From positions 124,001 to 188,000 of the forward strand of contig NW_003314391.1 in the NCBI RefSeq assembly GCF_000143415.4: a stretch of 64,000 nucleotides of DNA, read 5' to 3'. This document shows, in pieces, positions 1-64,000 of the stretch (within the stretch, counting starts at the first letter, position 1; each line of letters begins with the position of its first letter). The notes below the pieces were generated by a model that saw nothing but the letters and a program-made list of their open reading frames with translations, made no database searches and had not been told where the DNA came from. The DNA comes from Selaginella moellendorffii (Eukaryota; Plantae; Lycopodiophyta). A program made the position numbers and the translations under genes.

Positions 1-2520
1 AATGTGAAATGAACACGCGGGAGGAGCATATGGCCCCAAACCACCCTACATCTTTAGGGCTGGACTCATTGAATCAGCAAATATTCATATGGAATATTCT
101 ATATTCCACCACCACCTTTAGCACATAAAGGTTATGTCATTCTCCCTCATACAAATGTGGAAATCAAACGGATTTCCAAAGCTAAACGGGCTTCATGTTT
201 TGAGTCCTAAGAACAATGGGGGACTTAGTCCCTTGGGCCTTATCTAATGCCCTTGCGACACCAAACACCACTTCCTGGTGTTTTAGAGTGTTTGTCTAAT
301 GATGGCCTTCTTTGGCAATGAACACTCCTTTTATGACATTGATTTACTATATCGCAACATAAGTAATTTCTCCCTTATAAAGGTATATTTAACTTCCTTA
401 TCCCAATAATAAGTCTTAAGTAGTTACTTTCTACCAATTTAACCAATTATTTTGCACCTTTTGCTTAGTTGCCTCATAATTGTTAAGTCCTACAACTCAT
501 TGCTAGTGCTTCCACACCTCCATCATTATTTGGGTTGCCACACTCTAACCACATGCTTTCCAGCTTATGCTATGCCATTCCCATTTTCATTGGGATTCCT
601 TTAGAAGGGGTTCTCATGAATTCGCCAACTTGACCTCAAGGTAACACACCTTGGCACATTCGGTGTTTCCACGCCATCGGCTCTACGAGCCTACTTCTAT
701 AACACTTTTTACTGGTGTCTAGGTCTTTTGCCAAGACTAATATGGTTGTTTCTTATGCCAACTATCTTTTAGCACTGCATTATAGAGTTTACGCACTACT
801 TTGTGTCAAAGTTGTTTTCTTCCGGGAAACTCTTTCCCACGATTTTAGCATAGCACATTTTGCCACCAATGAAATACCTCTTGTTCTCATATTTAGATTT
901 TAAAATCCTCCCCATCCTTCATGGGGCACAATACACCTCAGTCCAAATGCTTTTTCCAATCCCTTAAGACCATTTCTTGACTCTACTTGAGTCATCTAGC
1001 ATTTTTGAACTTTTGCCAAATCAATGACCCGTAAAATCCCATTTCAAGGTGCCAACTCGTTGGAATACAACTTCATGTATTCATGTCCTATTTATAAGGA
1101 CCATCTTTGCAAGTGTTACTCCAACACTTGAGTATTTTCCGTTCCTGTGGGCTACTGTTACCCCTTAGGACTATCAGTCCATATAATGAGAATACCGACT
1201 CATCCTTTGAGCACACCCCCAACTCCTTGGGTTTATTTCAGCATTTATAAAAGGTAGCCCCGACTACCATTTCAAGGACTCATGTCCTCATCCATACTTG
1301 ACCTCTTATGGTTGTCAATTCCAGTCTCAAATTCATGAGCACAAACCTCAATTATATGAGGATAATTTTGTGACTCCTTTATTATTTTGGAGTCTCTATC
1401 TTTCTTGTGATCCCAGCTATAGTTGTTTACCACAACTATATTAGTCAGTTTGCTAAATCAAACACTCATCTGGATCACACCCTCAACTCTCTGAGTAAAA
1501 CCTTATACTATTCCCAAGATCCCAAAGTCATTCCCTTATTAGCCTTTTTTTATCGACCACATTGCATACAAATTCACACATAAATTATAGTGGGGAGCCA
1601 TGTCCTTCTGACATGTTATTCTTCTAGGATAGGCCCGATCCTAGGACCTTCCGATGCCAATACAAGTGGTGATATACTTGGCCACCAATAAAAGTCGGAC
1701 TAAGGAACAGCTTCAATACCAAATTGTAAACGACTAATTTTTCTATTCTACTTTAATCACTTAACCACCTCTTCGACCATTAGGAGGAGTCTCACTCACA
1801 ACCTCCGTAAGTCCTATTCTGGACTTAAGGACTTGTTAGCCCCAAGAATAGCATCCATGCCACTCAACCATTGCACTTGGTCCAAGTGCTCCACGTGTCA
1901 AATCCCAAGATCGACACCCCAAGGTACCACCGACATATCAGCCCGTTACGCTAAGGCCATGCTTATTCACCTTGGTCACACCGGTGGTCTAACACCACCT
2001 ACATCACAATCCCGTCTCTCAAAGACTAGGCCATCCGTCCATGAGTGATCATCCCAGATTCACTCTTTAGCATCCTTAGGATGCCCGCAAACATGGGAAA
2101 TAACCTTCCCTAATATCCCCTTTCTGGTCCCCACCAAATCCCTTTTTGCCCATGGCTATGTTCGCCAACATTGCCACTGGATCAAGGCCCACAGGCCCGA
2201 CCACTAAGTCCTGTAGTCCTCTAGGACTTCCTCACCACACGACTGTGTCCTTGGTCACTACACCAGAGGACTGCTCTTCTTCCTTTCCACAGTCTCGGCC
2301 TTTGGGATAGCATTTCGGAACACCATGGCCCTACATGAGCCTCATGTGTACTCTCCCTGCATTCCACCTTTGGGTGCTCTAACTATGGGCTTAGAGCGAG
2401 GTTCTATTGAGCCATGCCAGGTATCCAAGTAGGTAGTGCCACCCACACTTGGACTAAGAGTATTGACCATTCGATCTCCCGAGGGAACTAGAGCTGACTC
2501 TTGAACACTTCACTAAGCTA
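1..2520 (-). mobile_element. Degenerate Ty3/gypsy-like LTR retrotransposon remnant (eroded internal region 1-1724, LTR-like from 1725)
   Basis: Junction CAATACCAAAT|TGTAAACGACTAATTTTTC at 1714-1743 resembles the PBS/LTR junction GATACCAAAT|TGTAAGCCACAAATTTTTC of the intact element at 56741-56769. No long ORFs. The right boundary is approximate. Confidence 0.55.
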
Positions 2521-3297
2521 CCCTGCACTTGGGACTTTCTCAGAGTATGATGCAACTTTCATCAGATCCAGGCCTCAGGTGATTTATCATTTCCACTGCA
2601 CATCTAAATATTAGAAAATACAAGTTCCAAAACATAGAAGTTAAATTTACCTCATTTGCAAATGGAACTGGTCATGTGAAGTGGGGAGCTGAAAACCTAT
2701 GCTAAAGTTGCTTGTAAACACCCAATAGCAACTGCTGCAGTTCTTTTACATCCCATGACCGGTGCCAAACAAAGCTTACAAGGCTCTACAGCAACAAAAT
2801 CATTAGCAATTGTTAGCAAATAATTGTTTCCATGGAACACTCAGTTATAGCTCCTCGTTTGCTCCTCTGAATTTTGATGTTTTGCAAAGTAAGCCAAGAA
2901 CTTCCAAAGTCAAACAAATAAAATAGTTTAAGAAGTAGAAAACTCCCTTGCAATCTCTCAACTTGGACCTCCTCAAAGAGCTTGCTCTCAATCTCAAACA
3001 ATGTTAATGCTGTTTGCAGAGGGGTGGCATTTAAAAGGAAAGAACAAGAGTGTCATCGGCTCTAACCCTTCCAAAAAAGCTTATCCAGCAAAAGAAATTT
3101 TACTTACCCAAAACACAGTTCTATCATCTCACTGCACTGTTTGATGAGTGCCCTAGATTGGAATCAAGGGAGCGAGCCATGGATACTCAATCGTGTACAG
3201 AGGAGCTGCATGTGACAAGTGGCACAGAACACAGAAAAAATCCGCGAATATACCGCTTATTAGCTTATATTAAGGTTAGGGCGTGAGCAGGTTTCCA

Positions 3298-4470
3298 ATG
3301 GATGTAGAGATAGAGGAGTTGAAGGCTGTGCTGCGTGACAAGATTTCTGAGAAAGAATTCTCCAAGTTCACTGATGCCGACCTGGCAAAGCTCGCCACGA
3401 ATGGGTTTACTGATACTGAGTCTTTTGAGGCCGCGAAGCAGGATATGCTCATTGTTGCACTGAAAACTTTCCTGCCTGGTAAGCCTGTGCTTTCCCGTTT
3501 CAAATATTCTTACACGTTTCCTATGTTGCAGAGCCCTATGGAATCGGCGGATCTGGTAAGCAATTGCAAAAGCCTTTTGTTTCCTTGTATATGCCCCGAT
3601 CTGTGCGGAAGTCTGAGTTCTTGGTATTCCTATTTCGTGATCTGCTACTTTTCAAGCCATATCTGTGTTTCTTGCGTTTGTTCTGCTTTCTATTTTCATA
3701 TAGCCCTTTTTGTCGAGTACCAGATCTGTGTTCTAAAGCCCCTTTGAAATTTCATTTCGACTTTGAAGTCTAACGTGTTTCTTGCAGTGCCCCATAATAT
3801 CGGCGGATCTTGTAAGAAATTGCTAAGCCCTTTGCATTTCAAATGGTAGATTTGACTCGAGGATTCGTTTGTTTGCAGTGATTAAATGTTTGGACGCCGC
3901 CTGGGACGATGTTATCGGCGTCAGTTGGGACAGATTTCCACCTCTGGAGAGTTTTAAGAGCGACTTTCCTGGATGCTCCGGGAAAGTCTCCACAATAAGG
4001 AACAGGCAGATCTGTTATGGAACGGACTGGAGGATGTTGCCTACCAGGCCAAGGCAATTGAGGATCATGTTCGGGTTGCTGAAGCCAAGTATTGCGTGCT
4101 GCTAAATGCTTCCGGGAGTGGCAAAACCAGAAGTCTCTATGAGCTTTCAGTGGCAGGTAAGTTGCTGCTTGACTTTTTCGTTGTTGATGATGCCTATGTT
4201 AACAGGCAGTCCTCTCGGTCTGACTAAAGGGGAGGGTTCATGCGATCTCTTGTACATAAGCGAGTTTCTGCTTGCCTTATACGGATTAGAAATGATCCCG
4301 AGTGAGGCGGTGGAGTGCGTTACAGCAGCTTGACTGGTTTGCAGGCTGTCCGTCTACAGGCGCCTGGTAAGTTTGGTAAGTTTCAAGAAGATAGTCTTGG
4401 ACTTTGTTGCTAGACTTGGCCTGCTCATTTGACTGTGGGTAGTACTTATTGCTCTTCATGTGTTTGACCT
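3298..4470 (+). pseudogene. Truncated, frameshifted Crinkler/RHS(CR)-type P-loop NTPase gene with possible SAM-like N-terminal header
   Basis: Exon MDVEIEELK...TFLPG ends at a GT donor (3479). Downstream LLWNGL...VLLNASGSGKTRSLYELS aligns with LLWEGV...VLLAPSGSGKTRMLIELA of the intact gene at 27780-30486. Frameshift near 4005. Interrupted at ~4479 by the duplicated block. Confidence 0.6.
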
Positions 4471-4478
4471 GCAAGAGC

Positions 4479-6347
4479 TAATGAGATAGAACAAGAAATA
4501 ACCAAGAAGAAAATGAGTAAACAACTTTAACTAGAGATGAGTTGAGCTCTGGAAAGGCCTTGTTTATATAGTCCTGGGAGCGACGCTTATCTTGACGATT
4601 CAGCTAGTACATGACTCCACATTGCGGCTAGAATGCAAAATTTCTACGTCGACTACATTACTATACACGTAAATATTGAAATTTAGCTCAGTTTATGATT
4701 TTTCAACGTTCCAGCGGTGACATTTTTAGGAGTTTGCGTGTTTCGTTTAATTTGCTAGATTATAAATGGGATCGAAACTTAGACACCCTTTTTGGGGCAA
4801 GACCGCTCGAGACATCGATTTCTCATAGATAGAATGGCGAAGATTATCCAGTGTGTCCAGCTGGTAGACGTAAAATCGAAAAGCACATAAATTCCTCCAA
4901 AGATGAAGGATACTTTATCTTTGCGAGCCATTTAGAAGATACCGGAGCCTCCACGCTTGTTGCTCGGTACGTGGTAGCGTCGTCGTCTACGTTTGTCACT
5001 CGCCGGTGGATGATCCTCTTTCCTTTGAGCAAAGAGATCCCGATGGAGGGATAGTTGAGATTGCTGCGTTGTCGTGTGGAATAGATGGTTTCAAGTTTGC
5101 GAAAGTGGAGACGTTTCGTATTTCCTGCCTCAATCCACACAGAAAGTCCGTGAATTCGGGCGCCTTGGCATTATAGACGAGGCCCGGATGAGCAGCCACG
5201 TTTGGATTGATGTGGTCTCCACCGAAGGTGCCGGAGAGCAATCCTGCGTCTTTGATCGGCTCCACAGAGTTATCAGTGACAAAACCTGCTGCAAAACAAA
5301 TTGATTGTTTTCTTCTGGAAAACACGTAGTGTTACCTGTCGTTATGATTGCCGAATTGATAGCGGCTGGACTCAGGTATTCCTTCTCAGAGACATGCAGA
5401 CAAGACATGGAAGTTCATAATATTGCGTATTGTTTGCGGAAGATCTCCCACCAAGAAAAGAAAACCATAATGCGTATTGTCACTCCCATTCCTTGGTGGG
5501 AGACAAGGCTTTGAGTCCATGGGAATTTGATGTGGCTCTTCTTGGTGCGTTTTAGACACGAACTCTTCAGGTCTCACGTCAACCAAGTCTTTCTTCTCTC
5601 CATGGCAGCCAGAGATTATTCTCAAGAACCAAAGACGAGCTAAGCTCCGGCAGTGCACATTCTTATGTAACCTCTTGCTATCACTACATGCCCGGTTTGG
5701 GCACATTGACGAGGCGATCAAGGTCCTTCACTCGATTCAGGATCCCAATGTCTTCTCTTCGAAAATCCTGTTACGGGCCTTTTGCGATGACAATTGCGTT
5801 TCTGGGGAGGGAAAAACCTTTGATTCTCTACAGGAGAGGGTGGACTACGATGGTGATCGCATATGCCCGCATTGGGCATATTTTGCGGCAAAGTTTCTCT
5901 TCACGGGCCACGGCGCAACCAGGTGAAATGCCTCTCGTCCACCGCGAGGTCTTGTTCAACGGATGCTGTCCCAGGGACAAGTCAAATTAATCTCAATTGC
6001 TACTCGAGTACGTACTGCCGCACAGGTCACATCGCTGGTTGGAATTCATGGTTTCGTGCCTCGAGATCTTCCTTGGAGAGGAAGTTTTTCGATGAAAAGT
6101 TCATTCTGCTAAACCCCAAGACGCTGTGTGAGCTCACGTTGGCGACTGAAAGTCTTGACATGAAACCACTGGTGGACTTAACCAGTTGACTCTAGCTCGA
6201 TCAAAGGAAAGACACCGAAAGAGATCCGGACTGCCAGACGAACTACCCGAAGTAAGAAGCGAATGCTATCTCACAGGCATGGCAAGAAGCGTCTACTCGT
6301 TAAAGAAGTTTACAAATTGCTTGATTCCTGCTTGGCAGTGGACAAGG
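4479..6347 (+). repeat. Copy A of a ~1.9 kb mosaic segmental duplication (CVNH upstream region, PP2-flank piece, PPR fragment, inverted SKP1-like fragment)
   Basis: Begins TAATGAGATAGAACAAGAAATAACC (identical to 11661) and ends GGCAGTGGACAAGG (as at ~13532). Collinear with indels. Confidence 0.9.
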
Positions 6348-6557
6348 GCTGGCGAGCTTCGTGCAGATTCATGGTGGCGTGGATGAAACTGCAGCACAGC
6401 ACGAGAAGAAGCCAAATTAATGTTTGATTGCTAAAAAGGATCAAATCTCATGAACACAATGCTACAAGCATCAAATTCATGATCACGGGCATTCTTTTTG
6501 TATTGTGAAGAACATTGCTCTTTCAATTCGCTTAGGACCACAAACTGCAACTCAAGT

Positions 6558-6636
6558 CCGTCCACACGGAAGAGCCATCCAGCAGGCTGTCATCCGTCCA
6601 CACGGAAGAGCCATCCAGCAGGCTGTCATCCGTCCA
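6558..6636. repeat. 36-bp tandem repeat, ~2.2 copies
   Basis: CCGTCCACACGGAAGAGCCATCCAGCAGGCTGTCAT repeated twice plus CCGTCCA. Confidence 0.9.
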
Positions 6637-7572
6637 ATTAAGTAAGATGCTTCGTTTTGGACTAATTGAGAAAATTCTCCGTTTTCCCCTTTTTTCCCAG
6701 TGGTATTTAGCTCATGTTTAAAGACATATAATGGCCCCTTGTCCGGTCCACTCTGCCCAGGTAGAACGCTTCGCACCTCTCTCCACCAGGAACGCTCAAG
6801 TTCGTTTAAGTAGGGCTTTTCTTTGAATAAGAGAGTAGATTTGCTGGGGACAATAAAGCGAAGCTGCTTGCAACGAGCTAATCAACAGTAAAAGAAGCCA
6901 GTGATAGTCAATATGTTCAAACAATTCAAAAAATCAAAGTCCTAAACAACGGGCCAAGGAACTCTCAACGTGAAGGGAAACTCACTGATGTGGACAACGC
7001 TGTTTGAATACGAACAAAACTAATGATCATTGAAAGTGACGATACTTAGCTTCAGGTTTGAGTGTGTTTCAATTTGTTCTAATTTCTTGTCATTAAGAAG
7101 GCTGCTCAACGACGATAAGAACTCAAATGCCGTGTCACTGTGCCAAGATGAAAATGCTACGAGATTGGAGAGATTTTGTGTCCACGTTTTGGAGAGATGT
7201 GTTGTTGCTGCGCTCAACAAAGACCTGCGAGCTGAGAAACAACATTGCCTGTTGATCTTCAGAACTTCAATCCAGCTGAAGACGTACATGACAATGGTCC
7301 AACCTCAATGAAAACAACGATCATTGAAACTCTGAAGGCATGCAATGTGTACAGGAAGCACAGTGATCATAGCGTGAATTTACAAGAAAAGACGCTCAGA
7401 TCAAGTCGTATACTGTTTGCTTTAACTAAGATGTTTGCTGTTCAACGAGATGGACATCGAAGTTTAACAAGTTCGTGAACTGTTTGTTCTAACCAAAATG
7501 TTTGTTCAACGAACTGGACAAAGCCTGCGCGGATGTGGCAATCACAGGGAAGCGCGCCGGATCGACCGGGAA

Positions 7573-8002
7573 TGCACATTCTTGTGTAACCTCTTGCTAT
7601 CACTATATGCCCGATTTGGGCATATTGGCGAGGCGATCAAGGTGTTTCACTCGATCCAGAATTCCAATGTATTCTCCTTGAAAATCCTGTTAGGGGCCTT
7701 TTTCGATGACAATCGCGTTTCTGAGGAGAGAAAAACCATTGATTCTCCGGGTGACCTGGACTACGATGGTGATCGCATATGCCCGCATTGGGCATCTTTC
7801 GCGGAAAAGTTTCTCTTCACGGGCCGCGCGCAACCAGGTGGAATGCCTCTCGTCCACCGCGAGGTCTTGCTCAATGGATGCTGTCCCAGGGACAAGTGAA
7901 GTTGCTACTCGAGTACGCGCTGCCGCTTCCCGGTCCAATAAGGTCACATCGCTGGTTGGAATTCATGGTTTCGTGGTTCGAGATCTTCCTTTTTCTTTTG
8001 CA
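7573..8002 (+). repeat. Partial third copy of the mosaic block (PPR fragment fused to inverted SKP1-like exon/intron piece)
   Basis: LLSLYARFGHIGEAIKVFHSIQ (PPR-like) followed by PLVHREVLLNGCCPRDK, which matches the SKP1-like gene at 15100-15150 on the other strand. Confidence 0.85.
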
Positions 8003-8627
8003 GTCACTTCCAAAACTTCCAAGCCGATCCCCTCTGGCGTGAGCACGAGCAGCTCCCTCGGCCGAGGAATTTCTTCCAGTCCAGTTGCTGCTGCCTGAGT
8101 GTTTTCATCCAGCAGCCTTGCCCCGATTTCAGGAACCGCGAGGGATCCGTAATGTTGGAATCGTCGACAGCAGCGCATCCGCCATGAAGCTGTTCGTCTT
8201 GTACGCCGGGATTCGATTGCGTGACAGCTGCTGCCGCAGAAGCTTGTGATAATCGGCATCACAAAACAAACACCAACCAATGTCGTCGGCGGCTTTGTGA
8301 CAGTGCGAAATCCTTTCTCGTGGCGACACCGCACGAAAAAGAAACAAAGCGAGAGTGATGGGTGGAAAGATGATCCAGCTCATCCATTCTCGAGCTAAGA
8401 GCAGGGGTGAAGACGATCACCTAGCGCGCAATGCAACACGCCAAATGTAGAGGAATGGCGGAAGAAGCGAATGGATTCATAATCGCGCGCGTCAGAAACC
8501 AAGAAAATAAAGGTCACGAACCTTGGACGTGTGACGTTAGCCACAGCATCAGCACTTCGCAAACAAATATTCAGCACTCGTCTCGCTTGGCGATGGATTC
8601 CTCTCCCTTTTCCCAGAGTGCTAACTT

Positions 8628-9341
8628 TCACAGCCGTTCCATCCAAAGCTTCTCCCACTTTTCTCTCCCAGCCAAATCTGCGAAAGCTTTCGCTGCTGTG
8701 CCAAAACATCGACCAGCTCCCATGCTACCAAAAACCTCGAGAGCTAGGTCACTCTCCACGTTTGCAACGTACCCGAGCACTAGAACAGTCCACGAGATGA
8801 CACTGTGCCGGGAGCTTGTGTCGAAAACCATGCGTGCTTCCATCATTCTTCCACAGTATGCGTACACTTCCACCAGCGAGCTCGCTACGTGATCATCTTT
8901 GCCGCTTCTCTTAGCTCGAGGGTGGATTCTCATGCCTTGTTCCAGAGCTTCCAGCTTGATCATCTTCCCACCGATGAGTCTCGCTTCTTCTCTGATCGCT
9001 AGAGCAGAGCAAGCCTTGATCGCTGCGAAGAATGTCCCGGAATCCGGTCCGCAACCCTGGCTTTCCATCCATGAGAAAGCTTCCAGAGCACGAGATTCTT
9101 CGCCATTCTCTGCGTGTCCCAAGATGAAAGCGTTCCAGGCCACTACATTGTGGCAAGGCATCCTGTCAAACACCTCCCTCGCCTCAACCAGGCTGCCACA
9201 CCTCCCATACATGCCGATCAAGCTGGAGCACCCTTCCCCTTGGAGCTCCCGCAGGATTTCAACCCCAACAGGAGCTCCGCTCAGCAGCCTGTGCTGTGAC
9301 CCAGGCATTGTCCCAGTACGGGTCGAAGGAAATGCATCCAT
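8628..9341 (-). pseudogene. PLS-class pentatricopeptide repeat protein fragment
   Basis: SSLIGMYGRCGSLVEAREVFDRMPCHNVVAWNAFILGHAENG and SSLVEVYAYCGRMMEARMVFD are typical PLS motifs. Short, lacks E/DYW, degenerate flanks. Confidence 0.8.
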
Positions 9342-9589
9342 CCATCGAGCGCCAAAAGAATCTTTGTCGAAGAACCCTAAAATTCAGAAGAGCCGACTTT
9401 GATGATCTCTAGCGGAGGACTCGCTTGACAAGGCAAACATTCCTAAACGGCTCGCAAAGATACCGCTAGCTCCCACCGGTACCATATCACCGTCCGGAGC
9501 CTCCACGCTTGCTCGGTACTCGCGTGCAATTTCGTAAAAGGGTGGAAAAACAGCGGCATTTTTCATTCACAATACGTGTCTGGTTGCTA

Positions 9590-9990
9590 TTACTCCACGT
9601 GTAATATGCGTGGCATAGGATATTTTACGAATATCCATTCCTTGGCTTCATGCCCATAGCAATGACCCAAATGGAGCCAGCACGAAGAGTTCGTCACCCT
9701 TCCGTCTAGTGTTGCCAAGCTGAATCTCACTGGTTCCTTATCCCACCCAATGGCGTCGGAATCAAGCTTGAGTCTCCAAGAGACGGTGTAAGTTCCTGGA
9801 GCTAGGCTCAACTTCCAGTTCCCAGAGAGCTCTAGCTAGCAAACCATCTTGAGGTGTGCCACTTAAGTACCTGGCGCCATGCTTTGAGGACCATTCCCAG
9901 TATTCTGCGGTGCTTCCCCAAGTCACAGCCAAAGATCTCGAAGAAAAGCTGTGGCAAACAGCCAGTTCGATCGATCGATAAGCCCTGGAG
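9590..9990 (-). pseudogene. Phloem protein 2 (PP2/Nictaba-like lectin) domain pseudogene
   Basis: RSLAVTWGSTAEYWEW...VAHLKMVC*LELSGNWKLSLAPGTYTVSWRLKL...GWDKEPVRF matches the PP2 domain pattern. The conserved W is replaced by TAG and there is a frameshift near 9865. Confidence 0.7.
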
Positions 9991-10490
9991 AAAGCGAGAA
10001 AAAAATTTATGAGCCAGAGAGGATCACCAAAAGAAAGTGCTTCTTACTAGGATTCTTGCTTAGATCAAATATTTTTCCCAAGAGAAAGAACCTCTGATCC
10101 GTCTCCGATGAGAATGTGTCCACCCATCGGGCTAGCATCCATGGGGCATCCATTGCAATGAGATTGACATTTAATGCTGAATCAATAGAAAACTGCCACA
10201 TGGACATTGTATTGTGAGTGAGAAACACTACTGTTTTTTCCACCCTTTTACAAATTGCACGCCATAACATTAGCATATCGCAAGTGAATTCCAGTAAAAT
10301 TGGAGAGGGAAAAGCTAACTGGAAGTCTGGTTTCCAGCCATCCAGTCAAAACTGCCGCTTTGCATGTCGACGTGGCGGTTCTTCAGTGCTTGACCTTTTC
10401 TCGGCAGCATATGTACGATATCAACACAAACGCTGATCATATCATCGATCTCTCTTTGATAGATTTTCTTTGCAAGAGGAACTCTAGATC

Positions 10491-10930
10491 ATGTCTCGCG
10501 CACTAAGTTTTTTCTTCTTCGTCCTCTTGGTGGCTGCTACTGTGACCTCTCGGCCAGTGAAGAATGAAACAGGTATGCCTGTTCTTCAATCTCGATTGAA
10601 TATGCCTCGATTGGATTTGATGATCTCTGTGTTTCTTTTGAAACATCATGGTCCGTGTCTGCACTCGCTTGCATGTGTGTCTGTCCAAGCACGTAACCTG
10701 ATTCGTACGTGATTTAATCTTTTTGTCTTTTACAGTGATGGCTAAGATTGCTAATCAGCTGGATTGGTCGCCATTGTCCAATTCCACCCCAAAAATTGCC
10801 GAACCAGAGGTAAAATAATCCTGTATTTGAAGACAATATTCTTGACATGTATGATCGTGTGTTGTCAATCATCTTTGGTGATCAGGAGCAGCAAGCCCAT
10901 GTCGACTACATTTATGATTTTAATCCTTGA
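10491..10930 (+). CDS. Small secreted phytosulfokine(PSK)-like peptide precursor, 3 exons (10491-10572, 10736-10809, 10886-10930)
   Basis: Phase-compatible GT-AG splicing gives MSRALSFFFFVLLVAATVTSRPVKNETVMAKIANQLDWSPLSNSTPKIAEPEEQQAHVDYIYDFNP*: signal peptide, RP after the likely cleavage site, and a C-terminal AHxDYIY motif. Confidence 0.65.
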
Positions 10931-11232
10931 TGAAACGGCACATTAATAAGGAGGGATCATAGGCTTTAAAGTGAAAGAAATTCTCATTTATTAGAAATAA
11001 TATACCTTTAATATAAATCGATTTGTCTTTGTAGTATTTTCATTATACAAATTGAAAAAAAGTTGTACAAGTAATACTTTCCAGTCTGCCTTAAAAGCCC
11101 CACAACTTCCGTGAGTAAGTTTTATTGATCAGAACAGCGACACATACGTGCCAAACAAGGAGAGATCATGTGGGAGATCACTCAGTTATTCATCTTTCAT
11201 CATATGGATATAGTTTGATCATCCAAAAGGAT

Positions 11233-11661
11233 CTAGCAGCACTGGAGAACTCCCTCGACGTTCTGGATGCAATCATTGATGTCGCGATTGGAGAAGACGA
11301 GAACGCCATCCCCGCGGTTGCAACGGGCAGCCAGGGTGAGCCCATTGAAGTTGATGTCGATGCATCGCGAGGCAAAGTTGGATGAGCAGTCGAGGATGCC
11401 ATTGCTGCTGCCCACGCAATTGTTCACATCGATGGAGGCGTTCCTCCTTTCCAAATTGGATGTGCTGCAAATGGCTCTCATCACGGTCGAATTCCTGTCG
11501 AAGGTGATATCAGTGCAGGATCGAGAAAACTGGCAAGCCTGTAAGAGTAAGATATCCAAATTGTGAGCTTCTTGCGGGACAATCGAATGAGAGTTTCTTA
11601 CCTGGGTGATGGAGAGGGTCGAGACCAGCATACACAGGAAGAAAACCTCGCGAAATGCCAT
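11233..11661 (-). CDS. Cyanovirin-N homologue (CVNH) secreted lectin, 2 exons (11661-11602, 11538-11233), 121 aa
   Basis: Signal peptide exon, then two CVNH repeats: FSRSCTDI...RAIC...SIDVNNCVGSSNGIL and NFASRCIDI...LAARC...RDINDCIQNVEGVLQ. 63-nt GT-AG intron. Confidence 0.88.
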   Translation of the reverse strand: MAFREVFFLCMLVSTLSITQVRNSHSIVPQEAHNLDILLLQACQFSRSCTDITFDRNSTVMRAICSTSNLERRNASIDVNNCVGSSNGILDCSSNFASRCIDINFNGLTLAARCNRGDGVLVFSNRDINDCIQNVEGVLQCC

Positions 11662-13532
11662 AATGAGATAGAACAAGAAATAACCAAGAAGAAAATGAGT
11701 AAACAACTTTAACTAGAGATGAGTTGAGCTCTGGAAAGGCCTTGTTTATATAGTCCTGGGAGCGACGCTTATCTTGACGACTCAGCTAGTACATGACTCC
11801 ACATTGTGGCTTGAATGCAAAATTTCTACGTCGACTACATTACTATATTGAAATTTAGCTCAGTTTATAATTTTTCAACGTTCCAGCCAGCTATACACGG
11901 TGACAGTTTGCGTGTTTCGTTTAATTTGCTAGACTATAAATGGAATCGAAACTTAGACACCCTTTTTGGGGCAAGACCGCTGCGAAGAGACTCCAGGAGA
12001 CATCGATTTCTACGTGCCCATAGATAGAATCGCGAAGATTATCCAGTGTGTCCACACTGCTGGGCGAGAGGGTGACTCTTTGGAGGAATTTATGTACTTT
12101 TCGATTTTACGAATTCTTTTGCAAATCAGTCTAGACTTTCATGGTGGTTAAAGGATATTTTATCTTTGCGAGCCATTTAGAAGATACCAAAACACCATCC
12201 GGAGCCTCCACGCTTGCTCGGTACGTGGTAGCGTCGTCGTCTACGTTTATCACTCGCCGGTGGATGATCCTCTTTCCTTTAAGCGAAGAGAACGCGATAG
12301 AGGGATAGTTGAGATTGCTGCGTCGTCGTGTGGAATAGATGGTTTCAAGTTCGCGAAAGTGGAGACATTTCGTATTTCCTGCCTCAATCCACACAGAAAG
12401 TCCGTGAATTCGGGCGCCTTTCCTGCCTTGGCATCGTAGACGAGGCCCGGATGAGCAGCCGCGTTTGGATTGATGTGATCGGCTCCCCAGAGTTATCAGT
12501 GACAAAGCTGCTGCAAAGCAAGAGAAAAGAATCGATTGTTTTCTTCTGGAAAGCACGTAGTGTTACCGTGGTTACGATTGCCGAATGCGGCTGGACTCCG
12601 GTATGCCTTCTCAGAGACATGCGGACAAGACATGGAAGTTCATAATATTGCGTATTGTTTGCGGAAGGTCTCCGACCAAGAAAAGGAAACCGTAATGCGT
12701 ATTGTCACTCCCATTCCTTGGTGGGAGACAAGGCTTTGAGTTCATGGGAATTTGATGTGGCTCTTCTTGGTGCGTTTTAGTTTCTTTTGATACACGAACT
12801 CTTCAGGTCTCATGTCAACCAAGTCTTTCTTCTCTCCATGGCAGCCAGAGATTATTCTCAGGAACCAAAGACGAGCTAAGCACCGGCGTAACCTCTTATA
12901 TCCCCGGTTTGGGCACATTGACGAGGCGATCAAGGTCCTTCACTCGATTCAGGATCCCAATGTCTTCTCCTGGAAAATCCTGTTACGGGCCTTTTGCGAC
13001 GACAATTGCGTTTCTGGGGAGGGAAAAACCTTTGATTCTCTACAGGAGAGGGTGGACTACGATGGTGATCGCATATACCCGCATTGGGCATATTTTGCGG
13101 CAAAGCCCAACCAGGTGGAGTGCCTCTCGTCCACCGCGAGATCTTGCTCAATGGATGCTGTCCCAGGGACAAGTAAAGTTTCTACTCGAGTACGCACTGC
13201 CGCTGGTTGGAATTCATGGTTTCGCGGCTCGAGATCTTTCTTTTCCTTTTGCAGGAGATGAGAAGCTCGTCCCGCTAGACACCAAGACGTTGTCTGAGCT
13301 CACGTCGGCAGCCGAAAGCCTTGACATGAAACCACTGGTGGACTTGACCAGTAGACTCTAGCACGGATGATCGAAGGAAAGACTCCGAAAGAGATCCGGA
13401 CTGCCAGACGATCTAACCAGAGGAAGAAGCGAATGTCATAGATCTCTCACAGGCATGGCAAGAAGCACGTTTTGTGACTACTCGTTAAAGAAGTTTACGA
13501 ATTGCTTAATTCCTGCTCGGCAGTGGACAAGG
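11661..13532 (+). repeat. Copy B of the mosaic segmental duplication
   Basis: Collinear with 4479-6347. Contains PPR fragment (~12890-13090) and inverted SKP1-like fragment (~13113-13460). Confidence 0.9.
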
Positions 13533-13756
13533 AATGCATTTTGCTTGATCTTTATCGAACAGCCTTGCGATTCCACGGCCTAGTTTTTGGTTTGAAACAC
13601 TTGGATGAGTTATAGAGCTACACACTCCATGATAGCATGAAGAACTTTTAATTTTTCCTGTTAATGTTTTGTACATAGAAAGAATGGAAGGAACAAAAAA
13701 GAGAAAAAGTTATTTGAAAGAAAAAAGAAAAAAAGAAAAAAAGAGAAAAATTGGGA

Positions 13757-15288
13757 TCATCCAACGAGCTCGTGTGTCTTTGGCTGACAACAATTCTGTG
13801 TTGGACTTGTCGTCGTCGGCGTCGTCGTCCAAAGCCCGTGTTCTTGGTTGCTCGAAGATGCCAAGGCGAGAATCTCTTGCATCCGGTTGGGCCAGTCGGC
13901 GTTTAGTCTCCTCGCAAAATCTTCGACTTCCCTGAAGCTCAATCGATCAGGCTCATGCGAGAAAACGAGAACAAAGTTGTTCTCGAGGGAAGGAAACAGC
14001 GATGCTTTTATAATTCTGAAAGCACAGACTGAGGGATGTAAGTTGATATGAACCTGTCAAGCTCCTCCTTCATGGCGGGATCCAAGTCGTCTTCCTCGTC
14101 GGGGTAGCCCAGCTCGTCGGCCTCGGGCAAGTGATGGCTGTCCTCACACCTTCCAGAGTTCTCGGCCTATACACGCGCAAATCCATTAAAGTCACACAGG
14201 CAACCAAACTTGCGACCTTTACTTCGTCATTCTCCAAGGATGTCGCGCAGCTCCCTTTCGAAGAGGTTTGATCCTTCTTTCTCCTGTTCTTTTTCCTCTT
14301 GGCCTTTCCTGATTTCGCTAGCTTATCTGCGAGCGAGTAGCAAATGGCGAGTATCAAACTATGCTAAAAGAAGCGAGTAAACACGCACATACCTCCTTTG
14401 TCATCGCCATCGATGAAGGAAACCAAGTCATCCACTGACCGGTCGTCCCTTTTGCATTCTTCGATAGAGCCTTCCTAGAGTCAAGAGAGAAAAGAGAATT
14501 GTAGCGCAGGTACGAGGATACTTATCATACCTTTAGAAGTTTTTTGTCTTGCAACTCTTTTCTCTTCCTTGCATACAGCCGATTGAGCAGCCGTATCCTC
14601 ATGTCATCCGTGGTGTTTTTCACAGGCTCCAGCTTCTCTTCCTGAATCAAACGAAAACCATTTGAATCAAAGAAAACGAAAAGTGGAATGAAAAAGTTGA
14701 AACAAAGTGCCATGCCTGTGAGAGATCTATAACATTCGCTTCTTACTTCGGTTAGATCGTCTGGCAGCCCAAATGTCTCGCGGATCTCTTTCGGAGTCTT
14801 TCCTTCGATCATCCGAGCTAGCGCTCGACTGGTTAAGTCCACCAGCGGTTTCATGTCCAGGCTATCGGCCGCCGACGTGAGCTCACACAACGTCTTGGTG
14901 TCTAGCCGGACGAACTTCTCGTCGAAAAACTTCCTCTCCTAAAAGAGAAAAGGAAGAGCACGAAGATCACGAAACCATGAATCCCAACCAGCGATGTTAC
15001 CTTATCGGACCGACCTGGGACCTGATGGAAGCGGCAGTACTCGAGTAGCAACTTAAGCGTGCTGGGATTAACTTGAGCCGGAAGAGCGATTATCACCTTA
15101 TCCCTGGGGCAGCATCCGTTAAGCAAGACCTCGCGGTGGACGAGAGGGAAGAGCATGGCCGCCTCCCATTCCACCTCGTGCCGCGAGCCATCCACAGTCT
15201 CGAGGCAAATCGGCGCCTTGTCATGCAGTGGCGATCCCGGCAGTGGCGCGGGCGAGTGGAGACACTTTGCTGCCATCACCACTGACAT
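13757..15288 (-). CDS. SKP1-like protein of the ASK20/ASK21 (type II, C-terminally extended) class, multi-exon
   Basis: LLLEYCRFHQVPGRSDK|ERKFFDEKFVRLDTKTLCELTSAADSLDMKPLVDLTSRALARMIEGKTPKEIRETFGLPDDLTE|EEKLEP...RIRLLNRLYARKRKEL...RSVDDLVSFI...REVEDFARRLNADWPNRMQEIL. Confidence 0.92.
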
Positions 15289-15377
15289 CACGATCTAAGC
15301 TACAAGATCCCAGGATCACATTGGAGCCCTAGAAGAGAGAGAGGAGAGAGAGGGGGAAGGAAATCACACGAAGAACC

Positions 15378-17788
15378 CTATACCCCGGCTTTGGCGGCGG
15401 CTGGAAGTGGAATCCGGGCACTAGGTGAGACAATCGATACTACTGGCTGATCAAATCGATGGCGCGGGCAGCGAATTTCCAGCGTCCAGCGGCCCAGCTC
15501 TTCGTCCGCCACAACACACAGCGCCTCTGCTAGACCTAGAAAAGTGATTTTGTGGGTGGAATTTAAAACATCGGCATATGCCATGAATATTCCATCCTTA
15601 TGGTCTATTCTAGATGTAAAAATTCCGGTGTCTCACCTCCACGGCTCTTTGCCGAGCATCGGCGAGCCGGCATGGAATTCGCTGGTTGTTCCTCGCGTTC
15701 TTTCGATTCTTGGTCGATTTCCTAGTCACCTGTGGAGGCGCCTTCTTGTAAACGCTAACTCTGAGCACTGGTACGTTTCCTGGCCTGTGAGGCCTGTACA
15801 TCCAAGGCCGAGCTTGCGGATTGTATGCCACCCGAGCTTTCTGGAAACCAAAGGAGCTTGAGAACGAGAAAAACGAAAGGAGAGCTTGGCTTACCTTGTT
15901 TTGTCCTTGGATTCTCTTCAATTGTTGTAGCAGACGCTCGGTGAGCTCCTCTTTTTCCTTGTCTGGCGATGATGTTGCTAAGGAGGTGAGCTTGAGCTGT
16001 GGCTCAAGCTCCACTCGCATCAATGCCAGAGCTTTCTCGCTGAATTCTCGAGGATCCAGGTGCTCGACTCCGGCGTTACGAGTGTCGTCACTAAGCTGTG
16101 CTTTCAGCCTGGAAACACTCCTCACTAAGTAGCTCTTGGAAACATTGAAGCACTCACCTCAAAATCTCCTCGCCAAGCAAGGCGCTCTTGGGGTCCTGGT
16201 TGATACGAGGTGCGTTCCTGATGCTCCTTGCGCGGTTGGCATATCTCAGTGTGCTGACGGTCTCTTCGTAGTTATGCTCCGAAGGGCCGATGTTTGCAAC
16301 CATCACTGTCTTGGCGTTTCCACCCAGTGAATCTTGCAAAAGCCTCGTCAGCTTTGAGTCTCTATACGGGATATGCGTGCTTTTTCCGTCAGCCAACGCA
16401 GATATTACGTTTCCCAAAGCCATGAGAGACCAATTTATGTTGGTCAGCTCTCGGAATCTTTTCCCTTTGGCACCAGCTTTGCTCATTCTTTCACTTCCGG
16501 CCAGGTCGACCTGAAATACTGAAGCAAGTTAGAATCGAGAAACAAGAAAAGAAAAAAAATACCAGATGAAGTTTTCCAACTCGAACATGAAGGCGTTTCC
16601 CTGGATCATTCTCGGCGACGTAACTAGCCTCGACAGTCACAGTAAAGATTGAATGCGAACGAGACGAATCTTGGTTCATCAGAGTCGCTCCCACAGATCT
16701 GTTTTTCTTTCCTACCTACGAAAAAAGAAGGAATGCACCTTCAGTGTCAACTACTAGTAGAGAAAAAAACTTACCATTAGTAAATGCAAGATGTCTGATA
16801 AGCTGTACATTCTGCGGCACGTAAGGTTCTTCACAAAAATTCCAACGTCAGCGCTTTCTATCAGCTCCAGCTTTGTGCTGGCGGCAGAAGAGCCTGGTAC
16901 CAGCAAATCTCTGATCTCTTCATTGTAAATCTCCAGAAATGATGCACGGACGAGAAACCGGGTTGAGCTTTGGTTCCTAGCGATGTAAGAAAAGATATCC
17001 TGGAACGCAGAGGGAATTATCCCCCGGTACTCTGTAAAGAAAAACCGTGAGAAGCTCATATGGACAAGAAGTCATTTCAGTTGATTACCATGTCGTTACC
17101 ATACCAGGCTGATCGTCAAAGCCTTCCATTGTGTAAGTCTTCCCAGACGCGGTTTGCCCGTATGCAAGTACGGTACCATTGTAGCCGTGCATCACACTCT
17201 CCACAACCGGATGAGCTACCTCTTGGTAGAGCTGCTGCTGGGAACACTTGGAGTCGTAAACTCGATCAAACTCGAAAACTCTGACCCCAGTGTCGATCGG
17301 ACCTCGTCGCCCAGGTCCACGCACCTGCATGGTTCATCCATCATTGAGCTTTAGCAGAACAACCGGAATAGCGAAGGCAAAAAAATGGGTTCTTTTGAGC
17401 AGCGGCTAAAATCCCCAAGAAACCTTGCGACTCTAGAATGCAGCTAACATTTCATTCTCAAAAGGCATCTAGAGAACGAAAAGAAGAACTCTAGAATGCA
17501 GCTAAGATTTAAGGAATTGCGCGGCTAAAATCGCCAAGCAACTTTCCGACTCTAAACACGAGAATGCAGCTAAGATTTCATTCTCAGAGCATCTAGAGAA
17601 GAAATTTCGCGATTCTAGAGCACGATCAATGCAATGCGGGATCGAAATACCTCGATCCTGTGCTGCCGCGTGAAAACCTTGACGCAGCTCCGGCGCCGGG
17701 CGACAAGCTCTCTGTGAGACATCGGGCGGCAGCGCACGACGACCTGGACGCGCTCCCGGCCGCTGGAGGGAGCGTCCGCCGTCGCCAT
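15378..17788 (-). CDS. Kinesin-2 (KIF3/FLA8-FLA10-like) motor subunit, multi-exon; 3' end uncertain
   Basis: [107 protein letters not shown] (kinesin-2-type neck). Confidence 0.85.
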
Positions 17789-18225
17789 CGCATCCTTGCG
17801 CAAACCCTAGCTCCAAGAAAACAAAACCCTAGAATCAAACTCCCGTGTCATGTGAAATCTAACGGTCGCGGATCCACGGTCACATGGATCCAGTCACTAA
17901 ATGGAGGAACACGCAGCATGGGCCTGGACACCATAACCTCTTGCGGGAACAAAATATTTGGCCTTCTCTGCAAGCTCTGGCTTTGTTGCCTCTTCGTCAA
18001 GGTAATTTTAATCACTGTCTTCCTTGTCCCAAGACAGCACCATGGTCAGAGCTTATAAAAAGCAAAGAAATCGATTGACACTATCTCTGCAAGCTCTCAG
18101 CTCTAAGGTTTTAAATCGCCCTTGTCTTCTTGTCTCAATACAGGCACCCAGTTTTTCTAAGGAGTGAGAGAGAAAGAGCTCGACCAAGTGAAGAAAATCC
18201 TCCTTTGAGCTTAATTCATAGAAGC

Positions 18226-19143
18226 ATGGAGAATATAAAGCTAGCTCTGGAGCTCCCAGAGCTTGAGGGGGCCTACAGAAGCGTCATAGAAGAGATGGGT
18301 GTGTGCTTGTCAAAGGCATCCACGAGAGCTTCTTCTTCCTCTTGGATTTGTAGCGATGTCCACTACATGAGCGGGGTTTTCAGCGAGGAGGAATCGTCTC
18401 AAGAGAGCGCCGCGCGAGCCTCCACCGATAGCTGCGACTCGTCCATCTCCAGGCTCAAGCACTTTTGCCTCTGTGGTCCACCTTTGATCTCCAACTCGGT
18501 GCTGGAAAATGCGAGCTTGATGGTGCACATGGAGCGCAAATCTCTGCGAGAGAAGGCGATGATCCGGCTCAAGAAGCTGTCGCTGATGCCAGTGGGAAGA
18601 ATCGATGACGAAGCTGGCGTCCCGGGGCCGCAGAATTCACCAGTCTCGACCTGGCAGCATCCGATCATCGTCGATGTGAGTGAAGTGATCAATCCATCGC
18701 CGGAGGAGCAACCGATCCAGCTGGTTGCCCAGGAAAACGTACTTGGAGTCTTTGGCAGCTTCAACTCCTCAAGTCGATTGCTAGATCTCAGCAGCAGCCA
18801 GGGATCGTCGCAAGGAGCGTTTGGGTCGCCCCTCTCGGTAGAAATCCCGCTGCTCGATCCGGCATTCTCTGGCGATTTCGATGGCCACGCCTCCGATTCT
18901 AGCTCAGATCTCTTCGAGCTGGAAAGCCTGGTGGCAACGTCGACGACGACGACTCCGACTCTAACCTCGGCGCGATCTTCGATCGATCCGGACGAAGCCT
19001 CGAAGGAAGAGAGATCTACGCAAGAAATGGGAGATTTGGATGGGCTAGCAGCAGCGGATGGGCCTAGAACATACCTCATTGTTTACTCCAACTCCGGGAA
19101 GCGCACCAAAGTGTCGTCTTCATCCTCCTGGAAGACTGTGTAG
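18226..19143 (+). CDS. Ser-rich protein with SDSSSDLFELESL motif (BIG GRAIN1/PKS-type C-terminal motif)
   Basis: Open ~305-codon frame from ATG 18226. DGHASDSSSDLFELESL resembles the SSDLFE(L/I)E motif of BG1-like/PKS proteins. Confidence 0.5.
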   Translation: MENIKLALELPELEGAYRSVIEEMGVCLSKASTRASSSSWICSDVHYMSGVFSEEESSQESAARASTDSCDSSISRLKHFCLCGPPLISNSVLENASLMVHMERKSLREKAMIRLKKLSLMPVGRIDDEAGVPGPQNSPVSTWQHPIIVDVSEVINPSPEEQPIQLVAQENVLGVFGSFNSSSRLLDLSSSQGSSQGAFGSPLSVEIPLLDPAFSGDFDGHASDSSSDLFELESLVATSTTTTPTLTSARSSIDPDEASKEERSTQEMGDLDGLAAADGPRTYLIVYSNSGKRTKVSSSSSWKTV

Positions 19144-19194
19144 CATAGTGACAATTACTCGATCCGCCACGTGGCGACAATGTAAAAGGATATT

Positions 19195-19294
19195 NNNNNN
19201 NNNNNNNNNNNNNNNNNNNNNNNNNNNNNNNNNNNNNNNNNNNNNNNNNNNNNNNNNNNNNNNNNNNNNNNNNNNNNNNNNNNNNNNNNNNNNN
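19195..19294. other. Assembly gap (100 N)
   Basis: Run of N. Confidence 1.
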
Positions 19295-20095
19295 GATAAC
19301 TTTAGTGCCAATGTTGTCGTGGATGGCAACACTGTGAATTGGGTCTCTGGGACACCGCTGGTACGTTTAGCTGAAAAACTGGCTTGTTCTAACGCAAACG
19401 CATGCTTGCTTTTTGTTTCTCGTAAATCTCCCAGGCCAGGAAGACTATAACAGGCTGCGTCCATTGAGTTACCGAGGAGCCGACGTTTTCCTTCTAGCTT
19501 TCTCACTTATAAGCCGAGCTAGCTATGAAAACATTTCCAAGAAGGTTTTTTTGCGCTCGAATTAAAACTTGAAACCTCTTCTTGCTTACGCTATGGTCTA
19601 CATTGCATTGCAGTGGATTCCAGAGCTGAAACACTACGCCCCGACGGTGCCTGTCATTCTCGTTGGCACGAAGCTGGGTGAGTCCTTGATTTGATTCACC
19701 GTTTGCCAATGCTGGTTCTTTTCAACTCCAGACTTGCGAGATGATAAGCAGTTTTTTGCCGATCATCCGGGAGCGACGCCTATTACCACTGTCCAGGTAC
19801 AAAAAATATGTTTTTGTTCGTTCTTTCTAATGCCCCGAGTCATATTCGTGTTTTCCAGGGCGAAGAACTGAGGAAGCAAATCGGTGCTGCTGCCTACATC
19901 GAGTGTAGCTCGAAAACCCAGCAGGTCCGTCTTGTGACAAAGGAGTGAAGCTTTTTGCTGCTGTGTTGTTTGTTCTAAACCTCTTTTGTGCTCCAGAATG
20001 TAAAGGCAGTGTTTGATGCTGCGATCAAGGTGGTCCTCCAACCTCCAAAGCAGAAGAAAAAGAAGAAGAAGCAAAAGGCCTGTACGATACTCTAG
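19295..20095 (+). CDS. ROP: ROP/RAC small GTPase (type I, CaaL), 5' exons lost in gap
   Basis: [22 protein letters not shown]|[18 protein letters not shown]...|[10 protein letters not shown]...VGTKL|DLRDDKQ...|[20 protein letters not shown]|[32 protein letters not shown]. Confidence 0.95.
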
Positions 20096-20372
20096 AGCGG
20101 AGTTGCGGAGTTTTTTAGATGGATCGCCACAGAGAACATCAACCGGTTCCATCGATTTAACGTTACCAACATATCACACAGATTGGAAAGAAAGAAAATT
20201 TCTTATTGCTACTAGCATTTAGTACGTTAAAAAGGATATGCCAACTGTATGCTAATTTTTAAGAAGAAAACCCTCACTGTTAATAGCGTTAGTTATTGTG
20301 GGAGGGAAGACAAGGAGACAGGCAGTAGGAGCTAGGGCAACGAGAAATTTCCCCATTCTCAAGTGGAACGCT

Positions 20373-22062
20373 ATGGCGGATTCTTGCGAGGGCTCGGTGC
20401 TGGAAGAGGAGATCGATGACGATTACGATCCCACAGGCGAAGGCGAAGGTGAGATCGATGAAATTTTCGCCGGTTTTCTTTCTTCCTTTGGTAGAGATCG
20501 TTGAGTTGGAGCTCGAGGCCTTCTTAGAATTTGGTAGGCGAGGATTCAAAGAGTCTTTTGTAGTGGAATGGAGGCCGTTTTGTGAGGGAAAAAGAGAGAA
20601 TAGCTAAAACAATGCCGAGGGCTGTTTGGAATCCATAAGTTTTGGCGTTTGTTCTAAGTTTGCTAGACTACTCAGACCAGCGCACGAACTTGTACAGGGA
20701 ATGCGCTCACAAAAACCATCCAAAGCTCCAACACTATAATCAGGTAGCCTTGCTTTGTTCTTCTGCTTGTAAATATCGGCACTGCTTGTGTAGAAACTGA
20801 AACTTCAACACAGGCGATTTCATTGCTTCCGAGGATGTTTCCACCAAAGCGTTTGCGTAAGAAAGGTTTTGTTGTGTATTTCCTAAGAATGCTGCTTAAA
20901 CTTGGCAGAACCAGTCAGCCCGAGAGCTCGAGCTGATATTGGACGCCTTCCAAGTCCCAGTAAGATTAGTTTCTTGTCCAGTGCTATGTATTTCTCTCTT
21001 TTCTTTGCAGCCGCACCCGTAGAGCAAGGAAGCACTCAGGGCTCAATGGTGAAGTGGAAGTCTAGCGAAGGAAAAGATAGCCAGGGTGGCCTGCAATACA
21101 ACGTACCGCAGTCGAGAGGTGATGGGGATGAAGCGGAGCAAAAGAAGGGCCAAAGATCGATGCTGAGTAGCGTACAAACAATGGAGCAACCTCGACTTTC
21201 TCCAAATTACACGTCCATGCAAACGGAGTTGCTGGAGAAGGTAAAGAGGGACCTCGAGGAGGAAGGCTGCAATTTGATGGAACAGAGGCGAAGGGATGTC
21301 ATTGAAGAGGTCGAAAGGCAAATAGATGAGGAGAGGAAGAGGCTGCAAGAGATACAGAACTCGAAGCTTCAAGAAGATCTGGAGCTCGAATATAAACTTC
21401 TCGAGCAGAAGGAGCTGGAGAGGAAGCGTGCTTGGGAGGAGAGGCTCAAACAGGAAGAAGAGGAGAGCGCGAAGATGGCCAAAGATCTTGCAGAGCGGAG
21501 GAAGAAGACAGAGGAGGATGTTACAAAGGTGTTGGAGCTGGAGACGAAGAGCTTCGAGCTGGAAAGCTTGCAGCGGCTGAACTCTTTCAGAGCGGCTCTG
21601 GAGGACGAAGAGCTAAAGCTAATCGAATCGGAGAAAACGAAGACTTTGGCTCTCGTCGAGGACAAAGTTCTAGCAGAGGAGGAGCTTGTCGCGAAGGAGA
21701 TGAAGAAGGACGCTCTTGGAAGGATGAAGCTACTGGCCCAGGCGCTGGAAACGGCCGTTTACGAAAGGGAACTGGAGGTGGCGAGACAGAGGGCGATGGA
21801 GCGGGTGGAATGGGAAAGAAAGGAGCATCGGATGAAGATCGAGAGGGAAGTGGACGAGGAAGTGGCCAGTTTCAAGGAAGATCTTGTGAAGGAGAGGAGG
21901 GAGCGAATGCTACAGCAGGTTTGCAGGAGGATTTGCGAAGAACACAGGCTCCATTACGAGGTAATCTCATTCCCGATCGAAGGAAGTTCTAACTCCAAGC
22001 AGGCTTTGTCGCGAGGAAACTTTGGTGTCCCGGACAAAGCGGTCATGGCTGCGAGGGTCTGA
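20373..22062 (+). CDS. Coiled-coil protein with CEP164-like N-terminus (putative centriole/basal-body protein); exon structure and 3' end approximate
   Basis: MADSCEGSVLEEEIDDDYDPTGE...EIVE...GFKESFVVEWRP...HPKLQHY resembles the CEP164 N-terminal pattern (LEE..D..Y.P...EI.E....EW.PC...HP...Y). Followed by >300 aa of E/K/R-rich coiled coil (20902-22062). Confidence 0.5.
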
Positions 22063-22879
22063 AAAGTCTCCAAAAGTTTTCCAGCTCCAATAAAGCAGCC
22101 ATTAGAACTCACGATCGATCGAAAGCTGCAAGTAGACGAGCGAGCGAGTAAAACTTCCGTGATCGTGTGCCCAGTAAATTCGTGAAGAACACGAGTTTAA
22201 CTGTTGGTAAAGTTCTCGGCAGTAAACGCCCGAGGAACTAGATAATTTATAAGGGGCGGGCAGTGTGAACGGAGTTAATGGCTGGGAATGAGCTTGGTTT
22301 TCCGGGGAGGACGCTAAACCCTTATTCCTAGCAGTATTGTTTTTGCGGCCGATAAACTGGGCTAGGTGGGAGAAGGGCTTTGATTTTATTTGTGGAGCGC
22401 GACGACGGCGGAGGAGGAGTGATTTCTTCGGCGCTGTTGCTCCAGCGCGCGAGCACGACGGCGGCAGCTGTGAATTCCTTCCCGGCGCGCAGGAAATCGC
22501 GATGGAGGAGGGGTCTTGACCTAATTCGAGGTGCGGCATTGTTAGGGTTTTTGGGATTGATGGAGAGCTCCCAGGCAGCAGGCGCTTCCGCGTTTTAGGC
22601 CTCCAGGAAGAAGAAGCTCGAATGTGGCACACGAGGGAAGTCAAAGCTAGAGCTGCGCGCCACTCAATTCTATTGTGGAGATTTAGGAGAGGTATTAGCA
22701 TTGGCTTTTCCTTTGGCTCTCCTCGGACTGATTTTTTCTTCTTTTGGTTTTTTTTTTTTGCCTCCTGATAATGGTTCTTTTCTCAAGCGCAGATAGAAGA
22801 ATGTGTGAGCGGGAACGGTGCAGATTACATAGCGAATTTTAGGACAAATGCAATTTAGATGTTTGAGCAAGAGTCGATC

Positions 22880-25807
22880 ATGTACTATCCGTTTCGCCAT
22901 GATACCAACTTCAAAGAGGTAAGCGACGACTTTGGTCTGTGACCCCCTCGGATTGAGAAGTCTGACTTCTATTTTTTTCGGCTGTCGATGATGTAGTCTT
23001 CGCTAAACAGCTCCGCCTCGACACTGCTTGACTCTGGGACTTCCGGAAGACCATTTGCGTCTTCCTTCTCGGGGCAGTCTTCGACCACGCCCGTTTTCAA
23101 CCACGGAGGTAAGCCCTCGTGTATCGTGTGACACTAAAGTGATTGGTGTTGGCGACCAACACTATCAAACAGGATCGATACAGGGGTTTAGCAATGTCCA
23201 AGGGAGCTACAACATGCAAACTCTACCCAGCTCGTTGTCGTCTAGAAACGCAGGTCTCGGTGGTTCCTCGAGTGGAGTACACCAGCCCACCGGAGGACTG
23301 CCTAGCGGACGGTTTGCTTCCAGTAATCTTCCCATCGGACTCTCACAGGTTTGTGGATATCAAAGCCTTCGCAGATGACTTGATGCCATTTTCTTTCTGC
23401 AGTTGTCTCAGAGTAGTCTTCACGGGCATAACTCTATGAGCAATCGTGCCGGACTTAACGTTGTAGGAAACCATCCTCTTAGTAGTGGTATGAATGGAGC
23501 TGGCGTCTCGGGTCCAGGGATGTCACCGAATACAGTGACTTTGGGTAATAGGGGGAGCATGACAGGGTTGGGAGGGGTCCAGATGGGAGGAGGTTCAGGT
23601 CCCAGGGTGCAGGCTTCAGTAGGAAATATGGCAGGAGCTGGAGCAGGGAGCAACCTTAACAGGAGTTTGAGCTCGGGTGGTGGTTTAGGAGTACCTAGTC
23701 TAAGTTCGTCTCGTATGAATTTGGGGCCCATACCAAGTGGTGGCGGCCTCGGTGGAGGAGGACCGGCGTCGGGAAGAGCCATGAGTCCCATGCTTCAGCA
23801 GAGCGTCAACACTACTTACAGCCCCTCAGGCGACTTGCTGGCAATGATTTCTAGAGGTAAGCTCTCTACAAGTTTTCAAGCTTGTGCTTTGCGTTTGTAA
23901 AAGGTTCTATTTCGCAGCGGTACCCCCTCAAGTTGTGTCATTGCTTGGATCCAACTTCTCAACAAATTCGGGGTCGGGTATGCAGGGGCAAATGGCATCC
24001 GCAAATGGTCAGCTCGGAAATCTGGGCTTGGGAAGTGATGGTAGCCAGAATGACGGCGCCGCGTTCGATATCAACGACTTCCCCGTTTTAAGTAACCGGC
24101 AGAGTTCAGGTGGTGGTCTCCAAAATCCTCTAGGTTGGTTGGCTTTGAGGTCCTCTAAAAAAGCGCAAATTTGACTTTGTAAACTGCAGCCGCATTCCGA
24201 AAACAAGGCGTCAACTCGCTTGGCCAACAAAATCAGGAGTTTAGCATACAAAACGAAGATTTCCCCGCCTTACCTGGTTTCAAAGGTTCAGTTCGTCTTC
24301 TTGTTGTCTGATCTGTGAGCTAAAACGATAAAACTTGTCAGGTGGCAATGGAGACTTGACGTCCGAAATGCATCACAAGGAGCGCCAACATGAGAACTCG
24401 ATGGGTTTGATGCCGCCGCAGCATTTCGGGGTACGTTATTTTCCTTTATATCTTATCTTCTCTGGTGAGCCGATTACAATGCGGGAGGGTGTATTGCAGA
24501 TGGGTCGATCGGGTGGTTTTCCTTTGGGTGTATCGTTTGTTGCTCGGCAACAGCAGCAGCAACAGCAGCAGCAGCAGCAGCAGCCGCAGCAACAGCAACA
24601 CCAGCTATCCGGCTCGTCTAGCACCGCCGAGTCAAATCTATCCCATATGCAAGACTCGTATCATTCTTCTCACGGCTTGCCAGCTTCTTATCAGGTACAT
24701 TTCTAGTTGCTTGTGCAAACTTAGGCTCTCCAACTGTCGTCCAGATGCATTCTTCCGGCCAACCGGGTGCAACCGGCTCGCAAATATCACTGGGCCTGCG
24801 CTCGGGAAGCCCGGCTGTGGTTGGAAGTGGTGGATTGGGTTCTTACGACCTGATGCACCAGTATGAGCACCACCAGCAGCCACACTTCCGGCTGGGTGCT
24901 CATCCTCAACAGCTTACAGCAGTCGGGCAGCCATCGAGAGAGCTAGGAATGCGACCATTACAGGACATGGACCGCTTTGGGCTTCTAGGCTTGCTGAGTG
25001 TAATAAGAATGACTGAACCTGACCTCACCACGCTCGCGCTGGGGACTGACTTAACAACTCTAGGACTAAACTTAAACTCGCGGGAGAACCTCTACAAGAC
25101 TTTTGCTTCTCCTTGGGCCGAAGGACCAGTGAAAGGCGACCCGGAGTTTACTTTGCCTGCGTGCTACATCCAACAACAAGCTCCCAGACTCCAGGTTTGT
25201 GTCTCTCTCACTCTCTTCTGTCGCTCTCTTTCGTTTAGAGTTTTTCAGTCTTTGCTTTGTATCGTTTCTACTGCTGTAATGTCTTACTAATGGACGCTGT
25301 GTTTTTTAGCCTGGCAATTTTGGAAGGTTACCGCAAGAGGTCCTGTTTTACATCTTTTACAGGTGAGTTTTACTCGTTACTTTGGTCGTGAAAGCACTCG
25401 TACTGATGCTGTGCTTATCGCAGTATGCCGAAGGATGAGGCCCAACTCTACGCTGCAAACGAGCTGTACGTTCTTCGCTTTCTCTTCGGCTTTTCTAAAG
25501 TTTTTCTCGTTCTCAGATCAAACAGAGGGTGGTTTTTTCACAAGGCTCAGCATATGTGGCTCACGAGGGTGCCGAATGTGGAGCCGCTAGTGAAAACCAA
25601 CAATTACGAGCGTGGGTCTTACATCTTTTTTGATCAAAATAACTGGGAAACCACACGAAAGGTAAATCCAGGATCTGGTTTTGCTCCAGTTTTCGATCGA
25701 TCATCCATGTTTTTTGCTTTTGTTCTTCGCAGGAAAACTTTGTCCTTCACTACGATATGTTGGAGAAGGCACCGCAGCTTCCACCGCCGCCACCAGCTCA
25801 ATCGTGA
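22880..25807 (+). CDS. NOT2: CCR4-NOT complex subunit NOT2 (NOT2a/b, VIP2-like), multi-exon
   Basis: GRFASSNLP, FDINDFP, EFSIQNEDFPALPGFKG, DRFGLLGLLSVIRMTEPDLTTLALGTDLTTLGLNLNS, LFYIFYSMPKDEAQLYAANEL, RGWFFHK, YERGSYIFFD, ENFVLHYDMLEK. Confidence 0.95.
24548..24604 (+). repeat. CAG/CAA trinucleotide repeat (polyQ in NOT2)
   Basis: CAACAGCAGCAGCAACAGCAG... encodes QQQQQQQQQQQQPQQQQHQ. Confidence 0.9.
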
Positions 25808-26297
25808 TGTTGTTAAAGAAATTTGATCGATCGATCGAGAGCGCGCTCCAGAGCTCTCAGTCTCTCGCTTCTTTTTTTTTTTTTCTTTACTGTCGCAAAA
25901 AATCTGTGTTGCTGTAAAAGCTAGAATTTTGGATACAAACAAGCCCTAACCATCGATCTATTGCCGGCGAATATCCCGCTCGATTCTCCTCCTAGGGCGA
26001 TCGCGGCGATGACGATGGCGCTCGACGGCTATGGCGCTCCTCCAGGTGCTCTCTCCTCTCGATCGTGATGCTTTCTTGCACATTCTAGGCCTAGGCAGAG
26101 GTGATTCTTGTTGGAATTTCGCGAGCACGCCAAATCTTGGGCTTCCTCTTCTTCAGGGTTGAGAACTTGCTGAAACATTTTCTTGGATGATCCAGAAAAA
26201 TGTTTCTAGGAAGGACGGTTGCTCTTGGCTCTTCCTCCTCGTCTAGTGTGGAGAATCGCAACTAAGGTAAGTATCATTCCCTCCACTGCAAGGGAGA

Positions 26298-27808
26298 ATG
26301 GCCGAGGATGATCCGGACAGAGATGAGGAGTGGTTTAACGAGGTGTATGGAAAGGAATACACTGGGCCTCTCTCGAGAGCTCGCCAGCCGCAAGAGCCCG
26401 AGAGAAAGAAGCCAGCAGCAGCTCAGGTGGAAACCTCGGACGAGGAGGAAGAAGGCCCTCGCGATCCAAACGCCGTGCCCACGGATTTTACTAGCCGAGA
26501 AGCCAAAGTCTGGGAGGCCAAGGCCAAGGCCATAGAAAGGAACTGGAAACGTAGGAAGGAAGAAGAGCTCCATTGCAAGATTTGTGGCGAGGCTGGCCAC
26601 TTTGCTCAGGTGAGTTTCTCGACACTGTTGATGGCACACACACTCAAGCACAAGTTGGTTCTTCATCCTAGTCTCGTAAAGGAAGCCATTTTAGCTGCTT
26701 GGTCTCTCAAGCAAGAACTGGAAGGAAGTAACTTTGGAAGTTAGAAGCTTGAGCATTGCTTTCTTTCTTTTCTAGCTCTTGCATGGTTTAGTCATTTTTT
26801 GTCCTCCTATAGTTTTGACTTGGTTTTTTTGCTTTCGATTCCAGGGATGCCCGACAACTTTGGGTGGAAGCCGAAAGTCTGGAGAGATTGTGGAGAGGGT
26901 GACACTCAAGGACAAGCGTATCAAGCCTCGTCTCATAGGAACGGGAGGGAGTGTGATCCAGGGGATTGAAAAGGATACCGGATGCCGGCTTAAGCTCGTG
27001 GACAACCAGGGAGATGGTCACGGGGTCTTCTTCGTTCGTGTTTCGGGGCCGGACAGGCTAGCAGTATCCAAGGCAGTGAATGCGGTGAAGAAGGTTACCG
27101 AGCAGTTTGATAGCGAGTGGAGCCAAAACTCGAGAGGGAGAAACGCGAAAGGCTCGAATTCTCTGGCTGGTGGACAGCTAGAGCACGTCCAGAGGCTCCA
27201 ACAACACCCTTCCAATGGTGGAGCCTTGCAAGCGGAAGATTTAGAATGGGGAAATCTCCAAGTGCAAGTCCAAGTCCAAGGTATTGGTTTTGTTCTTTTT
27301 CTTTTCTCCACGTTTTAACAACAATCTCCTTCCCTCAAGGTCGATCTGCAAAGGCTCCCCGGGACGAGTATTTTCGAAGTCGCAGTCTAGAAAACGGACC
27401 ATACTGTTCTGCGAGGCTGTACGAACAGGAAGTCAAGAGTCCCGAGACTCTGGATGAGCTCGAGCAGTGTTTCTTGCAAGAGGCGATGGAGCTGAGCAAG
27501 GAGCAAAGCGCTGAGGAAGACAGAGAGCTAGCAAGGCACCGAGAGGTAAAGACCGATCTTTGGTTACATTCCAGCAGAGCATTGATCTTGTCTATCTTCT
27601 GCAGTGCCTCCGTGGGATTCAAGAGCAGTATCAGCAAAAGATGATGAACTTGAGGACCAAGCAGAGCCGTCGAAGGGACGAGTTTTTGCATCACGAGATT
27701 CACATTCGTCAGCAGTACTACCAGCAGTCACCAGCGGGCTATCTTCCGGACGGAGCACAGTGTGGTGGTGGCGGAGCCCATGGATGGTTTGTCAAGGAAA
27801 ATCGTTGA
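26298..27808 (+). CDS. Zinc knuckle (CCHC) + KH-domain RNA-binding protein, 4 exons
   Basis: DPNAVPTDFTSREAKVWEAK..ERNWKRRKEEELHCKICGEAGHFAQ|GCPTTLG, KH motif RLIGTGGSVIQGIEKDTGC, C-terminal coiled coil. Consistent GT-AG introns. Confidence 0.88.
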
Positions 27809-30486
27809 GGGGCAACTCGAGCAACCAAATGATCCCGAGAAGGAGGAGCAGCTGCGCAAGTTGCACATGTTATGGACGCCCTCCAAGGGTAAGCTGCTAT
27901 TTCCTTTGTTGGTGCCTGTGGATGTTTCCTTCGCTCTGTGGCACTTGTCTAGTTGTTGCTATGGCTATGGCTGCAGGTGGCGCTGTGGTTTCTTGAACAG
28001 CACCTTGTTGTGGCTGGCTGTTTTGCCTGTGTTGGCTTAAGCTAGTTGTGTGGACGAGTTTGTGTATACATAAGATATAAGATGTGACTTGATGCTTGTT
28101 ATTCTCTACTGCACTGCTTGAGAGCGCATTTGTCTTTTGGTGGCTATGCCGTGGCGTTGTAACTGGTTTCTGGGTGTTTTTTTCACTTGTTTTCTTGTTT
28201 ACAGGAATATACATTACGGAAACAGATTTTACACGTTGGTGTGACACTTATATCTCTCTCAAACGGTCAGCAGTAGCACAGTTAGCAATAGACGAGTCAG
28301 GTTATAAGGGAAGGTTCCCTTCTGCTCGGACACTTGTGTGCTCGCTTGATGGTTTACCATGCTTATTGTGGGAAGGTGTTGGAAGTGGACTTGTAGAGTT
28401 GGACAAAAGGTTTTCAGAAATGTTGTTTCCTCAGAGCTTGACTGTGCTCTTAGCACCTAGTGGATCAGGGAAAACAAGAATGCTGATTGAACTAGCCAGC
28501 ACCAGGTTCAGTTTGTTTTTCACAGGTGACCGTCCCATTGTTGGGTTTGGAGGAGGATCAAAAGATGTTCACAGAGTGGCCAACTGGGTGCAAAGCCATT
28601 TTCCAGGAGGGGAAAGTAATATTGCCCCAGAGGATCCAGTGATGCGGTGTGGCGTGGGGGCCTTAATCCTTGCACGGCTCACTTGGCTTAAATTATTGAA
28701 AGAGTGTAAGCCAGGGCTTGTTCCACGAGACTGGGCGTTTTTTCAGCTGGAGTATCCGGCAGTTGATGACGTGTTTCTACATCTGGTTGAGGAGTTGCTT
28801 GCTTTGGTCCGTGATGTCCATCAAGCGCCCTCTTTGGCTAACAACTTTCACTTCGGCATACAAAAGCTGCTACACGAGGTGGGTTGGGGGTATGGCATAG
28901 TTGTGCTAGACGAAGCCCAGGCATTATTAAAGTGCAGCCGAACTCCTCAGGAAGGGCAGTCTTTGTTGAATTCCATCGTTTTTGCGCTTAGGTCGTATGG
29001 TGTGCTGCGAAGTCCCCTGTTTGTTTCAGGTACAGGAAAGTGCATGTTGACGTTTCGGCAGATTCTTTATTCTGGAAGATTTGCGAAACAGTCGTATATG
29101 AGAGAGATTTACAGTCTACCTGGGTTTGATGGCAGCAACATCCAAGCGTTTATGGAAAGGTTTATAGATGTCAGTCGTCTAGACATGCTAGCTGTTATCT
29201 CCACCTACACAGGAAGGAGACGACTGTTATCAACCGCTATTGAGAAGTATATTATGGAGACTGCACCTGCTGCAGATTGGTTCATGGAGTTTGCACGAAG
29301 GATGATCACTGAAACAGGCCGGGAACTTGGAGTCCATCGCTCTTTGAGAGATGATGCGGTTTTGCTGTGGAACGATCCTGAGATGGCAAGCTTTATAGAA
29401 GATCTAATATTTACTTACTATCTCTCAGGTAAGACAGAAAGCTTTATAGAATTATGTGAAATTTACTTTATTACTTTTTCAGGTGCCGGACATGTGATTG
29501 TACCAGGACGGAGGAGGGGCATGACTCTTGTAGACTGTGGTTTTGCAACTCTCCTTGAGAGCAGCAATGGAGCAGAACCTTTTGCACCTATACTTCCATA
29601 TATCAGAGGGGTCACTGATAATGAAGTTCAAGCTCCTGGTTCGTCAGTTACAACAGAGATTTGTTATATAATTTTGCGAGAGCCATTGGTGGTAGATGCA
29701 TTGTGGTACCATATGCCACAAGGTACGTTCATGGGGTCCTTTATGAACACATTTAAAAACCCATCTATACGCAAAATTAACTTCAAGACATATGTATGTA
29801 CAACTCTTGGAAGTGTCTTTGAGAAGAAGGTGCCAGCAGAGGTGCTCGGATTGGTTGAAACACACGCCATGTATAAGGAGACTTATGAGCTTTTAAAACC
29901 GAAAGAACTATCAGCAATGCTAGTGCAAGAGATTGGGAATGCGGAACAGCTAAACAACTGGCTCCAGTCAGTGGAGACTGGTTTGTCGTTTGCAACATAT
30001 GCTCACACAGGGCCATTCTGCAAAGCAGGACCAGAGGCAGTGTTTTTCTTGTGGAATGGTAAGCTGAACAAAAAGATGCCTGTGTTTGTACAGTTCAAAA
30101 CGGGAAGTGAGCTAGGAGCAACTCAAGCATTTGCGACACTGGACATCATGAAACTGGACAACAAAGTGAATTCAGAAGGCTCTCACAAACTCAAAGAGTG
30201 GTGTTCCACTGGGTATATAAGACTGGTTGTGACAACAGAGCAACACCCACGAGCGGGAGAGGTGGTCTTTGAAGAAGTAAGGCAGAGTGAACATTTGAAA
30301 GAAAAAGCTGTGGTAAGTTTGAAAGTTGCATGCTATTTGAACTTACTACTGTGATCTGTTCTGTAGGTTCCACCTTTGTCAGCTGTTTGGGCCGGTGAAA
30401 GGCTACGTGGTATTGTGAATATAGAATTACTTGACGCTATAGAAGAGTTGAAGAAAAATCTGAACAAACGGAAAACGGGGCAATAA
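27780..30486 (+). CDS. Crinkler/RHS(CR)-type P-loop NTPase + restriction-endonuclease-fold protein (exons 27780-27888, 28205-29428, 29483-30312, 30367-30486)
   Basis: Walker A VLLAPSGSGKTR, Walker B GIVVLDEAQ, VSGTG, GRRR (R-finger-like), C-terminal AGPEAVFFL...PVFVQFK (PD-(D/E)xK-like, QxK variant). All introns are phase-compatible GT-AG (two of 54 nt). Confidence 0.7.
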
Positions 30487-30959
30487 GCTGCACTCATTCT
30501 TAAGAAGCTGAAAGCTTAGTATTTTATATAGGAATTTATGTTGTATTGAAGCTACACCGTCAGAATCTTAAACAAGTGGGTGAGCTTGTCAATGGGTGAG
30601 CTGCTAATTTGAGGGCTCTTGTCCTTGTAAACCTGGACACAATCAAGCGTTAAGCGGAGACGTTTGTAGTTAGAACGGATTCGTGCAGTGAGGAAATGCG
30701 TGGCAGTGTTCGAATCTAATTTTCTTAAAACCCTTCAATGAATTCGGCCCTAAATCGGTGGTGCCAGTTTTTTCTTAAGGGGAGCGCCCCGGAAAAGTCA
30801 AAGATTTTCTCAGAGAATTAACACAAGTGCACCTTGAAGCACTAAGTGCTTTTCACCACTCGATTCTCAGCACAGCTCCCGCATTCACTCTCGCTAAGAA
30901 ACGGGAAGGGCCGCGAGGATAGCCCGTAAACAACGATAGTTCACCTTCAACTGCAACAC

Positions 30960-32020
30960 GATGCTCACTTCCAGGAGATCCGAGCAGCGGCTAGATCGCA
31001 GAACACGTAGAGACAAAACATGTTCGTCCATGACACAACAAAACGAAGTCCCAGTGTCGAGTTTGGAGGCCTGGCAATGGATAGCAATCCCTTTCTCCAT
31101 CGCCATAACTTTGACAGCCTTTCCATTCACCTGCAGTGACCTCTTCTCTTGCAGCGAGACTTGAGTGTGCTCGAAGACGTGAGTGCATGCCCCTCGGATA
31201 TCATGCGTTGGAACACCGTATCTTCTTCTCCGCAATCGACACAGGCCAGAACCAGCGAAGTCCACGACATGACATCGTGCGAGCACATAAGCATCCAATT
31301 CGCACGTAAGCGGCGACTAAGGTGCTCGCCAAGATCACGTCCGTTTTGAAGTAGTTTCTCGAATCTCCATGAAGAGCCGGTGTTCTCTCCAAGCATTTGA
31401 GCTTGACCATCTTTCCATCAACTTCCACGGCCCCTTCCTTGGGCGCCCAGGCCTTCGACACAACAACTAAAGCCATAGCATCTGGAACAAGCCACTGTTT
31501 TCTATCTGAGAAAACAAATCCAAAGCTACCTCTGCTTGCGAGTTATCCACGTATCCCAGCATGAGCACCGGGCTGTGGCAAGGCATGCTCCTGAAAACTC
31601 TCTCAGCCTCCACCATGCTGACACACTTGGCATACATCTCCACGAGAGTGTTCGACAAAAACTCGTCCCTCTCGTATCCTTTCTCCGCGGCCTGGATGTG
31701 AATCACCATCCCCAGAGAATCCACTTGCACCATCTTCCCTTCAAAACTTGTGGCTTCTTCTTTCGCTGCTAATCCAATGCAGGCCTTCAAACCAGTGACA
31801 AACTTAAAGGCATCCGCTGTAGTAGCGCTCGCGAAGCTTTCTAGCGCTAGCTCGGCTTCTCCATTGTCTACGTATCCCACCAGTAGCGTGTTCCACGAGA
31901 CAAGGCATCCTGTCGAAAACTCCTCGGGCACCAGCCATGCTCCCACACTTATCCAGAGCGTTTCCAACGAGAACATCCAGCGCTGAAAACCCAGTAAACA
32001 AACTTTTTAACAAGTTTGTT
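30960..32020 (-). pseudogene. Degenerate PLS-class PPR gene
   Basis: LSNTLVEMYAKCVSMVEAERVFRSMP, VSWNTLLVGYVDNGEAELALE and GNALDKCGSMAGARGVFDRMP occur in several frames with frameshifts. Confidence 0.8.
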
Positions 32021-32479
32021 TACTTACAGATGGTATCTTTCACAGTGCCAATCAGTAGCAATGCACCGGGAGCTACTTCTACCTCTACGATCTTGGAGCT
32101 GCGGCTCACGTCCGCCCGGATGTTTCGCAAGGCTGGAGCTGCAAGAGACATGGTGTTTCCACAGTATGGCAGGAGAGCCGCAAGGACTGATGACTGAGCT
32201 TACCTCTCGGTTGCTTTCGTTTGCCTGTTCATGGCGAGCACCGAAGCTTTGCCTTGGGAAGCAGTTGCAGCACAGAGAGAGTACGAGACTTGCTGCCTGA
32301 TGACCGGTTATCATTCCGGAATGGCTTGACGAGCATAGTGGATTTCGTTTGTGATTGGAAGATGCTGACTTTGAGAGGGATTGCTGCAAACTTACTCCAT
32401 GTGGATCTAACGTAGGGACTTTGTGGCTGCACCCAGTGGAACAAAGCTGAGCTACTGAACAAGGATTTTACCTGGATGT

Positions 32480-33363
32480 CTAGTCCTGTAAATCCAAGGT
32501 TCTTCGCAGAGGTAAGGCTCCGGTCTCAATTTCTTTACGAGCTGCAGCAACGCCGGATGCAGAAAAGGATTTTTTATCCCAGTCGCATCGTCTTGGTGTC
32601 GGTGTCATGGGTTTCTTCTTCATCTGTGATTGGAAAGGAACGAACAAATTCTTTCATAAAAGAGCAGCCTTGCAAATATACCTGTGTGTTAGTGTGATGA
32701 TTCTCTTCGTTATGATGCTCGTCTTGGAGGAGAATTCTACGGGGCTGAATCCAGCAAAACGATCAAGGATCAAAGACCAAAAGGAAGAACGAAAGAAATG
32801 GAACGAGAATTCTGGCTTACTTTTCCAAGGCCGCTAGCTGAGAGAGGCACGCGCTTGGCAGACGATCGCCAAATCCCACACAAGTCATGCTGCTCTTGAA
32901 ACTGGAATCCAAACTTTAGCTTTAGACCGATCCACTTTTTCTTACCAGATTCATCGGTGAAGGCCCGATCGGCGAGGAGAAATCGCGAGACTCCTTTCCT
33001 TGCCGAGAGAAATCTTTAGCTGGAGTTGGAGTCGCGAGGAAACACTCGCCAGCAGCTCCTTTGCGAGGCGTGTGAAGAAGGAGCACGTCTTCTTTGGCCA
33101 TTGTTTTCCCGGAGGAAGAGGGACAGATCACCACACGGCGTGCCTGCGCTGCGATTGTTTTACAATCGAACTAATTGATCGAAGTGAGGTCTCTCACTCA
33201 CCGACGATGGCGTTGCGCGATTCGGAGGCTGAAGAACTCGCGCAGCTCTCCCGCTCAGCTTCTTGACTGTGTGCCGCTGCTGCTGCTCTACCTGCGCAGC
33301 ATCCACATTCTCACATTGCCCCGACCGAGAGAAGAACCAAACCTCGTTCTCGCGTTTCTCCAT
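32480..33363 (-). CDS. Hypothetical multi-exon low-complexity protein, divergent from ATX
   Basis: Short ORFs (MEKRENEVWFF..., ARRVVICP...PMNL, FQEQHDL...GK, PRRILL...TQ, MKKKPMTP...) joinable by phase-0 GT-AG introns. No recognised domain. Confidence 0.4.
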
Positions 33364-33664
33364 CGCCGAGCCCTAGAAACTAGCCGTTGGATTCCAAAGT
33401 GGAATGTCCACTAGATGAACGGTAAAGATCTTGCGCGGTTCGTTAAGAGAATTTTCGTCCGTACTCATCACGAACTAGTTTTGTGCCACCCCGTTGGGTC
33501 AGGATGTACGTGTGGCTCTCCCGCGCATAGTGCCATTTCACTCAAATTAAGAGCTCCCTCACAGGGCCTTCTTCTTCGAATCCCAGCAGCGCGTAGGGTT
33601 AGGGTTCTTTGGGGCGAGCGAGCGAGCGAGCGACGCGACGGGAATGGCGACCGCCTGAGTGGCG

Positions 33665-36600
33665 ATGGGCGGCCACAGCGCTACGTTCGTCGAGGTTTGT
33701 GAGTCTCCCTGCATTGCAGCTCTATAGCTCCTCCATCTGAGCCACCGGGATTTTCTAGGTTCCTTTGCTTGGACATGACAAGGAGGAAGGCGTCATACTC
33801 CAGCCGTGTACCAGGCAGTCTACGCTCAAGCGCTGCGCTGTGAAGTCGAAAGCTTCGCAGGTTCAGGGAATGGGCAAGGAAAAGCGGAAGTTTGAGAGCG
33901 ACGAGAAGGAGAATAGCGTTGCCGCTCGGAAGAAGCTCAAAGCGTCGAAAGGGAAAACAATGGAACTTAAGTTCGTGGGAACAGGGAAGCAAGAGGGAGA
34001 AGTGGCTAGCTCTCGGAGAAAACGAAAGAATTCGCAGAAGGCGACGAGTTCTCAGGATGATGAAGACTCGGATTACGGTGGAGGTCCTCAAAAAATGATG
34101 GAGCTTCAGTCGTTGCAAGACAAGAAAAACGCTAGTGAGGAACTTTCTACGACTGTCGCCCCCAAGCGCGCCACAAGGAAGCAGAAACGAGTCCAGTTGA
34201 AGCAGCTGGTTTCTTCGACGGATTTTCTGCGCGAAGGCGTTGTCAAGGAGGCTGATGGATGTGAAACTAGATCGGGCAGTGAAGATCGGCAAGATGCCCA
34301 AGCTAAGTCTCAGGCTACTACTTCTGAGGTGTCGACTCCAGGACACAAGGCAAAACACAAAAGTGTCAAATTTTTATTGAGCTCCACTATCGAAACAGAT
34401 CATGTGTGGGGAGCTAGCAAAACACCGGAGCTCCAACAAAATGAAGAGGAATGGCGAGTGTAAGGATTTTTTATTTTTTTTTCTCTCGTGATGTCTCAAA
34501 TTTATGTTTGTGGCACAGGATTAATTTGGACGCTGTCAATCCTATGGAGCTGATTGGTAGGAGCTGCAAGGTGAAAGTTTTGTGTCAATTGCATCATTGT
34601 TCCTGATTGTATTATTTTCAGGTTTTTTGGCCACTAGACAGCAGATGGTACACAGGGGCCATCCACGAGTATAATCCCGCATCGAAGAAGCATCGAGTAC
34701 GTCCAGTGTTTGCGCTTAGATGCGTTGTCTAAACGGTTCTCATGCTGCAGATCGACTACGTTGACAACCAAATGGAATGGCTGTGCCTGAGAAATGAGAA
34801 GGTGCACTTTCAAATGGGGATCAAGGAAGAAAAAGTGCTGTGCGCTGCTGGCTGCGACGAATATAAAATGCGTCTTGGCGTCGACGAACTCGCCCTCTTG
34901 GCGAATGAGATGGAAAGTTTTGAAGAGCAAATCAGCCACGGGACCGTTGTCTGGGCTAAAGTTAAAGGTACTAAGCAAATAGAATGGCTATGTGCTCACC
35001 GACGATTGTAGGTTGGCCCATGTGGCCTGCGCTTGTCCTTGACGAAGAGCATGCTGAAAAGTGCGGCTTGGAGCGTCCCCTTAAGAAGTCGACTTTTGCT
35101 GTGCAATTTTTTGGCAGCTGTGACTTTGCAAGGTACGTAGGTTATTTTTTCTCACGGTTCATCTTTTTATTTATCAGTAATAGATTACTCGCTCTTGAAG
35201 GCTAAACAATGACAAGATCGTTACATTTTCTAAAGGAGTTCAACTTAAATATCACTCAAAATGCAAGCGCCCGGCATTCGATCAGGGATTGAGAGAGGTT
35301 GAGAGGTGATGTTCTATTCATAGTTCGATAGTTTGTGGCCATGCGTCTCACTTTTTTTTTTTTTCCTATGTAGTTATTTGAAACAAGGAAGGCTTCCAGA
35401 GAAAATGGCACAAATGCTCGAGATACAGTCCAAGAGTAGGAATGACGTAGGGAGAGCATCGAAAACGTCGGATGCAGAAGAATACATTGATGATGAACGA
35501 GAGCATCCAACGAAAACCAGCATGGAAGACCTTATGGGGTACCCTCTAGACCTTGGTAGCTTGAAAATATTAAGCTTGGGTACGTGATTTTGTCTTGGCC
35601 TTTTTCTTCTTTTGCTTCTTTTCTAATTACTAGTTTTGACAGGCGAAGTAGCTTTTGATTCTGCACACTTTCATAACAAACACTACATATGGCCAGTGGG
35701 ATTTTCTTCTGTTCGAGTCCTTCCGTTTTTCAAAGGTATTTTGAATTTCCATCATATCTTTGTACCAATGTTTGAAATTAGATCTTGAAAAGCTCGTGGA
35801 ACATCGAATGGAGGTCACTAGATGTAAATCAGATCCAGCAATACCTGTTTTTCATGTTACTGTTGCCGATACGATTTCTGTGAGTTATTCTTCAATTTAT
35901 TTGATCGGTATTAACAGCGACTTCAGTTCGAAGGTTCTACTCCTGGTGACTGCTGGAAGAAGGTGTACAAAGAACTAGATAGATTGAAGGAGAAACCTGC
36001 GAAAACACACTTCAAACGTCTTTCAGGAGCCAGTATGTTTGGGTTTAACAATCCACGAGTGTTCAAGCTTATTAAGGTAAGCTGGTTATTTGGCGGTGGC
36101 TCCGCACCGCTAAACTCCCGCTTTTTCAGGAGTTACCAAATGCACGCGAGTGTTCAAATTTTATGGACTGGGACAAAGTACATTCTTCGAAGAAGTCAAA
36201 ACAGGCAGGACCATCGGGATACAAGCCCATCAATGTTATGTGGAAGCACCTTGAGAGGTGCAACGTGTGCTATCTGGATGAGGCAGGTTTGCAGATTTAA
36301 TTTCACGCGGTGCTATCTTCCTTGCTACAGGAATACGACGGCAATCTTCTGTTGCAGTGCGCGAAATGCAGATTGATGGTATGTGATGAGAACTGTCAGA
36401 AACACTCACGCCAGGATCATTTACAGATACACATGTCATGTTATGGAGAACAAGATTTACCAAGTGATGGTTTCTGGCTTTGTCAACTTTGTAAGCGGAA
36501 TACAACTCAGCTGCCGCTTTGTTGCCTATGCCCAGTTGCTGGTAAGCAGCACCTGTTTTAGATATGGTCAGCAGCACTCTTTTCACGTTATTCTCTCTGC

Positions 36601-38338
36601 AGGGGGCGCGATGAAGAAGACTACAGACGGCAGATGGGCTCATTTGACGTGCGCGATGTGGATACCAGGTAAGAGAGCACTGTTCCGGCATTACAATCGT
36701 TTACAACTTCCAAAATGTCAGAAACATGCCTTGTGGATGTCAAGAAAATGGAACCAATTGATGGCGTTAGCTCTATCCACAAAGTAAGTTCAATTTGTAT
36801 ACTCAGCGTAGGTAATGATACCGTATGGTTTCAGGAAAGGTGGAAACTGACGTGCAGCGTTTGTCGAGTGTCTCACGGGGCATGCATTCAGGTAATTGCC
36901 TTCTCAGTTGTCGGCCTGTTGTTAAGTTTGACCAGATTGCAGTGTAGTCATCACCAGTGCATGACATCTTACCATCCTCTTTGTGCCAGAGCGGCTGGAT
37001 TTTCCATGGAGGTTTTGTTGGTCTGAATTGGCGTATATAATCTCTAACACATTTTTATCCTTTTCAGATTCAGGACGACGATGGAGACGGGCTTGAAAAA
37101 CCGCTGAAGTTGCTGTCTTTTTGCTCCAAACATAACAATCGCGCGTCCTCGCATGTTGATGTTCATCTTTCTAGTCAGGAAAGTGAGGTGGTAGAGAATT
37201 CCTCTGGATGTTCAAGATGCGGTACGTGCCTTTTTTTCTTTTCTTTGCTTGCAACTAGAAACTAATACTTTTTGCAGAACCATACAATCCCGTTTCACGG
37301 CGCAGGAGGCAAGAACCTGAAGGCAAAGCTCTGTCTACTTCAAAGCGATCATTTGTTGAGAAGACGCCTTATCTCGTCGCTAACTTCGAAAGGAAGGCAA
37401 AGCTCGTTAAAATTGGCAAGGCTTACAAATCGGTGTTTGGAACCGTTGGACAAGGATCCTTTTTGTCGGACAGAAGCACGGAAGAGCCGGTGCTTTCGAT
37501 GTCGGCGAGGCTGGAGAGTATGAGGTCTACAATGCACGATCGGCTAACTTTCGGTAAAGAATCACCTTGTCCACAGCAAATATTCGTATGTTTCCCTCCT
37601 TGTGATGCAGGAAAGTCAGGCATTCATGGCTGGGGTGTCTTTGCCAAGCAGATCCATAAAGCAGGCGATATGGTAATCACGATTCTTGTGCTTTTCTAGA
37701 GTTCAGTGAGTGCGCATTTCAACCAGATGGCCGAATATGCGGGAGAGATTGTGAGATCGAACATCGCAGACATCAGAGAACGACGTCATTACGATTCGCT
37801 AGTGGTGAGTCGTCATTTCGGCGTCGCTGTTTTTCCTTTTCTTTTTGCTCTTCTCGAGTCTCAAGTGGTGGACTTTCCAGGGCGCGGGAACATACATGTT
37901 TCGCATTGATGACGAGCGAGTGGTGGACGCAACGCATGTCGGCAGCATGGCGCACTTGATCAATCACTCGTGCGAAGTAAGGCCCGATTTTGTAATGCTT
38001 TCATCGCATCGTGACTGTTTGCTTTGTCGTCAGCCAAACTGCTACTCCCGAATCATCACGGTGGACGCAAAGGACTCGATCATCATTTTTGCGAAGCGCG
38101 ACATCCACCCATGGGAGGAGCTAACTTATGACTACAGGTTCTTTGATATTCATCCTCTTTGCAAATCTCTCAAAGTTTGGATTGGATTTCCTTTAGATTT
38201 GCTTCGAAAGGGGCGGAATTGGTGTGCAACTGTGGAGCTCTAAAGTGTAGAGGCAGTGTGAGACACAGCGACGACAGTAACAATGAGGGAAGAATCCTTG
38301 CTCTTCGCTCCTCGCTACGCAGCTGGACGCCACTATAA
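33665..38338 (+). CDS. ATX1/ATX2: Trithorax-like H3K4 methyltransferase ATX1/ATX2 (PWWP, FYRN/FYRC, PHD, ePHD, SET, post-SET)
   Basis: VWAKVKGWPMWPA (PWWP), LKILSLG...YIWPVGF (FYRN), LSGASMFGF (FYRC), [29 protein letters not shown] (ePHD), KSGIHGWG...AHLINHSCEPNC...EELTYDYRF (SET), CNCGALKCRG (post-SET). Confidence 0.95.
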
Positions 38339-38595
38339 AGCTACGTTTAAGAAGTATTACTGTTTAACCCTAATCATAAACCCTTTTTAAACCCTTTTTA
38401 ACCGCACAAGAATATTCTGATCAATGTGCGCGTACATTGTACAAGAAAATCGCGAGCTTAATTGAAAGACAATTGATCGTGGAGAGCTCCTCCAGGAGCT
38501 TCCATGGATTCCAGCCATGGACTACACCATATCTTTTGTTTTTCGAGTCTTTGTTTCCCACACTTGAGAGATACAGTGGGAGGTGTGATATGGTT

Positions 38596-40566
38596 TTACC
38601 AGCCTCCGTCTTTGCTGCCTTGCAGCACCTTGTGGAGCCTAAAAACTTCGCCCTGATCACCGTTGATGGCTCGCACCTCGCGCTGCGAGCACGTCAGTTG
38701 CCGCAACAGCTTCTCCAGCGTCGACTGTGGCGATGGACCCGACGAGTTTGGATTCATGGCTAGGATGACGGCGTTCACCGCGTCGGCCACTGCCTCTCTC
38801 TGCCGGACCTTGAGCAAGTAGCACACGGGCGACTCCGCCGGCTTTTCGTAGGCGAGCAAAGCCAAGCAATCCTGCATCGAGTGTTATGCGGCTCTATGTG
38901 CGTAAAACTGGAAATCAAACTTACCTGGAGCAGCGACTGGAACAAAAGATTCCCAAAGAAGTTTACGAGTTCTGCACGGGCATAAGTGACTGCTGCCTCC
39001 AAAGATCCAGCCTGCAAGTGATGGTCGTTAGCTCGAGAGAGACGATGACAGCACATCCAAAAGAGGAAGGACGAGTAACCTTTACGAGCTCAATGAACTT
39101 CTGGCAGTGCAAAAGGAATGAAATGGCTGAGCGCCCATCCTGCAAGAGCGGTGAACTGGATCAAAACACAGTGTAGAGACGTTAAAAGCTACACACCTCT
39201 AGTATCTCAGGATACCACTCCCGCAGTTTCGAGAAAACGCCGTCCACATCACCTTCCCTGGCGAGCTATGACAGATAGAGGAAGGTGTTCATTCCGAAAG
39301 CAAGAAATGACAGGAAAATTACCCGACGAAGGGCATTTCTCTCGTGGAGAGCGTAGTTCTCTTGAACAGGCTTTACACCGTTGTCCTTCAAGCCCACCAC
39401 GGATGGGAATGTCCCACCGCAAGCATCATCAAAGGCTTCCAAAGTTTCTTGGTATCCGTAATGTAGCAAGTATGCACGCACAATGCTGGAATGTTTACGA
39501 CAAAACAATCAGATCAAGAAATCAGAATTGTCGTCTTATCACACACCTGTGGCTCACACTTAAAGGCAGAGGAACGTTTTCCACTTCTGCCTGACGCTTC
39601 TCGCGTTCCTCTTGAATCAAAGCCTGGCGGAACCTTAAGAAGATTTAGACGTAGACAATACATGCCTCAACCCACCTCCACGTCGAAAACAAATGGATTT
39701 TGGCCGAAGTTTACAGACACCCTGCAAGGTCCAAATACATCTCAGAAAAGTAAATCGATAGTAAAGCTCCATACTTCTCGTTGGGACTATGAAGTCCAAT
39801 GGTAGGATAGAGTGGAACCTTCACATCCTTGGATTTTTTCCCTACTAGTTTGCTGTTCTTCCTGCAGCATGACAAGCATCGTGAAGGAGGGATTAGTAAA
39901 GCAAAACTTCCGAGGATTCAATAACTTACGTAAAGAAAAGCTCTTGAGCAAGGTAGTTTATACCGGCTCCAACAGTGTCATTCGTCGTGAAGGTCACGTT
40001 TAAGTTCTCGTTGCTCTTTGGGCCGTAGTAGAGCTTCCCATCATCTCCGTGGTAGCCATAGCTATTTGGCTCCCATCTGGAAAAGTATAATCGAAAAGAG
40101 AAAGATGAGAGAAGGCTTCTTTCTTTCTCTGTGAACTCACCCGGGCTGACGGCTCGTCTTGAAGTTTTGATCGCTGAATCCGATCGAGATCACTCCTTTT
40201 TGTCCTCGATCACACACGGTCATCTCGAAGTAGTAGCAAAGCCTTCTGGATGGCGCCGGCCTGTTTCCCTGGACAGCCCCCACATCGTTGCCATGCTTGC
40301 CTTCTCCATTGTACTTCGCCGTGAGCTTGTCCATGGAAATCCCAAGAAAATGGCCGCAATTGTTGGTGTTGAGAAAGCTGGGAGCCTCTTCTTCTTCGTC
40401 GCCATCGTCATCCTCCGGCTTTCTCATCCCCAGCGCCAGCAACGTCGGCTCCAAATCCGGCGGACTGGTAGAAACCATGGGCATGGCGCTCCAATCGATC
40501 GTTTCTGGATCGATCGAGATCCAGGAGAACACTCCTACTCTACAGACCTGCCGCGATCACGATCAT
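38596..40566 (-). CDS. RanBPM: RanBPM/RanBP10 (SPRY-LisH-CTLH-CRA) CTLH-complex subunit; start approximate
   Basis: HGNDVGAVQGNRPAP..CYYFEM...IGFS (SPRY), SIVRAYLLHYGYQETL (LisH), FLLHCQKFIELV (CTLH), LALLAYEKPAESPV..QREAVADAVNAVIL (CRA). Confidence 0.92.
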
Positions 40567-40738
40567 GCCCTGGGAGCTCAGTCGCCATTGCCCTAGCCCT
40601 AGAAATATGCTGACGTCATCATGCCTTGTTTTGTTTTGGCGGCAATTATACTCTAACAACAAAGAACCGATGACGTGGCAGGTTTAAAAGTCTTTTTGGC
40701 GGGAAAGCGAGATGATTGTCATTTAGGTCAGGGAATCG

Positions 40739-42614
40739 ATGCGTAGGGCTGTAGAGATCGCGCGTGGCGCTGCTGCTGGCCGTGTCACGGCGACGCTCTC
40801 TGGCGCTGGCGCTGGCGCTGGTCGTGGCGCAGCGAGGAATCAGTGGAGGTCGCTGTTCATCGTGCTTAATCTTCGCCAACGAGTGTCTCGAGGGTTCGTG
40901 ATGTGGAGGAATGATGCCGCGGGTCCTCCTCCCCCTCGTGTGCTGCCGCTGTCAAGGGATTCTTTCCGGGCTTCCATTTGTAGGTTCCTGTACTGGAAAG
41001 GCTTTCGCACTAGCTGTGAGGCGCCAATGGGGACGAGCGATTGGGGCAACTTGTCAGGAAAGCTGAGGTGTTGCTTTGTGGCCAGTGGCGATCCCAGTGA
41101 TCTCCACAGACAATCACGAACAATGGCGGTCTCTTCGTCCTGGAACCAGAAAAAGCGAGCTTCTTTAAAGCTCGATTGTCAATGCGCTCCATCCAGAGCG
41201 CGCGAGATTGGTAAACGCTTTTCTTAGTTGACAAAGCACTCGACTTGGATTCCATGCAGGACGCACGCAGTGGAGACGGATTGAGACCGATGCTCGACAG
41301 CGTGGGTCTTCTCTCCAGACTGAAGAGACGGATATGTATATTCCCGTCAAGGCTTTCTTCGTATCTCGGAGGTAAAAGGAAAAGCTTAGCGATTGTGAGT
41401 GCTAACTACATCTGCTGGGTTATAGAATGCAGTGTGGACTTGAAGGGCCTGGCATGCGAGCATTTTGACGACGTGATTTCCACTCGTAAAGAGCTCGTGC
41501 TAAGGTGCAGGGATCGACCAGTAGACTCGCCCGCGCATACGAAGAAGCCTGTACATAGTACTAAATGTTTGCGTTTGCTTTGTCTTTCATTCTATTGCTG
41601 CTGCTTATGCTCGTGTGTTTTTCTTGTTGTTTTCAGGCTATTCCACAGCTGAAGTGTTGGACATGCGAACGTTATATGGTTGTGTATCAGTATGGCTCTG
41701 TAGTGCTTTTCAACTTTGGGGATGAGGAGGAGACTGAGTTCTTAAACGTCGTCCGCAAGTACTGCAAGGAGGAGTTTGGCAAGCCGAAGAAGGAGGGTAC
41801 ATTCCGAATCAGTTCATGCTAAGATGATACTAAGGTAATGAAATCTAGTTGTGTTACAAACTGAAATTCTTCTCCTGCAGATTACGGCGTGCTGATCAGG
41901 CCAACACTGTCGGAGTGGAGTCACGGATCACACGACATAATTATGCTGAGGAAGTTTGACATCGATAACATTCGCATCATTGCCAGTGTCTTGGCACAGA
42001 GTATTGCCTTGGACTACTTTGCAAAGCTGGTCAGTACAATTTTTTTGCATCTTTTTTTTTCCACCTCTGACACTGCTGGGCCTTTGTGCAGGTTGATGAG
42101 ATGATAAATGTCTTTAGTGAGCTCAACCGAGGTATGGAGCGCACCGGTACTTTTACGATGACCCGCAAAAAGCTATTCCAGCTCGTTGCTTCAGCGAACT
42201 TCACACTTGCCGACGTCATTGTCCGTATGGGACTTTTAGAAAGGTAACTCGCAGCTCATTTACTAGTACGATGGCCAGACTCCTGTGTCGGTGATGCTCT
42301 GTAACAGGTCGGACGCGGCGTGGAAGAACATAAACTACGCTCGGGTTTTTGAGTTTATGAGGGAGGAGTTTGAGCTCAACGAGCGTTTCAAGAGCTTACA
42401 TTTCAAGCTCAATATTATCCAGGTAGAACGAGAGCTTTGTTCTTAAACCTTCTACTCACTCTTTCTCTCCCTTTGGCAGCACAACGTTCGGCTGTTTCTA
42501 GAGGTTCTCCAGAATCGTAAATCTGACATCTTAGAATGGATAATCATTCTGCTGCTTGCTGGAGAAATCGGTGTCGGCGTGTATGACATATTGCACGAGG
42601 CAGGCGTCATATGA
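40739..42614 (+). CDS. DUF155 / RMD1-RMND1 family protein (RETARDED ROOT GROWTH-like), probable organellar transit peptide
   Basis: YMVVYQYGSVVLFNF, VLAQSIALDYF, RKKLFQLV, LLERSDAAW, FELNERF, KSDILEWIIILLLAGEI. Confidence 0.9.
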
Positions 42615-43210
42615 GAGTAAGTTAAAAAAAAGAAAAAAAACAGACTCTCTCTCTTCTTGCCATCCTCTTTATCGTTTCTAGCTAAGCAAATCTCCTTGCT
42701 GGCGCCGGCTGCGATTGCTGTTTTGGCCGCACTAACTTAGCAATCGATTATCTTTCTCTTGGGCGCAGAGACAGCAGGAGCAACTCCATCCAGCACAGAG
42801 ATCTCTCGAGCTTAATCTAAATCAAGCCAGGACAGCAAACAATCGAGCGCGCTCTGAGGACAAGATCTCTGCTGGACAAGCTTGCGTACGCCAATTTTCG
42901 CCACTCGAGAGAGCTCGCGCTAAAGTACAAGACAAAAGATTTCCTCCTCCTTTGCACACATTACAAAACATCACATCATCCATCGCCCCTGGCTTTCCAT
43001 ACTTTCTAAATAACTGAACTCTATCAATCTTATAAATTCGTGTGATATACACATACAAAACATACCATATGAATATAATATATATTATATATATAAAAAT
43101 ATCAATCCACCTTTGATGATGTATACTATATTCACAAAAAACAGTGACTTTGTGTCCTCCTCTGCTCGATGATCTTTGGCAAATTTACATTCGTTCTTCC
43201 CTGTCCGTCC

Positions 43211-44515
43211 TCACGCTGCTTGGCTCGTTTTCCTCAAGTAGCTCTCAAACGCGTCCAGCGTGTGGACATCGGTTCTATAGTGCTTCTGGGTGAATTCTAG
43301 CAGCTGCCCCCAATTAAACTCCACGCACGGCCTCTCGCGATCTTGCTCTTCGTCTTCTTTGCTCTTGACCACCAGCTCCGGAATCGGCCGGATCACCGTG
43401 TCCAGCCCCGGGTTGATGAAGAAAACCAGCGAGTGCCTGGCTCGGGTGGCATGGATCACTGCGCGGTGCTTGGCACTCTTGTAGCGATGGTTGCACAGTG
43501 CCTGTGACGAAGAGAAAGCTGCGTGAGAGATGTTTTATAAAAAGAAAAAGGAAAAAAGAAGAGCACCACCATCTACAACCAGCTATAGCGCTGCGAGGAG
43601 GGAGAGGAGAGGGAAGAGCAGAAACAAAAGAATTCTCGCTCTGTTTACCTGGAATGTGTCACCGATGCTGATGACAAACGCATCGGCACGGGGCTCGACT
43701 GTGACCCAAGTCTCGTCTCTGTTGTACACTTGCAGTCCTCCAACTTCATCCTGGTGGAGAATTGTTAATGCGCACGGGTCGGTGTGAGGCCCCGTCCCCA
43801 GCAGCCGGGAGAAGTGCTCCGACGGCGGGTACATGTTCATCCGGAAGATGGAGAAGCCATCGTCGAAGTAGCTGTGCAAAGCATCGGGAGCCAGCTCCAA
43901 GCTCTGCGCAATCAGCTCAATCAGCTCTCGTCCCAGCTTCTCCATTGCCTTGCAGTAAGTCTCGTAGAGAGCACTGGAAAAAACATAAAAAAGATCGTTT
44001 TTCTGTTATAGTTGTTAAGAAGAAGCGCAAGAGCTCGGGGAAGAAACGGAAGGAAAATGGAGGCGGGGAGCTGCTGCTTACCAATGCTGCTCATGCTGTT
44101 CCGCGGTGTAAACTTTGATCATGTAGTCCTTGATGTTTGAGTTCGGCGTGTACTGAAGCGAGAATGTTTCCTTCCAGGGGCATTTGGATTTGAACCTCCC
44201 AGCAAACTTGCCGGCGAATCCAAAGCTGTTCCCGGCGGAGCGAGCCGCTCGTAACTTGGTGTCGCTGGGGAATTCGAAGAACTGGCGAGCACTCGCATGC
44301 ACCTGGTTTACAAGCTCGTGATCCACACCGTGATTGACGACCTGGAAGAATCCACTCTGCCTGCACGCTCTGCCAATCTCATCAACCTTGGCTTTGGATC
44401 CACCAGCCAGATCAATGGTCGGGACATCCTGCTGGCTCGCAAACTTGCCATGCTCCGGGAGCGAGCAGTCGCCACGAGGCCACACATAGGACTCGAGTTC
44501 GCAACTAGTATTCAT
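43211..44515 (-). CDS. GA20ox: Gibberellin 20-oxidase-like 2OG-Fe(II) dioxygenase, 3 coding exons; true start may lie upstream
   Basis: GFFQVVNHGV, FAGKFAGRFKSKCPWKETFS (cf. GA20ox LPWKET), RMNMYPP, GTGPHTDP..LTILHQD.VGGLQV, YKSAKHRAV...RHSLVFF. Confidence 0.82.
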
Positions 44516-45829
44516 CGGCGGCGTCGCGCGGCAAAAGTTCTTCTTGACGATGGTGGTGATGTCTGATGACGGTACTGCTTCTCGGGCGGGTTTCAAAGCA
44601 GGAGCTGCATGAAGAACTGGATTACCGGACTGGAAACGGAAAAGAAAAAGAGCAGCAGCAGCATTACTTGACACCCAGGAGCAGCATCTCGAAGAAGCGT
44701 GTCTTGTTCCCACCTTCTTCCCCCTCCCTTGTCTCTGCCGACAATAGAGACAAAGAGCTCAGCAGAGATAGAGACAAGCTGGAGCAGAGAGGCGAGTGGT
44801 ACCGTCTTTTATCGCAGTCTCGAGTGAGGAACAGACATCAGGTGGGACGCGAGTAGAATCGTAGCCAATCTACGTCTGTGCCTTTTCTTCTCTCCTCCCT
44901 CTTCTTCCCGGTGACAAACTAGTTCCTCGCGCTGCTTTCTTCCCCTGCCCCTGTGTGTTCTAGTCTAGTCCCCGTTGCAACCAAATCTCCCCTTCTAGGG
45001 AAAAAGTTGACGCTTTTTCCTGGGAACAGTGGTCGCCGTAGTCTCTGTTACGTGACTGAAGTGAGCCAACAGTGATGGCGGCACTGCCTGATCACAAAAA
45101 GCTCCACACCTGATTGATGACATACGGTCGAGAGCAGAAAATCCCACGAGCATCTTGCGATGAACGCTGGCACGAAAAGTTGTGGCACAATCATCCACTG
45201 TTTCGCTGAGGATGACAGGGGAATCAGCACTCTCATCACTCGCCACCACTTTGACGAAAGCAGTTTGTGCTGTGCGTGTGCCACAGTCGTTTTCTTTTTT
45301 CCTCTTCTCCTCTTTCTCCTCCTCCTCCTCCTCCTCCCATCCCTTCTCATCTTTAGCGCAGCCAACCACATTCTCCGATAATTCTTTCTTCCTCTGTGTA
45401 AAATCTTTCCTTTGCTTTCACCTTGCAAGAGGACATAATCTTGTCAGCGCTTAGAGGCCAGAAGAAAGACAATAGAAGACAAACAGTCCACGGGCACGTA
45501 CCGATTATCACGTGAAGAGATTCAGATACATTTTCCGCATCTTTTGGCCTTGGCTCTTCCTCCAAACGGTATTGCAAATCATTGCTCGCCAAGCCACAGA
45601 AATTCCCCCTTCCCTCGCATCCCACAAAGTCGCGACGCATCCATCGATCCTGCCTGCATTGTCTCGTCACTGCGCCACTGCCCCATCCATGATCGGTCGG
45701 TCTAAGGAGAAACATTCCCTACCTCCATCGAGCGCCTTCTCCACTCGCCGCGCTAAAACCCTAAAATGATTTTTTAAACTACACCTAGCCACCAGGATTC
45801 GAACTTTCGACCGCTGCCAGCTTTGCCGA

Positions 45830-47100
45830 GATTCGAACCCCAGACGTCATTTTAAGAAATGACGCATATTTGCATTTAAGAAACATTTTCTAAAGCAAGA
45901 AAGAACTTCAGCAGTGAGCATGCCAATGTATGAAACTGCCCTTTCTGCGTCAACAATTGCCTCAAGTGCCTCTTCTCTTCGAGCCTGTTCCTTGGCTGCC
46001 TTCTCGGCTTTCACTGCCTCCTTGTGAGCAACTTCCAAGCAACCATGGCAATGGTCTTTCGAATCCTCGCAAGCCTGATGATACCAGCATTCACAGAATT
46101 CACACTGCACCCACAGCGTGTCCTCGAGAGTATTACAAACACAACATCTAGGATTTGCCTGCATCAAAAAATAAATTAAAAAAACATGAGAATATATGCT
46201 TGCTTTTCTGATTTTAGTTCATCAATGTCAATCGTTCTTCTTGTTGAAATGCTTTTCCATAGTCATCTGTGCTGGAAGTCATGCGTGCTTTCTTTTCTCG
46301 CAAAGCGAAAGCTGATTATCTCTCCACGATACCGACCATCCCTCAGCCTCCCCAGCTTCTCGTCGATACAGGCTAAGATCTTGTCAAAGCACCGGAAATT
46401 AAGATAGGCCTCATGCTAGATTAGTTCACCACCTCCGCCACATCAAACTTCCTTGTTTCAAACCAAGGACTCATGGAGTATACCGCCCACGCAAGGACGT
46501 GAGGCCTCCACTTGTCATCTGACGGGAACAATTCCCATGCTCTCGACCTGGCATGCTCGTGATCCTCAATCGCCCGAGCCCCTGTTGCAAACTGGATGAC
46601 TACGAAGTGCGAATCTGCAACATAGTAACAACCGAGTCCTTTCTCAGTTCCATGAATAGGAATGAAAGGCGTCGGAACGGAGATCTCTTTGGTCATCGCC
46701 ATTGTAAAGCTCCCACGAAATTTGCAGACTGCTGTCGGAGTTATAGTCACAGAGTCTTCTTGGTCATACTTTATGACGGGTTGCTTGTACCGGGCCACGA
46801 GATTGCATGCCTGCTGTGTGTTCAGACCAATTCGTGAGAAAATACCGCGATGATCGCTTTGGATAACTGATGTCCATAGCCGAATCTGCTCATCGATCTG
46901 GTCCAAGTTATCCACTGGACTTGCCACGAGCATGAACTAGGCCAATCAGATTCTGGATGTACTCTTTAAGAGCCTTACGGTACTTTCGATCGCTCCTGGT
47001 GGCAACCAACCCCGGAACCCAGCCAGTCTTCCACCAAATACAGTGCCTTCACGAACGCCAAGTAGTTCGTTATCTTCCTCGACAAAAACTGTTTAGAAAA
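45830..47100 (-). pseudogene. Degenerate repeat-associated gene ending in a PHD-like finger
   Basis: CCVCNTLEDTLWVQCEFCECWYHQACED...CHGC is nearly identical to 61750-61880. Upstream ORF 46421-46933 is flanked by in-frame stops. Confidence 0.5.
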
Positions 47101-48149
47101 AACAGAAAAGAGAAGAAATACCATCTATATTAATCAGCAAAAAGCAGGGAGATAGAAATGGATTTGCTCGCGCCGGCTACGGGCCACGAGCGTTCGGCGT
47201 GTGGTTGTGCATCCTGCGAGGACACCGGTGGTTCCAGAGGGCGTGCCTATCTGCGACACTGTGTGCGAGGTACCAGCTCATATCACAAATCAGAGCTCTT
47301 TATGGGTTTGGCTCAAGAATCTCCTTCCCGATGTGGATTTGATCGACGGAGCAGCATCGGTCACGTGGGTTGAAGTTAACAAAGTTCCTTTGCTGCCCTC
47401 ATTCACATTATATGTCCGCAGAGCACCGCCAGATACGTGGTGGTAGAGTTTGATAGTATCTTGATGCTAACTCTGCTTGTCACTCAGCTCCATCATCAAG
47501 TCCATTGAGCTCAACTCTTGCCACTATTCGGTAGCGATGGCTGCTGACTCTTGTGGTATTCATGGAAAACATAAGGTTTTTACACCGGAGGTGCTCTCCG
47601 ACCCTAGTAAAGAAAGAATCATCACGTTCATGGAGAGCGCAGACACAGTTCAGTGATGGGCCGGCTCACTTATCACTTTTATCCGGGACTCGACCGTCAG
47701 GCGCTCTAAGTTTAACTTCGTGCTCAGATCAGCATCGTCTGGAAAGACTTAAAGCGTCCGTGCTGCGTCTCTGTTCCTCTTTCTGAAGTTTTTTTCCTCA
47801 GCACACAGAAGGCTGATGCACGTCAACGGGGAAGAGTTTTCGAAGTATCCAGTGACACTCATCCACTCGCTTGCCTTGGGTTATCACGACAGCAGTGCCA
47901 CTCAATACTACATTCAGAACCTCAGGGATGACAAAGATGTCCATCAGGTGACCAAGATCATGCAGAAGATAGTTCAGGGTGATAACAATAGAAGGCTTCA
48001 TCTGGTGCTGGATGATGGTCTTGAGATCTCTGCTGAGCATGCAGTTTTATTTTGGAGTATTGCTAGTTTTGGTGCTGTAGTCTTGTGTGGGAAGTGGCAA
48101 GAGTTTTTGAAAGATCTTCTTGAGGAAAAATTATATACACAATGAAGTA

Positions 48150-50130
48150 ATTTGATGTATTGTGATAATAAAAAAAGAAAAATCAACAATTTTTTTTTTT
48201 TTGTTTTCCTTAATAATTTTTCTCCGGGATTTTTTTTAAAAGGTGATCATAACTAAAAGAAACACACAAATGTGATTGAGTCATCAAATTGACAAAAGTA
48301 AAACAAAATGACATAGGCAAATGTTGTAAAACCTCAATTAAATAACAATAATAAAATTTTTGTTATTCAATTAAGTGTTTTCAAGTATTTACTTATACTA
48401 TCCTTCATCAATTTAATAAATCATTTCATCTAGGTGTTTCTTTGAGTTCTAATCACTTTTCAAAAAACAAAACCATGAGAAAAACTACTAAATAAATAAA
48501 TAAATATATATATTATTTAGTTATTAACTCTACCAAAAAGTACTCCATTGTTGTAGCACATTAAGTTACTTTATCATGTGTATAATCTTTCCTCAAGATC
48601 TCCTTGAACATAAATTAAAGTTTTTTTATAACAATAAAAAATATTTATTTTTCCTCTTTCAACCATGATAGTAAGCTTTGATTGCCATTACCATTTATAA
48701 ACTCTAAATACACCCGAATTATACGTTTACCGAAACATAAGTTCATTATAAAATTTACAAAAAATATGTCATCTGCATAAAAAAAAAACTAAAAAAATAG
48801 CAAACAAGAAAAAGTAAACTAACTAAATGCAGCTTATGGAGACTTGTTAGAATCTCTTTCTGCACAGCTCCCATGCAGGAGAGGTCCTTTTCTAACTCAA
48901 CCACTTGTTTTTCATTTTTTGTTTCAAAGAAATTATTTTTTTCATGAAAATCCACATTTTTTGTTTCAAGTAGGTTGACTTTTCCTTGAAGATTCACATT
49001 TTTTGCTTCAAGGAGGTTGACTTTTCCCTGAAGATTCACATTTTTTGCTTCAAGGAGGTTAATTTGTTATTGTATCCTCTTATTGTTAACATTCAATTGG
49101 ATATCTTCTAGCATTTGTTTTTGCCATTTTATTCTCCCCTCGTCAATTTGACTAGCTCTGTCCCATTTATGTGCCTTTTAAAGTTGCAATCACCCTTTCA
49201 AATAAAAACTACTTATCTTTGAAAAAATTAAGAATTTTTTTGTTAATTTAACTAAAAACTTGCAATAATTATAACATTCCAATTAACTTTTTCTCATATT
49301 CTTTTTGTCTTTAAATCTATTTCTCATATCCTTCTTGTCTTCAATTCATTTCAATGAATTTGTTAGAATTTATGACTTAGTTTAGTTGAGAGTTAATTAA
49401 AAAAGAATGACTATAATTTAAGATTCTTTTTTTTGTTTGTTAACTCTATTATAAAATACTCCATCTCCATAGCATACTAATCTACTTCATTGTGTAAACA
49501 ATCATTCCTTAAGAAGATTTCTATGAAAATAACAAAGATTAAAAAAGTTTCTGCAACAATAAAAAAATTTTACTTTCTTTTTGTATCTTTAGGAGGATGT
49601 AAATATATTTTTCCACACAATAAACATTGAAAGCCTTGCTTTCGACAAGTTTAATGTTTTGTCTGCTTTATATCATCTCATCGCACCTTATAAACCTTAA
49701 ACACACTAACTTAAAAACCCTAAAAATATTGAATATCAAAAAGGAAAATATTTATTAAGCATAATATAAACTAAAAAACTTACTATAACATTAAAATGTT
49801 ATTATAACCTTTGTCATATAATAAAGTAATTGAAGGAGATAATGTATAGTGATGAAAAATTAAATTTATGAAAAGAAGAATATTTAATATTGTTTAATTT
49901 TATTCAACTTACTCACAGACTTTGAAATGTATATATTTTACACCTCAAAGATGTAAATTTATTGATAAAGCATTTTATTGTTAGCATTTAAATATTTACT
50001 ATTGTGAATGAATTTCTTTTTAATTGCAATTACCCTTTAAAAACAAACTAAGAAAAAATACATTTTTAGACTCTTTTTATTGCTTTTTAACTTAGCCATA
50101 AACTATTTTATCACCATAGCATACCATAAT
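48150..50130. repeat. Very AT-rich repeat region (continues 58270-58900 after the nested insertions); contains a 42-bp tandem repeat at ~48945-49062
   Basis: Extreme AT content. Repeated ATACTCCAT and AATTTATGAAAAGAA motifs on both sides of the insertion. Unit TTTTCC(T/C)TGAAGATTCACATTTTTTGCTTCAAGGAGGTT repeated. Confidence 0.6.
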
Positions 50131-50258
50131 ATTTCTGTAAGCAACCAAAGGGAATGATTCGATAAATGATCCATAAGGGTTCAAATATAGAAGGAAAGGG
50201 CCCATGAACAAGAGTGCACCCCCTTTTCCAATCGGTTAAGGGTCTTGGGATATTTGAG

Positions 50259-50313
50259 GTTAAGCGTCCTTGGATTTGAATAGTACTAGGCTGGGTGACC
50301 TTCTAGGAAGTCC
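50259..50313 (+). promoter_or_regulatory. 5S rRNA-derived Pol III internal promoter (A box-IE-C box) in Cassandra LTR
   Basis: GTTAAGCGTCCTTGGATTTGAATAGTACTAGGCTGGGTGACCTTCTAGGAAGTCC versus plant 5S GTTAAGCGTGCTTGGGCGAGAGTAGTACTAGGATGGGTGACCTCCTGGGAAGTCC. Confidence 0.85.
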
Positions 50314-51159
50314 AAATTCAAGGAGCTTACATTTGGTATCAGAGCGGTCTCGAGTCCAACTTTGTTAGTGTAAGCCACAAATTTTTCCTTTCCAATTTGC
50401 CAGCTTACCTCGTCAATCCGTCCAACACTGCCTTGGCTTTTGCTAAGTTCCCTCGCCAAGGTTCTCGCCTATGGTACCAGCTCCTACTTGGTTTCAGCTA
50501 CTCACTGCACGAGCAACGGAGTGTTAGCCATCCTTCCACGGATTCCCAAATCACTCCCAATCCCCCTCCCCGGGTTAGACTGGACTAAGGTTCGGCTACA
50601 CTCCCCGCAAGCACAAGCAGCCAAGCACACCAAGCTTCCAGGTTCCTAACATCCCTTGGTACCACAAGACTTGATCATGGGACCCTCTAAATCCCAAGTC
50701 TTGAGTGCAACACTTGCTTCGGGACGTCGGGGCGAAACACCGTGGCCTAGCGGCCCGGTATGGGTACCTCTCGTCCCCCACTTCCATCCCGAAGGAAGGC
50801 CCAAGCCCCTAGGGAGGGCGAGGACCAATGAGCCGCATGGTACCCAAGTGGGGCACCACTCCACATGAGCCGGGAGCACCGCAATCGGTTTCCCTTTCGG
50901 GAGTGGGAGCTGCTCTTGAGCACTTCCTCGGATGGCCCCTCCGGCACCAGCCAAGTCCATGCTCACTCCCACCCAAGGCCCCTCGGTCCCAGTCCCAACC
51001 TCAAGTCAGTTTGGAAGCCCAACTGGAGAGTCCCTTCAAAACTGGTTCCTGGACCTCACTATCCCTACTATACTTTTGGAACCCCCTGCAGCCCCCCCCC
51101 CCTGGGGGACGCACGCTTTGGGCTTTCACCCCTTGACCCGTATTAGTATTTGGACTTAG

Positions 51160-51425
51160 TCTCTGGCTCGATCTCGGATCCGATTTCGGATCCGACTTCG
51201 GATTCGGTCTCGGACTCGATCGCGGACTCGATCTCGGACCCGATCTCGGGCCCGACCTCGGACTCGATTTCGGACTCGGTCTCGGACCCGATTTCGGATC
51301 TCGGACTCCGTCTCGAACTCGGTCTCGAACTCGGACTCGAACTCGGTCCCCGAGTCGGTCTCGGACTCGATTCCGGACTCTATCTCGAACTCGGTCCTAG
51401 AGTCGGTCTTGGACTCGATCTTTGA
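51160..51425. repeat. 6/12-bp TCGGAC/TCGATC tandem array inside LTR (second copy ~57543-57808)
   Basis: Iterated TCGGAC/TCGATC/TCGGTC/TCGAAC units. Confidence 0.85.
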
Positions 51426-51918
51426 CTTGGTCCCATCCGATAAACTCTTTGTCATTTTGGTCATGCTTTCGGGGTTCCTTTAGCCTACAACACCTCGGCG
51501 AGTTGGTTCCTTACAACTCCACCACCCATAGAAGAAGTTCGATGCCCACATCGAACGTCTCGTTTTTATCCTACGACTTGTTGACCATGTCTCCGGGGGC
51601 ATCCCCCCACTTAGCGGTGTGCCTAAGTTAGCCTCCCCGGCCAAGAGCTCATGACAACGGAATATAGGTGTCCCTATATTCCTCACCTCACCACGCCCTA
51701 GTATAGGGTCGGGACTTGAACCCAGCCTTGCTTTACTAGGGGGTTGGGACTCGAACCCAACCTCCGTAGAATACGTCTACGGATTCGACATCCCCGCAGG
51801 GAGTCGGGCGTAGCTCCCTACGCCTGGTCGACCTAGCTAACCCATGCTAATTAGCTTACCTTCGGCGCGCCTTCGGGTCCCAACATATGCCATTGCTCAA
51901 CTTCTCAAATTGATACTT

Positions 51919-54900
51919 TTAATTGAACTTTGCATAAGTACATAGAGTTCTGCCATGCAGAAATTCCTCCACTAGATCTCGCGCGTTCGCTAGGTTCTCC
52001 TCCGGTTCCCATGTTGCTTCGCAGTGTGGAAATCCTTTCCACTTCACATGGAACTCTCTCACCTCGCGTCCTTGTCGCTTGCTCTTGCGCGCATTGAGGA
52101 TGGCCTCGACTTCGTATTCCTCTTCCCCTTGGATAACCTCGGGTAGAGGTCTTACTTGGTCCTTGCGAAGCGGATCCTCAAAGTACGGCTTGAGTAAGTT
52201 CACGTGGAACACTGGGTGCATCTTCCCCATCTCTCGAGGAAGTCGGAGTCGGTAAGCCACTTTACCAATTCGTGCCTCAATCTCGTAAGGCCCCGCGAAC
52301 CTGCTTAAGGAACTCAAGATCAATTCATTTACAGGAATACATGCATTTTTACCTTTGGGTCAACTTTCGGCTGATCCCACTTGGTAGCCTGAGGTTCTTG
52401 GTGTTCAGCCACACCTTCTCCCCAGCTTGGAACTCCACATCCCGACGCTTTTGGTTCGCGTACTTAGTTTGCCTTTGTTGAGCCCGTTCCAAGGAATCCC
52501 TCACTAGATTCCAAATGTTGAGTCTTTCCGCCGTGAATGCCTCCACTGCGGGTAACTCTCCATGATACTCGGCCACGCCGAGTTCCACAGGACCTTCAAT
52601 AGCTCGCCCATTGATGACTTCCCATGGACTCACCCCGATGCTCGAATGTGGTGAGTTGTTATAACACATTTCCGCAAGTCCCAAATGACTTACCCAGTCG
52701 GTCTGGTCTCCCGAGACATAGCATCGCAAATAATCCTCCAGCTGCCTATTCACCCTTTCCGTTTGTCCGTCTGTCAAGAAGTGTTAGTGCCAACAATCTT
52801 GACTTAATACCCATTACCTGTCTGTGGGTGATAGGCTGTGCTGAATTTCAACTTGGTGCGATACTGTTCTAGGAGTGTCCTCCAGAACCTACTAGTGAAG
52901 ATCTTATCTCGATCTGAGATAATCTCTTCCGGCCTTCCCCGCACTCGAACCACTTGTTCGAAGAACAGCTTCGCCACACCTTCCGCATCCACGTCCGTTG
53001 TGGTGGGTATGAAATGTGCCATCTTTGAAAATCGGTCCACCACCACGAATATCGCATCGAACCCCTCGCTTGGGGGTAGTCCCGTGATGAAGTCCATCGT
53101 GAGACATTTCCACGGACGATCTGGAATGGGGATGCTTTGCAACAAGCCCCCACTAGCCTTCGTCACGGCTTTGACTTGCTGACATATTGGGCATGTCTTT
53201 ACATAGTCTTGGACGTCCTTAGCCATATCTGGCCAATGGTACTTCCTTTTGAGTAAGCCCATCGTCTTGGGCACTCCGCCGTGTCCCGCAAGAGGTCCGT
53301 CATGACACTCTTCCAAGGCTACCTTCCTTAGTTCCCCTTCTGGAACATACACTCTCGTTTGCTTGTAATAAATGAGTCCGTTGCGTTCCGCATAGCCCGT
53401 TTTTTCTTCCGTTGGCAGCTCACCTCTCTGGTGAGCTTCCCGCGCCTCCAGATTCCTCAACAACACTTCTTGTGCTAGACCATCGTTCTCATATGCTGTC
53501 CGCACATCGTCCCAGAAGGTTGTTGTTGCGCTGGAGATCGCCAACCTCAAGCTCGCTTTTCGACTTAGCGCATCTGCCACGATGTTGCTCTTCCCAGGCT
53601 TGTACAGGATCTCGCAATCAAACTCGGCCAAAGCATTGGCCCACCGACCTTGTTTTCCCCTTAGGTCGGGCTGTGACAAGAAGTGTTTCGTTGCCACATT
53701 GTCCGTGTAAACCTTGAAGTGTCTCCCAAGGTAGTGTCGCCACTCCTTGAGCGCCTTGACCACCGCAAACAATTCCTTCTCGTGGGCAGGCCACTTCCGT
53801 TGAGCCTTGTCCAGCTTTTTCGAGAAGAACGCTACTGGATGGTTGTCTTGCTTCAAAACTGCGCCCAACGCAAAGTCCGAAGCATCCGTGTCTACCTCAA
53901 AGTCCTTACCAAAGTCTGGTAATGCCAACACCGGAGCCTTCCTCAACTTCCCTTTGAGGTGGACGAATGCCGCCTCGCATTCCGCTGTCCATACCATCTT
54001 CCCTTTTCCTGTTTGGTCCGTTAAGGGCAGGGCTACTCTCGAATAGTGTCTGATAAACTTTCGATAGTAGTTGCATAGCCCCAGGAACGCCCTCAACTCA
54101 TGTACATTCGATGGTCGCTCCCATTCCTGGATCGCTTGGACCTTCTCCGGGTCCACCTTGAGCCCGTCCTGGCCCACCACATGCCCGAGAAACTTTACCT
54201 CTTGTTGAGCAAAGTCACATTTGCTCTCTTTAGCATACAGTTTATGTTCCCTTAGTTTCTCAAACACCTTCGCCAAGTGTTCGGCATGCTCCTCTAGCGT
54301 CTCGCTATAGATCAGGATGTCGTCAATATAGACGACCACGAAGTGATCCAGATAGGGTACAAAGACGTGGTTCATCAACGCCGAAAACGTTGCCGGCGCA
54401 TTGCACAGCCCAAAGGGCATCACCAAAAACTCGAAGCTCCCATACCTCGTTCGACAGGTTGTCTTCTCGACATCTTCCTCAGCTACCCTGATCTGGTAGT
54501 ATCCTGACCTTAGGTCAATCCTCGAGAAGTATTTTGCCTTTCCCAACCTATCGAACAGGTCCTCAATCCTTGGCAAAGGGTACTTGTTCTTCTTGGTATA
54601 CTTGTTGAGCAACCGGTAGTCTATGCACATGCGCATAGATCCATCTTTCTTTTTCACAAATAATACCGGCGCCCCATACGGCGACTTGCTCAACCTGACA
54701 TACCCTTTGCCCACCAACTCCTCTAGTTGGCACTTGAGCTCCTTGAGTTCTTTTTCGTTCAAACGATAGGGTGGACGAACCACCGCCTCAGCGCCCTCGA
54801 CCAGCTCAATCTTATGTTCTATCGGTCGTGCGGGGGGCAACCCCGCCGGTAGCTCCTCCGGCATGGTATCCTGGAATTGGTCCAGCACTTGCTGGATCAC

Positions 54901-56691
54901 TAAAGGTATTTCTTCCGTTCTTGTCTTTTTGTCACTCTTCACCGAGAGTAAGCACAAAAAGGCTGCTTTAGTTCCTTTAGTGAGTTGTCCTCTCGTGGAC
55001 ACCAGGTTTAAGCATGACTCTTTGGCCTTGCTTTGCCCTACCTTTAGATCCTGGGCCTCCACCCTAGATCTTCTTCCTTGGGCATTCGCCAATACCACAA
55101 GGTTCCTACCTTGTCCATGCAGGGCTACCACGAATCGATTAAACCAATCCATTCCGAAGATCACGTCAAATCCCGCCATGTCCAAGACGGTGAAATCCAT
55201 GTCCACTTTCCATGTCCCCACTTCGACTCTCGCTTGTCGAAGTACCTCATCGGTGCTTTGGCTACCTTGAACAAACTCTATAGTCCTTGGTTCGCCTAGC
55301 CGCTGCACCGTTAGTCCGGCTTGCCGGACTATGTCTGCAGCCACAAAATTATCCGAAGCACCCGTGTCAATAAGGATCTTAACAAAGCTACCTCCGAGCT
55401 TCCCTCGGAGGGCTAGTAGATGTCGCGAACGACTCTCTACCAAAGTTGCTCGTGTAATGAGTAACTTTGAGTTAGGGACTGGATCACATACCTCAGTTTG
55501 GACTTCACCCGACTTGATGGCCATATTGGCTCTGGCCTTCTTCGGGTAGGGACATTCCCTCGAGAAGTGTCCCGCTTCACCGCAGTTGTAGCATACGTTG
55601 TTTCCCACGCTGCTATATGACTTGACCTTCTTATCCGTGGGTTTGTCTCTTTTCGCTTGACTTCCCCACGTACTTGCTCGCTGGCCACCGGATTTGCCTT
55701 TCCGGAACCCCGAGGACTCATTCTTAGAGAAACTCTTCTTGAATTTCCCCCTACTATATGTTCCCCTTGGTTTGGCCCCTTTGCTAAACGTGGATCCCGA
55801 CCCCGTCGTGTTCCCCTTTCGCAGGTTATCGTTGAAATGCACCTTGATGGCCGCATCCAACGCTTCCTTGTAGTTGGTCGGGTTCCAGCGCATCACCTCA
55901 CCGCGAGCCCAGGTTTGCAAACCTGATATGAAGGCATGGAACGCATCCATATCCCCCATGTCCGTGACAAGTATCCTCTTTGCCATGAACCCATTCACAT
56001 ATTCCTGGATGGTTCCAGTCTGCTTCAGCCTACTCAATTCATCCCTCAGATGCAGAGTGGCATTCGGAGGAACATATGTTGCGCGGATCCTCGCCTTCAT
56101 CATGTCCCAAGTGACCACCGGTCCTTCATTGGCCTCCGTTGTTCTCCACCAAGACTTGGCATTATCTGCCAAGTATGGTTTTGCACATGGGACCTTCTCC
56201 GAGCTCGGTAACCGCAACGCTCGGAAGTAGTCCTCCATATCGTAAAACCAATCCTCCACCACCTTATAGTCATTCACTCCCTTGAAGACCGGTGGGGGCT
56301 TTGGTTTGTACTTGGGAACTGCCTGAGGGACTGATTCCACTTCAGTCTGTTCGACCTTGTCTGGTTTTGCCTCAGTCCCTGCCGAAGGGTCCGCACCTTC
56401 TGCGCTGCCAGCATCCGCAGTCTTTTTCTTTTTCTTCCGCCTCTCGTCACGCTTTAGCTTGCGTACGAGAGTTTCCAGCAGGGTATTGGTCTGTGCCAAC
56501 TGTCCTTCTAGCACGTCCAATCGAGCCTTGGACGACCGAACCTCGCCACCGGACTCCTGTTTGGAAGTTTCCTCACTAGAGTCCTCCTCATGCAAGGATT
56601 CCTCATCCATAGCCTCTTGTTCGACTGGAGGCTCCAGCTCCGGCGGAGGTTCCGTCTCCGCCTGGGTTCGCTTACGTCCTGCCCTTGCCAT
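51919..56691 (-). CDS. Gag-pol polyprotein (gag, CCHC, PR, RT, RNaseH, IN, chromodomain), 3 exons: 56691-52818, 52770-52353, 52300-51919 (1557 aa spliced)
   Basis: [33 protein letters not shown] zinc finger, MDFI/SDRD/HPQT|DGQTER, FAGPY, chromodomain YEVEAIL...[15 protein letters not shown]. The frames join exactly via GT-AG introns. Confidence 0.92.
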
Positions 56692-59030
56692 CTCCCAGCA
56701 ATCCGCCTCTATCCTTCGCTAGAACTGAGATAAAGGCTCCGATACCAAATTGTAAGCCACAAATTTTTCCTTTCCAATTTGCCAGCTTACCTCGTCAATC
56801 CGTCCAACACTGCCTTGGCTTTTGCTAAGTTCCCTCGCCAAGGTTCTCGCCTATGGTACCAGCTCCTACTTGGTTTCAGCTACTCACTGCACGAGCAACG
56901 GAGTGTTAGCCATCCTTCCACGGATTCCCAAATCACTCCCAATCCCCCTCCCCGGGTTAGACTGGACTAAGGTTCGGCTACACTCCCCGCAAGCACAAGC
57001 AGCCAAGCACACCAAGCTTCCAGGTTCCTAACATCCCTTGGTACCACAAGACTTGATCATGGGACCCTCTAAATCCCAAGTCTTGAGTGCAACACTTGCT
57101 TCGGGACGTCGGGGCGAAACACCGTGGCCTAGCGGCCCGGTATGGGTACCTCTCGTCCCCCACTTCCATCCCGAAGGAAGGCCCAAGCCCCTAGGGAGGG
57201 CGAGGACCAATGAGCCGCATGGTACCCAAGTGGGGCACCACTCCACATGAGCCGGGAGCACCGCAATCGGTTTCCCTTTCGGGAGTGGGAGCTGCTCTTG
57301 AGCACTTCCTCGGATGGCCCCTCCGGCACCAGCCAAGTCCATGCTCACTCCCACCCAAGGCCCCTCGGTCCCAGTCCCAACCTCAAGTCAGTTTGGAAGC
57401 CCAACTGGAGAGTCCCTTCAAAACTGGTTCCTGGACCTCACTATCCCTACTATACTTTTGGAACCCCCTGCAGCCCCCCCCCCCCTGGGGGACGCACGCT
57501 TTGGGCTTTCACCCCTTGACCCGTATTAGTATTTGGACTTAGTCTCTGGCTCGATCTCGGATCCGATTTCGGATCCGACTTCGGATTCGGTCTCGGACTC
57601 GATCGCGGACTCGATCTCGGACCCGATCTCGGGCCCGACCTCGGACTCGATTTCGGACTCGGTCTCGGACCCGATTTCGGATCTCGGACTCCGTCTCGAA
57701 CTCGGTCTCGAACTCGGACTCGAACTCGGTCCCCGAGTCGGTCTCGGACTCGATTCCGGACTCTATCTCGAACTCGGTCCTAGAGTCGGTCTTGGACTCG
57801 ATCTTTGACTTGGTCCCATCCGATAAACTCTTTGTCATTTTGGTCATGCTTTCGGGGTTCCTTTAGCCTACAACACCTCGGCGAGTTGGTTCCTTACAGT
57901 TAGTTGGCTAAGGGAATCACACCATATGTTGATTGACATCTGGCTGGTCTAATTTGCTCCCGCTGGGCTCGACCCGAGGGGTAGGGTGTCAAGAGAGCGG
58001 GGCTCTCGGGAGAGCTGCGGCTCTCAGCTTCCGTTCACGAGGGCGTGAACTTGCAAGGAAGCATGGTAGATTGTAAGCAATCAAAGGGAACGATTCGATA
58101 GATGATCCATAAGGGTTCAAATATAGAGGGAAAGGGCCCATGAACAAGAGTGCACCCCTTTTTTCCAATTGGTTAAGGGTTTTGGGATATTTGAGGTTAA
58201 GCGTCCTTGGATTTGAATAGTACTGGGCTGGGTGACCTTCTGGGAAGTCCAAATTCAAGGAGCTTACAATTTCATCATTTCTTTAAAATCCTTTTAAACA
58301 TTATATAAATTAAACTTTTTACTATAATATTTAAATATCTTTTAGCCTAGTGAAACAATATTCTCTGAAAAAGAGTAATGAAGAAGGTAAATTTATGAAA
58401 AGAAAAAAATTTATTATATATCTTTAAAAGAATATATTTAAATCCTTCCTAAGAATAAAAAGAAAAACTAAGTATACTTTTAAAAAAATTATGTAATTTA
58501 TATATAAAAAGATTTTATGGAAGAATTCTAGCAACTCAGTATATCACAACAATTATTATTAATTTAGAAAAAAAAGAGTTTAAAAATATCTTTTTTAAAT
58601 AGTTTTTCTTATTACTTCTTTTTTTAAAATGGTAATTCAAGTCTAAAAGAACACATAAATATAACAAACCCATAAAATTAATATAGGTTAATAGTTCTTT
58701 ATATTCCCTTAGACTTGTAATCACATTTCATAAAAAAAACTATTTAAAAAAGAAAAAATATACTTTTTAAACTCCATACTCTATCGTTGCAATATACTAA
58801 AGAAAAATACACTTTTTAAACTCCGTACTCCCATCTCGCTACAACATGCTCAACATGCTAAATTGACTTATCATGTGTAAACAACTAAATTTTCCATTCT
58901 ACTTTAATTACTTAATCATACCTCCAACCACATGAAAGAGTCTTACTCACAACCTCTATAAGTTTTATTCCAGGTTTGGAGACTTATTAGCCCCATGAAT
59001 GACATTTATGCCACTTAATCTTTACACTTG

Positions 59031-59215
59031 TGTAAGCAATCAAAGAAAATGACTTGAAAGATGATCCATGGGGTTCAAATATAGAAGGAAATAGCCTATG
59101 AATAAAAGTGCACCCCCTTTTCCAAACGATTAAGGGTCTTAAGATATTTAGGGTTAAGTGTTCTTGGGTTTGAATAGTACTGACCTCCTGGGAAGTCCAA
59201 ATCCAAGAGCTTACA
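59031..59215 (+). mobile_element. Degenerate solo Cassandra-type LTR
   Basis: TGTAAGCAATCAAAG...GAGCTTACA, with internal deletion in the 5S segment. Flanks ACTTG / ACTTA (imperfect 5-bp TSD). Confidence 0.85.
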
Positions 59216-59980
59216 ACTTAGTCCAAATGCTTTACATATTCGATCCCATGATTGACAACACAAAGGTATTATCGATATATTATCCTGTTATGTTAAGGCT
59301 ATGCATTATACATGTTACCTTTTAGAAGGTGGCATTCAAACGGATGGTTTGGATGAGGTGGCATGCCACGTGGCATACTTTTATGTACTTATAGCATGCC
59401 ACGTGGCAAACCCTTGGAAAGGTGTATAAACTCCACTTCCCTACCTTAAGAAGTTCTTTATTTAAGGGCACCATCATCCTCTCTTCTATTTTGTGCCACT
59501 CTAGACATTAAATTCCACTTATCTATAATTTATACTAGGGTTGTTTACGGCTTTATCATTTGGCTATCTCACCGCTCCCTCTTTTGGAGTTATTACATTT
59601 GCCAAATTGGAGCATTTAGGAATCTATCTTTGAAAATATATTTCCTTTTCCACAATCGGTTAGCATCCAACACATGAGTGTTCTTTACCTAGCTTTGCTA
59701 CTTCTAATGATTTCTATACCTTATTCTTAGGCACTAATCTTTTGCTCCTAAGTTGTGAGAACAAATCCCTAAGCCCTAAAGTGGAGCAAAAAGGGTGCCA
59801 TATGGTAGTGGTTAAAGTGGAAGTTTAACAAATGTAACATGTTTGGACCAAAGACTGCAACTTAGAAAGTCGAGAGTGGGAGTAGAACTCCGAATAAAGT
59901 GCTTAAGGAATGAGCATAAAGCAATCAGTGAATGAATTTTTAAGAAGGGATATAAGAAGGACTAACACATAGAATGATCG

Positions 59981-62672
59981 ACATCGAGGAACTGGAATTA
60001 GAAAAGCAGGAAAGAACCTTCTATTCAAGCAGTAAACAGTAACGACCGAATCCATGAGCAACATAAGTTAACAGCAATGACAACAAAAAGCTAAAGGAAG
60101 AGAAAAGTAAGCAAAGAAAAAAACATCAGTGCCTCAAAACTTGGTTGCTTGCTTGTGACTGAATGAAAAACTGCCATGGCACAAACTGTATGAAAGGTCT
60201 TGCGAAAGATCACCACTTTCTTACGCCAAAATTCAGTAAGCGAGCAGTAACTCACCAGAGCATACCATTGTCACGCTCAATAATGCGGCGGGGATCACGC
60301 CATCACCTGGATGGAGACGGAGAACGTGCCAGTGTACTACCACCACTCAAAAAAGAGCACAGCATCACGACTGCATCTTAAACCCTAGATGCCGGATGGA
60401 CTCAAATCTAATTTTTGAACTCGGGCTGCCACGTTTTCCGAGATTCGAACCCTGAAATTTCCAGCTCACTAAGGCAGTATTTTTCGCCTCCTCTTGGCTG
60501 CATAAAAGAGGTTTGAACAGCAATGAGCATGCCAATGTATGAAGCTGACCTCTGCCATCCCTTGCATGCACTTCTACCTCAACAATTGCCTCGAGTGCCT
60601 CTTCCTTTCTAGCCTGTTCTAGATGAGCTACCTTCTCGGCTTTCACTGCCTCCTTGTGTCCAAGCAACCATGGGAATTAGGAGACGCTAATGAGAGAGAA
60701 AACAGGGTACATGATCATGACCTAACTACCCCGTGCCACGTGGCAGAAGCCTGTGGAGCCAGGCACCTAAGGTCTGACCTCGGCTGCCCAACACTCAGCA
60801 TCCCCCACTATCCTTCTGGTGCTCGCGGCCTACCACCTCAGGGAGACAAGCACTTTACCCCAGGGAGTCAAGCACTTCACCCCACGTGCTCGAGCCTGAG
60901 CCCAAGCCCGTGTTGCCTGGGTCCATTGGGCTAAGCGTTTGAGAATTTCGTCCAAATAGCGCTGCTGAGAAAGATGAATAATACCATGGGACCGGTCTCG
61001 AATAATATTAAGACCAAGACAAAACTTAATATCTCCAAGATCGTCCATCTCAAATTGAGAAGAGAGCTGCTCTTTTATCATGGTATCAGATTGTAGAGGA
61101 GGCGAAGAATACCTCGTTTTGCGTGGTGGGCAATGGACGGCCATCAAGGACGAGCAGAGTTGCTTTGGCAAGTACATGGAGCAACACAGACCTACTGGTG
61201 TCACTTCTCCACCGACTTTATAATTAAACCAGCGTCAGCTTCATCTTCGATATTGTGTATGATGAGGGAAGACTGATCATCCAGCGCGTTTTAAAGCTCG
61301 GCATTTGCTTTTGGAATTGTAGTCATGCATACTCTGTATCATTGTTGTACCAGATCAATGCGCACATTGTTTGGTCCAGCGACATCATTTCATCCTTGGT
61401 GACTCTGTAGAATGGAACCGCTAGGAGTTCCACTTCTGCTTCAGCCAGGCCCAAGAAAATATCAAGAGAAAGACACAAGCATGCTGCGAACATCTGGAAG
61501 GTGGCCCAAAGAATCACCCGATTTTACAACCTGAAATTCGAGGCCAGTGCAGGTACCCCCGGTCAAGCGGATGTAGTTGAGTTTCATCTTCATTTCGGAG
61601 TACAGCGCCTCGCGTCACGTGCATTAACCTGGGCACCCAGGATGTGCATCAAGTCCACGAGATGTCACAGGTCCATCGAAGGCAGCTTCTGGCGCATGCT
61701 CTCGAAGTCTTCCTAGATGCGACCAGGTAATTGCTGACGAGTCAAAGGCATGCAGGCAAATCCTAGATGTTGTGTTTGTAATACTCTTGAGGACACGCTG
61801 TGGGTGCAATGTGAATTCTGTGAATGCTGGTATCATCAAGCTTGCGAGGATTCAAAAGACCATTGCCATGGTTGCTTGAAAGTTGCTCACAAGGAGGCAG
61901 TGAAAGCCGAGAAGGTAGCCCATCTAGAACAGGCTAGAAAGGAAGAGGCACTCGAGGCAACTGTTGAGGCAGAAGTGCATGCAAGGGATGGCAGAGGTCA
62001 GCTTCATACATTGGCATGTTCATTGCTGTTCAAACCTCTTTGTTTTTTTCCTTTTGCAGCCAAGAGGAGGCGAAAAAATGCTGCCTTTAGTGTTTCAAAT
62101 CATATAGCAAATCATAAGGTGGCCATTTCTAGCGTTTGTTAATCAACCTCGACCTTTAGGGCTTCTCGATTCTCCACGATCGAATCTTGGAAAACTTGGC
62201 AGCCCGAGTTTAGAAATTATTATATGGTTTTAGCGAGAAGGCGCTCGATCGAGGTTCCAAACAAAGCTCCCAAATCTTTGTGCTGGAGAAGAAGAGAAAA
62301 ACCCATTTATGTCCATCCTTCTCATGGCTTTCCAGCTTGAAGATCCTGAGGATGACTTCCTTCTTTGCAAAAAGTCCGTGATGGCCTCAATGACTGTTTC
62401 TTGAGCCCTGAATTTTGGCGTAAGAAGGTGGTAATCTTTCTCAAGATCTTCCATACAGTTTGTGCCATGGTAGTTTTTTATTCAGTAATGTGAAGCACAA
62501 GCAAACAACCAATTTTGAGGTACTGATTTTTTTTTCTTTGCTTGCTTTTCTCTTCCTTTTGCTTTTTGTTGTCGTTGCTGTTAACTTACGTTGCTCGTGG
62601 ATTCGGTCGTTGTTGTTTACTGCTTGAACAGAAGGTTCTTTCCTGCTTTTCTGATTCCAGTTCCTCGATGTT
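59981..62672. repeat. Long imperfect inverted repeat (arms ~59981-60672 and ~61864-62672)
   Basis: CATCGAGGAACTGGAATTAGAAAAGCAGG... is the reverse complement of ...CCTGCTTTTCTGATTCCAGTTCCTCGATG. HKEAVKAEKVAHLEQARKEEALEA is encoded on opposite strands in the two arms. Confidence 0.85.
60934..61085 (-). mobile_element. Ty1/copia reverse transcriptase fragment
   Basis: IKEQLSSQFEMDDLGDIKFCLGLNIIRDRSHGIIHLSQQRYLDEILKR. Confidence 0.85.
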
Positions 62673-64000
62673 CTTATTGAAATGTTTTTCCCTAGTCATC
62701 TCGATCTGGAGACGTTGAGCTCAAGTTTTCTGTGCCTCCTCCTGCTACGTTGCTCCTTTGGTTGTTGCGACTAATGCCGTGCTTGCAGCCCTTTTTTCTC
62801 CAGTTCGCAGCGATAGTGCGACCGGGGTGTGCATTGTTTTCAACGCATATGGACCAGACACGAGCTTTTGCAAGCGTTGCCCTCCACGGAGCAAGAGCTG
62901 GTTGACATAGTTGCACACGGTGTAAAGAACACATGACGGTCAGCACACAGCTTTCCCAAGTTCGGGTGTCCTGGAGGGACTTCTGGCCTTATCAGCAGCA
63001 CGGCAGAATACTCCAGCAGGGTGGTGATAAACGCGAGCTCCATGATCAGACACTGGTGTAGAGCTGTTGCAGGAGATTGGAATGGCTCTTCCTTCGTTGC
63101 CTTATTGGAACGGGATTTCACTTGGAGGGCATGGAAGTTCCTTGTTAAGGAAGTGCCATTCACGTCACGAGTATGTGAAAGCGAGGACGATGGTCGTTCT
63201 AGTGACGGACGAAGACTTTAAATGCTGCCAAGGTCTGAGTTCTAGGAGTGATTGACTTTGTCACTGCAGCCGATATTCAAGAGATCGGTGAGAAGCGTCT
63301 GACGTAAATCAAGAGAAAGAGATGCATGAGTTTGGAGACGTGTCCTGGTATTCATTGAAGTACAAAGTCATCTACAGAGCATGGACGAAGTAGCAGTGGA
63401 GACGGTGTGAATGATTTCATTGGATTTCTTGAATCTCGAAAGAATTCTTGGTACGTGCTGTTTCTACTTGATCAAACAGTAGTGACTCATTCTTTTCCTT
63501 TTAAATAAAGTGACTCTAAGTAGACTGGGAATGTCACTACAGGGGAAGGCTTTAAAGAGCTCAAGTGGCATTACAACTAGTTATCTGGGTATTTAAACAT
63601 TTAATATTTTTAGGGTTTTTGGCTTAATTTACTTTTTTGGTGCACTTAGGGTTTGTCGTGTATTTGTGGAGTGGGTAAAATATCAAATTTGTTGAAATAA
63701 AATATTAAATTTGTTAGAAGTAAGGTTTTTAATGTTTATCTTAGTTCACATTTTCTTCAAAGAAAGTTAAAAAAATTTATTGTTACAAAAACTCTTTTAA
63801 TATTTATTATGTTTAGAAAGATTTTCTTGAGGAAGGATTATTTCCACAATAAAATAGTTCAACATGTTGTGGTGATGGAGTACTTTGTAATGAAATTAGC
63901 AGATCAAAAAGAGAATCTTGAAAAATATTTCTTTTTTTAATAATTTTTTCAAAATAATTTTTCTTATAGTTTTTATTTTAAAAGGTAATTGTAGCTCAAA

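Follow-up and report, generated by a model that had tools for sequence, protein, structure and literature searches.

Two spliced introns within the integrase gene of an intact SM1-Galahad-type chromovirus of Selaginella moellendorffii

Results

A whole LTR retrotransposon lies on the reverse strand of the window, as we call the full stretch of 64,000 nucleotides of S. moellendorffii DNA that was analysed (Table 1). It shows the features of a chromovirus, with TG...CA LTRs, a target site duplication (TSD), a primer-binding site (PBS), which we take to be of the initiator tRNA-Met type, and a polypurine tract. Pfam matches give the order Gag, protease, reverse transcriptase (RT), RNase H and integrase, followed by a C-terminal chromodomain that is found on exon 3 only. 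Gag to integrase core form a single open frame of 1295 aa starting at 56691; the ORFs of this copy measure 3885, 318 and 309 bp, and its exons together encode 1557 aa. An earlier note on this DNA, made from the sequence alone, had claimed near-identical LTRs and a perfect TSD, and this was borne out: the 1147 aligned bases of the LTR pair are all identical, with one 1-base gap in the poly-G run, and GTTAG is present on both sides, which argues for a recent insertion. The probable transcription start was placed on the basis that RNA coverage of the LTR begins at 51045 in the 3' copy (run X16).

Table 1. Location of the retrotransposon and its parts in the window.
Feature	Position	Strand	Description
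Whole LTR retrotransposon (chromovirus, SM1-Galahad type)	50369..57898	-	7530 bp; sizes match those given in PMC3350952
5' LTR	56751..57898	-	1148 bp, TG...CA, poly-G of 12
3' LTR	50369..51515	-	1147 bp, poly-G of 11; rest as 5' LTR
TSD GTTAG, left copy	50364..50368		
TSD GTTAG, right copy	57899..57903		
Presumed promoter	57420..57460	-	TATA-like word near 57455, probable transcription start near 57428
Primer-binding site	56735..56747	-	13 nt, presumably initiator tRNA-Met type; label partly from PMC3350952
Exon 1, coding part	52818..56691	-	Gag, zinc knuckle, protease, RT, RNase H, integrase zinc-binding domain and start of core
Intron 1	52771..52817	-	47 nt, phase 1, GT-AG, CACTAAC branch-point word, in-frame stop
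Exon 2	52353..52770	-	third catalytic residue Glu (52759-52757, D(35)E spacing) and remaining integrase core
Intron 2	52301..52352	-	52 nt, phase 2, GT-AG, in-frame stop; directly before GPY motif
Exon 3, coding part	51919..52300	-	GPY/F SH3-like module and group I chromodomain (about 52116-51961); stop 51921-51919
Putative internal polyadenylation signal	51899..51943	-	24% GC, TGTA at 51942, ATTAAA at 51923
Polypurine-tract-like stretch, upstream of 3' LTR	51516..51529	-	

The U3 part of each LTR (51080-51403 and 57463-57786) holds a 300-nt degenerate 12-mer tandem array, partly self-complementary, which is followed by the poly-G run immediately ahead of the presumed promoter. A 45-nt patch (51513-51557), comprising the polypurine tract and bases upstream of it, is common to another repeat, perhaps the sister family; contigs of runs X17 and X5 match this patch and diverge on both sides of it. 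The retrotransposon is inserted into another LTR element, which is small (about 600 bp), non-coding and presumably TRIM-like (50136-50331, 57904-58268 and 59031-59215, forward strand). This element has LTRs of 196 and 197 bp (187 bases identical), the TSD ATTTC, a tRNA-Met PBS and an interior of 205 nt, and 760 bp beyond it a third LTR of this type, more diverged, is found. Elsewhere in the window, a 753-codon intron-less open frame with a P-loop-like word near its start (28093-30354, forward strand) lies within an intron-rich host region. A repeat with a PHD-finger-like frame is present in at least three copies in both orientations (45909-46245, 59964-60663 and 61750-62671; 88-96% alike), and a Copia-type RT remnant is situated between copies of it at 60830-61234.

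The chromovirus reported in the earlier note belongs to a family that had already been described as SM1-Galahad of S. moellendorffii (Novikov et al. 2012, PMC3350952). That description was built from several copies, and gives an element of ~7.5 kb with LTRs of ~1146 bp, a poly-G run of 11-25, a 13-bp tRNA-Met PBS and ORFs of 3885 bp (1295 aa, without chromodomain), 316 bp and 309 bp, the last with a group I chromodomain. The present copy matches it at 7530 bp, LTRs of 1147/1148 bp, 11-12 G, a 13-nt PBS, ORFs of 3885 and 309 bp exactly and one of 318 against 316 bp, the assignment being made by published sizes and layout. Placement in the Galadriel clade is taken from the same paper; some Selaginella chromoviruses are listed as unclassified (PMC6317226). 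According to the 2012 description no intact copy was found, and the terms 'intron' and 'splic' have no occurrence in its whole main text (PMC3350952). In the present analysis the gaps between the ORFs turn out to be spliced introns, and the copy in the window, whose LTRs are identical and which is flanked by a TSD, is intact. Since the sister family SM2-Galahad has a single ORF of 1577 aa (PMC3350952), as against a total of 1557 aa for the exons of the present copy, a gain of the introns within the SM1 line is likely.

The two segments proposed as introns in the earlier note were correct in coordinates, lengths and ends. Intron 1 reads GTAATG...CACTAAC...GACAG and intron 2 GTAAAA...TAAGCAG, and their GC content is 38% and 33% against about 52% for the element. 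When the exon peptides were aligned separately with 120 homologues, exactly one residue, that of the split codon, was left between neighbours in 163/163 projections at junction 1 and 22/22 at junction 2; the projections outnumber the homologues because repeated-domain proteins yield several each. In the alignment with Ty3 Gag-Pol, exon 1 extends up to residue 1267 and exon 2 starts from residue 1269. The probability of finding GT..AG ends by chance, over all allowed registers, is 1.6% for a cut of 47 nt and 2.0% for one of 52 nt. Both segments have features of U2-type introns, namely GT-AG ends and removal in RNA, with a branch word that is clear in intron 1 and weak in intron 2. The claimed match in size to host introns holds in part: 47 and 52 nt fall within the range of the 11 host introns delimited with peptide anchors (44-147 nt, 6/11 at 51-62 nt, two picks ambiguous and one further anchor pair yielding no intron), but at its short end.

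The catalytic residues of integrase have the spacing DD(35)E. Exon 1 carries the first two catalytic Asp (aa 1200 and 1260), and intron 1 is positioned four codons upstream of a Glu which, from established knowledge, we take to be the third catalytic residue. Counted across intron 1, there are 35 residues from Asp1260 to this Glu, and its placement is backed by the Ty3 and PFV alignments; in 238/241 homologues the Glu stands five residues past a conserved motif. Since the Glu, the GPY/F module and the chromodomain all lie beyond the introns, unspliced RNA encodes an integrase without any of the three. Repeats of 5 nt (intron 1) and 4 nt (intron 2), such as an introner-type insertion might leave as a target duplication, are present at the junctions and are mostly splice consensus. 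The last five bases of intron 1 are the same as the last five of exon 1 (window 52780-52772), so that the exon-2 frame reads the conserved motif already inside the intron.

The earlier note had proposed a search of related chromoviruses for introns at the same positions, and none was found among viral and metagenome contigs and 241 homologues. The homologue searches returned nothing closer than ~54% identity and no database protein of the SM1-Galahad family, spliced or unspliced. A degenerate pattern describing such an intron at this position gave 0 matches in viral contigs in either of two codon variants. Two metagenome-contig matches to the pattern, with one codon variant, were rejected as chance, being without integrase similarity, and 2/241 homologues that end just past the motif are fragments in which normal residues are read, with no sign of an intron.

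Eight of 24 runs were labelled RNA or RNA?, the latter labels being guesses; five of these eight, and three of the other 16, were examined for splicing from window position 54500 downstream. A check by junction reads had been proposed earlier, and it came out in favour of splicing: both exact junctions are present in contigs of three of the five RNA-labelled runs, from two studies. In X15 one contig of 1083 nt skips both introns exactly, in X18 both are skipped exactly in two contigs, and in X16 one contig of 2500 nt has both joins; in these three runs only spliced contigs were assembled. Intron 1 is skipped in one of the eight raw reads of X24. X17 is without a joint; intron 1 is present in full in its contigs, and intron 2 in part. 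The check on host introns was made for X16 only. Its depth is zero at five listed places inside three predicted host introns and 60-62 at four exon places, and it is zero over 45937-47258, where the DNA run X1 reaches 750-830; by this pattern of coverage X16 behaves as RNA. The spliced contigs are ~2-3% diverged from the window copy (in X16, 64 differences over 2430 nt), which indicates that they come from sister copies and not from this very copy; the locus they stem from may lack its 3' part or the introns. Both segments are real spliced introns.

The introns are retained in DNA. In X5 a gap-free contig of 884 nt keeps both introns and a second gap-free contig, 7% diverged, keeps intron 1, while a gap-free contig of 746 nt in X10 keeps intron 1 and 46/52 nt of intron 2. 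Private insertions, which the earlier note had named as an outcome that would speak against its claim, are not what these data show: the introns are family-wide, as judged from run contigs and the published multi-copy consensus (PMC3350952). In the DNA run X1 there was no 47- or 52-nt skip among the best 15 of 181 joints, with some joints uncounted. The depth of these 15 is 249-650 against ~270 for single-copy DNA, and since the joints listed reach single-copy depth without an intron skip, intron-less copies cannot be common in X1. The depth of X1 over the element is ~10^6 against 270, a ratio that gives no copy number.

Differences between the window and the run contigs are synonymous in 27/31 cases in exon 1 and in 8/9 in exons 2-3 (p 0.001), against an expected share of 0.34 for both, as counted among the 40 listed of 98 differences. 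The bias in exons 2-3 argues that the sequence beyond the premature stop is in use. By this comparison of sequences, exons 2-3 have been under purifying selection, the same as the rest of the frame, while the intron-bearing family multiplied. Runs X4, X6 and X10, which are labelled as other organisms, hold 62-64% of sampled words. For X10, horizontal transfer was considered and is less likely than carry-over, since this run has patchy low cover of the element together with host single-copy DNA, and a sibling run has none.

In X15, X18 and X16, which belong to two studies, the last positions of the spliced contigs are 51962, 51967 and 51972. These ends precede the stop codon by 41-51 nt and the polypurine tract by ~430 nt. 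Over 51500-51903 the depth of X15 and X18 is nil. X16 has no depth over 51046-51885, yet its LTR is covered at 50544-51045, and cover from 51045 down is what is expected for a transcript of the 5' LTR that starts ~25 nt behind the TATA-like word. For the set of runs that includes X15 and X18, no loose end is listed at the site where the spliced contigs end, and DNA contigs continue past it; for the X16 set, the list comprises 24 loose ends, with 1277 further ones outside it. The stop codon falls in the 45-nt stretch of the internal region that is poorest in GC (24%), which also holds TGTA and the element's single ATTAAA. A single ATTAAA over 7.5 kb does not amount to an excess, and its TAA is the stop codon itself. 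The RNA evidence comes almost entirely from assembled contigs, from which neither a 3' end nor a level can be read, and the common contig ends are a weak hint of early polyadenylation. The contigs of X17 that retain intron 1 cross the stop codon (51806-52063), and about three of the eight reads of X24 lie in the 3' untranslated part; these fit full-length RNA and equally DNA carry-over, and are silent on a coupling of splicing to the RNA end. On balance, the spliced RNA is probably polyadenylated at its stop codon.

Discussion

The principle of an unspliced genome with enzymes made from spliced RNA is known from Ogre and foamy viruses, and introns inside an LTR-retrotransposon integrase were not found described in the literature searched. 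The earlier note had treated the Ogre intron as a mere tuner of the Gag:Pol ratio, which is not tenable because its removal is needed to translate RT, RNase H and integrase (PMC6317226). Ogre is similar to the present element in that genomic copies keep an intron which must be removed for the enzyme domains, and its transcripts are partly spliced (PMC6317226, PMC12786077). The introns described here are not of the Ogre type, however: Gag to integrase core is one open frame, two introns of ~50 nt lie inside the integrase, one of them within the catalytic triad, and RT and RNase H are readable from unspliced RNA. In foamy viruses, too, integrase comes from spliced RNA and the genome is unspliced, but there splicing removes the gag region, Pol is made apart from Gag and the integrase has no intron (PMC7828637).

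A closer parallel for the RNA ends is the Ty1/Copia element EVADE and its shGAG RNA (Oberlin et al. 2017, PMC5580714), in which spliced RNA ends early and unspliced RNA is full length. An intron-deleted EVADE construct makes only the short RNA, and a retained 5' splice site suppresses early termination (PMC5580714). The Copia arrangement is inverted with respect to ours: there the spliced short RNA encodes Gag only, whereas here it is predicted to encode the complete polyprotein and the genomic RNA a truncated one. That paper reports no conserved splicing in Arabidopsis Ty3/Gypsy elements (PMC5580714). If splicing and early termination are tied in the way set out below, SM1-Galahad would be a mirror image of the Copia strategy, one that was not found described for any Ty3/Gypsy element.

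Penelope-like elements also keep spliceosomal introns through transposition, but they are not LTR elements and lack a DDE integrase (PMC2377424). Ginger1 DNA transposons have Gypsy-type integrase genes with 1-4 GT-AG introns, and since they are without RT nothing erases these introns (PMC2836005). Ginger1 is bounded by terminal inverted repeats, in contrast to the present element, which has LTRs, PBS, Gag, RT and RNase H. A 2025 review names Ogre and EVADE as the only intron-bearing plant LTR elements (PMC12786077), and passages of PMC2864245, PMC5718144, PMC9804982, PMC7197481, PMC6839031, PMC13469084 and bioRxiv 10.1101/2024.04.02.587720 describe no intron inside a retrotransposon integrase. 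In the literature searched, no intron inside an LTR-retrotransposon integrase and no splicing of SM1-Galahad were found; Repbase, REXdb and subscription journals lay outside this scope and may annotate them.

The introns would be lost if spliced RNA were reverse-transcribed. Since they are distant from the packaging region at the 5' end, the spliced RNA has to be excluded in some other way. The statement of the earlier note that the element packages unspliced RNA and makes its integrase from spliced mRNA is sustained in so far as integrase and chromodomain are readable only from spliced RNA and DNA keeps the introns. Its account of intron persistence overlooked the likely early polyadenylation at the stop codon, which would be a simple reason. 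The "integration switch" that it proposed, taken as regulated retention, is not supported, and three of the five RNA-labelled runs gave spliced contigs only.

That a spliced mRNA serves for integrase and an unspliced RNA for copying is very probably correct. The best explanation overall combines these two RNAs with early polyadenylation of the spliced one, and we give it a probability of about 0.6. According to this explanation, the spliced mRNA, polyadenylated at the stop codon, would be the only source of complete Gag-Pol with catalytic integrase and chromodomain. It would end before the polypurine tract and the 3' LTR, and, being without the plus-strand primer and the 3' repeat, could not become a new copy. 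The unspliced read-through RNA would be the sole template for reverse transcription. By analogy with EVADE, a retained intron, with its unused 5' splice site ~450 nt upstream, may suppress the internal poly(A) site so that transcription reaches the 3' LTR. Integrase would be supplied to particles in trans from the spliced mRNA, and an intron-less copy would make short RNA only and die out, by which the introns would be locked in. We consider it an even chance that the element has taken up two host-type micro-introns by which mRNA and genome RNA become mutually exclusive, such that introns are never erased and host splicing gates integration; splicing would then license the integrase and end the RNA at the stop codon, and retention would silence the integrase and let the RNA reach the 3' LTR.

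The main rival is selective packaging, in which both RNAs would be full length and Gag would package unspliced RNA only, be it in cis during translation, by nuclear capture or via a signal that overlaps an intron; regulated retention might then act as the integration switch of the earlier note. All the evidence on splicing and on retention in DNA fits it, as does the difference between runs, the contigs of X17 retaining introns and those of X15, X16 and X18 being without; Penelope elements, moreover, carry introns through retrotransposition (PMC2377424). We nevertheless think it unlikely. It leaves unexplained the AT-rich end point shared by the spliced contigs of three runs and the missing 3' untranslated part and U3 in X16, and the RNA status of X17 is a label guess.

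Help from other copies and recoding are weaker alternatives. A rare intron-less master copy might be the autonomous member of the family, give rise to the joined RNA and mobilise the intron-bearing majority. The joined contigs do share private differences across two studies, which points to one source locus or subfamily, and the X1 joints considered are 15 of 181 with some uncounted; yet these 15, at single-copy depth, hold no skip of 47 or 52 nt, the published multi-copy consensus is interrupted with no intact copy found (PMC3350952), and the downstream exons of intron-bearing copies show purifying selection, all of which makes a master copy improbable. More doubtful again is that the family is non-autonomous for integrase, its dead insertions being served by the intron-less sister SM2-Galahad and its splicing being incidental. 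Although SM2-Galahad has one 1577-aa ORF and hundreds of copies (PMC3350952), such help would not account for two segments removed to the base with the frame restored twice, nor for synonymous changes in 8/9 listed differences of exons 2-3. We give hardly any credence to integrase made from unspliced RNA via ribosomal frameshifting or read-through. The end of intron 1 repeats the exon end, and the second frame also reads TDGQTER, but two recoding events and foreign residues in the catalytic helix would be needed, the Glu is five residues past the motif in 238/241 homologues, and spliced RNA was observed.

Textbooks take the loss of introns as proof of an RNA intermediate. In SM1-Galahad, which has hundreds of recent copies, introns persist within the integrase catalytic triad, and their likely gain dates from the time since the family separated from its single-ORF sister SM2-Galahad. 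A family filed as without an intact copy now has an intact one, and ORF-based pipelines may misfile such intron-bearing elements as dead. The element offers a compact natural system for how a retroelement distinguishes genomic RNA from mRNA.
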